Of a stretch of DNA of 64,000 nucleotides, positions 1-64,000 are shown one piece after another. The translations under genes were made by a program, and so were the position numbers. Below the pieces are notes generated by a model. That model searched no databases. It was not told where the DNA came from and worked only from the letters and a program-made list of their open reading frames with translations. The stretch's first letter is position 1. Each line of letters starts with the position of its first letter. The DNA is from Eledone cirrhosa (Eukaryota), in the NCBI GenBank assembly GCA_964016885.1, contig OZ024742.1:286006001-286070000 (forward strand), written 5' to 3'.

Positions 1-305
1 GTCCCTGCTGCAGGACGTAATTACCCACTGTGTTTCTGTCCCAGGCCATAATAGCCCGTTGTGTCTCTTCCCCAGGATGTAATGACCCACTCTCTCTGCT
101 CCAGAACGTAACAGTTCACAGAGCCTCTGCCCTAGGACGTAATGACCCTGTGTGTCTCTGTCCCTGGACGTAATAGCCCTGTGTGTCTCTGCCGCAGGAC
201 GTAATGACCTTGTATGTCTCTGCCCCTGGACGAAATAGCCCACTGTGTCTCTGCCCCATGACATAATGACCCGCTGTGCCTCGGCCCTATGATGTAATGA
301 CCCCT
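1..305. repeat. Degenerate ~38-bp minisatellite (caggacgtaatgacccactgtgtctctgccc-like unit)
   Basis: Motif ggacgtaatgaccc...tgtgtctctg recurs about 8 times; runs off the window start. Confidence 0.8.
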
Positions 306-334
306 TTGAGTCATTGAGTTTGAAACCCTCGCAA

Positions 335-420
335 TCGTAGAAGACACTTGCCCAAGTTACCATACATTGAGACTGAACCAGAAACCACGTGGTTATAGAA
401 TTCTGAACCACACAACTAGG
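335..420 (-). mobile_element. Degenerate tRNA/CORE-type SINE 5' fragment
   Basis: gaagacacttgcccaag...gactgaaccagaaaccacgtggtt...aaccacac is the reverse complement of a tRNA-like head plus CORE-like cttgggcaagtgtctt. Confidence 0.5.
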
Positions 421-611
421 TCTATACACATACACGTACACACTCACACACGTGGGAATGTGTGTGTGTGAGTGCCTATGTTGTGTACATGCAAAGACAC
501 GTGACATACAAAAACTCGTCTCCATCGCCATCCTCCGAGGCAATGTCTTCTCCATTCTATCCAGGGCCGGGACCACGGGGCGAACTAACCCTAAACAGTG
601 AATAGTAAATA

Positions 612-615
<4 letters not shown>

Positions 616-690
<75 letters not shown>
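616..690. repeat. (CT)n microsatellite
   Basis: Direct reading. Confidence 0.95.
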
Positions 691-691
<1 letters not shown>

Positions 692-890
692 TCCTCTCTG
701 TGTCTCTCTTCCACTCCTCTTCATACACACATACAGTAAAAATGCAGAATGTAATAAATAAATAAAAGATATGTAGACGAGGCGGAGAACAACAAATAAA
801 GGGGATGGTTGTGAAAAGGGGAGAGACTTCTGTCTTGAGGTGATGGGAAGTAAAGCAAGTACTTTAATTTAACCCATTGGGAAGTATAGC

Positions 891-934
<44 letters not shown>

Positions 935-1394
935 ATGTTGTTGTTGGTGGTGGTAATAGTAGTAGTAGTATGCGTTCAATGGGTGATGGTGTAGGAGACT
1001 ATACATAAAGATGGGGCTAGAGAGTGCCGTCTGGTTCACTCCATTCATCACAAGATTTCGACTATTCATGTTTTAATACTAGCATTAATCTTTTTCTTAT
1101 TTTTTAGTATATAACCCTGTTGACATCTCTGTCAGACAGATACTTCAAACAAAACAATAGACCGCCGCTAGAAAATAAAAGCTGTCCCCTTTTACCACAC
1201 TCCTTAAAGATATTATTAATTTTATGTTTATTTATTTATATTGTATTTATTTTGGGGGGGTTATTTTTTGTCTTAGTTATTTTGTTTCTTAAGGACCCTA
1301 GGTCAAACGTGAAAGAAAAAATAGATTTCCCGCCAAAACTCACTAGACAGACCACCTATAGTGTCGGGATGTTGTCTTATTAATGTTATTTATA

Positions 1395-2255
1395 GAGAGT
1401 CGGACACCATGCTTTGCAGCTTAGAGTTACGGTCCTTTACGGTCTGAGTTCAAATCCCACCGAGGTTGACTTTGCCTTTCATCCTTACGGGGTCGATAAA
1501 ATAAAGTACCAGTAACGCACTAGGTCGATTTAATCGACTTTCTCTCCCCTTCAAATTGCTGGCCTTGTGCCAATTATTAATGTTCGGCCAGGACCTACAC
1601 TAAAGCGGACTTACTAAATTTTTAGCAGGGCGGTGGATTGGCGCCGGATCAAATGCTTTGTGGCACAGATTTACGGCCCTTTACGTGCTGATTTCAAATT
1701 CCGGTGAGGTTAGCTTTGTCTTTCATCCTTACGGGGTCGATAAAATAAAGTACCAGTCACGCACTGGGGTCGATTTAATCGACTTTCCCCTCCCTCAAAA
1801 TTGCTGGCCTTGTGCCTATATAAGAAACCATTAAGGTTATTAATGTTAAGGACGGTGGATTGGCAGTATCGGTAGAGGATCGGACGCCATGCTTTGAAGC
1901 ATAGAGTTACGTCCCTTTACGATCTGAGTTCAAATCCCGCCGAGGTTAACTTTACCTTCCATCCTTACAGGGGTCGATAAAATAAAGCACCAGTAACGTA
2001 CTGGGGCTCGATTTAATCGATTTTCCCCTCCCTCCAAATTACTGGCCTTGTGCCTATACTAGAAATCATTGGTGGATTGGCAGTATCGGTAGAAAGTCGG
2101 ACGTTATGCAAAGAGTTACGCCCCTTTACGGTCTGAGTTCAAATCCCGTCGAGGCTAACTTTACCTTTCATCCTTACGAAGTCTATAAAATAAAGTACCA
2201 GTAATGTACTGGGATAATTGCTGGCCTTGTGCCAAAAGTAAAAGCCATTAATAAT
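1395..2255 (+). mobile_element. Head-to-tail array of four copies of the abundant tRNA-derived SINE (family S1)
   Basis: Each copy has an A-box-like tggcagtatcgg where the head is intact, B-box gagttcaaatcc, body gcctttcatccttacggggtcgataaaataaagtaccag and tail gctggccttgtgcc(...gaaac-att); copies at about 1395, 1628, 1849 and 2070. Confidence 0.85.
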
Positions 2256-2751
2256 TGTTTCTACTTTTATTCTGTATTTTTGTTGTTTCTTTTTATATTC
2301 GCGTTTCTTGTCTGTGGGAATCCCAGAGTATGGACGTCGACCATAGCCATAAGTAAATGTGGAAGCACGTGGGAGGATCCTTTTGTTCCCTTAAAGTGCG
2401 AGCTCTATGTGTTACTATGTCTGTGGCAGCACATGTATGTGTGTTTTCCCGCCACTATCGGTTCGTCTGAGTGAGATTATGAATGTTTTGTTTGAGCCCA
2501 TTGCCCCGCAACAATGTTGCTTCCTCTCTCCAGTTCTCCCTTTACATAAAGAAAAAGGGGGAAGGAGTTTTATAAAATACACGTGGAAGGGACCAGCTCA
2601 CGTTCTCATTGAATGGATATATATGTATGTATATGCTTATGTGTGTGTGTGTCGTGTATACACACACTCATACTGGTGTATGTGTATATCCATGTGTGTG
2701 TATGTATATATCTTAAAATGATATATTAAGACTTCTCTCTCATTCTATACA

Positions 2752-2834
<83 letters not shown>

Positions 2835-2982
2835 GCGTGTGTGTGCTGTTTATGGTTAAAGAGTTTGCTTCGGAAACCATGCGTGTTCGGGTTCACTTCC
2901 ACTGTGGAAACCGAAAGTGTGTGTACACATGAGTGTGTGTGTGTATATATATATATACATATGTGTGTGTGTATATATGTAT

Positions 2983-3251
<269 letters not shown>

Positions 3252-3965
3252 TCGTTTTAAGGACTGGGTGCTCTAAACCCTTGGATATTTACACCGAGTT
3301 TGTACTAATATATATATATATATATATTAGTATTGGTACTAACGATGTATACATGAATGTATGTACAGTATATTTGGCAATATACTGTATGTTTAATTAA
3401 AAAAATTAAAAACATTTAGAAGACCATTCACTGTGAATTTTAAAGTAGTGACTATGTCACCTTTTCTCGGCTCTTGTTTTACATTACCACTTTCAGCATA
3501 TAATGCTGAAACCGGTATTGTAAATAAATTAATGTTTTGATATTTCACTGAAAGAATCTCTTCAACATTTTCTATTGAAAAAAAATATTTTTCCTTTCTA
3601 CTATTTGTTTTTATATATATCAACTCGTGTGTTAATTTTCTACATTCGATATATACAGTATATATATATATATATATATATGAAAAGAGTCAGGACCCCG
3701 ACGGCTGAGCTCCGGCCGTTTCGACAGCTAGATCCGAACTGTCATATATATATATGACAGCAACAATTTCGATTCATTTCCAGTATTATATATACATACA
3801 TATCTATCTATCTATCTATTTATCTACACACACACACATATGGTGTGAAACATTAAGTTACTATTGGTTCACCAGTTTGAGGACTTGATGCCGGTGTGGT
3901 CTTGTACGGTGTGGTCTTGTACACAGTAGTTGGTATCCTTAAGAAGCGGAGTGTTAATAATGATA

Positions 3966-4141
3966 ATAATTGTTTCTATTTTAGGCACAAGGCCAGCAAT
4001 TACCCAGTGGTTCTTTATTTTATCGACCCCGTAAGGATGAAAGGCAAAGTTTACCTCGGCGGGATTTGAACTCAGAATGGCAAGGGCCGTAACTCTATGC
4101 GTCAAAGCATGGCGTCCGACCCTCTACCGATACTGCCAATC
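3966..4141 (-). mobile_element. SINE S1 copy
   Basis: Reverse complement of the S1 consensus with (AAT)n tail. Confidence 0.85.
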
Positions 4142-4302
4142 ATGAGTAGGAACAAGGTATCAACATATATAATGTATGTCATTCAGTAAATTACTTTTGG
4201 TGGTAGAATTATGAGCACTCGATACACAGGCATAATGTATATGAGAAAGACGATGATGTTTTGTTTACACATATTTATGTTTTTGTTCTGTATCAACCTA
4301 GT

Positions 4303-4350
<48 letters not shown>

Positions 4351-4396
4351 GATCGAGTATCGAAAAATCGGCGCACGAGTTCACGATAAACGAGAT

Positions 4397-4435
<39 letters not shown>

Positions 4436-4437
<2 letters not shown>

Positions 4438-4640
4438 CAAAGAGGGTGTGGTAAGATACCAGGTGGACCATAACGCACCAGAGTACTCAATACTTAGGGT
4501 AGTAGAGTTTGTAATAGGAAAAGAGTCAGGACCCCGGCGGCTGAGCTCCGGCCGTTTCAACGACTAGATCCGAACCGTTCGGATCTAGCTGTTGAAACAG
4601 CCGGAGTTCAGCCGTCGGGGGTCCTGACTGTTTTGCTATA
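4436..4640. mobile_element. F1 fold-back element
   Basis: Long arm plus inverted short arm centred at about 4576 (tagatccgaac-c-gttcggatcta); (TA)n on both sides. Confidence 0.75.
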
Positions 4641-4652
4641 TATATATATATA

Positions 4653-4806
4653 TATAATAATAATATATGTAGAAATAAACACAGTAAATTCTGCGTCTAA
4701 AATTACGAGGGTAGATTATACCACATGTGGTATAGTGGTATAATCTACCCTCGTAATTTTAGACGCAGAATTTACTGTGTTTATTTCTACATATATTATT
4801 ATTATA
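4653..4806. repeat. Inverted repeat with 72-bp arms and a 10-nt spacer
   Basis: 4653-4724 is the reverse complement of 4735-4806. Confidence 0.9.
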
Positions 4807-4871
4807 ATGCTCAGTATTTATACTTTGAGCTTGTTAATTGCAGGGTATCAATATGAGTTAATAACTCTATA

Positions 4872-4904
<33 letters not shown>

Positions 4905-5126
4905 GATTACACAAGTTTAAAGTTATGTTAAAACATTTAATCGCTGACAATTGTTTCTTCCAAACTAAGCTTGGAGTCCTCGGAGCATTATCAATGTTTG
5001 TACATATAATTAACCTCCTATTCAACTGAAGAATCATACAGATACATATATATTGATGTTGTGGACAACAGTTTACAGGGTGGAATAGATGCGACATATA
5101 TTATACGAGAATTTTAATAAATATAT

Positions 5127-5711
5127 ATATTTATTAAAATAACAGATTAAAGTTTAAGCAAAGAATTGCTGCTTTCATCCTTAACGGGATCTTCTGAAAC
5201 TAAAAAAGTCAATCTGTGAACGCAGAAGTAAATATTTCAAAAAACGTTGCAACCGAAGGAAGACAGGAAGACGATACTTTGGTTCGTGGAAACGTTCCCT
5301 GGCAAAGAACGAAAAAAAAAAAACGAAGATAATACGTCATTATTTGGTGCAGCGAAAACAATTACACGCGAAGACAAAACCACGTTTATGGTATAAATGA
5401 AGTCGTAGACTAATATTCTATTAGGTGGTTCATGGAGGACTTCATTTATACCATAAACGTGGTTTTGTCTTCGCGCGTAATTGTTTTTACTGCACCAAAT
5501 AATGACGTATTATCTTCGTTTTTTTCCGTTTTTTGCCAGGAAACGTTTCCACGAACCAAAGTATCGTCTTCCTGTCTTCCTTCGGTTGCAACGTTTTTTG
5601 AAATATTTACTTCTGCGTTCACAGATTGACTTTTTTAGTTTCGGAAGATCCCGTTAAGGGTGAAAGCAGCGATTCTTTGCTTAAAATTTAATCTGTTATT
5701 TTAATAAATAT
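5127..5711. repeat. Long fold-back (about 275-bp arms, 33-nt spacer) with degenerate HHR-like motifs near the outer ends
   Basis: 5127-5404 vs 5438-5711 are reverse complements with few mismatches; another copy of the arm end at about 59083-59197. Confidence 0.85.
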
Positions 5712-6102
5712 TTGCTCTACGGTTCTTATATATCTGATATATATTTATCATTATCGAGCCCTCTTTGCATTTTAGTCTTCAAATTTATTATTATTACTAT
5801 ATATATATATATATATATATATGATGAGAAATGAAAGGAGCTGTGTAGTTACTAAAAACAAGGCTTAGGATTGTGGTTTGGACGGAACAAAAGGAGAAAA
5901 GAAGAAAGAATCCTTCGTCAGCTGTAAAACCGCGATATACATATATATATATATATTGTTATACTTTGGGAGGGTCATTTTGCCAATAAGAAACACACGC
6001 ACCCACAGCTTTCACTTCAATTTATTATAATAAATTTATAAATTTAGGAATTTATAAATTTCCGGTTGGTTGGTTCCACAACCAGATGGTTGTTTATATA
6101 TT

Positions 6103-6145
6103 GTCAAAGTTCTTTCGTCACACATTCTGTGACCTCTTCAGTGAC
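6103..6145 (-). ncRNA. Minimal type I hammerhead ribozyme motif
   Basis: Minus strand GTCA-CTGAAGA-G-GTCACA gaatg TGTGAC-GAAA-GAAC-TT-TGAC: stem I GTCA/TGAC, 6-bp stem II, CUU site. Confidence 0.6.
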
Positions 6146-6197
6146 TGGGGATTCTTTTCTTTGTTTTGTGCCTCTCTTTTGTTCTGTCCTACGCCAT

Positions 6198-6472
6198 CTT
6201 GTTTTTGTGTGTGTGTTGTGTGCTCAGTCTGCGCATGCTCCACATCCGGGTGTCTGTGTGTGTTTATATTCGTTTATTTATTTGTTTATTTACATGTTAC
6301 CGGTTGGTTGTTTGTCCTATGTGCATGTGTGTTTTCATTTTGTCCACATAGAACAAACAACCAACCGGTAACATATAAATAAACAAATAAATAAACGAAT
6401 ATAAACACACACAGACACCCGGATGTGGCGCATGCGCAGACTGAGCACACAACACACACACAGAAACAAAAT
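6198..6472. repeat. Fold-back (about 125-bp arms) on the 5' side of the 6103-6145 HHR
   Basis: 6198-6323 vs 6345-6472 are reverse complements. Confidence 0.85.
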
Positions 6473-6856
6473 GTAATGATACATTTAAAAAAAGACGATA
6501 TTATATATAAACTGCATTAGGAGAAAATTAGTGACAGAAAATTAGTATGTTTATTTAAGCAATCACCACTGGAAGAGTGTTGACATCACACACTCTCTCT
6601 TTCTATATATATGGTAGTTGAAGTGATGGTGGTGTGACTATATGCATGCCTATTTCTATATGCATTTATGTGCGTGTGTAAATATGGCTTCACACACACG
6701 TGTATGTGTGCGCGCGCGCAAGTGAGTATTCATTTATTTGTTAAGGTTATAAACAACCTTTTGTTTTGTTTTTTCAACAGGTGAAAATTTCAATATAGAT
6801 TGTCTCGTTTCACACAAATAAATGGTCACTTTAGGAAATATATATACACACACACA

Positions 6857-6966
<110 letters not shown>

Positions 6967-7273
6967 AAACAATTTACCTTTTTCAGGCATGAAAATATAT
7001 TTCTAGTCTTTAATGTGAGATTACAAGGGACAAACAATTGTAACATTCCCATAGTCTGTCTGAATGGGACGTATTACTGGTGATGATGTTTTTGTTGTCG
7101 TTTTTAACTTCAAGGTCAGTCCTCATTAATTTGACCTACGTTTAAAGGAATTCTAGCTATTTTTCAGCGAAAAACACAACAGTAAATATCAAACCTACCT
7201 GCTATTTCAAGTGTTAATCTAATATATTCCTTCCATATGCTGTACCGATAGTGTTATTTCTGTTTACCTTTTA

Positions 7274-7360
<87 letters not shown>

Positions 7361-7851
7361 CATGATTTTGTCTTAAAGAATAAAACTAAATTGTATTTAC
7401 ATGATATATTTTTTTTTGCATAGAATAAAGTTGAGAATTAGTGTTGACATATAAGAACGAAATAAAAATGAAGTAAAAATGTGAACAAAAAAAAGGATTA
7501 AAATAATATATATTTTTCAAATGAGGTCCCCGACGATATGTGGCTTTAAGCTATAGCTAAATTAAGTCCAGTACTGACTATCATTCTTACACACACCCTA
7601 CCACGAATATGGGAACCTCTACGTTGTCACTGGACGTGCTAGAAAGTAGTAGCCATGTATCCCTCAAATTGTATCACATTGTCTATAAAAAAATGTAGAG
7701 GTTATATAGTATGAGGTGACACGTCTAAAGAATAGCTAAAATTTCTTTGATCATAGGTCTGGTTAATTAGGATTAACCTGGGGCTAAACAAGACCAGCAG
7801 TGATAAGGATACGTCACATTCACATGTAAATTGAGCTCTGTATTTTAAAAG

Positions 7852-8742
7852 ATAATTGTTTCTACTATTGGCACAAGGCCAGCAATTATCCCAGTACATT
7901 ACTGGTACCTTATTTTATCGACCCCGTAATGATGAAAAGCTAAGTTAACCTCGGCGGGATTTGTATTTTAAAAGATAATATTCATACTTTAACATAGACT
8001 TTACCAGGAAAGGATAACTGGACAGATTTTACGCGTAAAACCAACCCGCAGGAGACAAAAAAGTAGACAGAGAACAAGGTGGTTGGGTAACAACCATGAG
8101 TTTGGCTAGTCTCACTTGAGGAGCCAACAGGATCAGCTGGAGACGGTTGCTTCTAACAGGATCTACTAGAAGTAGTGTTTGAGGACCCTGCCCCCCCCCC
8201 TCCCGAAATAAGTGGGCGAAGAAGAAGAAAAAGAAAAAGAAAAAGAAAAAGAAAAAGAAAAAGAAAAAGAAAAAGAAAAAGAAATATTTATATCTACCTT
8301 ACACACCTCATACTAAAAATATTTCCCATATAAGACAATAACTGAGTCGTTATGTTGTCGATAGTCCGGCTAGAAATAATGATTTCGACATTAGACACAA
8401 AGCTAGTTAGGTGGGGGGAGGGGGCTTAAACCGACCCCTGTACTTGATTGGAACTTTTTTATCGACCTCGGCGAAATTTGAACTCAGAACGTAAAGAGCT
8501 GTAACCAAACACTACGAAGGAATTTCTGCCAATCAACCGCCCTAGAAACATCTGCGAGAAATAATTGTTTCTACTTTTGGCACAAGGCCAGCAATTACGC
8601 AGTACAATACTGGTACTTTATTTTATCGACCCCGTAAGGATGAAAGGCAAAGTTAACCTCGGCGGGATTTGAACTCAGATCGTAAAGGGACGTAACTATG
8701 CTGGAAAGCATGTCCGACCCTCTACCGATACTGCCAATCCAA
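7852..8742 (-). mobile_element. Cluster of three S1 SINE copies or fragments (about 7852-7962, 8375-8545, 8560-8742)
   Basis: Reverse-complement S1 body and tail motifs. Confidence 0.75.
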
Positions 8743-9488
8743 CGACCAAATTTCCTTCAAATTATACCACACTGTCGTTAGAAAAAAAAAATAAAGAGAC
8801 TAGTGGCAAGGTTGGATTTAGACCTTGGAGGGGCCCGGGGCATTTCAGGTTTGAGGGGGCCCCTGATACACAAAAAAAAAATAGAATACACAGCACACCC
8901 CCATCCACACACCCTATTTTACATATCAAAATTAGCTTGGCGTAAATAGTTGGACTTGAAAAGTTATACATACAAGTATTAAATTAAAAAATTCTAACCA
9001 TCCTAAAACTAAAAAGCCCGGCTGGGGGCTCAAATAAGAAGCTACGGATGTCGTTGTTTTGAAAGGCTTATTTTTCAGTGACTTCTCAATCAGCCGACAC
9101 AAACCTACATTTGGCGCAAAATCAATTTTTAACATTCACATGACCTCTACCGACCAATCAAAATTGTTTTAACCACAAGAATTTTTGCAACACGAATTGG
9201 CGCGAAACTTATTTTAATACATCTGGAGCCACTTTTTTCACATAAAGCAGGTAGAATTTCCAAAACTAATCAGATTAGAGCAAACATCACGGCGCTCTAT
9301 CTCAACATTATTTTTGAAAAGCATTAGAAATGCGCAACCAGTAAAACTTAAAACCAAAACTGAATACTAACCAATACTATTACTAATTTTTACTTATTCC
9401 TAATTAAACTATTTTTCACTGGGAACAATTTGTCAGCATTTTCTTTTCCGTTTACCAATATATCATAACTCGTGTGTTACACCTCTAT

Positions 9489-9557
<69 letters not shown>

Positions 9558-9563
<6 letters not shown>

Positions 9564-10101
9564 ATTTTCTTATTTTACGTCTCTCATATTATTGTTCTGC
9601 AACCCCATGCATTGAACCACAAAGTTACTAAGACAAAACCTATATATTTGCTAGCATTGATATGCATATGTATGTATATATATGTTACTAGATATTAATT
9701 CTTTATAATTATCTCCAAATTATTTGTCGAGCAATATTGGCCAAGACTGCTGCTATGGTAGCAGGCAGGCCGCTGTCTTATTAACAAACCACTTTCCACT
9801 GATTGACCTCGATGTCACGTGATTGATTCTTTTTGAATTTGCCACCGACGCAGAGGCAGTGATTTTCTCAATGGCTAGGAATTCAGTCCACGCTTTGCTA
9901 TTTTCTATCCACTGAATTATTTTTGAATAAGTTTCCAGAGTCCACACTTTGCCTGGATACTTAGATAAGAATAGTCTTCCCTGACGACGAAATGATTCTC
10001 TATGTTTTCTTCGGAAAATATATTTATTCCATTTCAGAAACTAATTAGTTGGAAGTGATATTTTAGTAACTAAGTTAATTTTATAATTTTCTTATTTTAC
10101 G

Positions 10102-10111
<10 letters not shown>
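9558..10111 (+). mobile_element. Terminally redundant 522-bp unit with HHR, between (TA)n tracts (retrozyme- or PLE-like)
   Basis: 32-bp direct repeat tttataattttcttattttacgtctctcatat at 9558-9589 and 10080-10111; HHR inside. Confidence 0.65.
9976..10055 (+). ncRNA. Type I hammerhead ribozyme motif with long stem II
   Basis: CTTCC-CTGACGA-cGAAATG...TATGTTTTC-TTCG-GAAAATATA...CATTTCa-GAAA-CTAATTAG-TT-GGAAG; palindromic stem III, GUU site. Confidence 0.7.
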
Positions 10112-10160
<49 letters not shown>

Positions 10161-10219
10161 ACCACCGGGATTTTATATATATTCCTATATATATATATAA
10201 TCCTTATCGAGCCCTCTCC

Positions 10220-10284
<65 letters not shown>

Positions 10285-10334
10285 TACAAACACATTCATA
10301 TACATACATATTTACATACATGCAAACTAAATTA

Positions 10335-10530
10335 TTTTTAATCTAGACACAAGATCAGCAATTTAGGAAGGAAGTGGGGATTTAATTATATTAAACCACT
10401 TAACTGGTAATTTATTTTATCAACCACAGAAAGATGAAAGGCAAAGTTGACCTCAGTAGGATTTGAACTCAGAATGTAGAAAGTCGCAACTAAATACCGC
10501 AAACCATTTTTTCCGACGTTCTACCAATCC
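10335..10530 (-). mobile_element. Diverged SINE S1 copy
   Basis: gatgaaaggcaaagttgacctcagtaggatttgaactcag. Confidence 0.7.
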
Positions 10531-10595
10531 AGTTCCTACAATACCTACATTTTCTATGTGCTCACTCAATGGAACAAAAAATAATGCAAATCAAA

Positions 10596-10760
10596 TACTC
10601 TCGGGTCCCAAATAATAAGGGGTAGGGATAAGCTCAGGAGTTGATCTAAGCGGTGGAGTAAGAACAAGTGGTTGTAGGAGGCTGGAATAGGAGCGGGGTG
10701 GATGGAAATTTTATTTTAATTAATATCGGGGGAGGAACGATTATTCGTGACCCGAGAATA
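10596..10760. mobile_element. MITE with about 20-bp imperfect TIRs, TA-flanked
   Basis: tactctcgggtcccaaataa ... ttattcgtgacccgagaata. Confidence 0.6.
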
Positions 10761-10882
10761 TACTATTTTACTCTTTTCTTTGTTCCATCCTGTCCAAATA
10801 AAATTCTAAAATACAAAATTAGTATATAGTTTTTCGCTCTAACACAGCGGATACGTAAATGCAACGAATCGAATATTATTAT

Positions 10883-11005
10883 TGAGTTCAAATCCCGCCG
10901 AGGTTAACTTTGCCTTTCATCCTTACGGGGTCGATAAAATAAAGTACCAGTAATGCACTGGGATAATTGCTGGCCTTGTGCCAAAAGTAGAAACAATTAT
11001 TATTA
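10883..11005 (+). mobile_element. 5'-truncated SINE S1 with (ATT)n tail
   Basis: B-box through tail; attattatt on both sides. Confidence 0.8.
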
Positions 11006-11862
11006 TTCGATACAAAACTCATGAATACATTTTAAAAATATATTTTTACTGAAATACTTTTGTTTCTGGAAACTGAATGTATTTGTATAGACTCAAAGTA
11101 GGACAGTTGCCTCCCAAAAATAAATGAGAGAAATTTGAATATAAGGTAGAATGGATTCATGAATGCCCCTTTAAACATTTTTTTTTATTGGGATACGTTT
11201 TTAATAAATCAATTCACACTTGTATAAATAACATTACAAATATTGATGGAAATATGAAAGAAAAAGAAAAAGAGAAAAAGAAAATCAAGCAACGAACCGA
11301 GAAGGACGGGGTTAAAAAAGGGACAGATCTGATTGTATAGGATAGTAGGAGAAAGGGCTATAAATGTGAGGAAAAGCAAGGACTATGAGGCCACGAAAGA
11401 AAGGGAGGGCGCCCCACGGACAAAACTGCAAAGGCATTTCCGCAGACAATGGCCAGCGACACTCGCTGCATCAGCCCCCTCACCTCCTTTCTCAGACGTG
11501 CTGCTGACTGAACAAGAAACATATCAACATTCCTTTTTTTAATCTATTAGATCCCAAATGAACGGAAATCTCCTTTGATTTATATTACAAAACTATCCGT
11601 TTTACTGTATTCATATGTTTATTAAAACCTTCCATTATGATTTTATGTAATGAAATCAGTAACTGGGAGGTACGGGGATTCGTAGCGGCCAATGACAACT
11701 TCTTTTCCCCTCTTTAAGGGTCTTCTCCCTATATTATTCGCCCTATCTCCTAAGCGCTTCGTAAAAGTCCGAGAGATCGGCTACGACCTCTCTTTAAGTT
11801 TATGTTCCAAACACCAGCTATTTAAATAGGTTAGTATTAAAAGTGTTTCAAAATCATCATCA

Positions 11863-12100
11863 TCTTCTTCTTTTTCTTCTTCTTCTTCTTCTTCTTCTTC
11901 TTCTTCTTCTTCTTCTTCTTCTTCTTCTTCTTCTTCTTCTTCTTCTTCTTCTTCTTCTTCTTCTTCTTCTTCACCCACGTATTCTTATGAGTGTCGAGAG
12001 CCAAGCTCATGGATGTTATCCAACCATCTTGCTCGTTCTCTACTCCTGGGTCTCCAGCCTGTTGGTTTTACACGTAAAATCCGTTCCCAAAATCATCATT
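11863..12100 (-). mobile_element. Degraded RTE-like LINE 3' end with (GAA)n tail
   Basis: (TTC)n tract abutting a degenerate 'RPRSRERARWLDNIHEL'-like C-terminal remnant. Confidence 0.4.
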
Positions 12101-12250
12101 AGAAATATGGGAACGAAAGTTTTAACTACTTTCTCTCCCCAATGATGGAATAATGAGAAAAAGTAAAAATAGATTGTCTCATCTGGTCAGTACTTTCTTT
12201 GTCTGCCGCCCCTCAAAGAAGAATTCAATAATTTGTCCCCCCCCCCTCTC

Positions 12251-12337
<87 letters not shown>

Positions 12338-12342
12338 AATAA

Positions 12343-12373
<31 letters not shown>

Positions 12374-12374
<1 letters not shown>

Positions 12375-12538
12375 ACGGAAAAAATGAAACAAAATTTCAT
12401 TTCTCACTCTTAGTACGGCTGTTACTTAAATATAAGTATGTATACGTACATACATATATGTATACAGTAGTATGTATATATATATATATATACATACTAC
12501 TGTACATCTGTATAAATATATGTATGTACGTATACATA

Positions 12539-12540
<2 letters not shown>
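12374..12540. repeat. (TA)n-embedded dispersed repeat; second copy at about 49064-49288
   Basis: acggaaaaaatgaaac(a/g)aaatttcatttctcactcttagtacggctgttacttaaatataag is shared. Confidence 0.8.
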
Positions 12541-12586
<46 letters not shown>

Positions 12587-12590
<4 letters not shown>

Positions 12591-12840
12591 CTTGATCACC
12601 TTGACCGACCAGTCTGTCGGGCACCAATCGGCGCCGCTGGTCACAGCTCGTCGTGCTGTTTTAGCCATAAGATAAGGCCATCCCACTGGCTGGGCGGGCA
12701 GGCTGGTACTCTACAGCTGAGTAAACTGGAGCAACGTGAAATAAAGTGTCTTGCTCAAGGAAACAACACATCACCCGGTCCGAGAATTGAACTCACAACC
12801 TTTCGATTGCAAGCCCAATGCTCTAACCACTAAGCCACAT
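12587..12840 (-). mobile_element. tRNA-derived CORE-type SINE (family S2)
   Basis: Minus strand gtggcttagtggttagagc...gagttcaattctc + ccttgagcaagacactttatttcacgttgctccagt; near-identical plus-strand copy at 47775-48026. Confidence 0.85.
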
Positions 12841-12850
12841 ATATATATAT

Positions 12851-12969
12851 GTTTACGACCATATCACGCTGAAAACACCGGTTCTCGTCTGATCACCGAA
12901 GTTAAGCAACGTCGAACCTAGTTAGTACTTAGCTGGGTGACCGCTTGGGAAACCTAGGTGCTGTAAGCA
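12851..12969 (+). rRNA. 5S rRNA-derived sequence, probably the head of a SINE3 or a pseudogene
   Basis: Full about 119-nt 5S-like sequence with ctcgtctgatc, A-box agttaagc, agtactt..ctgggtgaccgcttgggaa, ending ggtgctgtaagc; only TTT follows, then a SINE-like tail. Confidence 0.85.
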
Positions 12970-13038
12970 TTTCCAAGGGCGGTGCCACAGCATGGTCTCA
13001 GCCGGATGGCTGGAACAGGTTAAAGAAAGGGTAAAAAA

Positions 13039-13080
<42 letters not shown>

Positions 13081-13239
13081 GTGCATGTGTTATGGACATA
13101 TATAAAAATATGCCGAGGTCAACTTTGCCTTTCAACCTTACGGGGTCGATAAAATAAAGTACCAGTAATGTACTGGGTTATTGCTGGCCTTGTGCCAAAA
13201 GTAGAAACAATTATATACATTTACATACAAACACACATG

Positions 13240-13305
<66 letters not shown>

Positions 13306-13364
13306 CGCCCCATTGTTTTCTCTTACATCCACTTCCACTTCCTCCTAAACTTGCTCGTCTGTGA

Positions 13365-13605
13365 AACACCACCGTCACCACTAAGACAACCACCACCACC
13401 ATCAATACCACCACTAACACAACCACAACCACCATCACCACCACCATCATTACCATCACTACCATCACCAAGATAACCACCACTACCACCATCACTACCA
13501 CCACCACCACCACCACCGTCATCACCACCACCGTCACTACCACCACCACCACCACCACCGTCATCACCATCATTGGCGCCTCCACCACCACCATCATCAT
13601 CATCA
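13365..13605. repeat. (CCA/TCA)n-derived low-complexity repeat
   Basis: Direct reading. Confidence 0.9.
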
Positions 13606-13901
13606 CTAGCAGGACCGACGACTGCCGACAATTAAAAGCTGATTACAAGGCAAGCCACCAGGCAATGAGTATGTGTGCAGTTTAGCATGTAAATATTATG
13701 GGATGATCAGAAAGAAGAGTGGAAATGATGCTTGAATAGAAACGGGTGGTAACTGGAGATGAAAAGGGTGGGTGTGGCTCAAGAGGAAAGGAAAATAATA
13801 AAAATAGATATCTTTTATACCAGAATTAGAAATACGATATAAACCGAATTAAATATAGCATGTAAATAGACACATCTTAATAAGCATTCACACATACATA
13901 C

Positions 13902-14030
<129 letters not shown>

Positions 14031-14072
14031 AATCTATAAATATAGATTTATATACATACATATATGTATATA

Positions 14073-14135
<63 letters not shown>

Positions 14136-14229
14136 CAGACACAATATGCATATTCAGACATACTACGCCTACACGTACAATGTATAAATCGTATGTATTT
14201 GTTCAGAAGACATATGCACACGTGTATGC

Positions 14230-14285
<56 letters not shown>

Positions 14286-15296
14286 TGTGTGTGTGTAATA
14301 CATTCGTAGATATATGCACTTTTATAGATATACACTCACATACATGCACACACAATATATACACATACGCACACACACCTACACATTAGGAATATCCCAT
14401 ACGGTTAGCAGCTGTCCACACGCCTTTGCCACTCGTTACAAATATAATACAATAAACATTGATACATTTGAACAAACGCAGTAGGGCTATTTTTGTATTA
14501 TTTCGACTTATTTTATTTTATTCTTTTATATATTTTGTTGTTTGTTTTGTGTTGCTTTATTTCTTTCTGCCGACAAAACACGCCCACTTCTAAATGCTTT
14601 CTTCAACGATTGAATTCCAGCGTCAGCAAGAAAATCTGTGGAGGAATTAAGTCTTAATTTACGGAATTTAGTGCATTGGTTCGATTCCTCTGTGCAGTTA
14701 GTTCCATCCACTGCCCCTTCAAAAAGTCCCATAAAATAAAGTTTTAGGCATCCTCAATTAAAGGTGTTTTTCTTTGTTCACTATTTTTTATTTTATTTTG
14801 AAATCAAATCGAAAATCAATGACTGAGTGTAGAGGGAGGTTGTCCGGGGGCCAAGAACGACGGATGTCTCCACTGCTAGAGGTTCAACCACACATGCACT
14901 AATAGTCACAGTATTAAACACAGTCCCAGAATTAAACACATTTTACTTTACTATATTTAAAAATTCATCCACTGATCTTGTTTAGACTGTATTTTGCTAA
15001 TGAGGTCTAACAGAACGATACATGACCACAATTATCCTTTCCCTGCAAACACAAATCAGACCTTTTCTTACAGCATCTAAATTAACTTGAGAAATTTATT
15101 ATTTATTTCTTGGAATTAACTCCCCTTTTGTTTAAGAGTTGCATACAATTGCTGCTAGAAGGAGATTGCAGCTAAGCAGTAAATGTGTGTGTACGACTTT
15201 CAATACATCACCCTTGAACATTAAAATAAATAATAATAAATTTGTTACATTACATATGTTCAAATATATTTAAACCTCTTTTATAAATTGTTGCAA

Positions 15297-15555
15297 GTAT
15301 GGCCGTGTGATTAAGGAATTTGCGACGTAACTTCTGATTCAGCTCCATTGTATGGCACCTTGGGTAAGTGGTTTTTATTATAATCTCAGTTTAACCAATG
15401 CCGCGTGAGTGAAATTTAGCTGAAAGAAATTAAGTGCCAGACTTGAAAATTGTAGTGGGAACGATATGGTTGCCTAAATCCTCTGAAGAGAGTGCCGTAG
15501 CATGACCGCAGTCTAATGACTGAAACCAGGAAAAAAAAATAAATAAAGATAAAAT
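15297..15555 (+). mobile_element. Diverged tRNA/CORE-type SINE
   Basis: tggccgtgtgattaag...ggcaccttgggtaagtg...tail gtgccgtagcatgaccgcagtctaatgactgaaacc...aaagataaaa. Confidence 0.6.
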
Positions 15556-16099
15556 ATTTGGGGGCGGTTAAAATCTAAATTTAACGAAAGGTAACATGTA
15601 GCACATTTTTGTGCTATTTCTCACCACAAAATAATATTTCTCTGTTTCCAATTGATTTCTAGAAGTGTGAATCTTAACCTCTTAGAATAATGCAAATAAA
15701 GAATTGAAGAAAATCTCCCAGATATATTTTCTAATGTCTGCAAATTCTATGTTGGGATTAAACAGTTATCACATCAACTTGTGGCAGGTGCCAAATTCTG
15801 GCTAACATATAGTATAAACTGTACGTTGGAAGGGTCATTGGTGACCAAGGTAAGAAGCCTTGGTCACTTCATGTAAAACGCGAAAGTAGTCGATCTACTC
15901 TAGAAGTAGGGTTAAGAGGTGTAAGAATGGGCATGCCTTCTGGTATTTCCAAAATACGGCAGGGGATGAGAAATCACCTGGAAGTGGAAGCCAAGAAACG
16001 CCCAACAATACCCCCAAACTCATCCGCTTCCCAAGTGAGGTAGAACGCGTCAAATCGGACCAAGAAAACAATGTTTCCATTGGTCTTTCCATTGCTGAT

Positions 16100-16255
16100 T
16101 TTATCTACCAGTAGCAACTCCTGGCAGAAAGAGCAACGTCAAATAAAGTTTCTTCCTCAAAGACATAACGCACCACCCAGTCCGGGAAACGAACTCGTAA
16201 TTTCACGTAATTTCATTGAGAATTCAATTCTCTAACCACTAAGGCACGCACCTTC
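16100..16255 (-). mobile_element. Diverged CORE-type SINE fragment
   Basis: gagcaacgtcaaataaagtttcttcctcaaagacataacgc...ctctaaccactaaggcacgcacctt. Confidence 0.55.
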
Positions 16256-16324
16256 AGGAAGCCCACAAATCAGAGTAGCACTCAATACGTGGTATGGTAA
16301 GATGTAGAATGTGTATATTAGGAT

Positions 16325-16634
16325 TGACCACAAGCTCTGGCGGTCCTCTACTTCATTAATATATCTATCGATCTAGGGCGAGTAAAATTCCCAAGATCCA
16401 TGGACGAGTTCTCTCCAGCGGTCCCTGTCCTTCATCGCCGCCGCCATGTCTTGCGTCTCCCAGAGACTAGTGTCTGTCCTTAGGGCATCAATATATGTCA
16501 ACCTCGGTCTCCCTCTTCTAGGGTATCCGTGTAGGGGTTCCCACAGGAGCACTGAGTGCAGTGTCAACTCTGAATGTCGGTGAGCATGTCCAGCTAACCT
16601 CAGTTTTCTCTGTGTTACTTTCGAGAAGAACTCA

Positions 16635-16635
<1 letters not shown>
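16325..16635 (-). pseudogene. RTE-group LINE ORF C-terminal remnant
   Basis: QRKLRLAGHAHRH...LLWEPLHGYPRRGRPRLTYIDAL...MKDRDRWRELV is a typical RTE C-terminus. Confidence 0.75.
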
Positions 16636-16693
<58 letters not shown>

Positions 16694-16695
<2 letters not shown>

Positions 16696-16904
16696 CAAAG
16701 GAATTGTGGTAAGGAACCAGATGGACCATAACGCACCAGAGTACTCAATACTTAGGGTAGTAGAGTGTGAAATAGGAAAAAGTATGACCCTGACGGCAGA
16801 GCTCTAGCCGTTTCGACGGCTATTTCTGGACTCAGCCGTCTGGACTCAGAAATAGCCGTCGAAACGGGTTGAGCTCTGCCGTCGGGGTCATACCTTTTCC
16901 TATA
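16694..16904. mobile_element. F1 fold-back element (diverged subfamily)
   Basis: Long arm plus inverted short arm around about 16838, bordered by (TA)n. Confidence 0.75.
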
Positions 16905-17054
16905 TGTATATATATATATATAATTATAAAGTGACAATAAGAGTTGCAGCTTTTTGCAAACTTTATTTCATAGATTAGATCTGATATATTCGTATGAAAT
17001 CATTTCATATGAATTGAACATTTCTAGTCCTCTAGAAACCATTTCTATATTACA

Positions 17055-17247
17055 TAATTACTTCTACTTTTGGCACAAGGCCACCAATTACCCCAGTGCA
17101 GTACTGGTACTTTATTTTATCGACCCCGTAAGGAGGAAAGGCAATGTTAACCTCAGCAGGATTTGAACTCAGAAAGTAAAGGGCCATAACTCTATGCTGC
17201 AAAGCATGGTGTCCGACCCTCTACTGATACTGCCAATTCACCGCCCC
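17055..17247 (-). mobile_element. Full-length SINE S1
   Basis: Head (gggcggtgaattggcagtatc), B-box and tail all present. Confidence 0.85.
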
Positions 17248-17340
17248 TATATTAAATAATGACGCTTACACTCTACTAGTGTATTGAGTACCTTTTTTAA
17301 CTGTCATTATCCTCCGATTTTACTCGGGATCTACACGCAC

Positions 17341-17462
<122 letters not shown>

Positions 17463-18478
17463 TACTATGTAACTTGTGTTTTTGAATTACTAAGAAGCTG
17501 TAAACTGAGTTTAGAACACTTAGTAACTAAAAGTACAATTAACTTCACAGTGAAACTTAATATCCACCACTAACTTTTTGTATACTCGGTACAAATGAAA
17601 AATGACTACGACTACAAAAATATTAAGCAGCATCTTGCCAAAATCTACTCTGCAAAATTTAAATGAGATGCACACGAAGATTTCAGGATGCTTGCCTTTA
17701 TATTTGGTTTACAGGGCGGGGGTAATGGCATACAAAATATTTCTTTTCATTTTTTTTAATCTTATAATTAAACATCCAGGCCTTGACACTGTAAACCTTG
17801 ACACATATAGTTAAATGTAGTTTGGCACCCTATAACATATCTTGACACCATATAACTAAACATAGCTTCTTTGTTTTTATCTCTCAATTTCTATCCTCGG
17901 TTGTGTGGCAGGAAGAAAGAGTCGTAGTTCTTATATCGAGCAGGAAGGTTTTTTTTTATCTTGACATTATGTTTTGAGACGTCACAGTTCCCGTTGCGCC
18001 ATCGTCAATCCAAGTCTTACATGGTCGGCCTCTGTTGACACCCTAGTGTGATACACACAGGGGTCTGAATAATAGGTTAGCAATCTCGTTAGGTCTTCCA
18101 ACCATAGTACCCTTTGTTGTTGAATGTGACAATGGTTTGTCTCTACCATTTTTTCTGAGCTCGTTGTACTTGATTATATCTCGTCTTATTCACAACTTAC
18201 CTCCGGCTGTGTCGTGGATAAGGTTTGACATTGGTATGTGAGCCTAACTTAGCTTTATCCTTCATTAGGGTGTTCCAAGAGCGTGACAATTTGGTAGCTC
18301 CTGCTTTTTGTACTCTGGCCTTGATCTCTCTGTTTGGTCTTCCATCTCCAGTGAAGATACTCTGGCGCCCTATATCTAAGCGTCCATACTTCGTTCATAA
18401 CGTTTAATTAAATATCTATATGTTCACACCTTGGCACCTTATAGATAAAGGTCTATACCTAGTAGCCATCGTATAGAT

Positions 18479-18784
18479 CAGAGGTTCACAAAGCGGGTGC
18501 TACTGCCCCACGGGGACGTTGAGAAGGTCCATAGGGCGCTGGAGAGGGTAGTAGAAATGATATAATAATATATTAAATATCAAATGATACATATTATATA
18601 TAAATACAGTAAAATTAAAAAAATATTATATTTATTTATACATAGTATATACTATAATGTTTATTATATATTATTTACAATTTGCGTGAAGGTAGGTCTT
18701 TCTAGAAATAAAGGTGGTGGGGGCACTGAGGGTATTACGTGGCCGTGAGGGAGGATGGTGGCCCAAAACGTTTGAGAACTTCTG
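18479..18784. mobile_element. hAT-superfamily MITE with perfect 8-bp TSD
   Basis: TIRs cagaggttcacaaa / tttgagaacttctg; TSD GTATAGAT at 18471-18478 and 18785-18792. Confidence 0.85.
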
Positions 18785-19227
18785 GTATAGATGAATGTTT
18801 ATTTCCACCATGTAAGTATATATCGATACATTGATAGTATGTAACTGTAGTGTTTGTCTACTATCTTATTGACTTGAATATCCACACCTTAACACAATAC
18901 ACTTAAACTAAAACATTTAAATCGTAAATTAATGCAAAGTTTGTTTATATTTGCTGGTGTTTGTTGGCTACAGCCGATGTTATTTGTCAGTGATTGTTTC
19001 AATCACTATGTAGTACCAGATGTCACATACCTTTACTATCAAAGAGACTCCCGAAGCAGTAAGAAACGTGTCAACAAGAACGAATCTGCGCAGTCTCCCG
19101 GCCTACTAGAAATAACAGTCAATTTCCCTGAAACCATGCCCTTGTAATCTCTAATATTCAAGGGGAAAAAATGGGATCGACAACACTAGAACACTTTTAA
19201 TCATGGATCTACTTGGTTAGGAGTGAG

Positions 19228-19510
19228 TGGAGGTGCGTGGCCTAATGGTAAAAGTGTTGGGCTTACGATCATAATATCGTGGGTTCGATTCCTGCACTGA
19301 GTTGTGTGTTGTATTCTTGAGCAAAACACTTCATTTCACGTTGTTCCAGTATACTCAGCTAAAAATGAGTACCAAGTGTAGCTGGAAGTTTAACCCTGTG
19401 CTGGACTAGCGTCCTATCCAGGGGGATGTGATGTACTCTCAGCTTTTTTCATACCACGGAAACCGGCAAAAGCACTGGTCTGATGAACCTCCGGGTTTGA
19501 GACAGTCTTT
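19228..19510 (+). mobile_element. tRNA-derived CORE-type SINE
   Basis: gtggcctaatggt..gggttcgattcc + ttcttgagcaaaacacttcatttcac + tggactagcgtcctatccaggggg...gaaaccgg...ctgatgaacc tail. Confidence 0.7.
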
Positions 19511-20467
19511 GGTTGGGAATGGCCTGTGGCTAAACAATAATCGAAATAATGAAAATGATCAAAGATGAACGAGAAGGAACTTTAGAAATATTCATGGGCT
19601 CGTTTTCCGACTTGATTTGTCTTGGATTGATATCGCATTTACATTTCATAAGGTTTTGTGGTCCCTTTCCTGGTTCATGATGTGACAGGGTGATGCTTTG
19701 GCGAAGTCGTTAGGACGTGGGATGAAATGTCTTACGGTATTCATTTCGGCTCTTTGCACTCTGACTCCTAATTTTGCCGAGGTCAACTTTACTCTTCATC
19801 CTTTCGGGGGTCGATAAATAATGTATCAGTTCAATACTGGAGTTTATTCTTCTTCCTTCCCTATTTCTCTCTGGAATAAATCAGTAGTAGTCAGACCCAG
19901 AGAGAGATGGGTTTTGTCAGGCTTTATGTATCCGAGAAGGTATGTCAAATTGCCACCCCCATGTCCCCATCTGGGTTTAGGGGACAATGTAAGACAATAT
20001 AAAAAAAGCCCTATCAGTTTTGTAACTATTTATTGATCTGCCACTGTGGATAACAATAACAAAATTTCTAGTAAGATGAGGATTAATTGATAAAAGAAAC
20101 GAAGAATGTGAAGAACCATACCTGATGCTGTGCTATAATTAGGTTGCTGACTCGCGGTTAACAATACAAATGACAGCTGTTGTAAGCAATTTCAGATTTT
20201 TCATGCTTCTTCTTACCACATAGTAACTTCAAATCGTGTTCAGATTATCAGGATGTAGGATGAAATTGATTTCAAATTAACCCTGAGGGAAGATTGAAAG
20301 TAATTTAATTTTATACCATGCCATTTTACGTTATAAAGATTTGTTGTTTTTTTTTTTGTATATTTATATGATTATTATTTCTTGTATTGGCCACAAGGTT
20401 TCGACATGTTGCAATCAATACAGGGAAGTAAACATCACAAAGTGGAGTATAAGGGAGGGGGGATATA

Positions 20468-20905
20468 TATTTCTAGCATTAGCACAAAACTAGCAACTTC
20501 AGAGACTAGGAAAACTGATTATATAGACACCAGTACTTGACTGGTTGGTACTTTATTTTATCGTCCTCAATAGTATGAAAGGCAAAGCTGACCTTGGGAG
20601 GATTTTAAACCAGAACGTAAAGGGCCGTAACTAATTGCTGCAAAGTTTTTTCTCCAACGCTCTAGTGATTCTACCAATCTACCACCCAATAATAATGATT
20701 TTTAATTGAAGCACAAGGCCAGCAATTTATATTTTGGTGGTGAATTCGATTAAATCGACCACAGTTCCTTACTGGTACTTTGTTTTATTGACCCCGTAAG
20801 GATGAAAGACAAAGCTAACCTCGGTAGTATTTGAACTCTGAACGCAATGGGCCGTAACTCTGTGCCGCGAAGCAGGGTGTCCGACGCTCTACAGATTACT
20901 GCCAA
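20468..20905 (-). mobile_element. Two tandem S1-type SINEs
   Basis: Reverse-complement S1 motifs, separated by aataataat. Confidence 0.75.
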
Positions 20906-21619
20906 TACAGTGGGTGGGTGGATGGTTGGATGGATCGGTAGATGGGTGGTTGGATGGATGAATATGTGGTCAGGAGTACGGACGGATGGCTATACGAATG
21001 GATAGATTGAGGGATGGAAAGTGGGGTGGATTGAAGGTGGGCTGGAGAAAAATATGGAGGAATAGGAAGGTGGCTGGTTGGATTGATGGAAGGATGAGTA
21101 GACAGGTGCGTGAAAGAATATATCAATAAATTGTTAAATGGATGGATCGATACATAGACAGATAAATGGAGGGACGGTGTATTGAAGGGGACGGGCGTTT
21201 GGATGGATCGATGGATGATTGGTTGTACAAGAAGAGAAGCTATATGAATGATTGGTTGAACAAGAAGAGAAGATAATTGAATGATTGGTTGAGCAAGAAG
21301 AGAAGATACATGGATGTTTGTATTGATAGAAGGATAGAAAGGGGGGGGGGGTTCTTCCCGAGAGTGCTTTCGTCAACAGAGGTTTGTGATGGTAGTTTGT
21401 AGAAATGTAAAATAGAAACAGGCCAGTCATTTGCACCAGTAAGTGTTTCCAGTTGGACGACATGTGAGTTATACGTCACGAGTCAACTGGCAGCCATGCT
21501 AGTCAATGAGAAAAGACGACACAGATTCTCTCAGTAATTAGGTTGTCACTAGTAACGGAAGCAATTTCAGATATACATACATATATACATACAAATACAC
21601 ATATACATACATATGTGTG

Positions 21620-21665
<46 letters not shown>

Positions 21666-21677
21666 CACACACATGTG

Positions 21678-21796
<119 letters not shown>

Positions 21797-21870
21797 TAGC
21801 GGGTATTAAATATTTTTCGTTTGTCTTATGAGAAAAAAGAAGTTATTTTCGGTATCTTTCATATAAGATT

Positions 21871-21920
<50 letters not shown>

Positions 21921-21923
<3 letters not shown>

Positions 21924-22372
21924 AAAATTAGAATTGGCGCTCTGAAATAGCGATATATATATATGAATGTATATAGAGTGTATTTTGCAATACACTGTAT
22001 GCTTAATTAAAAGCATTTCGAAGACTTACGCTATTGTTTTAGAGTAGTGACAGTCTCATTTACTTTAATTTTCAGCAAACAGGGGAGATAAAGCTGACAG
22101 AGCCCTGTTTCGTACTTTTTGGTACTTATCAAAGCTAAGTACTCCACTTGTTTGCTGAAAATCATGAATGTTTGTTTCTTATAGAATTCTAGTAATAATC
22201 AGGAACTGATTATACAGAGCGTTGCCGGTCAAGCAGAAATTGAAAATTAGAATTGGTGCTCTGAAATAGCGATATATATATGAATATATATATAGTGTAT
22301 TTTGCAATACACTGTATGCTTAATTAAAAGCATTTCAAAGACCTTACGCTATTGTTTTAGAGTAGTGACAGT
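21921..22372 (-). mobile_element. Retrozyme-like element: about 319-bp unit, about 1.4 copies, one HHR
   Basis: About 134-bp direct repeat 21921-22054 / 22240-22372; (TA)n at left; HHR at 22092-22136. Confidence 0.75.
22068..22162 (-). ncRNA. Extended type I hammerhead ribozyme, U3-A8 core variant
   Basis: Minus strand GGAG-TACTT-AGCT-TTGATAA-GTAC-CAAAAA-GTAC-GAAA-CAG-GGCT-CTG-TC-AGCT-TTAT-CTCC, closed by ttttcagcaaaca/tgtttgctgaaaa; GUC site. Confidence 0.8.
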
Positions 22373-22509
22373 ATATATTTGAAGTTCTAGTTAAACTTTA
22401 ATTAGTTACCTACCTAGCTGTGTGTGCTTACACACTTTACAAATTATTCCCTGTGATTGTTTCATATGTTTATTTTATATGTATATATATATGTCAATCA
22501 ATTTCTAGT

Positions 22510-22726
22510 TGACCATAACGCACCAAAGTACTCAATACTTAGGGTAGTAGAGTGGGTAATAGGAACGAGTAGGACCCCGACGGCTGAGCTCACGCCGTTT
22601 CGACGGCTAATTCTGGACTAAAAAAAAAAAAAAAAAAAAAAAAAATTAAATTTTTTTTTTTTTTTTACTTCAGAATTAGCCGTCGAAACGGCTTGAGCTC
22701 AGCCGTCGGGGTCCTACTCGTTCCTA
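22510..22726. mobile_element. F1 fold-back element with A-run/T-run centre
   Basis: Long arm, An...Tn, inverted short arm, then (TA)n. Confidence 0.75.
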
Positions 22727-22749
22727 TATATATATATATATATATATAA

Positions 22750-25700
22750 TTTGAGCAACTCTGAATCAATAGATGAAATATGAATCTGCGAGCTACCAAG
22801 CACCCATGTGAAGCGCCAACCCAGAGACCCTTCCCTACGAGTGTCGACAAATGCCCAAAACTCCGAGTTGGTACCATCAATGTAGGCTCAATGAAAGGAA
22901 GAGCAGGAGAAATCGCAGAAATGCTAGAGCGAAAGGAAATTGATGTATGCTGTGTGCAAGAGACTAGATGGAGAGGAGAGTCTGCCAGAGTCCTGGTAGG
23001 AAAAAGTCGTTGCTACAAATTTTTCTGGGTGGGAAATGACGATGGGTAGATAAAGTAATCTCAGTGTACAGGGTAAATGTAAGAATCATTAAACTCAGAC
23101 TAGTCCTGAATAAAACAATTACCACAATAATATCAGCTTACGCACCCCAATCGGGACTGCCAGACGAACTTAAGGATAAGTTTTACGAGTCCCTAATGCA
23201 CACTACTGCCCTAACAGACGACAATGACTTCCTAATCATCGCAGGAGATTTTAACGGACACGTAGGTAAACACTGCGACGGCTTCAATAGCGTACATGGA
23301 GGCCATGGGGTTGGCACAAGGAATGAGGAAGGATTCAGACTTCTAGAATTCTGCGACGCCAACGACATGTCGATATGTAACACAAACTTTAAAAAACCCG
23401 ACAACCACCTGATCACCTATAGATTATGGGAGCACTCTAGTCAGATAGATTTTATCCTCATCAGAGGACGTGACAGATGGACAGTCGTAAACACAAAAGC
23501 CTTCCCTAGTGAGGAATGTACATACCAACATAGCTTAGTTGTCAGCGACCTCACGGTCAGAACTAGACGAGCCTGGAAACAGAGGCCAACCTGGAGAAGA
23601 AAGATCTGGAAGCTGAAAGTCCCCTCAACCAGTAACAGATTTAAAGATATTTTACTCAACGCCTACGACAGTAAAGAAGAACAGATAGAGACATTTAATG
23701 TAGAAGAGAACTAGGATTTCCTAAAAAATAATTTACTAGAGGCGACGGATGAGGTCTGTGGCTGGAGTAAGACCTCAAGCAGGAGGAGAGTGACTTGGTG
23801 GTGGAACAATAAGGTAGATGAAGCAGTTAAGGCCAAGAGACAGGCATGGAAAGAATGGAAGAACGGGGGGAGCAGGGTACATTACATAGAGACCAAGAGG
23901 GAAGCTAGGCGACAAGTATACTTAGCTAGGAGTGAAGCAGAGGATAGAAAATTCAAGCATGTTTTGCAACGTGAGGACCAGAAACAGGAGGTATTCAAGA
24001 TTGCGAGGCAGTGTGTCAGAGATAGTTGTGATGTCATTGGAGAGAAGTGTATCCGGAATGATAAAGGTGAGCTTGCCCTCACAAGTGCTGAGAAGAAAGA
24101 TGCATGGAAGAGTCATTATGATAGATTACTAAATGAAGAGAATGCATGGGAAGTAGAGACCCTACCCCAAGTAGACCCTATAGAGGGGCCAGCAGTACAA
24201 GTCAGCAGCAGCGTAGTAAGTAAGGCAATCAAAGATATGAAGATGGGGAAGGCAACCGGTCCATCGGGTATAGCTGCCGAGATGCTGAAGGCATCTGGGT
24301 CTGTAGGTCACACTATAACCACACGTATTGTTAACGAGGTAATACTAGAAGGTGTCATACCAAAAGATTAGTGCAGTAGCATCATTGTCAACTGCTACAA
24401 AGGTAAAGGCGATGCACTAGATAGAGGAAACTATAGAGGTATAAAGTTGATGGACCAGGTCATGAAAGTAACAGAAAGAGTTATAGCACAGTTGATTAGG
24501 GACCGGGTGAAAATAGACGAGATGCAATTTGGGTTTGTACCAGGAAGAGGCACCACTGATGCCCTCTTCCTTGTGAGGCAATTACAGGAAAAGTACCTAG
24601 CTAAAAGTAAGCCACTCTACTTGGCATTTGTCGACCTTGAGAAAGCCTTTGACAGAGTTTCACGTGCTGTAATCTGGTGGGTTCTTAGAAAACTAGGAGT
24701 AGATGAATGGCTTGTGAAAGCGGTACAAGCCATGTATAGGGGAGCAGTCAGCAAAGTTAGGATTAGTAATGAGTATAGCGAGGAATTTAGCGTATAGGTT
24801 GGGGTCCACCAGGGCTCTGTTCTTAGCCCCCTCCTGTTCATCATAGTCCTGCAGGCAATAACGGAGGAGTTTAAGACAGGAAGTTTAATTAAGAATGTAG
24901 GCTTCACATGCAGCAGCTGTGCTGAAACAGCAAGCAGCAAACAGCCACAGGAAACAAGTACCACCAATCTCTGGGAGGGCTCTGTAGAAACAGTAGACAG
25001 CTTCTGCTACCTAGGTGACCGAATTAGCAGCGGAGGTGGGTGTTCAGAAAGTACAATAACTAGGGTAAGAACGGGATGGAAGAAGTTTAGGGAACTACTA
25101 CCACTGCTAGCTGCAAAAGGTTTCTCCCTAAGAATGAAAGGCAGACTGTTTGATGCGTGTATCCGAACAGCGATGTTGCATGGTAGTGAGACCTGAAGGT
25201 GGAAGACTTACGTAGATTAGAGAGAAACGAAGCCTGCATGCTCCGATGGATGTGTAACAGTAATATACGTGAACGACAAAGCATAAATGAATTGAGAGAG
25301 AGACTGAGCATAAGAGGAATCAAATGCTGTGTGCAGGAGAGGCGGTTGCGCTGGTATGGACATGTGATGCGTATGAAGGATGATAGCTGCATAAAAAGGT
25401 ACAGAGCACTAGAAGTTGATGGAAACCGCGGAGTGGGGAGACCCAAGATGACCTGGGATGAGGTGATAAAAGCCGACCTTACCCAATTACACCTCTCAAA
25501 GGCAATGACACACGACCGTGACTTCTGGCGTCACGCAGTAATACAGAGTACCCGACCTCCCATGGGTACAAGCTGAAGCATATAGACAATATGCCGCCAC
25601 ACCTGCCACCGCAAGGTGGTCGGGAAGGTGCCACGGCAAAAAAGCACCCAACCCACACTGTAAAGTGGACGTGTAGGCGCCACGAAAAAGCACCCAGCAC

Positions 25701-25880
25701 TCACTGTAAATGAGGTTGGTATTAGGAAGGGCATCCAGCTGTAGAAATCAAGCCAGATCAGTTCCTGTATGAGCAAGGCATGGTCAGCCGACCAGACACT
25801 GCCCACAACAGGACAACCCGTCTAACCCATGCTAACGTGGAAGAACGGACGTAAAACGGTGATGATGATGATGATGATAT
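22750..25880 (+). mobile_element. Decayed RTE-clade (BovB-like) LINE
   Basis: APE motifs (GTINVGSM, CCVQETRW, SAYAPQ, GDFNGHVG, QIDFIL) and RT motifs (QFGFVPGRGTTDA, FVDLEKAFDRV, GVHQGSVLSPLLF); C-terminal RLRWYGHV...GRPKMTW; (GAT)n tail at about 25859-25878; in-frame TAG stops at 23712, 24369 and 24795; deletion near 24880 removes the YADD region. Confidence 0.92.
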
Positions 25881-25890
25881 ATATACATAC

Positions 25891-25927
<37 letters not shown>

Positions 25928-25931
<4 letters not shown>

Positions 25932-26172
25932 AACGAGTAGGACCCCGACGGCTGAGCTCAAGCCGTTTCGACGGCTAATTCTGGACTAAAAAAAAAAAAA
26001 AAAAAAAAAAATTTCATTTAAAAAATTTTTTTTTTTAGTCCAGAATTAGCCGTCGAAACGGCGTGAGTTAGCCGTCGGGGTCCTACTCGTTCCTATTACC
26101 CACTCTACTACCCTAAGTATTGAGTACTTTGGTGCGTTATGTTCCACCTGGTTCCTTACCACATTTCCTTCG

Positions 26173-26174
<2 letters not shown>
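25928..26174. mobile_element. F1 fold-back element, mirror image of 22510-22726
   Basis: Short arm, An...Tn, long arm ending ccttcgtt(TA)n. Confidence 0.75.
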
Positions 26175-26208
<34 letters not shown>

Positions 26209-26245
26209 AGGAAAAGCAAAGTAGTTTCAGATGTTAAAGTCTTTT

Positions 26246-26441
26246 AATAATAATTGTTTCTACTTTTTGGCACAAGGCCAGCAATTACTCAGTACATTAC
26301 TGGTACTTTATTTTATCGACCCCCTAAGGATGGAAGGCAAAGTTAACCTCGGCGGGATTTGAACTCAGAATGGCAAGGGCCGTAACTCTATGCGTCAAAG
26401 CATGGCGTCCGACCCTCTACCGATACTGCCAATTCACCGCC
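26246..26441 (-). mobile_element. Full-length SINE S1 with probable TSD
   Basis: Head to tail intact; agtcttttaataataat occurs at about 26238-26254 and again at about 26450-26466. Confidence 0.85.
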
Positions 26442-26468
26442 TAATTCACAGTCTTTTAATAATAATGG

Positions 26469-26851
26469 TGTGATATATATTTCAATGGCGACAGTGGCCA
26501 CACTGTTCTGTGAGCCAGTATCGTGACATCATCAGACAGCTTGTTACATAATAAGGTTATATTTCCGAGGCAATCCAAATTGAATCGACATGGGAACGGA
26601 CGAAGTGTGTGCTTTTGGGTTCTTCTTCCGTTCCCCTGTGAGTACCAATTCACCCATACCGGTCTGCGCAGGCGCAGATCCGGAGGAAGTTGACCATTAG
26701 CTACCGCAGATTTCAACGAAATTCGCTTAGTCAGTTCCCCCTCTCAGCCAAACAATGACCCATTCAGGCTTATACCATAGTTTACTGCTACCCATCCCGT
26801 CTGTGGCAGTCAGCCGAAAGCCAGTGGGGATGGGAGGGTGTTAGTATTTAC
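26469..26851 (-). mobile_element. About 370-bp repeat (copy 1) with HHR motif at 26469-26538
   Basis: Direct repeat of 27731-28102; minus strand TGT-CTGATGA-long stem II-GAAA-TATATA-TC-ACA. Confidence 0.65.
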
Positions 26852-27650
26852 AGGTCTCAATACTACCTCTCACCAAGCATGGACAGTACAACTGACCATC
26901 AACCCCTAAGAGAAAATATACTTAATTCTAGGTATCATGGTTTCACATTGGAAGTTATGAGTGAGAGTTGGAAATAAAAATAAAAATTTAAAATCGAAAA
27001 TCCTAAATCAAATATCAGAAATTATAAATAAAAAAATTAACAATTAGAAATTAAAAAATGTTTCAAGTGAGAATCCAGATTGAGGTGAGTAAAAAAATAT
27101 ATAGATTGAAGTGAGTAAATAATATGCAGAGAGATGTTTAAGTAAGAAGTTCTGAAAGGGGTACTTATGTCACAGTTACACTATCCACATACTGAACGAT
27201 CGTACCGTGCAGTAGAACGGAGGGTAAACTACAGTATGAAAGGCAGTAGTCAATCGGGTACATATTCATAATTTCCATCACATGGAACAAAACCCCCCAA
27301 AAACAGATATAAAGTACACAAAAGAAAAGAAAAGAACCAATAATGAATAAATACAAAAACACATAGAGTACATATATGCAAAATGATCCATATGATTGTC
27401 AATTTGTCAATGTATAGATTGAATTAAGGGGGCTTCTGTTCAAATGCGATTTGGTGCAGGAAAATAGGGGTTTATCTTTGTTTTTGTTTCCGCGTATTTA
27501 TCCTGCCGAAAGTTATTATTATGTCCGTCCAGTGTCAGGGGTTTCCACCCCCATGGTAGAGGGAATTTCCGGGTGTAGCTCGTGGTTGGTTCCTCTCTTC
27601 TCCACCATATCGGTTACACCATAGAGCGCTCAACTAATTGGAGCTAAATT

Positions 27651-28232
27651 CTTAGGGTAAATATTGATGCAATTCAATTCAAGCACTCAACGTACTTATT
27701 CCACATAGGAGTGACGGAGTAAATATCGATATTTCCATGGCGACAGTGGCCACACTGTTCTGTGTGCCAGTGTCGCGACATCGTCAGACAGCTTGTTACA
27801 TAATAAGGTTATGTTTCCGAGGCAATCCAAATTGAATCGACATGGGAATGGACGAAGTGTGTGCTTTTGGGTTCTTTTTCCGTTCCCTGTGAGTACCAAT
27901 TCACCCCCACTGGTCTGCGCAGGCGTAGGTCCGGAGGAAGTTGACCATTAGCTACCGCAGATTTCAACGAAATTCGCTTAGTCAGTTCCCTCTCTCAGCC
28001 AAACAATGACCCATTCAGGCTTATACCATAGTTTACTGCTACCCATCCCATCTGTGGCAGTCAGCCGAAAGCCAGAGGGGATGGGAGGGTGTTGGTATTT
28101 ACCCTCCCATCCCCTCAGACTTGAACATCTGAAACTACTTCGCTTTTCCTTATTCGATATTTACTCCGTCATTTCTATGTGGAATAAGTACGTTAAGTGC
28201 TTGAATCGAATTGCATCAATATTTACCCTAAG
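27651..28232 (-). mobile_element. About 370-bp repeat (copy 2) with HHR core and inverted duplicated tail
   Basis: Minus strand CTGACGA...GCGACA..TGGC..ACAC/GTGT..GCCA..TGTCGC...GAAA-TATCGATA-TT; 27651-27729 is inverted at about 28155-28232. Confidence 0.65.
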
Positions 28233-28748
28233 TATATATATATATATATTAATTTCAAGAACGTCAGTATTCCGTGTGTCATAATTCTCGATTATCATTG
28301 GTTCATAAGTTTCAAACGACTCCACCCACCTCAACGACGCCAAACTTAAATTAATACGTATAATGCCAATGAGGGAGTGAGAGAGGAGAGTAAGAAACAG
28401 AGAGGCAAAGTGAACGCTGTAACTATTACCATGTGTGCGTGTGTATGTAGGTGCGCGTATGTTTATGTGTGTGTGCGAGCGTGCAGCGTTCCACAGAAAG
28501 TAAAAACTATCAACATGTGTGACTGTGTAAGTGTGTGTAAGTGCACGGGTGCGTGTGTAAGTTTGCGTGCGTGTGCGCGTTTCCATGCGTGTATGTACGT
28601 GGGGCGTTCCACAATCCCCACGCAGTTTATTTGTCTGTTTGCCTGTCTGTCAGTCTAACATACACAGAGTTGTGAAGAGAGTAAATAGGGACCTTTTTTT
28701 ACATTGACAGACATCTTTTATATTTATTATTGAGTCATTGTTTGACAA

Positions 28749-29006
28749 TTGCTCGAAATGAATACTGATAATAAAAGCAATTCGACTTTATCAAACAGTG
28801 AACTACAGCGGCGACGGCGTGCAGCCAGGAATGAAGAAAAACGGGCCGAACAGCGCCATCGGAACGCCGAACTTCAGAGGCGAGGACGTGCTGCCATAAA
28901 TGAAGAGGAGCTGGCTGAACAACGCCAACGAAACACTGGAGCCAAGCAGCGACGGCGTGCTGCGATGGTTGAAGACGAACTGGCTGAGCATCATCTTTTA
29001 TATTAA
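28749..29006 (+). pseudogene. Helitron Rep/Hel N-terminal STPR-like repeat remnant
   Basis: About 23-aa repeats NxELQRRRRAAxNEEExAEQRxR, adjacent to a Helitron 3' fragment. Confidence 0.45.
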
Positions 29007-29009
29007 TTA

Positions 29010-29369
29010 TCTATATCTATATCTACATATAATATAAAAGATCGGAACTTCCATCATCCTTTTGAGAAACGTGGAACAAGCACGTCTATGCAATGATACA
29101 CGTTTTACAGTTAGGCAGAAGATGAACCATCTCCTAGAGGTCACTATTCTAGGTGGGAGCACCTAGAATTGTTCATATACTATGCACAAACGGTACAACA
29201 AAGAATCTGGTATATCTGGAAGATTTCTTTTTACTGTTTTCTGTATCACACAGACACCACGGACTCGCCTCATACTGTAACCAGACAAACACCCAATACA
29301 GTCATTTTCTCTTTTACCTGTCTTCTCTTATCATCTGTCTACTCGGGCGAAGCTAGGTACGTCAGCTAG
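29010..29369 (+). mobile_element. Non-autonomous Helitron
   Basis: 5' tctatatcta...ataaaa; frameshifted helicase end SRVGAP..LF...GTTKNLVYLE; 3' hairpin-like cgggcgaagctagg then CTAG followed by T. Confidence 0.7.
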
Positions 29370-29671
29370 TATATATATATATACTGAGTTAGAAACTCAA
29401 AATAGTCTCTTACAATTAAATACCTCTAAGGAAAAAGCTTTTTGGAGCCGTGTAATAAAATTTGTCAGCATTTTCTTTTCCTTTTACTAATATATATATA
29501 TATATACAGGATGACTCCAAAATGTATACACATTTCAACAGCATCGTAGTGTGTATACACTTTTTTGGTAAAACCTATATATATAATAAATTCTTTAATT
29601 GTATATTTTCATCATAAGGGTTAAATACATCACCTTAGTGATAATCTAACGTTGTCTAAGAAGATATTTCA

Positions 29672-29717
<46 letters not shown>

Positions 29718-29744
29718 CACGTATGTGCGCACACGATCATATTT

Positions 29745-30355
29745 AAAGGGGGTGGGGAGTCGATTAAATCGACCCCAATACGTTACAGGTACTTTATTTT
29801 ATCGACCCCGTAAGGATGTAAGGTAAAGCTAACCGTGGCGGGATTTGAATTCAGAACGTAATGGGCCGTAACTCTATGCCACGAAGCAATGATAATAATG
29901 ATGATTTATACTATAGGCACAATGCCAACATTTTTGGGGCAGAAGCAAGTCAATTAAATCGACCCCAGTGCATTACTGGTACTTTATTTTATCGACCCCA
30001 GTGCATTACTGGTACTTTATTTTATCGTCCCCCCGTGCATTACTGGTACTTTATTTTATCGAGCCCCGTGCATTACTGGTACTTTATTTTATAGACCCCC
30101 GTAAGGATGAAATGCAAAGCTAACCTCGGTGAGATTTGAACTCAGATCGTAAAGGGTCGTAACTTTATGCTGCGAAGCAATAATAATAATAATCGTTTCT
30201 ACTTTAGGGACAAGGCTAACAATTTTGTGGGAGAGGAAAGTCGATTAAATCGACCGCAGTGCACCACAGATATTTTATTTCATCGATCCCGTAAGAATGA
30301 AAGGCAAAGCTAACCTCGGCAGGATTTGAACTCAGAACGTAATGAGCCGCGAAGC
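29745..30355 (-). mobile_element. Three tandem S1 SINEs, one with an internal 4x ~33-bp duplication
   Basis: Each ends (plus strand) at cgaagc followed by (AAT)n; cgaccccagtgcattactggtactttattttat repeated at about 29960-30095. Confidence 0.85.
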
Positions 30356-30638
30356 AATAATAATAATAATAATAATAATGATTTCATTTATTGGCCACAA
30401 GGGCCGACATATAGGGGACAACACAATAGACAGGGACAGTGGGGGTTTACATAGAGATCGAGTAAGTATAAATAACAAAAAAACAAAAACAAAATAACAA
30501 TAAAAATACAACAATGAAAGTTCCCCAATAAGAGGGATCACCACCCAGGGTTGACTCAAGCACCCCACCAGTCCTGAGCCACCCGACGCTCCTAGGGCAC
30601 CCGGGAAGGGCACCCCTCTCCTTCTCGAATTCACCAGC

Positions 30639-33600
30639 CTACAGGCGCATGATCAGAGTAGGCCCACTCACGCGGGCCATTCTCGCCACATTCACCCACC
30701 TTTCAGTAAATGTACTGGGGGGCAGCACTTCTCTCTCCACCCTCACCTTCCTTTCCAAGTGAAACTTGAAGAAGTTGATGAGGGATTGGCCGAAGAGAAA
30801 AGTGTCTGTCTTCAGTCCTTTCAACCTGGTCCACCATGCAACCTCTTTCGCTACTGCCACCAGGCAGAGGAAAATTGCCTGCCCTTCCTGACCAAAAGAA
30901 GGCGGCGGGTCAATCTTCACTATGGACTCGGACGATAGCCGGATCCGTTCTACACGCGACAATAGCTGTTCGACATAACCCCACAAGTCAGCAATGCACG
31001 GACACTGGACGAGTGCGTGCAGAACGGTTTCGTCGCTCTGCGCGCATCTCGGGCAGGTTCGTCTGACAGCACTTCCGTGCCTGTAGAGTTTATCCCGAAC
31101 CGGCAGCGCCACCCGGTAGCACTGCCAAGCGAGGGATTTCTGGAAGTTATCCATCGTCCCCGGCTCGAAAGTCCTCCGGAACATACTGGTCAGTTCTACT
31201 TCGTTGACGCCCAGAGCCTCTCCTAGTACGTCATCGCACTTGCCCTCCACTAATCCTCTATAGAAATCTTGAGTGGAAGTTCCACTGACCGCATTGCCCA
31301 CCTTGCAGAGTGCAGTGAGCGCCTGGCAACATTCCAGATGCCAGTCGCCCAGTCTCGGTCTCTTCTTGACCCAGGACTGCAGCTCAGTCAAAGAGATGAG
31401 CTGCGGAAAGGCCCGTCTAACAAACGGCGACCACACCTGTTCACCGTTTAGGCAAAATATCTGGAGATGTCGCAGCCTCAGCGCATGTCTGCGCATCATT
31501 AGCCACGGCATGCCCAGCCCTCCACGAAGAGGGTGCTGGCAGCAGATGGACCGCCTCACCAACGGGACCCGTCCCCTCCACAAAAATTTGAAAAGGAGCC
31601 GTTCCAAATTGGCGAGGCGTGGACGGGGGCAAGGCACGACGGTCAGGCGGTAGTAGATGACGGACGCGATGTACGCGTTCGCCACCTCCGCCCGCCCTTT
31701 CAGTGATAGCTTTCTCTCAGCCCATTTCTGGGTGAGGTTGGCTATCCTGCTCGTCACCTCGTCCCAATTCTTATCCACCTGGAGGTCTGGTCCGAACCAA
31801 ACCCCGAGCAACTTTACCGGTCCGTCTGTCCAGCGCCCAACGACGCTGTTGGACGGCATGGACTTGCCTCTCCAGGTGCCGAGCTGCAAGCCCACCGACT
31901 TTTCCGGGTTAAGTTTTGCTCCCGTCAACCTTTCATATTCCTCCAAATGGGTGCGGATCACCTCGATTTCCGAGGTGTCCGACACCATCACGGTGATGTC
32001 GTCCGCATAAGCGGACGCAGCCTTTCTACGTCCCAGTTCGAGCGGGATGCCCTGCAACAACTCCAGCTTCCGCAGTAGAGGCTCAAGAGTCAATACGTAC
32101 AGAAGTGAGGAGAGAGGGCACCCTTGACAGACCGATCGAGAGATCTGAAACGGTTCCGAGAGGTGGCCATTAACTTTGACCACCGAGCAGATGCCGCTGT
32201 ACATTGCAGCGATCCAGCTTCTGAAGACGGGGCCGAAGCCAGCCGCCTCGAGGACAGCCTCCAAGTACCGATGGTCGACCCTATCGAATGCTTTCGATTG
32301 ATCTAAATTGATCAGAGCCCCACCGAAGCCAGGTTTGCACCCAACCCTCTCTATGATGTATCGCATGAGGTGGAGGTTGTCGTGTATGGACCTGGTCGGG
32401 ATTGCGCAAGTTTGCGCCTCCCCAACCAAATCTTTGACGACAAGCGCCAACCTTTTCGCTAACACCTTGGCCAAAATCTTAAACTCTGTGTTGAGCAGGG
32501 TTATGGGCCTGAAATTATCTAGTGTGTCCCTCTTGTTCTCGTCTTTCCTTATCAGCGTCACTACGCCACGGCTCACAGAACTGGGAATGCTCCCGTTCTG
32601 CTGCCAGTTGCAGTAGAGCGCTTCGAGGAGATCGGAGAACAAGTCTGGCATATTTACGTAAAGCTCGTAGGGCAGACCATCCAAACCGGGTGACTTGCGA
32701 CTCGAGCAGCCGACAAGGGCGTCCTGAATTTCGACTGATGTTATCGGCTCTTCGCAGCGCTCAGCGTCGGCCGTCGAGAGGCGTGGCAAGCCGTCGAGGT
32801 AGGGACTGAAGTCCGCCGCCGTCTCCGACTCACCCATCCTCCCGAACAATCGAGCAAAGTGCTGGCGAAAGGCCTCACACATCTGCTTGGAATCGCTCAG
32901 TTCGTGTCCATCTCGATCCGTCAAAGACCGAATTGTGGTTTTATTTCCACGCTGCGTCTCTGCAAAGCGAGCCCATCGGGCAGCTTTGGTTCCCTCGTTC
33001 CTCAGAGCACGCGCCTTAGCTCTGACAATGCAACCTTCGTGTTTCGCATTGAAGAAATGGTCTAGTGCCATTCTCGCCGCTAGCACGTCTGTTGCAATGC
33101 CACTACAAATAGCCTCGTCTAACTTAGCTATCAGCCCCTCCTCCTTTCTATTTTTCTCTATTGCTACTTCTTTGCTAAATCCTATCGAGGTTGCTCTAAT
33201 CTCTCTTTTGAGTGCCCCCCCACCACCTGTTGTTGACAACCCCCCCTGTCAACTTTTGCTTAACTAAGTTGTTGACCCGGTCCCTGTAAGCTTTACGTGC
33301 CGGAAACGACATGTTTAGCTTCCAGTAGCTAGGTCCTAACCTACGTGTCTTATCTAGGTCGACCATACAGATCACAAGCTTGTGATCTGAATAGGCAACC
33401 GTTTTAAAATGTGGACATCCTACACTATTTCTATCTCTTTTCCTAATGAAAATCCTATCTATGTACGATCTAGATGACCCTATGCGATTGGTCCAGGTCC
33501 ATACTGGCGCATTAGGGAAATCTAGTCGGTACCTGTCAGACAGTTGAAACTGGCTGATCAGGTACTTGAGGCTTTTGCACCCCCCGCTCCTATCAGATAC

Positions 33601-34059
33601 TCCCACACAATCCCAGCGTGCTTCTAAGATGCCATTCCAATCCCCTATTAACAGTAAAGGGCGAGACGTAAGCAGAAAGTTTTCCAGGCGCCTAAAGAAG
33701 TCCGGCCGACCGGCCCCAGTAGGGGCGTAGACGGCCACCAGTCTAAAGGCACCACCTTCGCTATTGCTCACGTCCAGGACCACCAACTTTCCGTCAGGAT
33801 CCCGGAAGATTGACCTTACCTCGAGATCCAGACATTTCCTAAACAGCACAGCCACTCCACCTCCCATTCCCGGCCGACTAACAGATGCAAAGATCTGATA
33901 ATCGTCGAAAATCGGCGCCAGTGCGCGTGTGTCGGAAATTCTGGTCTCGCTGATGGCAATTACATCCATTCCTAGTGACCTGAGGTCGTTGAGCAAGTGA
34001 CCTTGCTTCCAGGGCGACCCCAGGCCACGAACATTTAAACTTCCTACTCTTATGGCCAT
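30639..34059 (-). CDS. Tx1 element A ORF2 (APE endonuclease - RT - CCHC), split by a +1 frameshift
   Basis: SLNVRGL, ISET, GDWN, SDHK; FRPITLLN, LDQSKAFDRV, QGCPLS, YADD; CPRC...HALVQC. Removing one C from the C7 run at 33215-33221 fuses ORFs 33196-34059 and 30639-33239 as WWGALKREIR. Confidence 0.9.
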
Positions 34060-34088
34060 GCTGGCAGGATGAATGGGAGAGGAAAGGT

Positions 34089-35999
34089 TTACTTACCTTC
34101 CGGGGTCTTGTGAAGGTCGGGTGGTTCGACCTCCATGGTTTGTGGGGTTTCTTTTGGGAACCCCTTTAATAGTCTTGACGTGGGTTTTACGTTCGGGGTT
34201 CCCACATCCCGAGGAAAGCTCTTTCGAATTTCTTTGTATGAAGCGAGCGACATTCGCATCAGAAGCAAATTATCTGGTACGCGAAATGTGCTCGCTTCAA
34301 ATGTTTCCCCGTCTTTTTCGATGTTTGTGCTTCGTGCTACATGGGCCATCAATTCCTTGTTGGCCCTTCTGGCAAGCACGAAGTTTTTAATGTTTTGTTG
34401 CTCGGGTTTTATTTGTTCGTGTGATTGTGGTGGTGATAGCTTTGTTAGTGTTGTTTCTATTGTGTCTGCGTTTGTTGTGGGTGGGGTGTCTGTAGTTTCT
34501 GATGTTTGTGTGTCTATTTGTTCTTGTGTCTGTTTAGCTTGTTTGCGTTTGGGGGATTTTGGTGGTTGTGTTGGTGATGCTGTGGGGAAAATGTTTGTGT
34601 GGGTGGTGTGTGTATTTTTTTTTGTGGGGGTGTTTGTGCTTTGTGGATTTCTTTTTTTTTTGTGTTTTGTTTTTTGTATTTTGGGGGACTTTGGTTTTCC
34701 CTCATCTTCACTGCTGGAGGATGAGGGGTCTGTGGCTGTGAGCGTGTTTGTGTCTGAGTGAGTGTTTATGTTCTTGTCCGTGTGTGTATTTTGGGGGGGA
34801 GGGGGAATGGGAGAGCTTTCCTCGTTTCCCCCCTGGGTGTGCAATTTTGGTGGTTCCATTGTTGACGGTGTTGCTGGTGGTCCTTGTCCCGGCGTCGCCA
34901 GCAGTGGAATCTTTCGACCCCTTGCGCTTTTCGGCAGTTGAGGGCAGAAGGCTCGCAAGTGTGTCGTTTCCCCACAAAGGAAACAATGCGGCCTTTTGCC
35001 CTCAGTCATTATATGCAACACCCTCCCGTTTTGGAGGCGGATGTGGTCCGGGATTGCTTTTACGTTTTCGGGTCTGATTTGGAGCAGTATCTCCAGATCA
35101 ACCCCGGACCAGTCGTCCCTGGCAGTTCTCGTTGCCTCTACCGGGACTGTATCCGTTCCTTCCACGATTACGCAACCCAGGAGCCACCACATATCAAGTC
35201 CTGGTGGAATCCTGGGAATGCGCACACGTGCTATTCGTTTTCCCATGTGGGAGGGGTACATTATGACCTTGCTGGTTTTGCAAGGGGTCATTGAATGCTT
35301 CACAGCGAGGGCTTCAGACTTGAACAGCACCGAAACGGTGCCGTATTGCCTGCCCCTCTCTATGAAGTCTGTGTCCTCTCTGATGTATTTCAGTGCGGCT
35401 TCTATATCAGCTTGGGCGATTATCGCTGCCCTCTTTGTCTCTACTGAGATGCATCTGAAATGCACCGTTCTTTTTTCCACTGCCTCAATGGCTTCTGCCG
35501 GGACAGTTAAGTTTGCCCAGGTCTGCTCTTGATTTATGATTTTCCAGGCCTGGGCCAACTTTTCCTCTCTGTTGGTTAAGTCGATGCTGTAGCATGGTCT
35601 CCTTTTAGCCGCTGCCACAGCAGCGAAGGTGTTCTTGTTGGTGTTGTCACTGTTGTTGTTCTTGTTGGTGTTGCTGCTGCTATTGCTGTTGTTCTTCTCC
35701 CCTGTGTCGTGGTTACCCTCTGTGCTGTTGGCCTTGTTGGTGCTGTTGCTGTCGCTACTATTACTCTCTGTGCTGTTCGTTTTGTTGGTGCTCTCGCTAT
35801 TACCACCTTCTGCGCTGTTCGGCTTGTTGGTGTTGGTGTTGTCGCTGTTACCACCTTCCGCGCCGCTCGGCCCGTTGGTGGTGGCACTGTCGCTGCTCAC
35901 ACTCGTGCTGGTGGCGCTCCTCGCCTCACCTCTCCTCTCAACGCTCAAGTCGCCGTTGCACGACAGCAGACCCGCCTCTAGGGGGCGTGGCTCCGCCAT
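34089..35999 (-). CDS. Tx1 element A ORF1 (gag-like, zinc knuckle), 636 aa
   Basis: Open ORF; CFLCGETTHLRAFC fits CX2CX4HX4C; N/S-rich N-terminus; homologous to element B ORF1. Confidence 0.88.
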   Translation of the reverse strand: MAEPRPLEAGLLSCNGDLSVERRGEARSATSTSVSSDSATTNGPSGAEGGNSDNTNTNKPNSAEGGNSESTNKTNSTESNSSDSNSTNKANSTEGNHDTGEKNNSNSSSNTNKNNNSDNTNKNTFAAVAAAKRRPCYSIDLTNREEKLAQAWKIINQEQTWANLTVPAEAIEAVEKRTVHFRCISVETKRAAIIAQADIEAALKYIREDTDFIERGRQYGTVSVLFKSEALAVKHSMTPCKTSKVIMYPSHMGKRIARVRIPRIPPGLDMWWLLGCVIVEGTDTVPVEATRTARDDWSGVDLEILLQIRPENVKAIPDHIRLQNGRVLHIMTEGKRPHCFLCGETTHLRAFCPQLPKSARGRKIPLLATPGQGPPATPSTMEPPKLHTQGGNEESSPIPPPPQNTHTDKNINTHSDTNTLTATDPSSSSSEDEGKPKSPKIQKTKHKKKRNPQSTNTPTKKNTHTTHTNIFPTASPTQPPKSPKRKQAKQTQEQIDTQTSETTDTPPTTNADTIETTLTKLSPPQSHEQIKPEQQNIKNFVLARRANKELMAHVARSTNIEKDGETFEASTFRVPDNLLLMRMSLASYKEIRKSFPRDVGTPNVKPTSRLLKGFPKETPQTMEVEPPDLHKTPEGK

Positions 36000-36231
36000 G
36001 TTTTTTTGAGAAAAAAATTATTATTTTTTCCAAAATAAAGTTCAAATATTTGGGCCAAAAGGCCCAAATATTATGAGTTATTCCTTCACAGGATACAAAT
36101 GAATGTCTTATAATGCTTCAGCGGTACAAAAAATAAACAATTCTCTACAATTAATCCTCAAAAAATTGCTTACTCACGGAGCTTCAAAAAACGTACATCC
36201 ACTTTCGTCAATAATAATAATAATAATAATA

Positions 36232-36317
36232 ATGATTTCATTTATTGGCCACAAGGGCCGACATATAGGGGACAACACAATAGACAGGGACAGTGGGGGT
36301 TTACATAGAGATCGAGT
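36232..36317 (-). mobile_element. Short 5'-truncated copy of the element A 3' end
   Basis: Matches about 30378-30464; flanked by (AAT)n. Confidence 0.85.
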
Positions 36318-36585
36318 AATAATAATAATAATAATGATTTCTTTATTAACCACAAGGGTTTACATAAAGTAGACATTAAGGACAGTGCAGGACAATGCAG
36401 GACGGTACAAATGGGCATTTCTGCGTGTAAAAAACAAAAACAGAGGATGTAACAAAAAATAACAATGAAAAATTCCCCAATAGGGGGGAGACTTCGGAGG
36501 GACATTTGTGGAGAAAGCCCAGTAAAAAGCCACAATGACCCTGACCACCAAGGCAAGTGCCCTCTCCCAGTTTTCCACCTTTAAT

Positions 36586-39500
36586 TTACAGATATATACT
36601 CAGAGTAGGCCCATTCACTCGGGCCATTCTTGCTTCTCTCACCCATCTTTCAACAAAATGCTGGGAAGAGAGCACTTCCCTCTCTACTCTGATTTTCCTT
36701 TTCAAATGAAATTTGAAAAAGTCAATCAGAGCATCACCGAAGAGGTAAGTGCTCGTCTTCAGCCCTTTCAAACGTGTCCACCATACTATCTCTTTCGCCA
36801 TGGCCACCAGACAGATAAAAACTGCCTGCCCTTCCCGGCTAAAGGAGGAGGGCGGGGCAATCCTCACGATGGACTCAGATGATAGCCGGATCCGTCCTAA
36901 ACGCGACAGCAGGTGTTCGACATAAACCCACAAGTCAGCAATTTTCGGACACTGGACGAGTGCGTGCAGGACGGTTTCGTCGCCCTGCGCGCATCTCGAA
37001 CATGCCCGGCTGACGGCACTTCCATGCCTGTAGAGTTTATCCCGAACTGGCAAGGCTCCTCGGTAGCACTGCCAGGCCAGAGATTTCTGGAAGTTGTCCA
37101 TAGGCTCTGGCCCGTAAGTTCTTCCGAAGAGATTGGCTAGTTGATTTTCGTCGACGCCTAGAGTTTCCCCAAGTACGTCGTCGCTCTTCCCCTCCACTAA
37201 TCCTCTATAGAACGCCGAGGTGGAGTTTCCACCGATCACATTGCCCGATTGGTCGAGGGCTGTGAGCGCCTGAAGACATTCCAGTCACCAAGCGCTCCCT
37301 CTCGGTCTTCGCTTGACCCAGGACTGCAGCTCCGTCAAGGAAACGAGCTGGGGAAATACGCGTCTAGCAAACGGCGACCACACCTGATCACCGTCGAGGA
37401 AGAGGTGGAGATGTCGTAGCCTGAGCGCGTGCCTGCGCATCATCAGCCACGGCATGCCCAGCCCTCCACGTAGCGGGTGTTGACAACAGATGGACCGCCT
37501 GACCATCGGAGCGCGTCCCTTCCACAAAAAGCGAAAGAGCAAACGCTCCAGCGCAGTCAGGCGAGGCTTAGGACAAGGTACGACGGTCAGGCGGTAGCAG
37601 ATGACAGACGCGATGTACGCGTTAGCCACCTCCGCTCGACCTTTCAGGGATAGCTTCCTCTCCGCCCATTTCTGGGTGAGAGAAGCCACCCTGCTCGTCA
37701 CCTCATCCCAGTTTTTGTCCGTCTGGAGGTCCGGACCGAACCAGACCCCTAGCAATTTAACCGGTCCGTCCGTCCAGCATCCGACGACGCTGTTGGACGG
37801 CATGGACCTGCCTCTCCAGGTGCCGAGCTGCAGGCCCACTGACTTTTCCTGGTTGATCATTGCTCCTGTCACCGCTTCGTATTCTCTTAGTGTAGTGCCG
37901 ATCGCCTCGATGTGTTTGGCGTTCGACACCACTACGGTGACATCGTCCGCATATGCTGACACGGATCTTCCGCATCCTAGTTCGCGCGGGACGCCCCTCA
38001 ACGTCTCCAGTTTGTGCAGTAATGGCTCGAGAGTCAATACGTACAAGAGGGACGAGAGGGGACATCCTTGGCGGACCGAGCGCATGATGTTGAACGGTTC
38101 CGACAGGTGACCGTTCATTCTCACCACAGAGCAGATGTCGCTGTGCATGGCAGCGATCCAGCCTCTGAAGACGGGCCCAAAGCCAGCCGCCCTCAGGACT
38201 GCCGCTAGGTAACGATGGTCGACCCTATCGAAAGCTTTCGACTGATCTAAATTGATCAAGGACCCACCCGTGCCAGGTTCCCTAGCTACCCTCTCTACGA
38301 TGTATCGCATGAGGTGGAGGTTGTCGTGGATGGATCTGTCGGGAATGGCGCATGTCTGCGCCTCTCCCACCAGACCACCAACGACAAGCGCCAACCTCTT
38401 TGCTAGCACCTTGGCCAAAATCTTAAACTCTGTGTTTAGCAGAGTTATGGGCCGGAAAGTTTCTATGTTATCCCCCTTGTTCGGATCCTTTCTCAGCAGT
38501 GCCACCGCTCCTCGGCTCACAGAACTGGGAATTCTCCCGTTCTGTTGCCAGTTGCAGTAGACGTCCGCCAAGAGGCCTCCGAACAAGTCTGGCATCTGTA
38601 CGTAAAGTTCATAGGGCAGACCATCCAAACCAGGCGATTTACCCCTTGTGCAGCCAGTCATTGCCTCCCTTACTTCAGCGGCTGTTATCGGCTTTTCGCA
38701 ACACTTCGCCTCAGTGGCCGAGAGCCGCGGCAGTCCATCGAGGTAGACACTAAAGTCCATCACTCTACCCGGCCCACCGCTGCCCCCGAACAGCTGAGCG
38801 AAGTGTCGCTGAAAAGCTTCACACATTTTCCCGGGATCGAGTAGCATGCGCCCGTCGTGGTCCACCAAAGACTGGATCGTGGCTTTGTTGCCACGACGCG
38901 CCTCCGCCACTCGGGCCCATTGAACGGCTTTCGTCCCCTCGTGTCTGAGAGCACGCACCCTTGCTCTGACAACGCAGCCTTCGTGCTTTGCATGGAAGAA
39001 TTGGTCAAGGGCCAATTTCGCCGCAAGCACGTCGGTCGCAATGCCTTTGCTAAGCGCCTCGTCTAATTTTCTAACTAGTTCTCCCTCTGCTCTATTTTTC
39101 TCTATTGCTAAAGCCTTACTAAACCTAATCGATTCTATTCTAATCGCTCTTTTCAAAACAAACCACCACTTGTTGTTGACGATGGCTCCCGTCAACGCCC
39201 GCTTAACTAGTTCGCTAATCCGGTCTCTGTAGGCCTTGCGCGCTGGTAAGGACGCGTTTAGCTTCCAGTAGCCGGGTCCTCGTCTATGAAGCCTATCTAA
39301 GTCAAGCACACAGATCACGAATTTGTGGTCCGTGTAGCTGACTATCTTGAATTGTGGACAGCCTATGCTAGACCTATCTATTTCCCTACAAAATACTCTA
39401 TCTAGATATGATCTGGATGACCCTATGCGGTTTGTCCAAGTCCACATTGGCACATTCGGGAAATCCAATCGGTACCTGTCAGACAGTTCAAAACGCCTGA

Positions 39501-40005
39501 GCAGGTTGGTGAGGCTCTTGCACCCTCCACCCCTATCCGCTAATCCCACACAGTCCCAGCGTGCATCTAAGATCCCGTTCCAGTCGCCCACTAACACTAA
39601 AGAGCGGGACGTTCCAAGAAAGGTCTCCAGACGCCGGAAGAAATCAGGCCGCCCTGCTCCTGTCGGGGCATAGACGGCCACTAGCCTGAAAGCTTGCACG
39701 TCTCCGCTGGTCACGTCCAGCACCACCAGCTTACCCTCTGGGTCCAGGAAGATGGCCCGTATGGCGAGATCCAAACCTCTCCGAAAAAGCACAGCAACTC
39801 CTCCACCCGATCCAGGACGGCTGGGAGATGCGTACACATCGTAGCCGCCGAAGATCGGTGCGAAGGCCCGTGCTTCGGAGATTCTGGTCTCGCTGATGGC
39901 CACTACATCTATGTTTAGTGACCTGAGGTCGTTGAGCAGGTGACCCTGCTTCCATGACGACCCCAAGCCACGCGCATTTATGCTGCCTATTCTGAGTGAC
40001 GTCAT
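36586..40005 (-). CDS. Tx1 element B ORF2 (APE - RT - CCHC) with one in-frame TGA at 37285-37287
   Basis: The 906-aa ORF and the 36586-37239 ORF share a frame (AW*LECLQALT vs DWHLECCQALT in A); YADD; CSRC...HALVQC. Confidence 0.9.
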
Positions 40006-40040
40006 GTTTAAAATAGAGTGGAAAAGATGGGAAAGACCAC

Positions 40041-42185
40041 TTACCGTACTTTTGGTAGAGGAGGGGTGGTTTTTACATCCCTTTTCACTTGATCGTCTGG
40101 TGAAGGGACCGTTGAATCGTCCCTTCGGCTGGTCGTCGGCTCTTCTAAGAGAATGTCTGAATATACTCTTCGATTGATGGTTCCTCCTAGGTCCCTGAAA
40201 TCACCAACTGCGTTGGGGAATTTCGTTTTAATGTTTGTGTATTGTTTCTGTGCTATTTTTAGCAGTCTTATGTTAGTTGGCGTTTTGATTGGTGCTGGTA
40301 TTATTTAGTCCTGTTGTGAAATGTCTGTGTGTTCAATTATGTAAGTCATTAGTTTCTTGTTGTGTGTATTTATTGCCGTGCATTTGTTTTTCTGGGGGTG
40401 GGGTGTGGTTCTGCTATTTTCTTGTCGTTGTTGCTGGGTGTGTGTGTTTTGTTGTTGTGTTTGCGATGTTGGTGCTTGTGGTGGTGGTGTTGAAGGTGTT
40501 GTTGTTGTTGACGGTGGGGTTGTCGCCGGTGGTGATGGTGGTGCTAGTGTGGGTGGTGATGGTGTTGGTGGTGTTGCTGCTGTGGGTCTCTTTGCAGTAG
40601 ACTTTACCCTTTTCTCATTTCTTTCCTCCCTTTTCAAAGGCGACGATGCGCTGCTTCTGCGTTTGTGCCTTCTTACGACCTTTTGCCATCCCTCTCCCAC
40701 CTCACACTCCATGTCTGATTCTGTGAGGTCGGGGAGGGGTACCAGCTCCACTCTTTCACTTGTTGTTGTTGGTGATGTTTGCACTGGAGTCTCTGTTGCA
40801 GCTGCATTTGGTATTGCTGTTGTTGTTGTTAATATTTCCACTGCTGCTGCTGTTTTTGATTTCCGTGGCGTGGGTATGGGTGCCACGGACCTATCGTTCC
40901 TGGTTGCCGCTTGTCCTGTTGCTGGTAGCTGTGGAGCCGGATTCGGAAGGAGGGGGGTTTTCTCCTTTCTCAGGGTCTTCTCGTTGCAGAAGGCCCTGAG
41001 GTGAGTCTTCGATCCACAGCGAAAGCATTTCGGGCGTTTGCCCTCAACACTTATGGGCAGTTGAGTGCCGTTATCGAAGTCTATCACATCCGGGATAGCT
41101 TCGATGCACTCCTGGTTGGTTTGGATTAGCATCTCAATGGAGGTGCCGACCCAATCTTCTCTTACTTTTTTCTGTACTTGCAGTACAGTTGTTTTGTCCT
41201 CGATTCCGACGAGGACAGACGCGGCCAGCCAAGAAGGGGCCATTCCGGGGGGGACGTGGGTCAGTTTGACCCTCACAATTTTTTGCCCGCAGTAGGAGGG
41301 CACCAACACCATTTCCTCGCTCCTTAGGGTCACTACTGATTGGGCCTTTGCCTCCTGGGGTGTGGCAAAAAGTACGTCTACGGTGGCATATTTTTTGCCT
41401 CGGGTGATGTGCGTTTTCCGCTGCCACACAGACCCCAAGGCTTTTTGTATCTGAGCCTCTGTGGCTCTTTCCACCCTACGGGATTTTGTACTTACTGTAC
41501 GGTACGTGACCGTACAATGCTGTTGGGTTTCGAAAAATTTTTCCGCTGCCTTGCAGATTGCTCGGTGTCCATTCTTTGTCACCATCTTCTTCGCTTCCTC
41601 TAATTCCTCATTTGTTATGAGGATTGTTTCCAAGTTTTTCGCAATGCCTGCAAATGAGATTGGTTTTTCTTTGCTGTTATTGTTGTTGTTGTCGTCAGAG
41701 CTGCTGGTACTTTTGTTGTTGCTGCAGGTACTACGACTACTGCCTCCGCCGCTGTTGCTGTGGTTGTTGTTGGTGTTGCTGCTGCTAATGCTGTTGTTGT
41801 TTATGCTGCTGGTGATGCTGTTGCGGCTGCTACTGTTGTTTTCATTGTCACTGTTGCTGTTGTTATTACGGCTGCTACTGCTATTATTCCTGACGTCAGA
41901 CGAATGAACTGGGTTTTCGTATTTCCCGCACACCTGTTTCGTCGCTGTCGTCGTCGTCGTGGAGAAACCTTGCACGCTTTGCACGAGACTTTTCTTTTCT
42001 TTCGTCACTTGCGAAAGAGAAGGGAGGGAGAGAGACACATTTAAAGAAGGGAGGGAGAGAGACAATCTTCTCTCTGCTGTAGTGATGATTGAGGAAGAAG
42101 AAGACGGAATGAGTGGGAGTGACGTATGAAATTTCTTTTTCGTAGCCATGTTGTTTTTTTTGTTTAAAATGAATATTGGGTACAA
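40041..42185 (-). CDS. Tx1 element B ORF1 (zinc knuckle) with one premature TAA at 40305-40307
   Basis: CFRCGSKTHLRAFC; sequence after the stop (IIPAPIKTPTNIRLLKIAQKQYTNIKTKFPNAVG) aligns with A (FRVPDNLLLMRMSLASYKEIRKSFPRDVG) and ends at about 40041. Confidence 0.82.
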
Positions 42186-42972
42186 AACCCCAATAACTGG
42201 TTATTTAACCCCGAAGGGCCAAATAACGGACAGAAAGACCCCTCTCACGAGGAGGAGGGTGTCTTTATCAACAATTTGGTTCAAGTTTTAAACAATTTAC
42301 AATTGTTTTAACGGTTAAAAATTACTATACCTTACAGAGCCGAGCCTCCGTCAACCATGGTATTCAATAATAATAATAATAATAATAATAGAAATAATAA
42401 TGAATATATATAAATACATTATACAGAGTGAAACAAATCTGTTAAAGATGTTACCTCCATGTTTTACTATATTTAATCTTTAATCAATGTCTGTATTCTG
42501 ATATTATATGTGGCACCAAAATAAAATTAGAGCCGATCACAACATTTTTACACAATTATAAATTGAATTCAATGTGGATAAATATGTGTATTTGTTAGCT
42601 GTTTCACCTAAAGCCGGGCAAACAGGGGAAGAGTCACGATTACTTTCTCCTATATTTATGTCTTTGCAAGCAAACTGGTGTCTATAAACGAATGAATTAT
42701 ATTTATTATTCTTCATATCAACATTCTTGGTTCTTCGACTAAAATTTCTCTCTTTCTCTCTCCTTTTCCACCTGGCCTTTTGGTTAATAAAAGGCCTCCG
42801 GCGCACCCGAACTACACCGATGTCCTGTAATTTAGCGCCGAAACATCGGTTCGCGAAACATTTACAGCTGACGATGGAAACTCCTTTCTTCCTTTCTCCT
42901 CCTGTTCCGCCCTAACCACCATCCTAAACCTTGCTTTTAGTAAACACACAGCCCCTTTCATTTCATAACTTT

Positions 42973-43019
<47 letters not shown>

Positions 43020-43075
43020 GCATATATCTATATATCTATATATATATCATATGTATATGTATCTATATATATGTG

Positions 43076-43089
<14 letters not shown>

Positions 43090-43109
<20 letters not shown>

Positions 43110-43712
43110 GTCAGGTCACCACTTGGTGCTACTGGTAACATGTATCCCAGTACAACCTGTCTCATGGTCGGGTCGTTGGCGACTAAACTGGCAACCCACC
43201 AAGGTTTCTTGGTGAGGAGGATGACTTTGGACATCCTGCAGGACTAAAAACAAAACCTGTCAAAGGGCAAAGGAGCTCTTAAGAATCAATGGCCATCCAA
43301 AATCACTGGGAGAGATGACCCCTTAGCCTTTGTCAAGGCAGAATTCTAGGAGAAGGAAAACTCTGATATAACACCTGCAACCCTGATGGTATCCAATGAT
43401 GTTGACTTGTTCTTCTTTTTGGTAAATATCATCTTGGTTAAGAGAGTGGGACTGGCTTTGTGCAGTGCCTTTGCTCACTATAAAAGCTTCACGGCACAGG
43501 CATTGCTTTGTATCTGGAGATCTCTCTGCACTTGTCGTCACATGGTACCAAAGGCAAAGCACTATGTGTCAATGATTGTCACAAGTGTAGTGTTTGTACC
43601 AGAGTTTTCAAGTCGCTGGCTGGACTAAAAAGTCACTCGTTCAGCGCATCGGTAGGGGTTCTCCTACATGGATATAAAGTAGTGGCCGTACTCGAAAACG
43701 AGTTGGCAGCCA

Positions 43713-43715
<3 letters not shown>
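43090..43715 (+). mobile_element. Bipartite non-autonomous RTE derivative (5'UTR-like part joined to 3' end)
   Basis: ctaggagaaggaaaactctga 5'UTR-like motif; 3' part encodes [17 protein letters not shown]; related copies at 49345-49870 and 63408-63882. Confidence 0.6.
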
Positions 43716-43772
<57 letters not shown>

Positions 43773-43900
43773 GCATATATCTATATATATATATATATAT
43801 ATCATATGTATATGTATCTATATATATGTATATATAAATATATATATATACATACATATACATACACACACACATATGTATATATATATATATATATGTG

Positions 43901-43941
<41 letters not shown>

Positions 43942-44006
43942 TATGTATATGTATCTCTATATATATGTATATATATATATACATCATATATATATATATA
44001 TGTATG

Positions 44007-44037
<31 letters not shown>

Positions 44038-44082
44038 ATATATATGAATGTGTGTATATATATATATATATATGCATATGTA

Positions 44083-44167
<85 letters not shown>

Positions 44168-44268
44168 TATGTATATGTATCTCCATATATATGTATATAT
44201 ATACATCATATATATATATATGAATGTATATATATATATATATATTTATATATATGTGTATATATATG

Positions 44269-44366
<98 letters not shown>

Positions 44367-44516
44367 CATATATATATATATCATGTATATATATACATAC
44401 ATATATATATATATATATATAGATATATATATCATATGTATATGTATCTCTATATATATGTATATATATATATACATCATATATATATATATCTATGTAT
44501 ATGTGTGTATATATAT

Positions 44517-44567
<51 letters not shown>

Positions 44568-44570
44568 GAA
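43715..44570. repeat. Long complex (TA)n-based microsatellite
   Basis: Direct reading. Confidence 0.95.
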
Positions 44571-45614
44571 ATATAGAGATATATTTGTATATATATATAC
44601 ATCTGTGTATATATTTAGAGTGAAAGAAACGTTTTAGGCTAAAACCAAGAAAAAGGTCATTTGACCCAAGCAACAGACAGATATGGTAATTTACTTGTCA
44701 ATAATTGCCGTCTTTATATTCAAGAGAGAGAGGGGGCGGGATGTGCGGAGAAGGGGGAGAAAGAAAAGAAGGAAGATTACATAGATCACGAGAGCATCGT
44801 ACTGTTTTCTGTGTCGAACGAAATCTATTATTGTTGAACAAATATCTTCCCGTAGTACTGACCTAACTAGAGATAATAAAGGATAATCCGTTGTTCATGC
44901 AGTGGGTTACAAAATATTCTGCAATTCCATGGGCCCTAAACTCCAGATTAAGTCGTAGGGGCGCCATCCTGATCCATTGTCCATGCAATAGGTTACAAAA
45001 TATCGTGCAATCTCACGAACCCTTAACTGCAGATTAATTCGCAGGGACGCCATCCTGATATACGTTGTGTCTAGAGGAGCTCATTCCTCTTCAGATCTGA
45101 GTACACCCTGATTCTTCCAGAGAAATCAAGAGAGAGAGGGAGAGCGAGAGATAGAGAGAGAGAGAAAATTGGGAGAAAAATACCGCCCAGAGTAGAATAG
45201 AAAGTGAATGAGAGGAAGAGATATAGAGAAAGAATCGGCTCCAGTACTTAACTGGTACTAAATTTTATCGATATCAAAAGCACGAAAGGCAAATTTGCCA
45301 GATTTAAATAAGATATGATTTTAATTATACACGAAACTTTACTTCCACACTATATTGCATTAAACCACGTAAGATTACTTCATAAACGTAGTGAAAACTT
45401 GAACTCATATCCATTCCCACACCCAAAGCTTGTTCAGATTTCTAGCCAAGCGCTAACGCTCCTAATTAGGTGGTGGACAGTTCAGGGTGCTTTGGTGTAA
45501 TGGCTATTGCCGCCATCCGGTATACGTCTGGTGCGTGATTCGACTCCTGCTGACGGTCCTGTTCATTTTTTTCTGGCTCTAAGAGTAATTCATTCAACTA
45601 TATATATATATATA

Positions 45615-45698
45615 TACGAGGGTCGACTAAAAAGTTGATAGACGGACCAAGATACCCTCATGGAATGACCAAATGGGTATGTATTTCAACATAGTCCC
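45615..45698 (+). mobile_element. Mariner-like terminal fragment
   Basis: TA-cgagggtcgactaaaagtt...ttcaacatagtccc resembles mariner TIR and subterminal sequence. Confidence 0.4.
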
Positions 45699-45838
45699 TG
45701 GAAAGAAACAATGCAGTTATTAGTAAGAAGAGTTGAAATTAATGCATGCAAGATTTCACAGCACTAGCATCAGTCATTCATAGTCAGACTACGAAGGATA
45801 TATATATATATATGTGTGTGTATGTGTGTGTGTGTGTA

Positions 45839-45930
45839 TACAGGGTGTCCTAAAAATGTCTACACCATTCTAATAAATATTGCCTGTATAGGTAATCAAA
45901 GTGTGTATACAGTTTGGGGGATATCCTGTA
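45839..45930. mobile_element. Small Tc1/mariner-type MITE; similar element at about 29505-29580
   Basis: tacagggtgtcctaaaaatgtctacac ... gtgtatacagtttgggggatatcctgta. Confidence 0.55.
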
Positions 45931-47370
45931 GATATACAATTTGTATGCATGTGTATATACATATTATATGGCTTCCTTAATATTGTATAAAACAACAGCA
46001 GCAGAAGTAATGAAGATGAAACAGCTATAAAACTACCTCCACAACAACAATGACACTAACAACAACAACAATACGAATACCAGGGGTATCACAACACATA
46101 CAATGATCAAATGTTACCATAGAACAGTTGAGAGCTTTCAGAAAAATGATTGTGTGTCTGTGATGTCAGGATTTGAAAAATTCTTCTTGTTCATTTTGTT
46201 TTGTTTTGTTTCTCATTCTAATGACGTTACCAACATGGAACTTCCACTTGGATTAGTTAACACGAAATATTCTGCTATATATAGTTCAGAATATGGAACA
46301 ATAATCCAGAGAATCAGGAAACAATATCTCCAGCAGAATGATTCACCAAGGCATTGTTTCGCCATTCAATCCACCCCACTCATCACCGTTCCCTCCACTC
46401 CCGACTTCTGCTGTTCTATATAAAGTTACGTATATATGGGTTGTACACGAACACGCTGAAACTAACATGTGATCCTGTTATATGTCAGTCACTCTTTCAA
46501 AATAAACATGTTAATCGTTCAATTGTAAAATATAGTCAAACAGTTACCTAATATACTCTAGGCTCTCGAATAATGTATTTATTACGCATAAACGTATATA
46601 TATAGATTCATGGAAAGGAGACGATCGTCAGATCGGACCAAGGAAACTATGTTTCCATTGGTCTTTCAATTGACTGACATTGACTGACATTGACTGCTGG
46701 TTGCAACTCCTGGCAGATAGAGGTGGTATTTGAACTAAGAAGGCAGAGAATCAGATCATATGCCTGAAAGTATTCATTCCAGTTCTTTAAAAATCCCACC
46801 AATCCATCACTTCACGACTCCACCAATCCACCACTCCACCAACCCATCTCTCCACCACTCCACCACTCCATCAATCCACTAGTCCACACTGGTAATTTAT
46901 TTATTGACTCTGAATGGATGAAAGGTAAAATTGATCTTGATGGGAATTGAACTCGGAATGCAGAGATTCGGAACAAATACCAATGCGTGTAATCAGACGC
47001 TCTAACAAACCACTGATTTAACTGCGTCTCACTTCATATACATACACGCCTTTATATGATAGTGAATAGCAGGACTTCAATAATAAGATTAAAAATATAA
47101 AAATTATAACATTGAAATTAGGAGGAAAGTGGATCGATGTGGATTAACGACTGCTGAGAGAAAATGAACTTAAATATTTATAAATAAACTTACTCAGACA
47201 TATAATCTTATACAGATACACACACTTACACTCTTATACCATCACACACTTACACACACACTTACACACACAGACAGACACACACAGACACAGACACAGA
47301 CACAGACACAGACACACACAGACACGTACACATACGCGCAGACACACACACACGCACACACACAGACACA

Positions 47371-47507
<137 letters not shown>

Positions 47508-47521
47508 AGAGAGAGAGAGAG

Positions 47522-47552
<31 letters not shown>

Positions 47553-47639
47553 TCAGGATTTTACCAGACTAGAAAGACCATTATTCAACTCGATACTGGG
47601 GTTATTACTCTCTAATATATATATCTATATATCTATCTA

Positions 47640-48026
<387 letters not shown>

Positions 48027-48303
48027 TATACACACTAATTGTGGACATAATTGACGTAATTGACGACAACATTAGCGTTGAGCTGAATTAGTTTTTGGTA
48101 TCCATGACTGGTGTGCCATCCATATACACACCAGAATTGCCGGACATAAGAACAATCACAGAGACAAATATATCTGGTTTGTATAAGAGAAACCCTATAG
48201 TTTGTTGATAACTGACACGTGGAAATGATGAATGATATTTTTAAAATATATTTCTAGAAAATATTTACATAAATGTTAGGGATATATGTACAACTTCATT
48301 TTG

Positions 48304-48346
48304 ACCGAGCTGAGGATCCGAATAAGGTGAAACATTTGTTCTCGGT
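48304..48346 (+). ncRNA. Minimal type I hammerhead motif
   Basis: ACCGAG-CTGAGGA-tCC gaataa GGt-GAAA-CATTTG-TT-CTCGGT; perfect 6-bp stem I, GUU site. Confidence 0.6.
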
Positions 48347-48397
48347 ATGGTGAACTACTTCTATACATACATACAGAGCTCAAGCCGTCTCGACGGC

Positions 48398-48428
<31 letters not shown>

Positions 48429-48563
48429 GTGTGTGTGTGTAGGATTACACGTGTGAGTAACTTTGGGGAAATCATTATTTGCAGGGAGAAATATAGGATT
48501 AGAACTTTGGACATTGTGATTGGAAAACGAACTTATTGTAACAACATGTCTGAGATGGGAATT

Positions 48564-48619
<56 letters not shown>

Positions 48620-48629
<10 letters not shown>

Positions 48630-48808
48630 ACAAGAAAGACGGTTTCATTTGTACATTCCTATTTATTTTGTTATACGTATTTCAAGACGTTTGGATTTTT
48701 GTCTGAAGAGAACATATAGGATAGTTGTTATGCCTTACGTCTTTAAATACGTATAACAAAATAAATAGGGATGTACAACTGAAACCGTCTTTTGTGTTTA
48801 TCATTATA
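48620..48808. mobile_element. Fold-back element with decayed HHR (48697-48761, plus strand)
   Basis: Arms about 48620-48690 / 48737-48808; TTTTGT-CTGAAGA-...-tAAA-TACGTA-TA-ACAAAA; the inverted arm retains GAAA. Confidence 0.6.
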
Positions 48809-48905
48809 ATAAAACTCCGGATGAAGAAAAATCGTGGAGTGCTTTACATCTGTTAAGAAAAAAGTCGGCAGATTTTCAATCAGTCAACTTTCTTCAATTG
48901 AATAA

Positions 48906-48942
<37 letters not shown>

Positions 48943-48981
48943 CGCAAACAACACACACAGGCACAAAAACACATACACACA

Positions 48982-49063
<82 letters not shown>

Positions 49064-49284
49064 AACGGAAAAAATGAAACGAAATTTCATTTCTCACTCT
49101 TAGTACGGCTGTTACTTAAATATAAGTATCTATACGTACATATATATGTTTGTTTACAAACACACCGAGCATTATAATAAATGTTCGGTAAATCCATACG
49201 AACATATATATATATGTGTGCATGTATGTATATATATATACATACTACTGTACGTCTGTATACATATATGTATGTACGTATACA

Positions 49285-49346
<62 letters not shown>

Positions 49347-49889
49347 CTGGTCACTGAGTGCTACCGGTAACATGTAACCCAGTACAACCTGTCGCATAGT
49401 CAGGTCGTCGGCAACTAAACCGGCAACCCCACCAAGTTTACTTGGTAAGGAGGGTGATTTTGCACACCCTGCAGGACAAAAAAACAAAACCTGCGGAAGA
49501 AAAAAGGGCGGAAGAACTCATAAGAATCAACGGCCATCCAAAAGTGTGTAAATATGTATATACACATGTACCGCGCGGTTAAACCACTGGGAGTGAAGAA
49601 CCCCTAGCCTTTGTCAGGGCATTCTTCTAGGAGAAGGTAACTCAGGAAACTGGGATAACTGCAATATAAAACCTGCGGCTCAGTAGTTACCGATGATGTT
49701 GATCTTTTCTTCTTTTCGGGTTTTAGCTACTGTCGCTCAGAGAGTGGGATTGGCTCAGTGCACAGTCTTTCCTCATTTTAAAATATATCTTCGCGCACAG
49801 GTATTGCACGATAGAATTAATTAATCATTATTAATAATGGTATATCATGCAATGGCCATACTCGTTAACGATATATATATATAATATAT

Positions 49890-50078
49890 TAATTGTTTCT
49901 ACTTTAGGCACAAGGCCAGCAATTACCCAGTGTATTACTGGTACTTTATTTTATCGACCCTGTAAGGATGAAAGGCAAAGTCAACCTCGGCGGGATTTGA
50001 ACTCGGATCGTAAAGGGACGTAAATATGCTGGAAAGCATGGCGTCCGACCCTCTACCGATACTGCCAATCCACCGCCC
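49890..50078 (-). mobile_element. Full-length SINE S1
   Basis: Head, B-box and tail present. Confidence 0.85.
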
Positions 50079-50124
50079 ATATATATAATATATTAATGGG
50101 CCAATCCACCGCCCATATATATAA

Positions 50125-50483
50125 TATATTAATAAATGGAAACTTTATTTATAAAACCATATTTATTTTATTATACATATTTCAAGGGCAACCAAGGCAA
50201 ATTATGGTGCGTTTTCATCAGATAAAATACAGATTTGTTTTATAAATAAATATTGACATAACCGGAAAAAAAGACAACCTTAACGGTTGTAGCTTCCTAG
50301 AAGCTCCAACCAGGAAGCTCCAACCGTTAAGGTTGTTTTTTTCCGGTTATGTCAATATTTATGTTTAAAACAAATCTGTATTTTATCTGATGAAAGCGCA
50401 CCATAATTTGCCTTGGTTGCTCTTGAAATATGTATAATAAAATAAATATGGTTTTATAAATATAGTTTCCATTTATTAATATA
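50125..50483. mobile_element. Fold-back element (about 173-bp arms) with two outward-facing HHR motifs
   Basis: Plus strand 50379-50444: TATTTTAT-CTGATGA-stem II-GAAA-TATGTA-TA-ATAAAATA; mirror copy on the minus strand at 50164-50229. Confidence 0.75.
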
Positions 50484-50538
50484 GTGTATATTTACTCCAC
50501 TAATCAATTATGAAAATGTTTTAAATTAAATATAACCT

Positions 50539-50947
<409 letters not shown>

Positions 50948-51319
50948 TATATATAACGAAACAAAGGCGCCATTCAAGGATTTACAGTGGATTAGTTTTA
51001 AAAACTGCGTGCGTCGTCGTTGATCCATTGACCTACTGTCCTAATGACATAAGTCTGTATTAATTACATAAACTAATTATTAATATGAGATGAATAGAGT
51101 GTTAAATGTCATCATCATCATCATCATCAGCAGCAGCATCATTAGCATCATTGTGGCCAGTAGCAGCAGTAGCAATCACTGCCAGAACCATTATCACTTA
51201 TCTACGTCACCTGCCAATCATCATCACCAATACGATCACCAATCGCTGTCATAATTATTATTTTTTACGTCACTAATATTAGTCTAGTCAGCATTAGTAG
51301 CACTGTTTAGCAACGTCAA

Positions 51320-53460
51320 CCCTACCGCCACCAACACCACCACCAATACCACCACCGACAGCTCTACCACTACCACCACCACCACCACCAGAACACCACT
51401 ACCACCAGCGCCACCAACACCACTACTACTACCACCACCACAGCCACCAACGCCACTACCACTACCACTACCAGCACCACCACCACCAGAACACCACAAG
51501 CACCACCGCCACCAACACCACTACTACTACCACCACTGCCACCAACACCACTACCAATACCACTACCACTACCACCACCACCACCAACACCACTAGAACA
51601 CAACAACCTCCACCGCCACCAACATCACTACTACTACCATCACAACCACCAACACCACTACCAACACCACTACCACTACAACAGCCACCAACACCACTAC
51701 CACTACCACCACCGCCACCAACACCACTATCACCATCGCCACCACCACCACTACCACTACCACCACCGCCACCGACACCACTACTACTACCACCACCGCC
51801 ACCAACACCACTACCACTACCACCACCGCCACCAACACCACTACCATTACCACCACCGCCACCAACACCACTACCACCGCCGCCACCAACACCACTACCA
51901 CTACCACCACCGCCACCAACACCACTACCACCACCGCCACCAACACTACTACTACCACCACCGCCACCAACACCACTACCACCACCGCCACCAACACCAC
52001 TACCACCACCACCGCCACCAACACCACTACCACCACCGCCACCAACACCACTATCACCACCACCGCCACCAACACCACTACCACTACCACCACCGCCACC
52101 AACACCCACTACCACTACCACCACCGCCACCCAACACCACTACCACTACCACCACCGCCACCAACACCACTACCACCACCGCCACCAACACCACCTATCA
52201 CCACCACCCGCCACCAACACCACTACCACCACCGCCACCAACACCACTATCACCGCCACCAACACCACTACCACTACCACCACCGCCACCAACACCCACT
52301 ATCACTACCACCACCGCCACCAACACCACTACCACCACCGCCACCAACACCACTATCACCACCACCGCCACCAACACCACTACCACCACCGCCACCAACA
52401 CCACTACCACCAACCGCCACCAACACCACTATCACCACCACCGCCACCAACACCACTACCACCACCGCCACCAACACCACTATCACCGCCACCAACACCA
52501 CTACCACTACCACCACCGCCCACCAACACCACTTATCACTACCACCACCGCCACCAACACCACTACCACCACCGCCACCAACACCACTATCACCACCACC
52601 GCCACCAACACCACTACCACCACCGCCACCAACACCACTACCACCACCGCCACCAACACCACTATCACCACCACCACGCCACCAACACCACTACCACCAC
52701 CGCCACCAACACCACTACCACCACCGCCACCAACACCACTACCACCCACCGCCACCAACACCACTACCACCACCGCCACCAACACCACTATCACCACCAC
52801 CGCCACCAACACCACTACCACCACCGCCACCAACACCACTACCACCACCGCCACCAACACCACTATCACCACCACCGCCACCACACCACTACCACCACCG
52901 CCCACCAACACCACTATCACCACCACCGCCACCAACACCACCGTCCGTCACCACCATCGTCACCATCACCATCATAACACCCCATCATCATCATCACAAT
53001 CACCACCATCACCACTACCGTCACCATCAACACCACCATCACCACCATCACCATCATCACCATCATAACACCCCATCATCATCACAATCACCACCATCAC
53101 CACTACCGCCACCACCATCACTATCATCACCACCATCACCATCATCCCCACCATAACACCCCATCATCATCACCATCACCACCATCACCACTACCGCCAC
53201 CATCATCACCATCACCACCATCACCACTACCGTCACCATCAACACCACCATCACTATCATCACCACCATCACCATCATCCCCACCATAACACCCCATCAT
53301 CATCACAATCACCACCATCACCACTACCGCCACCACCATCACTATCATCACCACCATCACCATCATCCCCACCATAACACCCCATCATCATCACCATCAC
53401 CACCATCACCACTACCGTCACCATCAACACCACCATCACTATCATCATCATCACCATCAT
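51320..53460. repeat. About 2.1-kb (CCA)n-derived minisatellite (ccaccgccaccaacaccacta-type units, then catcac-type units)
   Basis: Direct reading; frame-breaking indels present. Confidence 0.9.
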
Positions 53461-53940
53461 CAAAATACGACGGTCAAAATACTTCACGGTATTTAGTAAC
53501 GAATTTCTCCGTTCTGAGTTCAAATCCCGCCGAGGATCAATTGTGTTTTTCATCCTTTTAAGGGGTTGGTATAATAAGCTACCAGTCACGTAATGTTAGT
53601 CTCTCTCTCTCGCGCTCTCTCTTTCTCTTTCTCTCATTCTCTCTCCCCTTCTCTCATTCTCTCTCCCCTTCTCTCTCTCTCTCACTCTCTCCCTCTCTCC
53701 TTCTCTCTTACCTTCTCGCCCCCCCCCCCCCTCTTTCTCTGGTTGTCTCTCTTTCTCTCTCATTCACTCTCTCCTTCTCTCTCCCCCCTCTCTCTCCCCT
53801 TCTCTCTCCCCTTCTCTCTCTCTCTTCCTTCCCCCTCTCTCTCCCCTTCTCTCTCTCTCTTCCTTCACCCCTCTCCACATTTAAATTAGATCTTCCTTCT
53901 TCTTCACTCTTGATTTAACCCTCTCTCATTCGTCTTTATT

Positions 53941-54513
53941 CGGTGGAGGGTCGGGCGTCATGCTAGGGCGGTGGATTGGCAGTATCGGTGGAGGGTCGGA
54001 CACCATGCTAGGGCGGTGGATTGGCAGTATCGGTGGAGGGTCGGACAACATGCTAGGGCGGTGGATTGGCAGTATCGGTGGAGGGTCGGACGCCATGCTA
54101 GGGAGGTGCATTGGCAGTATCGATGGAGGGTCGGACGCCATGCTAGGGCGGTGGATTGGCAGTATCGGTGGAGGGTCGGACGCCATGCTAGGGAGGTGGA
54201 TTGGCAGTATCGGTGGAGGGTCGGACGCCATGCTAGGGAGGTGGATTGGCAGTATCGGTGGAGGGTCGGACGCCATGCTAGGGAGGTGGATTGGCAGTAT
54301 CGGTGGAGGGTCGGACGCCATGCTAGGGAGGTGGATTGGCAGTATCGGTAGAGGGTCGGACGCCATGCCTTCCAGCATAGTTACGTCCCTTTATTGTCTG
54401 AGTTCAAATCCCGCTGAGGTTAACTTTGCCTTTCATCCTTACGGGGTCAATAAAATAAAGTACCAGTAATGCACTGGTTAATTGCTGGCCTTGTGCCTAA
54501 AGTAGAAACAATT
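53941..54513 (+). repeat. 45-bp tandem repeat of the S1 SINE head (about 9 units) ending in a complete SINE
   Basis: Unit ggg(c/a)ggtggattggcagtatcggtggagggtcggacgccatgcta. Confidence 0.92.
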
Positions 54514-55227
54514 ATGTCTCCTCTCCTTTCCTTGCCCTTACAATTCTCTCTCTCTCTCTCGTTTTCTCTCTTTCTCTCTCATTCACTCTCTCCCTCTCTT
54601 CTTCTCTCTCCCCTTCTCTCTCTCTCTCATTCTCTCTCTCCCTCTCTCCTTCTCTATTACCTTCTCTCTTCCCTTCTCTCTCTCTCTCTCGTTCTCTCTC
54701 TTTCTCTCTCATTCACTCGCTCTCTCTCTCTTCCTTCCCCCCTCTCCACATTTAAATTGGATCTTGCTTCTCCTTCCTCACTCTTGATTTAACCCTCTCT
54801 CATTCGTCTTTATTATGTCTCCTCTCCTTTGTCTTTCATCCTTACGGGGCCAATAAAATAAAGTACCAGTAATACACTGGGTAATTGCTGGCCTTGTGCC
54901 AAAAGTAGAAACAATTATATCTCCTCTCCTTTCCTTGCCCTTACAATTCTCTCTCTCTCTCTCTCTGCTCTATCTCCTTCTCTCTCTGCTCTCTCTCTGC
55001 TCTCTCTCCCTCTCTCTAAGCTCTCTCTGTGTCTCCCCCTGCCCCTTCTCCCCCTCTCTGCTCTATCTCCTTCTCTCTCTGCTCTCTCTCTGCTCTCTCT
55101 CCTTCTCTCTAAGCTCTCTCTGTGTCTCCCTCTCCCCATCTCCCCCCTTCTCCCCCTCTCTAAGCTCTCTCTGTGTCTCCCCCTCCTTCTCTCTCTCTCT
55201 AGCTATCAGTGTCAAATGTTTTACGCA

Positions 55228-55558
55228 AATAATGATTTCTAGTATAGGCAGAAGGCCAGTAATTTTGGTGGAGGGGAAAGTCAATTAAATCGACCCCAGT
55301 ACGTTACTGGTACTTTTATCGACCTCGTAAGGATGAAAGGCAAAGTTAACCTCGGCGAGATTTGAACTCAGAACGTAAAGGACCGTAACTCTATGCTGCA
55401 AAGGATGGTGTCCGCCACTCTACTGATACTGCTAAACCACCAATAATTGTTTCTACTTTTTGGCACAAGGCCATCAAATATCCAGTACATTACTGGTACT
55501 TTATTTTATCGACCCCGTAAGGATGAAAGGCAAAGTTGACCTCGGCGGGATTTGAACT
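55228..55558 (-). mobile_element. Two tandem S1 SINEs
   Basis: Reverse-complement S1 motifs. Confidence 0.8.
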
Positions 55559-55943
55559 CCAATAATGATAGCAATCGGAATCGAGGACCGTTTTTCGTTC
55601 TTTCTTTGACCCTCTCTCCATCATTCTCCCTTTCACTTCTATGTAAGTTCTTCCCTCTCATCACTCCTCAATTAACTCCCCCTCTCTCATTCTCCTTTCT
55701 TTGGTTACCTCTCTTCACTCGCTCTATCAAACATTTACCCCCCCCCCGCTCCATCTCTCTCCTCTCTCTATATACTCTACATCTAACACAGAGTGACATG
55801 TTTCACGCTAATAATGATAGCTATCTGCAACGAGTGCCGTTTAATTGCTTGCGCAAAGATAACTTGAAATAAAAGAAGTCGTTGTGTCTCAGACTTTTAA
55901 GAGATAGGCAATTTTCTATGCTCCACCTTTTATACACCCCCCC

Positions 55944-55975
<32 letters not shown>

Positions 55976-56037
55976 CTATATACGTATGGATGTATATGTT
56001 TGTGTGTGTATATATATATATACGAATTTTAGTACAG

Positions 56038-56088
<51 letters not shown>

Positions 56089-56166
56089 TATAGAAACATT
56101 TAAATATATATTTACACACAAACCTATTTTGCTAGAGACTCCATTCTGTGGATCATTAACAAATGC

Positions 56167-56572
<406 letters not shown>

Positions 56573-56676
56573 ATATATATATATTATATATATATATATA
56601 TAAATATATATGTATGTATGTATGTATATGTATATATATATGTGAGAAAAACCACAGACCCTCCATCTCAACTCTA

Positions 56677-56712
56677 CTTTTGAAAAGCAGAAGAACTGCG
56701 AAACCGGTAAAG
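56677..56712 (+). ncRNA. Minimal HHR-like motif, U3-A8 variant
   Basis: CTT-TTGAAAA-GCAG aagaa CTGC-GAAA-CCGG-TA-AAG; stem I only 3 bp. Confidence 0.4.
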
Positions 56713-57358
56713 GAACCAAATAAATATATATATTTTTTTTTAAATAAGACTCCTGTTGCATTTTCGATTTCATCTTTTTTTCTTTAGACTTTCACTCGTG
56801 TAGGACACCTCAGTTATTTTTCATTTTGTAAAAAAAAACTCACTTTCTAATATATATACATATATATATATATCTTTGATTTAAAAATATTTTTCATTCT
56901 CATATATTGTTTCATTTTTATACATATATCGAGAATGACACTTCTTTTTACTATTACACTCCCTTGCCTCCTTATCTTCCGCATATAAGTGACCGTGTGT
57001 GTTTATACGCGTGCTTTCATACTCGTATGTGTATTTAATACCTGTATCTGGATGCGTGTTAACTATATTATCATACAATTTCTTTTTCAACTCATATTAT
57101 ATACGTATTTGTGGTCACATATACACAAATATACTTGCCCTCATATATGTACTTACGCACACATTTTCACCATACACATGCATTTGTACATACACACATA
57201 TGTACATTTGTGAGTGTATATACATACATATACACATACCCGAACTATATTTCCTTATTTTTTTATATATTTCTTGGATTAATTTTATTTATATATTTTT
57301 TGCCCGTTAAACTCTTGCATTTCTTGAGGAGACTTTTCAAATATTTCACTATGTTTTA

Positions 57359-57437
57359 AATTGCCTTGTCCGACGAACGATTGAGGACGTTTTTTCGTAT
57401 TCGTCTTATTCGGGAAACCTCTGGTAATGAGGTAATT
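57359..57437 (+). ncRNA. Type I HHR-like motif, U4C variant
   Basis: AATTGCCTTGT-CCGACGA-aCGAttGAGGACG...CGTCTTatTCGg-GAAA-CCTCTGG-TA-ATGAGGTAATT; 11-bp stem I with G-U pairs, GUA site. Confidence 0.55.
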
Positions 57438-57604
57438 ATATTGCATTGTTTATTATACATTAAATTTTGCTCTGGTACTTACATAGAGCACTCTTCACTC
57501 CTATGACTTTTTCAATTTTCAACGGAAACTTCAATACTTATATATATATATATATTATGGAATACTGTTGGCTTCTTGCTACAATACTTTCTATACCTTT
57601 CATT

Positions 57605-57638
<34 letters not shown>

Positions 57639-57778
57639 TACATGAGAAAAACCGAAGGTAACAAGATCCGAAAAGATACGATCTCTATAATCAATTTTAT
57701 TTGTCCTGTTTTTACTTATTTACGAGTAATACTTCAAACTTACTTACAAATCTAGATATAATAATAGTTACGTGGATT

Positions 57779-57882
<104 letters not shown>

Positions 57883-58162
57883 TGTATAGCTGTGAAGTGC
57901 GTGTGTGTACATATATATATATATACATATTTACTTACCACACATACTTATGTAATTATATACGTATATAGTTACTTTATACACGTGTGTATGTGTATAT
58001 ATTTATTTTAATATATATGCACTTTTTTTCTTTATCTTCTCGTATCTAGCATTTCATTCTATCTATCTATCTTTTCTTGTGCGCCCTTGTGGCTAATAAA
58101 TAAATATATCTATCTACCCATCTATGTATCTATCCATCTATCTATCTATCTATCTATCTATC

Positions 58163-58321
58163 GATATCATTTCGGAAGAAGGATCAGGATGGAGAGAGAG
58201 GTGCTGCACCCCAGCCGTTTCTATGAAAGATGGGTGAAAGTGGCGAGAATGGCCCGTGTGAATGGGCCTTCACTCTACATCAGACTATAGGTGAGGAAGA
58301 TGAAAGACCAAGGGAGCACCC
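58163..58321 (+). pseudogene. Tx1 ORF2 C-terminal fragment (third family) running into the gap
   Basis: YHFGRRIRMEREVLHPSRFYERWVKVARMARVNGPSLYIRL matches the ORF2 ends of A and B; a Tx1-type 3' end cccttgtggctaataaa lies at about 58084-58100. Confidence 0.8.
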
Positions 58322-58521
58322 NNNNNNNNNNNNNNNNNNNNNNNNNNNNNNNNNNNNNNNNNNNNNNNNNNNNNNNNNNNNNNNNNNNNNNNNNNNNNNN
58401 NNNNNNNNNNNNNNNNNNNNNNNNNNNNNNNNNNNNNNNNNNNNNNNNNNNNNNNNNNNNNNNNNNNNNNNNNNNNNNNNNNNNNNNNNNNNNNNNNNNN
58501 NNNNNNNNNNNNNNNNNNNNN
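58322..58521. other. Assembly gap (200 N)
   Basis: Run of N. Confidence 1.
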
Positions 58522-58549
58522 GGGAAAATACGTGGCTGTAGGTTCGATA

Positions 58550-58795
58550 TTCTATATTAAGTATTATATATATAATATATATGACGTTTCTGTATATTAA
58601 ATATTAAGTATTATGGTATATACTATCATATAATATATATGTCGTTTCTGTACATTCAATATTATGAATTATCATATATAGTATCAAAAATATATATATT
58701 GTTTCTGTACATTCAATATTTAGTATTATTGTATATACTATCATAATAGACATATGATGGATTTGTACATTCAATATTAAGTTTTATGGTATTTA
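58550..58795. repeat. AT-rich ~56-bp minisatellite, about 4 copies
   Basis: tcaatattaagtattatggtatatactatcatataatatatatgtcgtttctgtacat-like unit. Confidence 0.75.
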
Positions 58796-58801
58796 GTGTC
58801 T

Positions 58802-59025
58802 TCTATATATCTAAAACAGAGAATGCCTGTCTGTCTCTCTGACTTACTCCCTAAAACTCGAGAACCACCCAACCGATTTTTTTCAAACTTTACACAGGTA
58901 ATACTTATGGTCGCGTGAGTGTCAAATTTTCAATGCCCTAGGGACCGCATTAGATAGCTATAACGTCGTGCCCTTATAATATCTATCTGTATGTCTGGTT
59001 GTCTGCATTACGGCATTATGACACT

Positions 59026-59079
<54 letters not shown>

Positions 59080-59656
59080 TGTAACGTTTTTCGAAATATT
59101 TACTTCTGCGTTCACAGATTGATTTTTTTAGTTTCAGAAGATCCCGTTTAGGATGAAAGCAGCGATTCTTCGCTTAAACTTTAATCTGTTATTTTAATAT
59201 ATATATATATAATTATATATTCGTGTACAAATATTTTTGCATATACAATAACAAAATATAAACAAACGTATTTATTTCACGAGGCTCGATAAGGATAAAT
59301 ATATATCAAATATATAAGAACCTTAGCGCAAATATTGTTCCCATTGCTGACGAGGCAGAAAGGGGATATACACGATTGGATGAAGAAGGAAGGACGAGAC
59401 TGTGTTAGTAGTACGACCAACGGCCGCTATCACACCAACAGCAGCAAAAACAACAACAAAAAAGAAAGGGAACGCAATTACATGCTTTTGAAAAATCTTA
59501 ATGGAAAATTATTTGCCTATTCACCGAAGGCGACTTCACTTTTTATTAGGACTTCTGCATCAATTGGTGAACATGCGACGAAACTGTTTCAGAAAGGAGG
59601 GATAAACATGCCAATCTATGTTTAGAATCCCGAGCAACGCCGGGCCATTCTGCTAG
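58802..59656 (+). mobile_element. Non-autonomous Helitron with a nested insertion
   Basis: 5' tctatatatctaaaa..tgtctgtc..aaccgatttttttcaaacttt; 3' hairpin cccgagcaacgccggg then CTAG followed by T. Confidence 0.7.
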
Positions 59657-59754
59657 TATAATATATATGGTGTTTCTCCTATTCAACTTAAAATAGACAA
59701 TGTTGTATAAATGTGAATGTGGAAGGTTTCTTTAATAATCTGTTGTTAACAGAT

Positions 59755-59969
59755 AGTTGGTTCTGATTAAGACACAAGGCCAACAAATTTAGGGGAGGGG
59801 AATGTCGATTAAATCGACCCTAGTGCATTGCTGGTACTTTATTTCATCGACACCGGAAGGATGAAAGGCAAAGCTAACCTCGAAAGGATTTGAATTGAAA
59901 ACGTAAATTGGCGTAACTATGTGCTGCAAAGCATATTGTCCGGCGGTCTACCGATTCTGTCAATCCACC

Positions 59970-60025
<56 letters not shown>

Positions 60026-60026
60026 T

Positions 60027-60057
<31 letters not shown>

Positions 60058-60193
60058 ATGGTTTCTTATATAGGCACAAGGCCAGTTATTTTAGGGAGGG
60101 GGGAGGGAGTCGATTAAATCACCCCAGTGCGTTACTGGTACTTTATTTTATCGACCCCGTAAGGATGAAAAGCAAAGTTAACCCCGGAGGGAT
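59755..60193 (-). mobile_element. Two S1 SINE copies
   Basis: Reverse-complement S1 motifs. Confidence 0.75.
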
Positions 60194-60545
60194 TATTTAT
60201 AATAACAGTTGTTTTCTATTGTGAACGTTCCATAACTGAATAGTTAAAGAGTTCGCTTCGCATTCGTTAGGTCTGGTGTTCGATGCCATAACCTCCACAA
60301 AACTGTTGGTCTTGTGCCTAAATCAGAAACCATTACCTAAGTATAAATAAAGACAGATGATTGATAACATTATTCGACCTGTTCTTTACATTCTGTGTTC
60401 AAATCCCGCCGGGCCAACTTTTTCTTTCATCTTTCTGTAATCTATAAAATAAAGTACAAATTAAGTTCTTTGGTTTATTTGTTTACTTTCTCTTCTTCCA
60501 AAATTGTTGGCTTCGGGACTAAATAAGAAACATGTGTGTGTTGTG

Positions 60546-60785
60546 TTAACCCTTTAGTTACCAACGCGGCCAAAACCGGCTCTGGTTCTATGAAATAAAA
60601 TCACCCATTTTAAAGGTTTCCAATTTAAATTTAAATCTTCCAACATAATTTTATATAAGAACCTTACATTAATTTACTATCTCGGTAATGAAAAAATTTA
60701 TAATTTTAATAAATCCCTTGAAATTCTTCATTAATTAATTAAAATGGAGTGTATTTCATTAGAAATGTGGTCATGAAAGATTTAA
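60546..60785. mobile_element. piggyBac-like MITE
   Basis: TTAA-ccctttagttacc ... gtcatgaaagat-TTAA (right TIR degenerate). Confidence 0.5.
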
Positions 60786-61733
60786 ACCGTCTTTAGAACA
60801 GTTCTGAAGTAGTGATAGTATATAAACATATTTCACGCTCAGAGGTGCTGAAAAATAGAGCAAACTAACTGCATTAGTTGTTAGCTGTCGGGACACTGCA
60901 TCCTTCAAAACTTCCATGTTTCATGAAATTCGCCAACACCACATCTGATTTCCCCCTTCCATACACATGCACACACACGTGTGTGTGTGTGTGTGTGGGG
61001 GGGGGTATATATGTGTGTGTGTGTGTGTGTATCATAACACATACACTGTTCATTTTCCTGACTTTTGTACATTATTCTATGTAGTATACATGCATCTTTG
61101 ATGCATTGTAATGCATCTGAACACTGTACACAATAAATTTCATTATTATTATTATATTGATAATTGTAGGTACAACGACAGCAAATTTAAAGGAACGCCA
61201 AAGATGTTGCTCCTGGTAGTTATATTTGACTGTTGTGGCGTTAAATGAAGTGTGTTGCTAAAGAACACAAAACGGTGCCCGGTCTGGGTATCGAACACAC
61301 GACCTTAGATCGTGAGCCCATCACCCTTACCAGTAAGTCGCGTGCTTCACACAACCACCTATGGCAGTGTGAACAAACTGGAAACTTCAGTTTATATAAA
61401 CATTAATGCTTACGTTGGTAATTTATTCAATTTGATATTAAATTGTACACTTTGTAGCTAAGATATACGATAAATACATAAATACATAAATACATAAATT
61501 TTACATATGTTTACATAGGTCAGTAGGCGACGAAATAACGGAATTATTAGAATGTCAGATAGAATACTTTGTGATATTTGTTCTGACTCTTTGCTTTCTC
61601 AGTTCAAATCACGTCGAGGTCAACTTTGCCTTTCATCCTATCGTGGTCGAAAAAATAGTACCAGTCAAGTACTGTAGTCGATTCTTCCTCTATATCTATT
61701 TCTCACTTCCATTGTCTATATCTCTTTCTCACT

Positions 61734-61774
<41 letters not shown>

Positions 61775-61909
61775 TCTTCTTCTTCTTCTTCTTCTTCTTC
61801 TTCTTCTTCTCTGGATGAAATCTACTGTATTCATACCCGGAGAGGAGATGGGCTCTACCAGGTTTTAAAATACTCTAGAAACGCCGCATGACAAGTCACA
61901 CTAACAATA

Positions 61910-62100
61910 AAGTGGATCCTGTCAACGTTATGGGTAGTATCCCAAGGCCTGTCCCAGGCTTTGGTGCACAGGTGGGGTGGATTCTATTATGGGTAGTGTT
62001 CCTAGGCCTCTTGCCAGATTTTGCTGTTCAAGTAGGGTGGATTCTGTCAACGTTATAGGTAATGTCTTCAGACCTGTCACCAAGCTTTGGTGTTCAGGTG
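61910..62100. repeat. Three diverged ~60-65-bp tandem units
   Basis: gtggattctgtcaacgttat(g/a)ggta...ctttggtgttcaggtg. Confidence 0.7.
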
Positions 62101-62602
62101 AGCTTCAGAACCTTCTAGGTGGGCACGCTAATGCAAGGAATGTATTTTAGGACGTTTTGTTTTAATATTTTATTTTCAAAATCTAAAGGTGCATCATTGA
62201 AGAGTAGGTGGATATGGTGCCATCTAGTGCACAGCCCCTTCCTTGGCGACGGGCCCGACTGTCCTTTCTCCTCAGGCTAGATTATGAGAAAAAAAAAAGA
62301 AAAGAAAATCAAGAAAGAAAGACAGATCATAAAACAGTAACTATAGTAACTATCAATTATTTTTCGACACCAGTTGTTTTCAGAAAGGCTTGAGACAAAA
62401 AACAAAATTATAATTCTGCACGTCACGAGACAGACATTCCGGCTACAGTGGCTGTAGTTTTTGTCATGTGCAAGATAAAATAAACTCGAGAATATATTGT
62501 CGGCATGTGGGGTGGAATAGGAGAGACAAATAAGTGACTTCTAGCCCCCAGGTACAAAGATAAGATATAAAACCTTATATATACATACACACATACACAC
62601 AC

Positions 62603-62725
<123 letters not shown>

Positions 62726-62897
62726 ATATATGTATTTATAGACACACATATATATTAAACCATGAACAAAAGTATATCTAAGACGATGACGACAAAATTT
62801 CACCTAATTCAACAAGAGAGAGAGAGAGAGAGAGAACAGGTAAAAGTGTGTGTGGCTTAATTTCTTGTTCAGAATAAAAAGTGATGTGTCAGTCAAA

Positions 62898-63245
62898 CTT
62901 GCCACATTGTCGCCAAGACAGATGTCTTCTAGCATGTCACATTGGCACCAGGACTGATGTTTTCTAGCTTGTCACATTGCCACCAAGACTGATGTCTTAT
63001 AGCATGTCACATTGTCACCAAGACTGATGTCTTCTAACCTGTCACATTGTCGCCAAGACTGATGTCTTCTAGCTTGTCACATTGTCGCCAAGACTGATGT
63101 CGTTAAGCATGTCACATTGTCGCCAAGACTGATGTCTTCTAGCATGTCACATTGTCGCTATGGCTTATTTCTTCTAAAAACACCCAACAGTCCCGCTCTA
63201 TATCAATCTAGTTTGTCACATTGTCACCCAACTGCTGTCTTCTAG
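62898..63245. repeat. 35-bp minisatellite
   Basis: gtcacattgtcgccaagactgatgtcttctagc(a/t)t about 7-8 times. Confidence 0.9.
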
Positions 63246-63323
63246 AAACACCTAACAGTCCCGCTCTGTATAATTTGATCTTCATTGAAGATAATTTAAC
63301 AAAGTTTTGTGTGTATGTATGAT

Positions 63324-63355
<32 letters not shown>

Positions 63356-63407
63356 TGTATGTATGTATGTATGTATGTATGTATGTATGTATGTATGTAT
63401 GTATGTA

Positions 63408-63882
63408 TGGACATCCTGCAGGACTAAAAACAAAACCTGTCAAAGGGCAAAGGAGCTCTTAAGAGTCAATGGCCATCCAAAATCACCGAGAGAGATGACT
63501 CCTTAGCCTTTGTCAAGGCAGAATTCTAGGAAAAGGAAAACTCTGATGTAAAACCTGCAACCCTGATGGTATCCAATGATGTTGACTTGTTCTTCTTTTT
63601 GGTAAATATCATCTTGGTTAAGATGAGTTATAGTGCCTTTGCTCACTATAAAAGCTTCACAGCACAGGCATTGCTTTGTATCTGGAGATCTCTCTGCACT
63701 TGTCACATGGTACCATGGGCCCAGCACTATGTGTCAATAATTGTCACAAGTGTAGTGTCTGTACCAGAGTTTTCAAGTCGCTGGCTGGAATAAAAAGTCA
63801 CATTCGTTCAGCGCATCGGTAGGGGTTCTCCTACATGGATATAAAGTAGTGGCCGTACTCGAAAACGAGTTGGCAGCCACCA
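63408..63882 (+). mobile_element. Bipartite RTE derivative, copy of 43090-43715, bounded by (TATG)n
   Basis: High similarity to about 43228-43714. Confidence 0.75.
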
Positions 63883-64000
63883 TGTATGTATGTATGTATG
63901 TATGTATGTATGTATGTATGTATGTATGTATGTATGTATGTATGTATGTATATGTCAGGTCGCTCATCCAGTGATGTAGACCAGTTCTTTCTTTTAGGTA

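Follow-up and report, generated by a model that had tools for sequence, protein, structure and literature searches.

The 319-bp repeat unit and its hammerhead motif

The window, i.e., the whole 64-kb stretch of DNA analysed here, contains at 21921-22372 on the minus strand 1.42 units of a 319-bp repeat, designated family A. The family A unit is non-coding, has a GC content of 34% and carries one type I hammerhead per unit. The copy in the window holds a single ribozyme and has its long 3' end at 21921, adjoining (TA)24.5 at 21873-21921. Its terminal redundancy, 21921-22054 against 22240-22372, comprises 128 identical bases of 134 and 133, respectively, at a spacing of 317-319. The unit of ~319 bp, the redundancy of ~134 bp and the adjoining (TA)n, all three given in the initial annotation, are present. 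The 5' end abuts a piece of another repeat, family D, head-to-head at 22373, with a few bases common to both. The features of the insertion are listed below.

21873..21921, no strand: (TA)n target and 3' flank (sequence and locus anatomy)
21921..22372, minus: 5'-truncated copy of family A, 1.42 units, one ribozyme (sequence, repeat comparison)
21921..21952, minus: 3' tail, ~30 bp past the internal TA run of the element, the long of two fixed 3' ends (locus anatomy; tail of Penelope-like elements in PMC8557442)
21921..22054, minus: terminal redundancy, 3' copy (repeat comparison)
22240..22372, minus: terminal redundancy, 5' copy, a partial tandem unit (repeat comparison)
22373..22507, plus: family D repeat, 5'-truncated piece, head-to-head with the 5' end of the element (genome matches)

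Family D targets TA, contains a TA run of its own and has a short tail, and inverted copies of it occur. It gave 1,276 first-look candidates, and its top matches were 98-100% identical.

The segment 22069-22161 is confirmed as a type I hammerhead by sequence, with putative catalysis. The core boxes, A15.1-U16.1, an NUH site and a type I arrangement of the three helices were all found, and the minus-strand elements quoted earlier for this motif, including the 13-bp outer helix, were located as claimed.

22069..22161, minus: type I hammerhead and enclosing 13-bp outer helix (sequence, fold, Rfam, covariation alignment)
22161-22149/22081-22069, minus: outer helix, 13 bp (sequence)
22145-22142/22087-22084, minus: distal stem I (sequence)
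22139..22141, minus: UAC in the internal loop of stem I, predicted partner of loop II (alignment to UAC in the Rfam HH9 consensus; docking presumed)
22136-22133/22095-22092, minus: proximal stem I (sequence)
22126..22132, minus: catalytic core box U3-U4-G5-A6-U7-A8-A9, with U3 = 22132 and A8 = 22127 (sequence; family-wide matches)
22112..22125, minus: stem II, loop CAAAAA; U-A/C-G covariation of pair 10.2-11.2 within family A (family comparison)
22111-22108, minus: GAAA (sequence)
22097..22108, minus: helix III, in the majority of family A copies a perfect palindrome of 12 nt; one loop base differs here (copy comparison)
22095..22096, minus: predicted cleavage site 3' of GUC, C17 = 22096 (sequence and hammerhead numbering)

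The base that differs in helix III lies in its loop, GGCU, a minor variant of the AGCU found in the majority of family A. Proximal stem I has four Watson-Crick pairs followed by two U.U oppositions, against six pairs in the HH9 consensus. A descriptor open to any Watson-Crick pair at 3-8 gave one match in the 64-kb window (22132, minus strand) and none in 200 shuffled windows. The Rfam match is to HH9 (RF02275), with which the motif shares type I topology, UAC in loop 1 and CAAAAA as loop 2. The docking elements, previously described as retained, do align to the HH9 consensus, and docking itself would be expected from this alignment. Unlike HH9, the motif belongs to a mobile repeat and not to a conserved amniote locus, and it scores 24.7 bits (E 2.8e-4) against a gathering score of 52. 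A scan of the whole 64-kb window at gathering level did not find the hammerhead, which agrees with the statement that standard searches miss it. Rfam miRNA matches at ~21570-21720 and 22550-22740 were rejected as simple repeats and a long hairpin, and all were below gathering.

The 3-8 pair in family A and its sister families

Positions C3 and G8 form a tertiary pair in the hammerhead core (PMC3884650), and Perreault et al. (2011, PMC3088659) report a natural covariation from C3-G8 to U3-A8 in several hammerheads, for which they mention earlier proof of in vitro activity. Approximately 1,300 minimal U3-A8 motifs, missed by the standard descriptor, were recovered via the Cercyon Penelope-like elements (PLEs) of Schistosoma mansoni (Cervera and de la Pena 2014, PMC4209133). 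The escape of U3-A8 cores from CUGANGA searches, put forward in the initial annotation, holds for the present family; as a general observation it had already been published in these two papers.

In the genome of 3.0 Gb the ribozyme region gave 1,882 first-look candidates, of which 40 were scored. A 30-nt pattern with U3-A8 had 480 exact matches, while the same pattern with C3-G8 had none genome-wide, and any base but U at position 3 gave three matches. When seven core positions were left open (the core-blind pattern), 308 matches were obtained. The first 100 listed, comprising contig C1 and part of C2 and counted by hand, included 97 with U3-A8, two with C3-A8, one with U3-G8 and none with C3-G8; 88 of them had the core UUGAUAA. 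Copies with C3-A8 include L035 and L037. In four public sequence sets, which are contigs of unrecorded kind from a single study, no variant at or above 10% was found at 22132 or 22127, while the stem II partners 22124 and 22113 both vary. In one of these sets, X4, contig depth is ~398 over the ribozyme region only (22043-22161, 10 differences) and ~45-135 over the rest of the unit, an excess which is not readable as expression since the kind of sequence set is unrecorded. Among the public sets recorded as containing the sequence, none was listed as RNA.

The exact counts, the core-blind sample and the constancy of 22132 and 22127 indicate that U3-A8 is the state of the amplified template and not a product of decay. 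The earlier reading of U3-A8 as a compensatory state was thereby borne out; in these counts other copies of the family do not carry C3-G8, as they would if the two changes had arisen independently as decay. That the window holds a decayed C3-G8 ribozyme with two chance changes of its own has as its sole point the low Rfam score, and is refuted by the 480 matches against none, the core-blind sample and the lack of variants at or above 10% at both positions in the four public sets; we give it a practically negligible probability.

Two related families, B and C, were reached via diverged matches in loci L026 and L015. Family B has the core CUGAGGA and gave 2,500 first-look candidates; among the first 100 of 253 matches listed, 92 had C3-G8 and none U3-A8 by hand count. 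Family C combines a CUGAUGA core with U10.1.U11.1 and a 6-nt palindromic helix III, and keeps the outer helix with a different sequence. All three families retain every core base other than 3 and 8. In a FastTree phylogeny of the 30 units which passed the extraction filter (20 A, 7 B and 3 C), A and B each formed one clade, with support of 0.91 and 0.85, respectively. Identities in this set were 94% within A, 77% between A and B and 59% between A and C, and C was used as outgroup, as assumed from its distance. Since the related families B and C keep C3-G8, and with C as outgroup, the swap to U3-A8 most likely arose once, on the family A stem, as judged from these sequences.

Family B (L038-L067) lacks G10.1-C11.1; its stem II starts with A-U or U.U, depending on the subfamily, and the remaining pairs of this stem covary. 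Family C (L068-L097, L199) has a unit of 312 bp, with copies 99-100% identical and some with inverted parts, and one of its arrays contains 22 exact ribozymes at 312-bp spacing. This very young family is probably the best suited of the families for expression tests.

For covariation, 25 A and B ribozymes were aligned, 21 of them distinct, and 98.4% of 501 cells were paired. Among the distinct rows the 3-8 pair was U-A in 17, C-G in four and unpaired in none. Both sides have changed in four pairs, i.e., 3-8, 10.1-11.1, 10.2-11.2 and one pair of the outer helix. Four compensatory pairs were also reached in 105 of 500 shuffles, and each rests on one or two kin-shared events, so the covariation is supportive rather than statistical proof.

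Folding energies, which leave out tertiary docking, point to a competing structure. In the predicted minimum of the window ribozyme the 5' strand of stem I together with U3-U4-G5 pairs with the 5' half of helix III, and helix III itself has a predicted probability of 0.02. Relative to the ensemble the active fold is 2.8 kcal/mol higher, and 5.6 kcal/mol higher with C3-G8 substituted in silico; the medians for 14 majority-type family A copies are 3.6 and 6.5 kcal/mol, respectively. With this misfold of core and helix III as predicted ground state, fast cleavage at low Mg2+ becomes uncertain, and the C3-G8 'rescue' proposed in the initial annotation may fail since C3-G8 is predicted to double the folding penalty. 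No natural dimers were found by a strict scan, and a relaxed scan gave four, of which two favoured a double-hammerhead fold over two monomers: L179, with two intact ribozymes (0.7 against 15.3 kcal/mol), and L030 (5.9 against 18.5 kcal/mol). The double fold was not favoured in L021 (16.6 against 10.2 kcal/mol) and L027 (28.5 against 17.8 kcal/mol). From these models ribozyme activity is likely, but it may be modest or dependent on dimers.

Insertion anatomy and Penelope-like elements

The anatomy of family A insertions was taken from 29 loci of the core-blind list (30 were selected and one duplicate place was dropped), comprising 50 segments. An adjacent inverted and 5'-truncated part was present in 19 of the 29 loci. 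All but three of the segments end at one of two fixed points ~30 bp apart, 23 inside the internal TA run of the unit and 24 ~30 bp beyond it, and in 39 segments a TA run lies beside the 3' end. Only four segments contain two ribozymes. Copies longer than one unit continue into another unit and not into an ORF. The family A tandems, a check for which had been suggested earlier, include L179 and the 8-kb array L033; both contain two consecutive ribozymes, which the window copy does not. The ribozymes of L179 are both intact, while L033 is decayed, with five lenient ribozyme matches, most of them with changes. Arrays of about two dozen pure units exist among the retrozyme families. Eighteen non-inverted 5' ends were examined, 17 of them distinct, and five were joined to another TA-targeting element (L001, L019, L030, L034 and L169). 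Paired matches 2.9 kb and 7 kb apart on C1, considered as full PLEs, turned out to be separate insertions and a tandem array.

This is exactly the anatomy described for PLE insertions: partial tandems, an inverted 5'-truncated partner, a tail of 30-40 bp at one end and a bias towards microsatellites (PMC8557442). The retrozyme-type unit proposed from the window is supported by our results; the PLE-type anatomy had no place in that proposal. With Neptune and Nematis PLEs (Craig et al. 2021, PMC8557442) family A shares 5' truncation, partial tandems, the inverted partner, the tail and the (TA)n bias. It differs from them by the lack of an ORF, and homology of the A unit to any PLE pLTR was not found among the matches listed for 50 GIY-YIG loci. 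These loci, inspected after scoring the best 150 of 10,597 GIY-YIG candidates, are a small part of the PLEs present in the genome.

One of them, L128 (G000:C1:145866500-145876499), is a full-length PLE of Neptune/Nematis type. Its ORF of 938 aa (5809-8622, minus strand) lies between two repeats, with ribozymes near 9437 and 4458, and shows a reverse transcriptase (RT) match (E 2e-6, just under the Pfam cut-off), a GIY-YIG match (E 2e-6), DKG, YLDD and a CxxxxCxxC linker, the latter being a mark of Neptune/Nematis (PMC8557442). The pLTR repeats carry a minimal hammerhead with U3-A8 and palindromic helix III, which has 6,506 exact matches in the genome; the first 100 listed all have U3-A8. Copies of the L128 family have short and long 3' ends at (TA)n, as in family A, and the last seven letters of the long end are identical in the two families. 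A further minimal U3-A8 motif, of different sequence, follows a GIY-YIG ORF in L122.

In L198 (G000:C1:173727000-173736999) two A units and an inverted PLE of the L128 family occupy 1549-6350, with (TA)n on both sides. The A units end at the left (TA)n and are joined to an inverted 5' part of the PLE, 95% identical to L128; the other PLE part begins within 27 bp of the junction and ends at the right (TA)n. The junction lacks a TA spacer and consists of a 27-bp inverted piece of the A tail with an overlap of 2 bases. From this single case we infer one insertion event, in which the enzyme switched from retrozyme RNA to PLE RNA; the alternative is a nested insertion at the exact boundary. The L128 PLE family appears to be the best candidate for a helper of family A.

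PLE protein matches lie near six of 133 A, B and C loci, and in the three of these that were followed A was not a terminal repeat of the PLE. The PLE ORFs beside A in L034 and L148 are not bounded by A. An A match at a distance of 4.3 kb from the ORF of L128 proved to be an independent insertion, L128 having its own pLTR ribozyme, and a family C ribozyme match to the PLE loci L130, L133, L137 and L140 belongs to a short nested element and not to the PLE end.

Proposed origin, related systems and neighbouring features

We classify family A as a non-LTR retrozyme, i.e., a non-autonomous element of PLE type, with family-fixed U3-A8. The ribozyme motif, the fixed U3-A8, the C3-G8 sisters, the tandem and inverted copies, the two 3' ends and the (TA)n targets are read directly from the sequence. 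The locus in the window is a truncated, single-ribozyme copy of a non-coding 319-bp family with a U3-A8 type I hammerhead. This family is probably a non-LTR retrozyme which owes its copying to a PLE, namely to the RT and GIY-YIG endonuclease of that element. Read-through transcripts of tandem copies would cut themselves after GUC and release the ~319-nt unit, either as monomers aided by docking of UAC onto loop II or as double hammerheads via the palindromic helix III. The released unit would be circularised or left multimeric. The PLE enzyme would then nick (TA)n and copy the RNA for more than one round from each strand of the cut, which would yield partial tandems of 1.1-2 units, inverted partners and head-to-head hybrids like the one in the window. 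The window copy cannot make a circle alone, since it has only one ribozyme. In the last step, U3-A8 would preserve the tertiary pair between 3 and 8. The misfold of core and helix III is predicted to be weaker by ~3 kcal/mol with U3-A8, and this may have led to the fixation of U3-A8. This step is weak, since family B was amplified with C3-G8 (predicted penalty of 4.6 kcal/mol in five copies) and the misfold did not stop its spreading.

The main competitor is a PLE which mobilises linear or multimeric RNA with no circle, the hammerhead being weak or vestigial and U3-A8 the result of drift in one master. It would account for the predicted misfold of the window ribozyme and its weak proximal stem I, and for the wide spread of B, whose predicted penalty is larger and whose stem II begins with A10.1-U11.1 or U.U; in addition, Naiad PLEs spread without hammerheads (Craig et al.), and the minimal hammerheads of metazoan PLEs cleave poorly in vitro (PMC4209133). 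However, the changes at 3 and 8 are complementary, a comparison of A, B and C shows the same for stem II and the outer helix, every other core base is kept in all three families, and a second lineage in the same genome, that of the L128-type motif, is also fixed for U3-A8. We therefore consider a vestigial hammerhead improbable, although it is the strongest of the competing explanations. Less probable still, and only a slight chance in our judgement, is that an autonomous PLE as yet unfound has the unit as its pseudo-LTR, the observed copies being the 5'-truncated ends of this PLE. The insertion anatomy would suit such an origin, and the 50 GIY-YIG loci inspected leave room for it. Against it, copies that exceed one unit continue with a further unit instead of an ORF, an ORF with RT and GIY-YIG between pLTRs was not found for family A, the scarce PLE proteins nearby do not use A terminally where followed, and pure arrays reach about two dozen units.

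An extended version of the preferred reading, a PLE-copied retrozyme, holds that the active lineage crossed a two-mutation valley in the core because U3 loosens the folding trap, and that the hybrid insertions name a U3-A8-bearing PLE as the copier. We put this forward tentatively and regard it as rather unlikely in full. If true, it would provide direct genomic evidence for the partnership of retrozymes and PLEs, and, from nature, a polarised case in which compensatory change at the active site of a ribozyme can be tested.

Non-LTR retrozymes were defined by Cervera and de la Pena (2020, PMC7229834), and PLEs have been called 'likely candidates' for their mobilisation (PMC7761336). Arguments on how animal retrozymes move still rely on co-occurrence and on trees of pLTRs (PMC7761336), and so does the case for a PLE origin in a 2026 bioRxiv preprint (10.64898/2026.07.22.740005), in which one of nine predicted Xenopus retrozymes cleaved in vitro and the available text of which makes no mention of inverted partners or tails. 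Since most copies of family A show PLE anatomy and one hybrid joins it to an identified PLE, the partnership becomes testable. Like the metazoan elements of PMC7229834, family A has a non-coding tandem unit of 150-450 bp with GC below 50%, a type I hammerhead with loop 1 and loop 2 elements, monomers to multimers and co-occurrence with PLEs. It differs from them in the U3-A8 core, in a 4-bp helix III which is also a 12-nt palindrome, and in having inverted partners and 30-bp tails instead of clear target-site duplications. With the Cercyon motifs (PMC4209133) it shares U3-A8 covariation, escape from the descriptor and PLE context. Those motifs are minimal, without helix III or a defined loop 1, whereas family A has the full type I form in a non-coding tandem unit and C3-G8 sister families which polarise the change. 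The natural hammerheads of Perreault et al. (2011, PMC3088659) also have U3-A8, and in what is accessible of that paper no high-copy retrozyme family is described. Reports of a full type I U3-A8 retrozyme family, or of hybrid insertions of retrozyme and PLE, were not found in a search of mainly open-access main texts. The core swap alone will not surprise a specialist; what goes beyond it is the polarity given by families B and C, a second lineage with U3-A8, and the hybrid of L198. Families A, B and C, of different ages and with C3-G8 or U3-A8, are a ready series for the study of catalytic base-pair exchange, and descriptors limited to CUGANGA would overlook some 7,000 or more U3-A8 motifs of this genome (480 + 6,506 exact).

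Several further features were recorded in the window. At 22559-22727 there is a long hairpin with 77-bp arms of 96% identity and A and T runs in the middle of the element. Small and common, this element is found in many loci, mostly as inverted pairs in TA runs, and the starting point of its copies hardly varies. A full hammerhead core was not found in it, only an apparent 3' half-hammerhead (GAAA, a long helix III and GUC). At ~22870-23711 on the plus strand lies the start of the ORF of a non-LTR retrotransposon, with an apurinic-type endonuclease (PF14529, E 7.5e-6, just under the cut-off). A 5S rRNA gene (103 bits) is located at 12851-12969 on the plus strand, back to back with a weak tRNA-like match at 12776-12839 on the minus strand.
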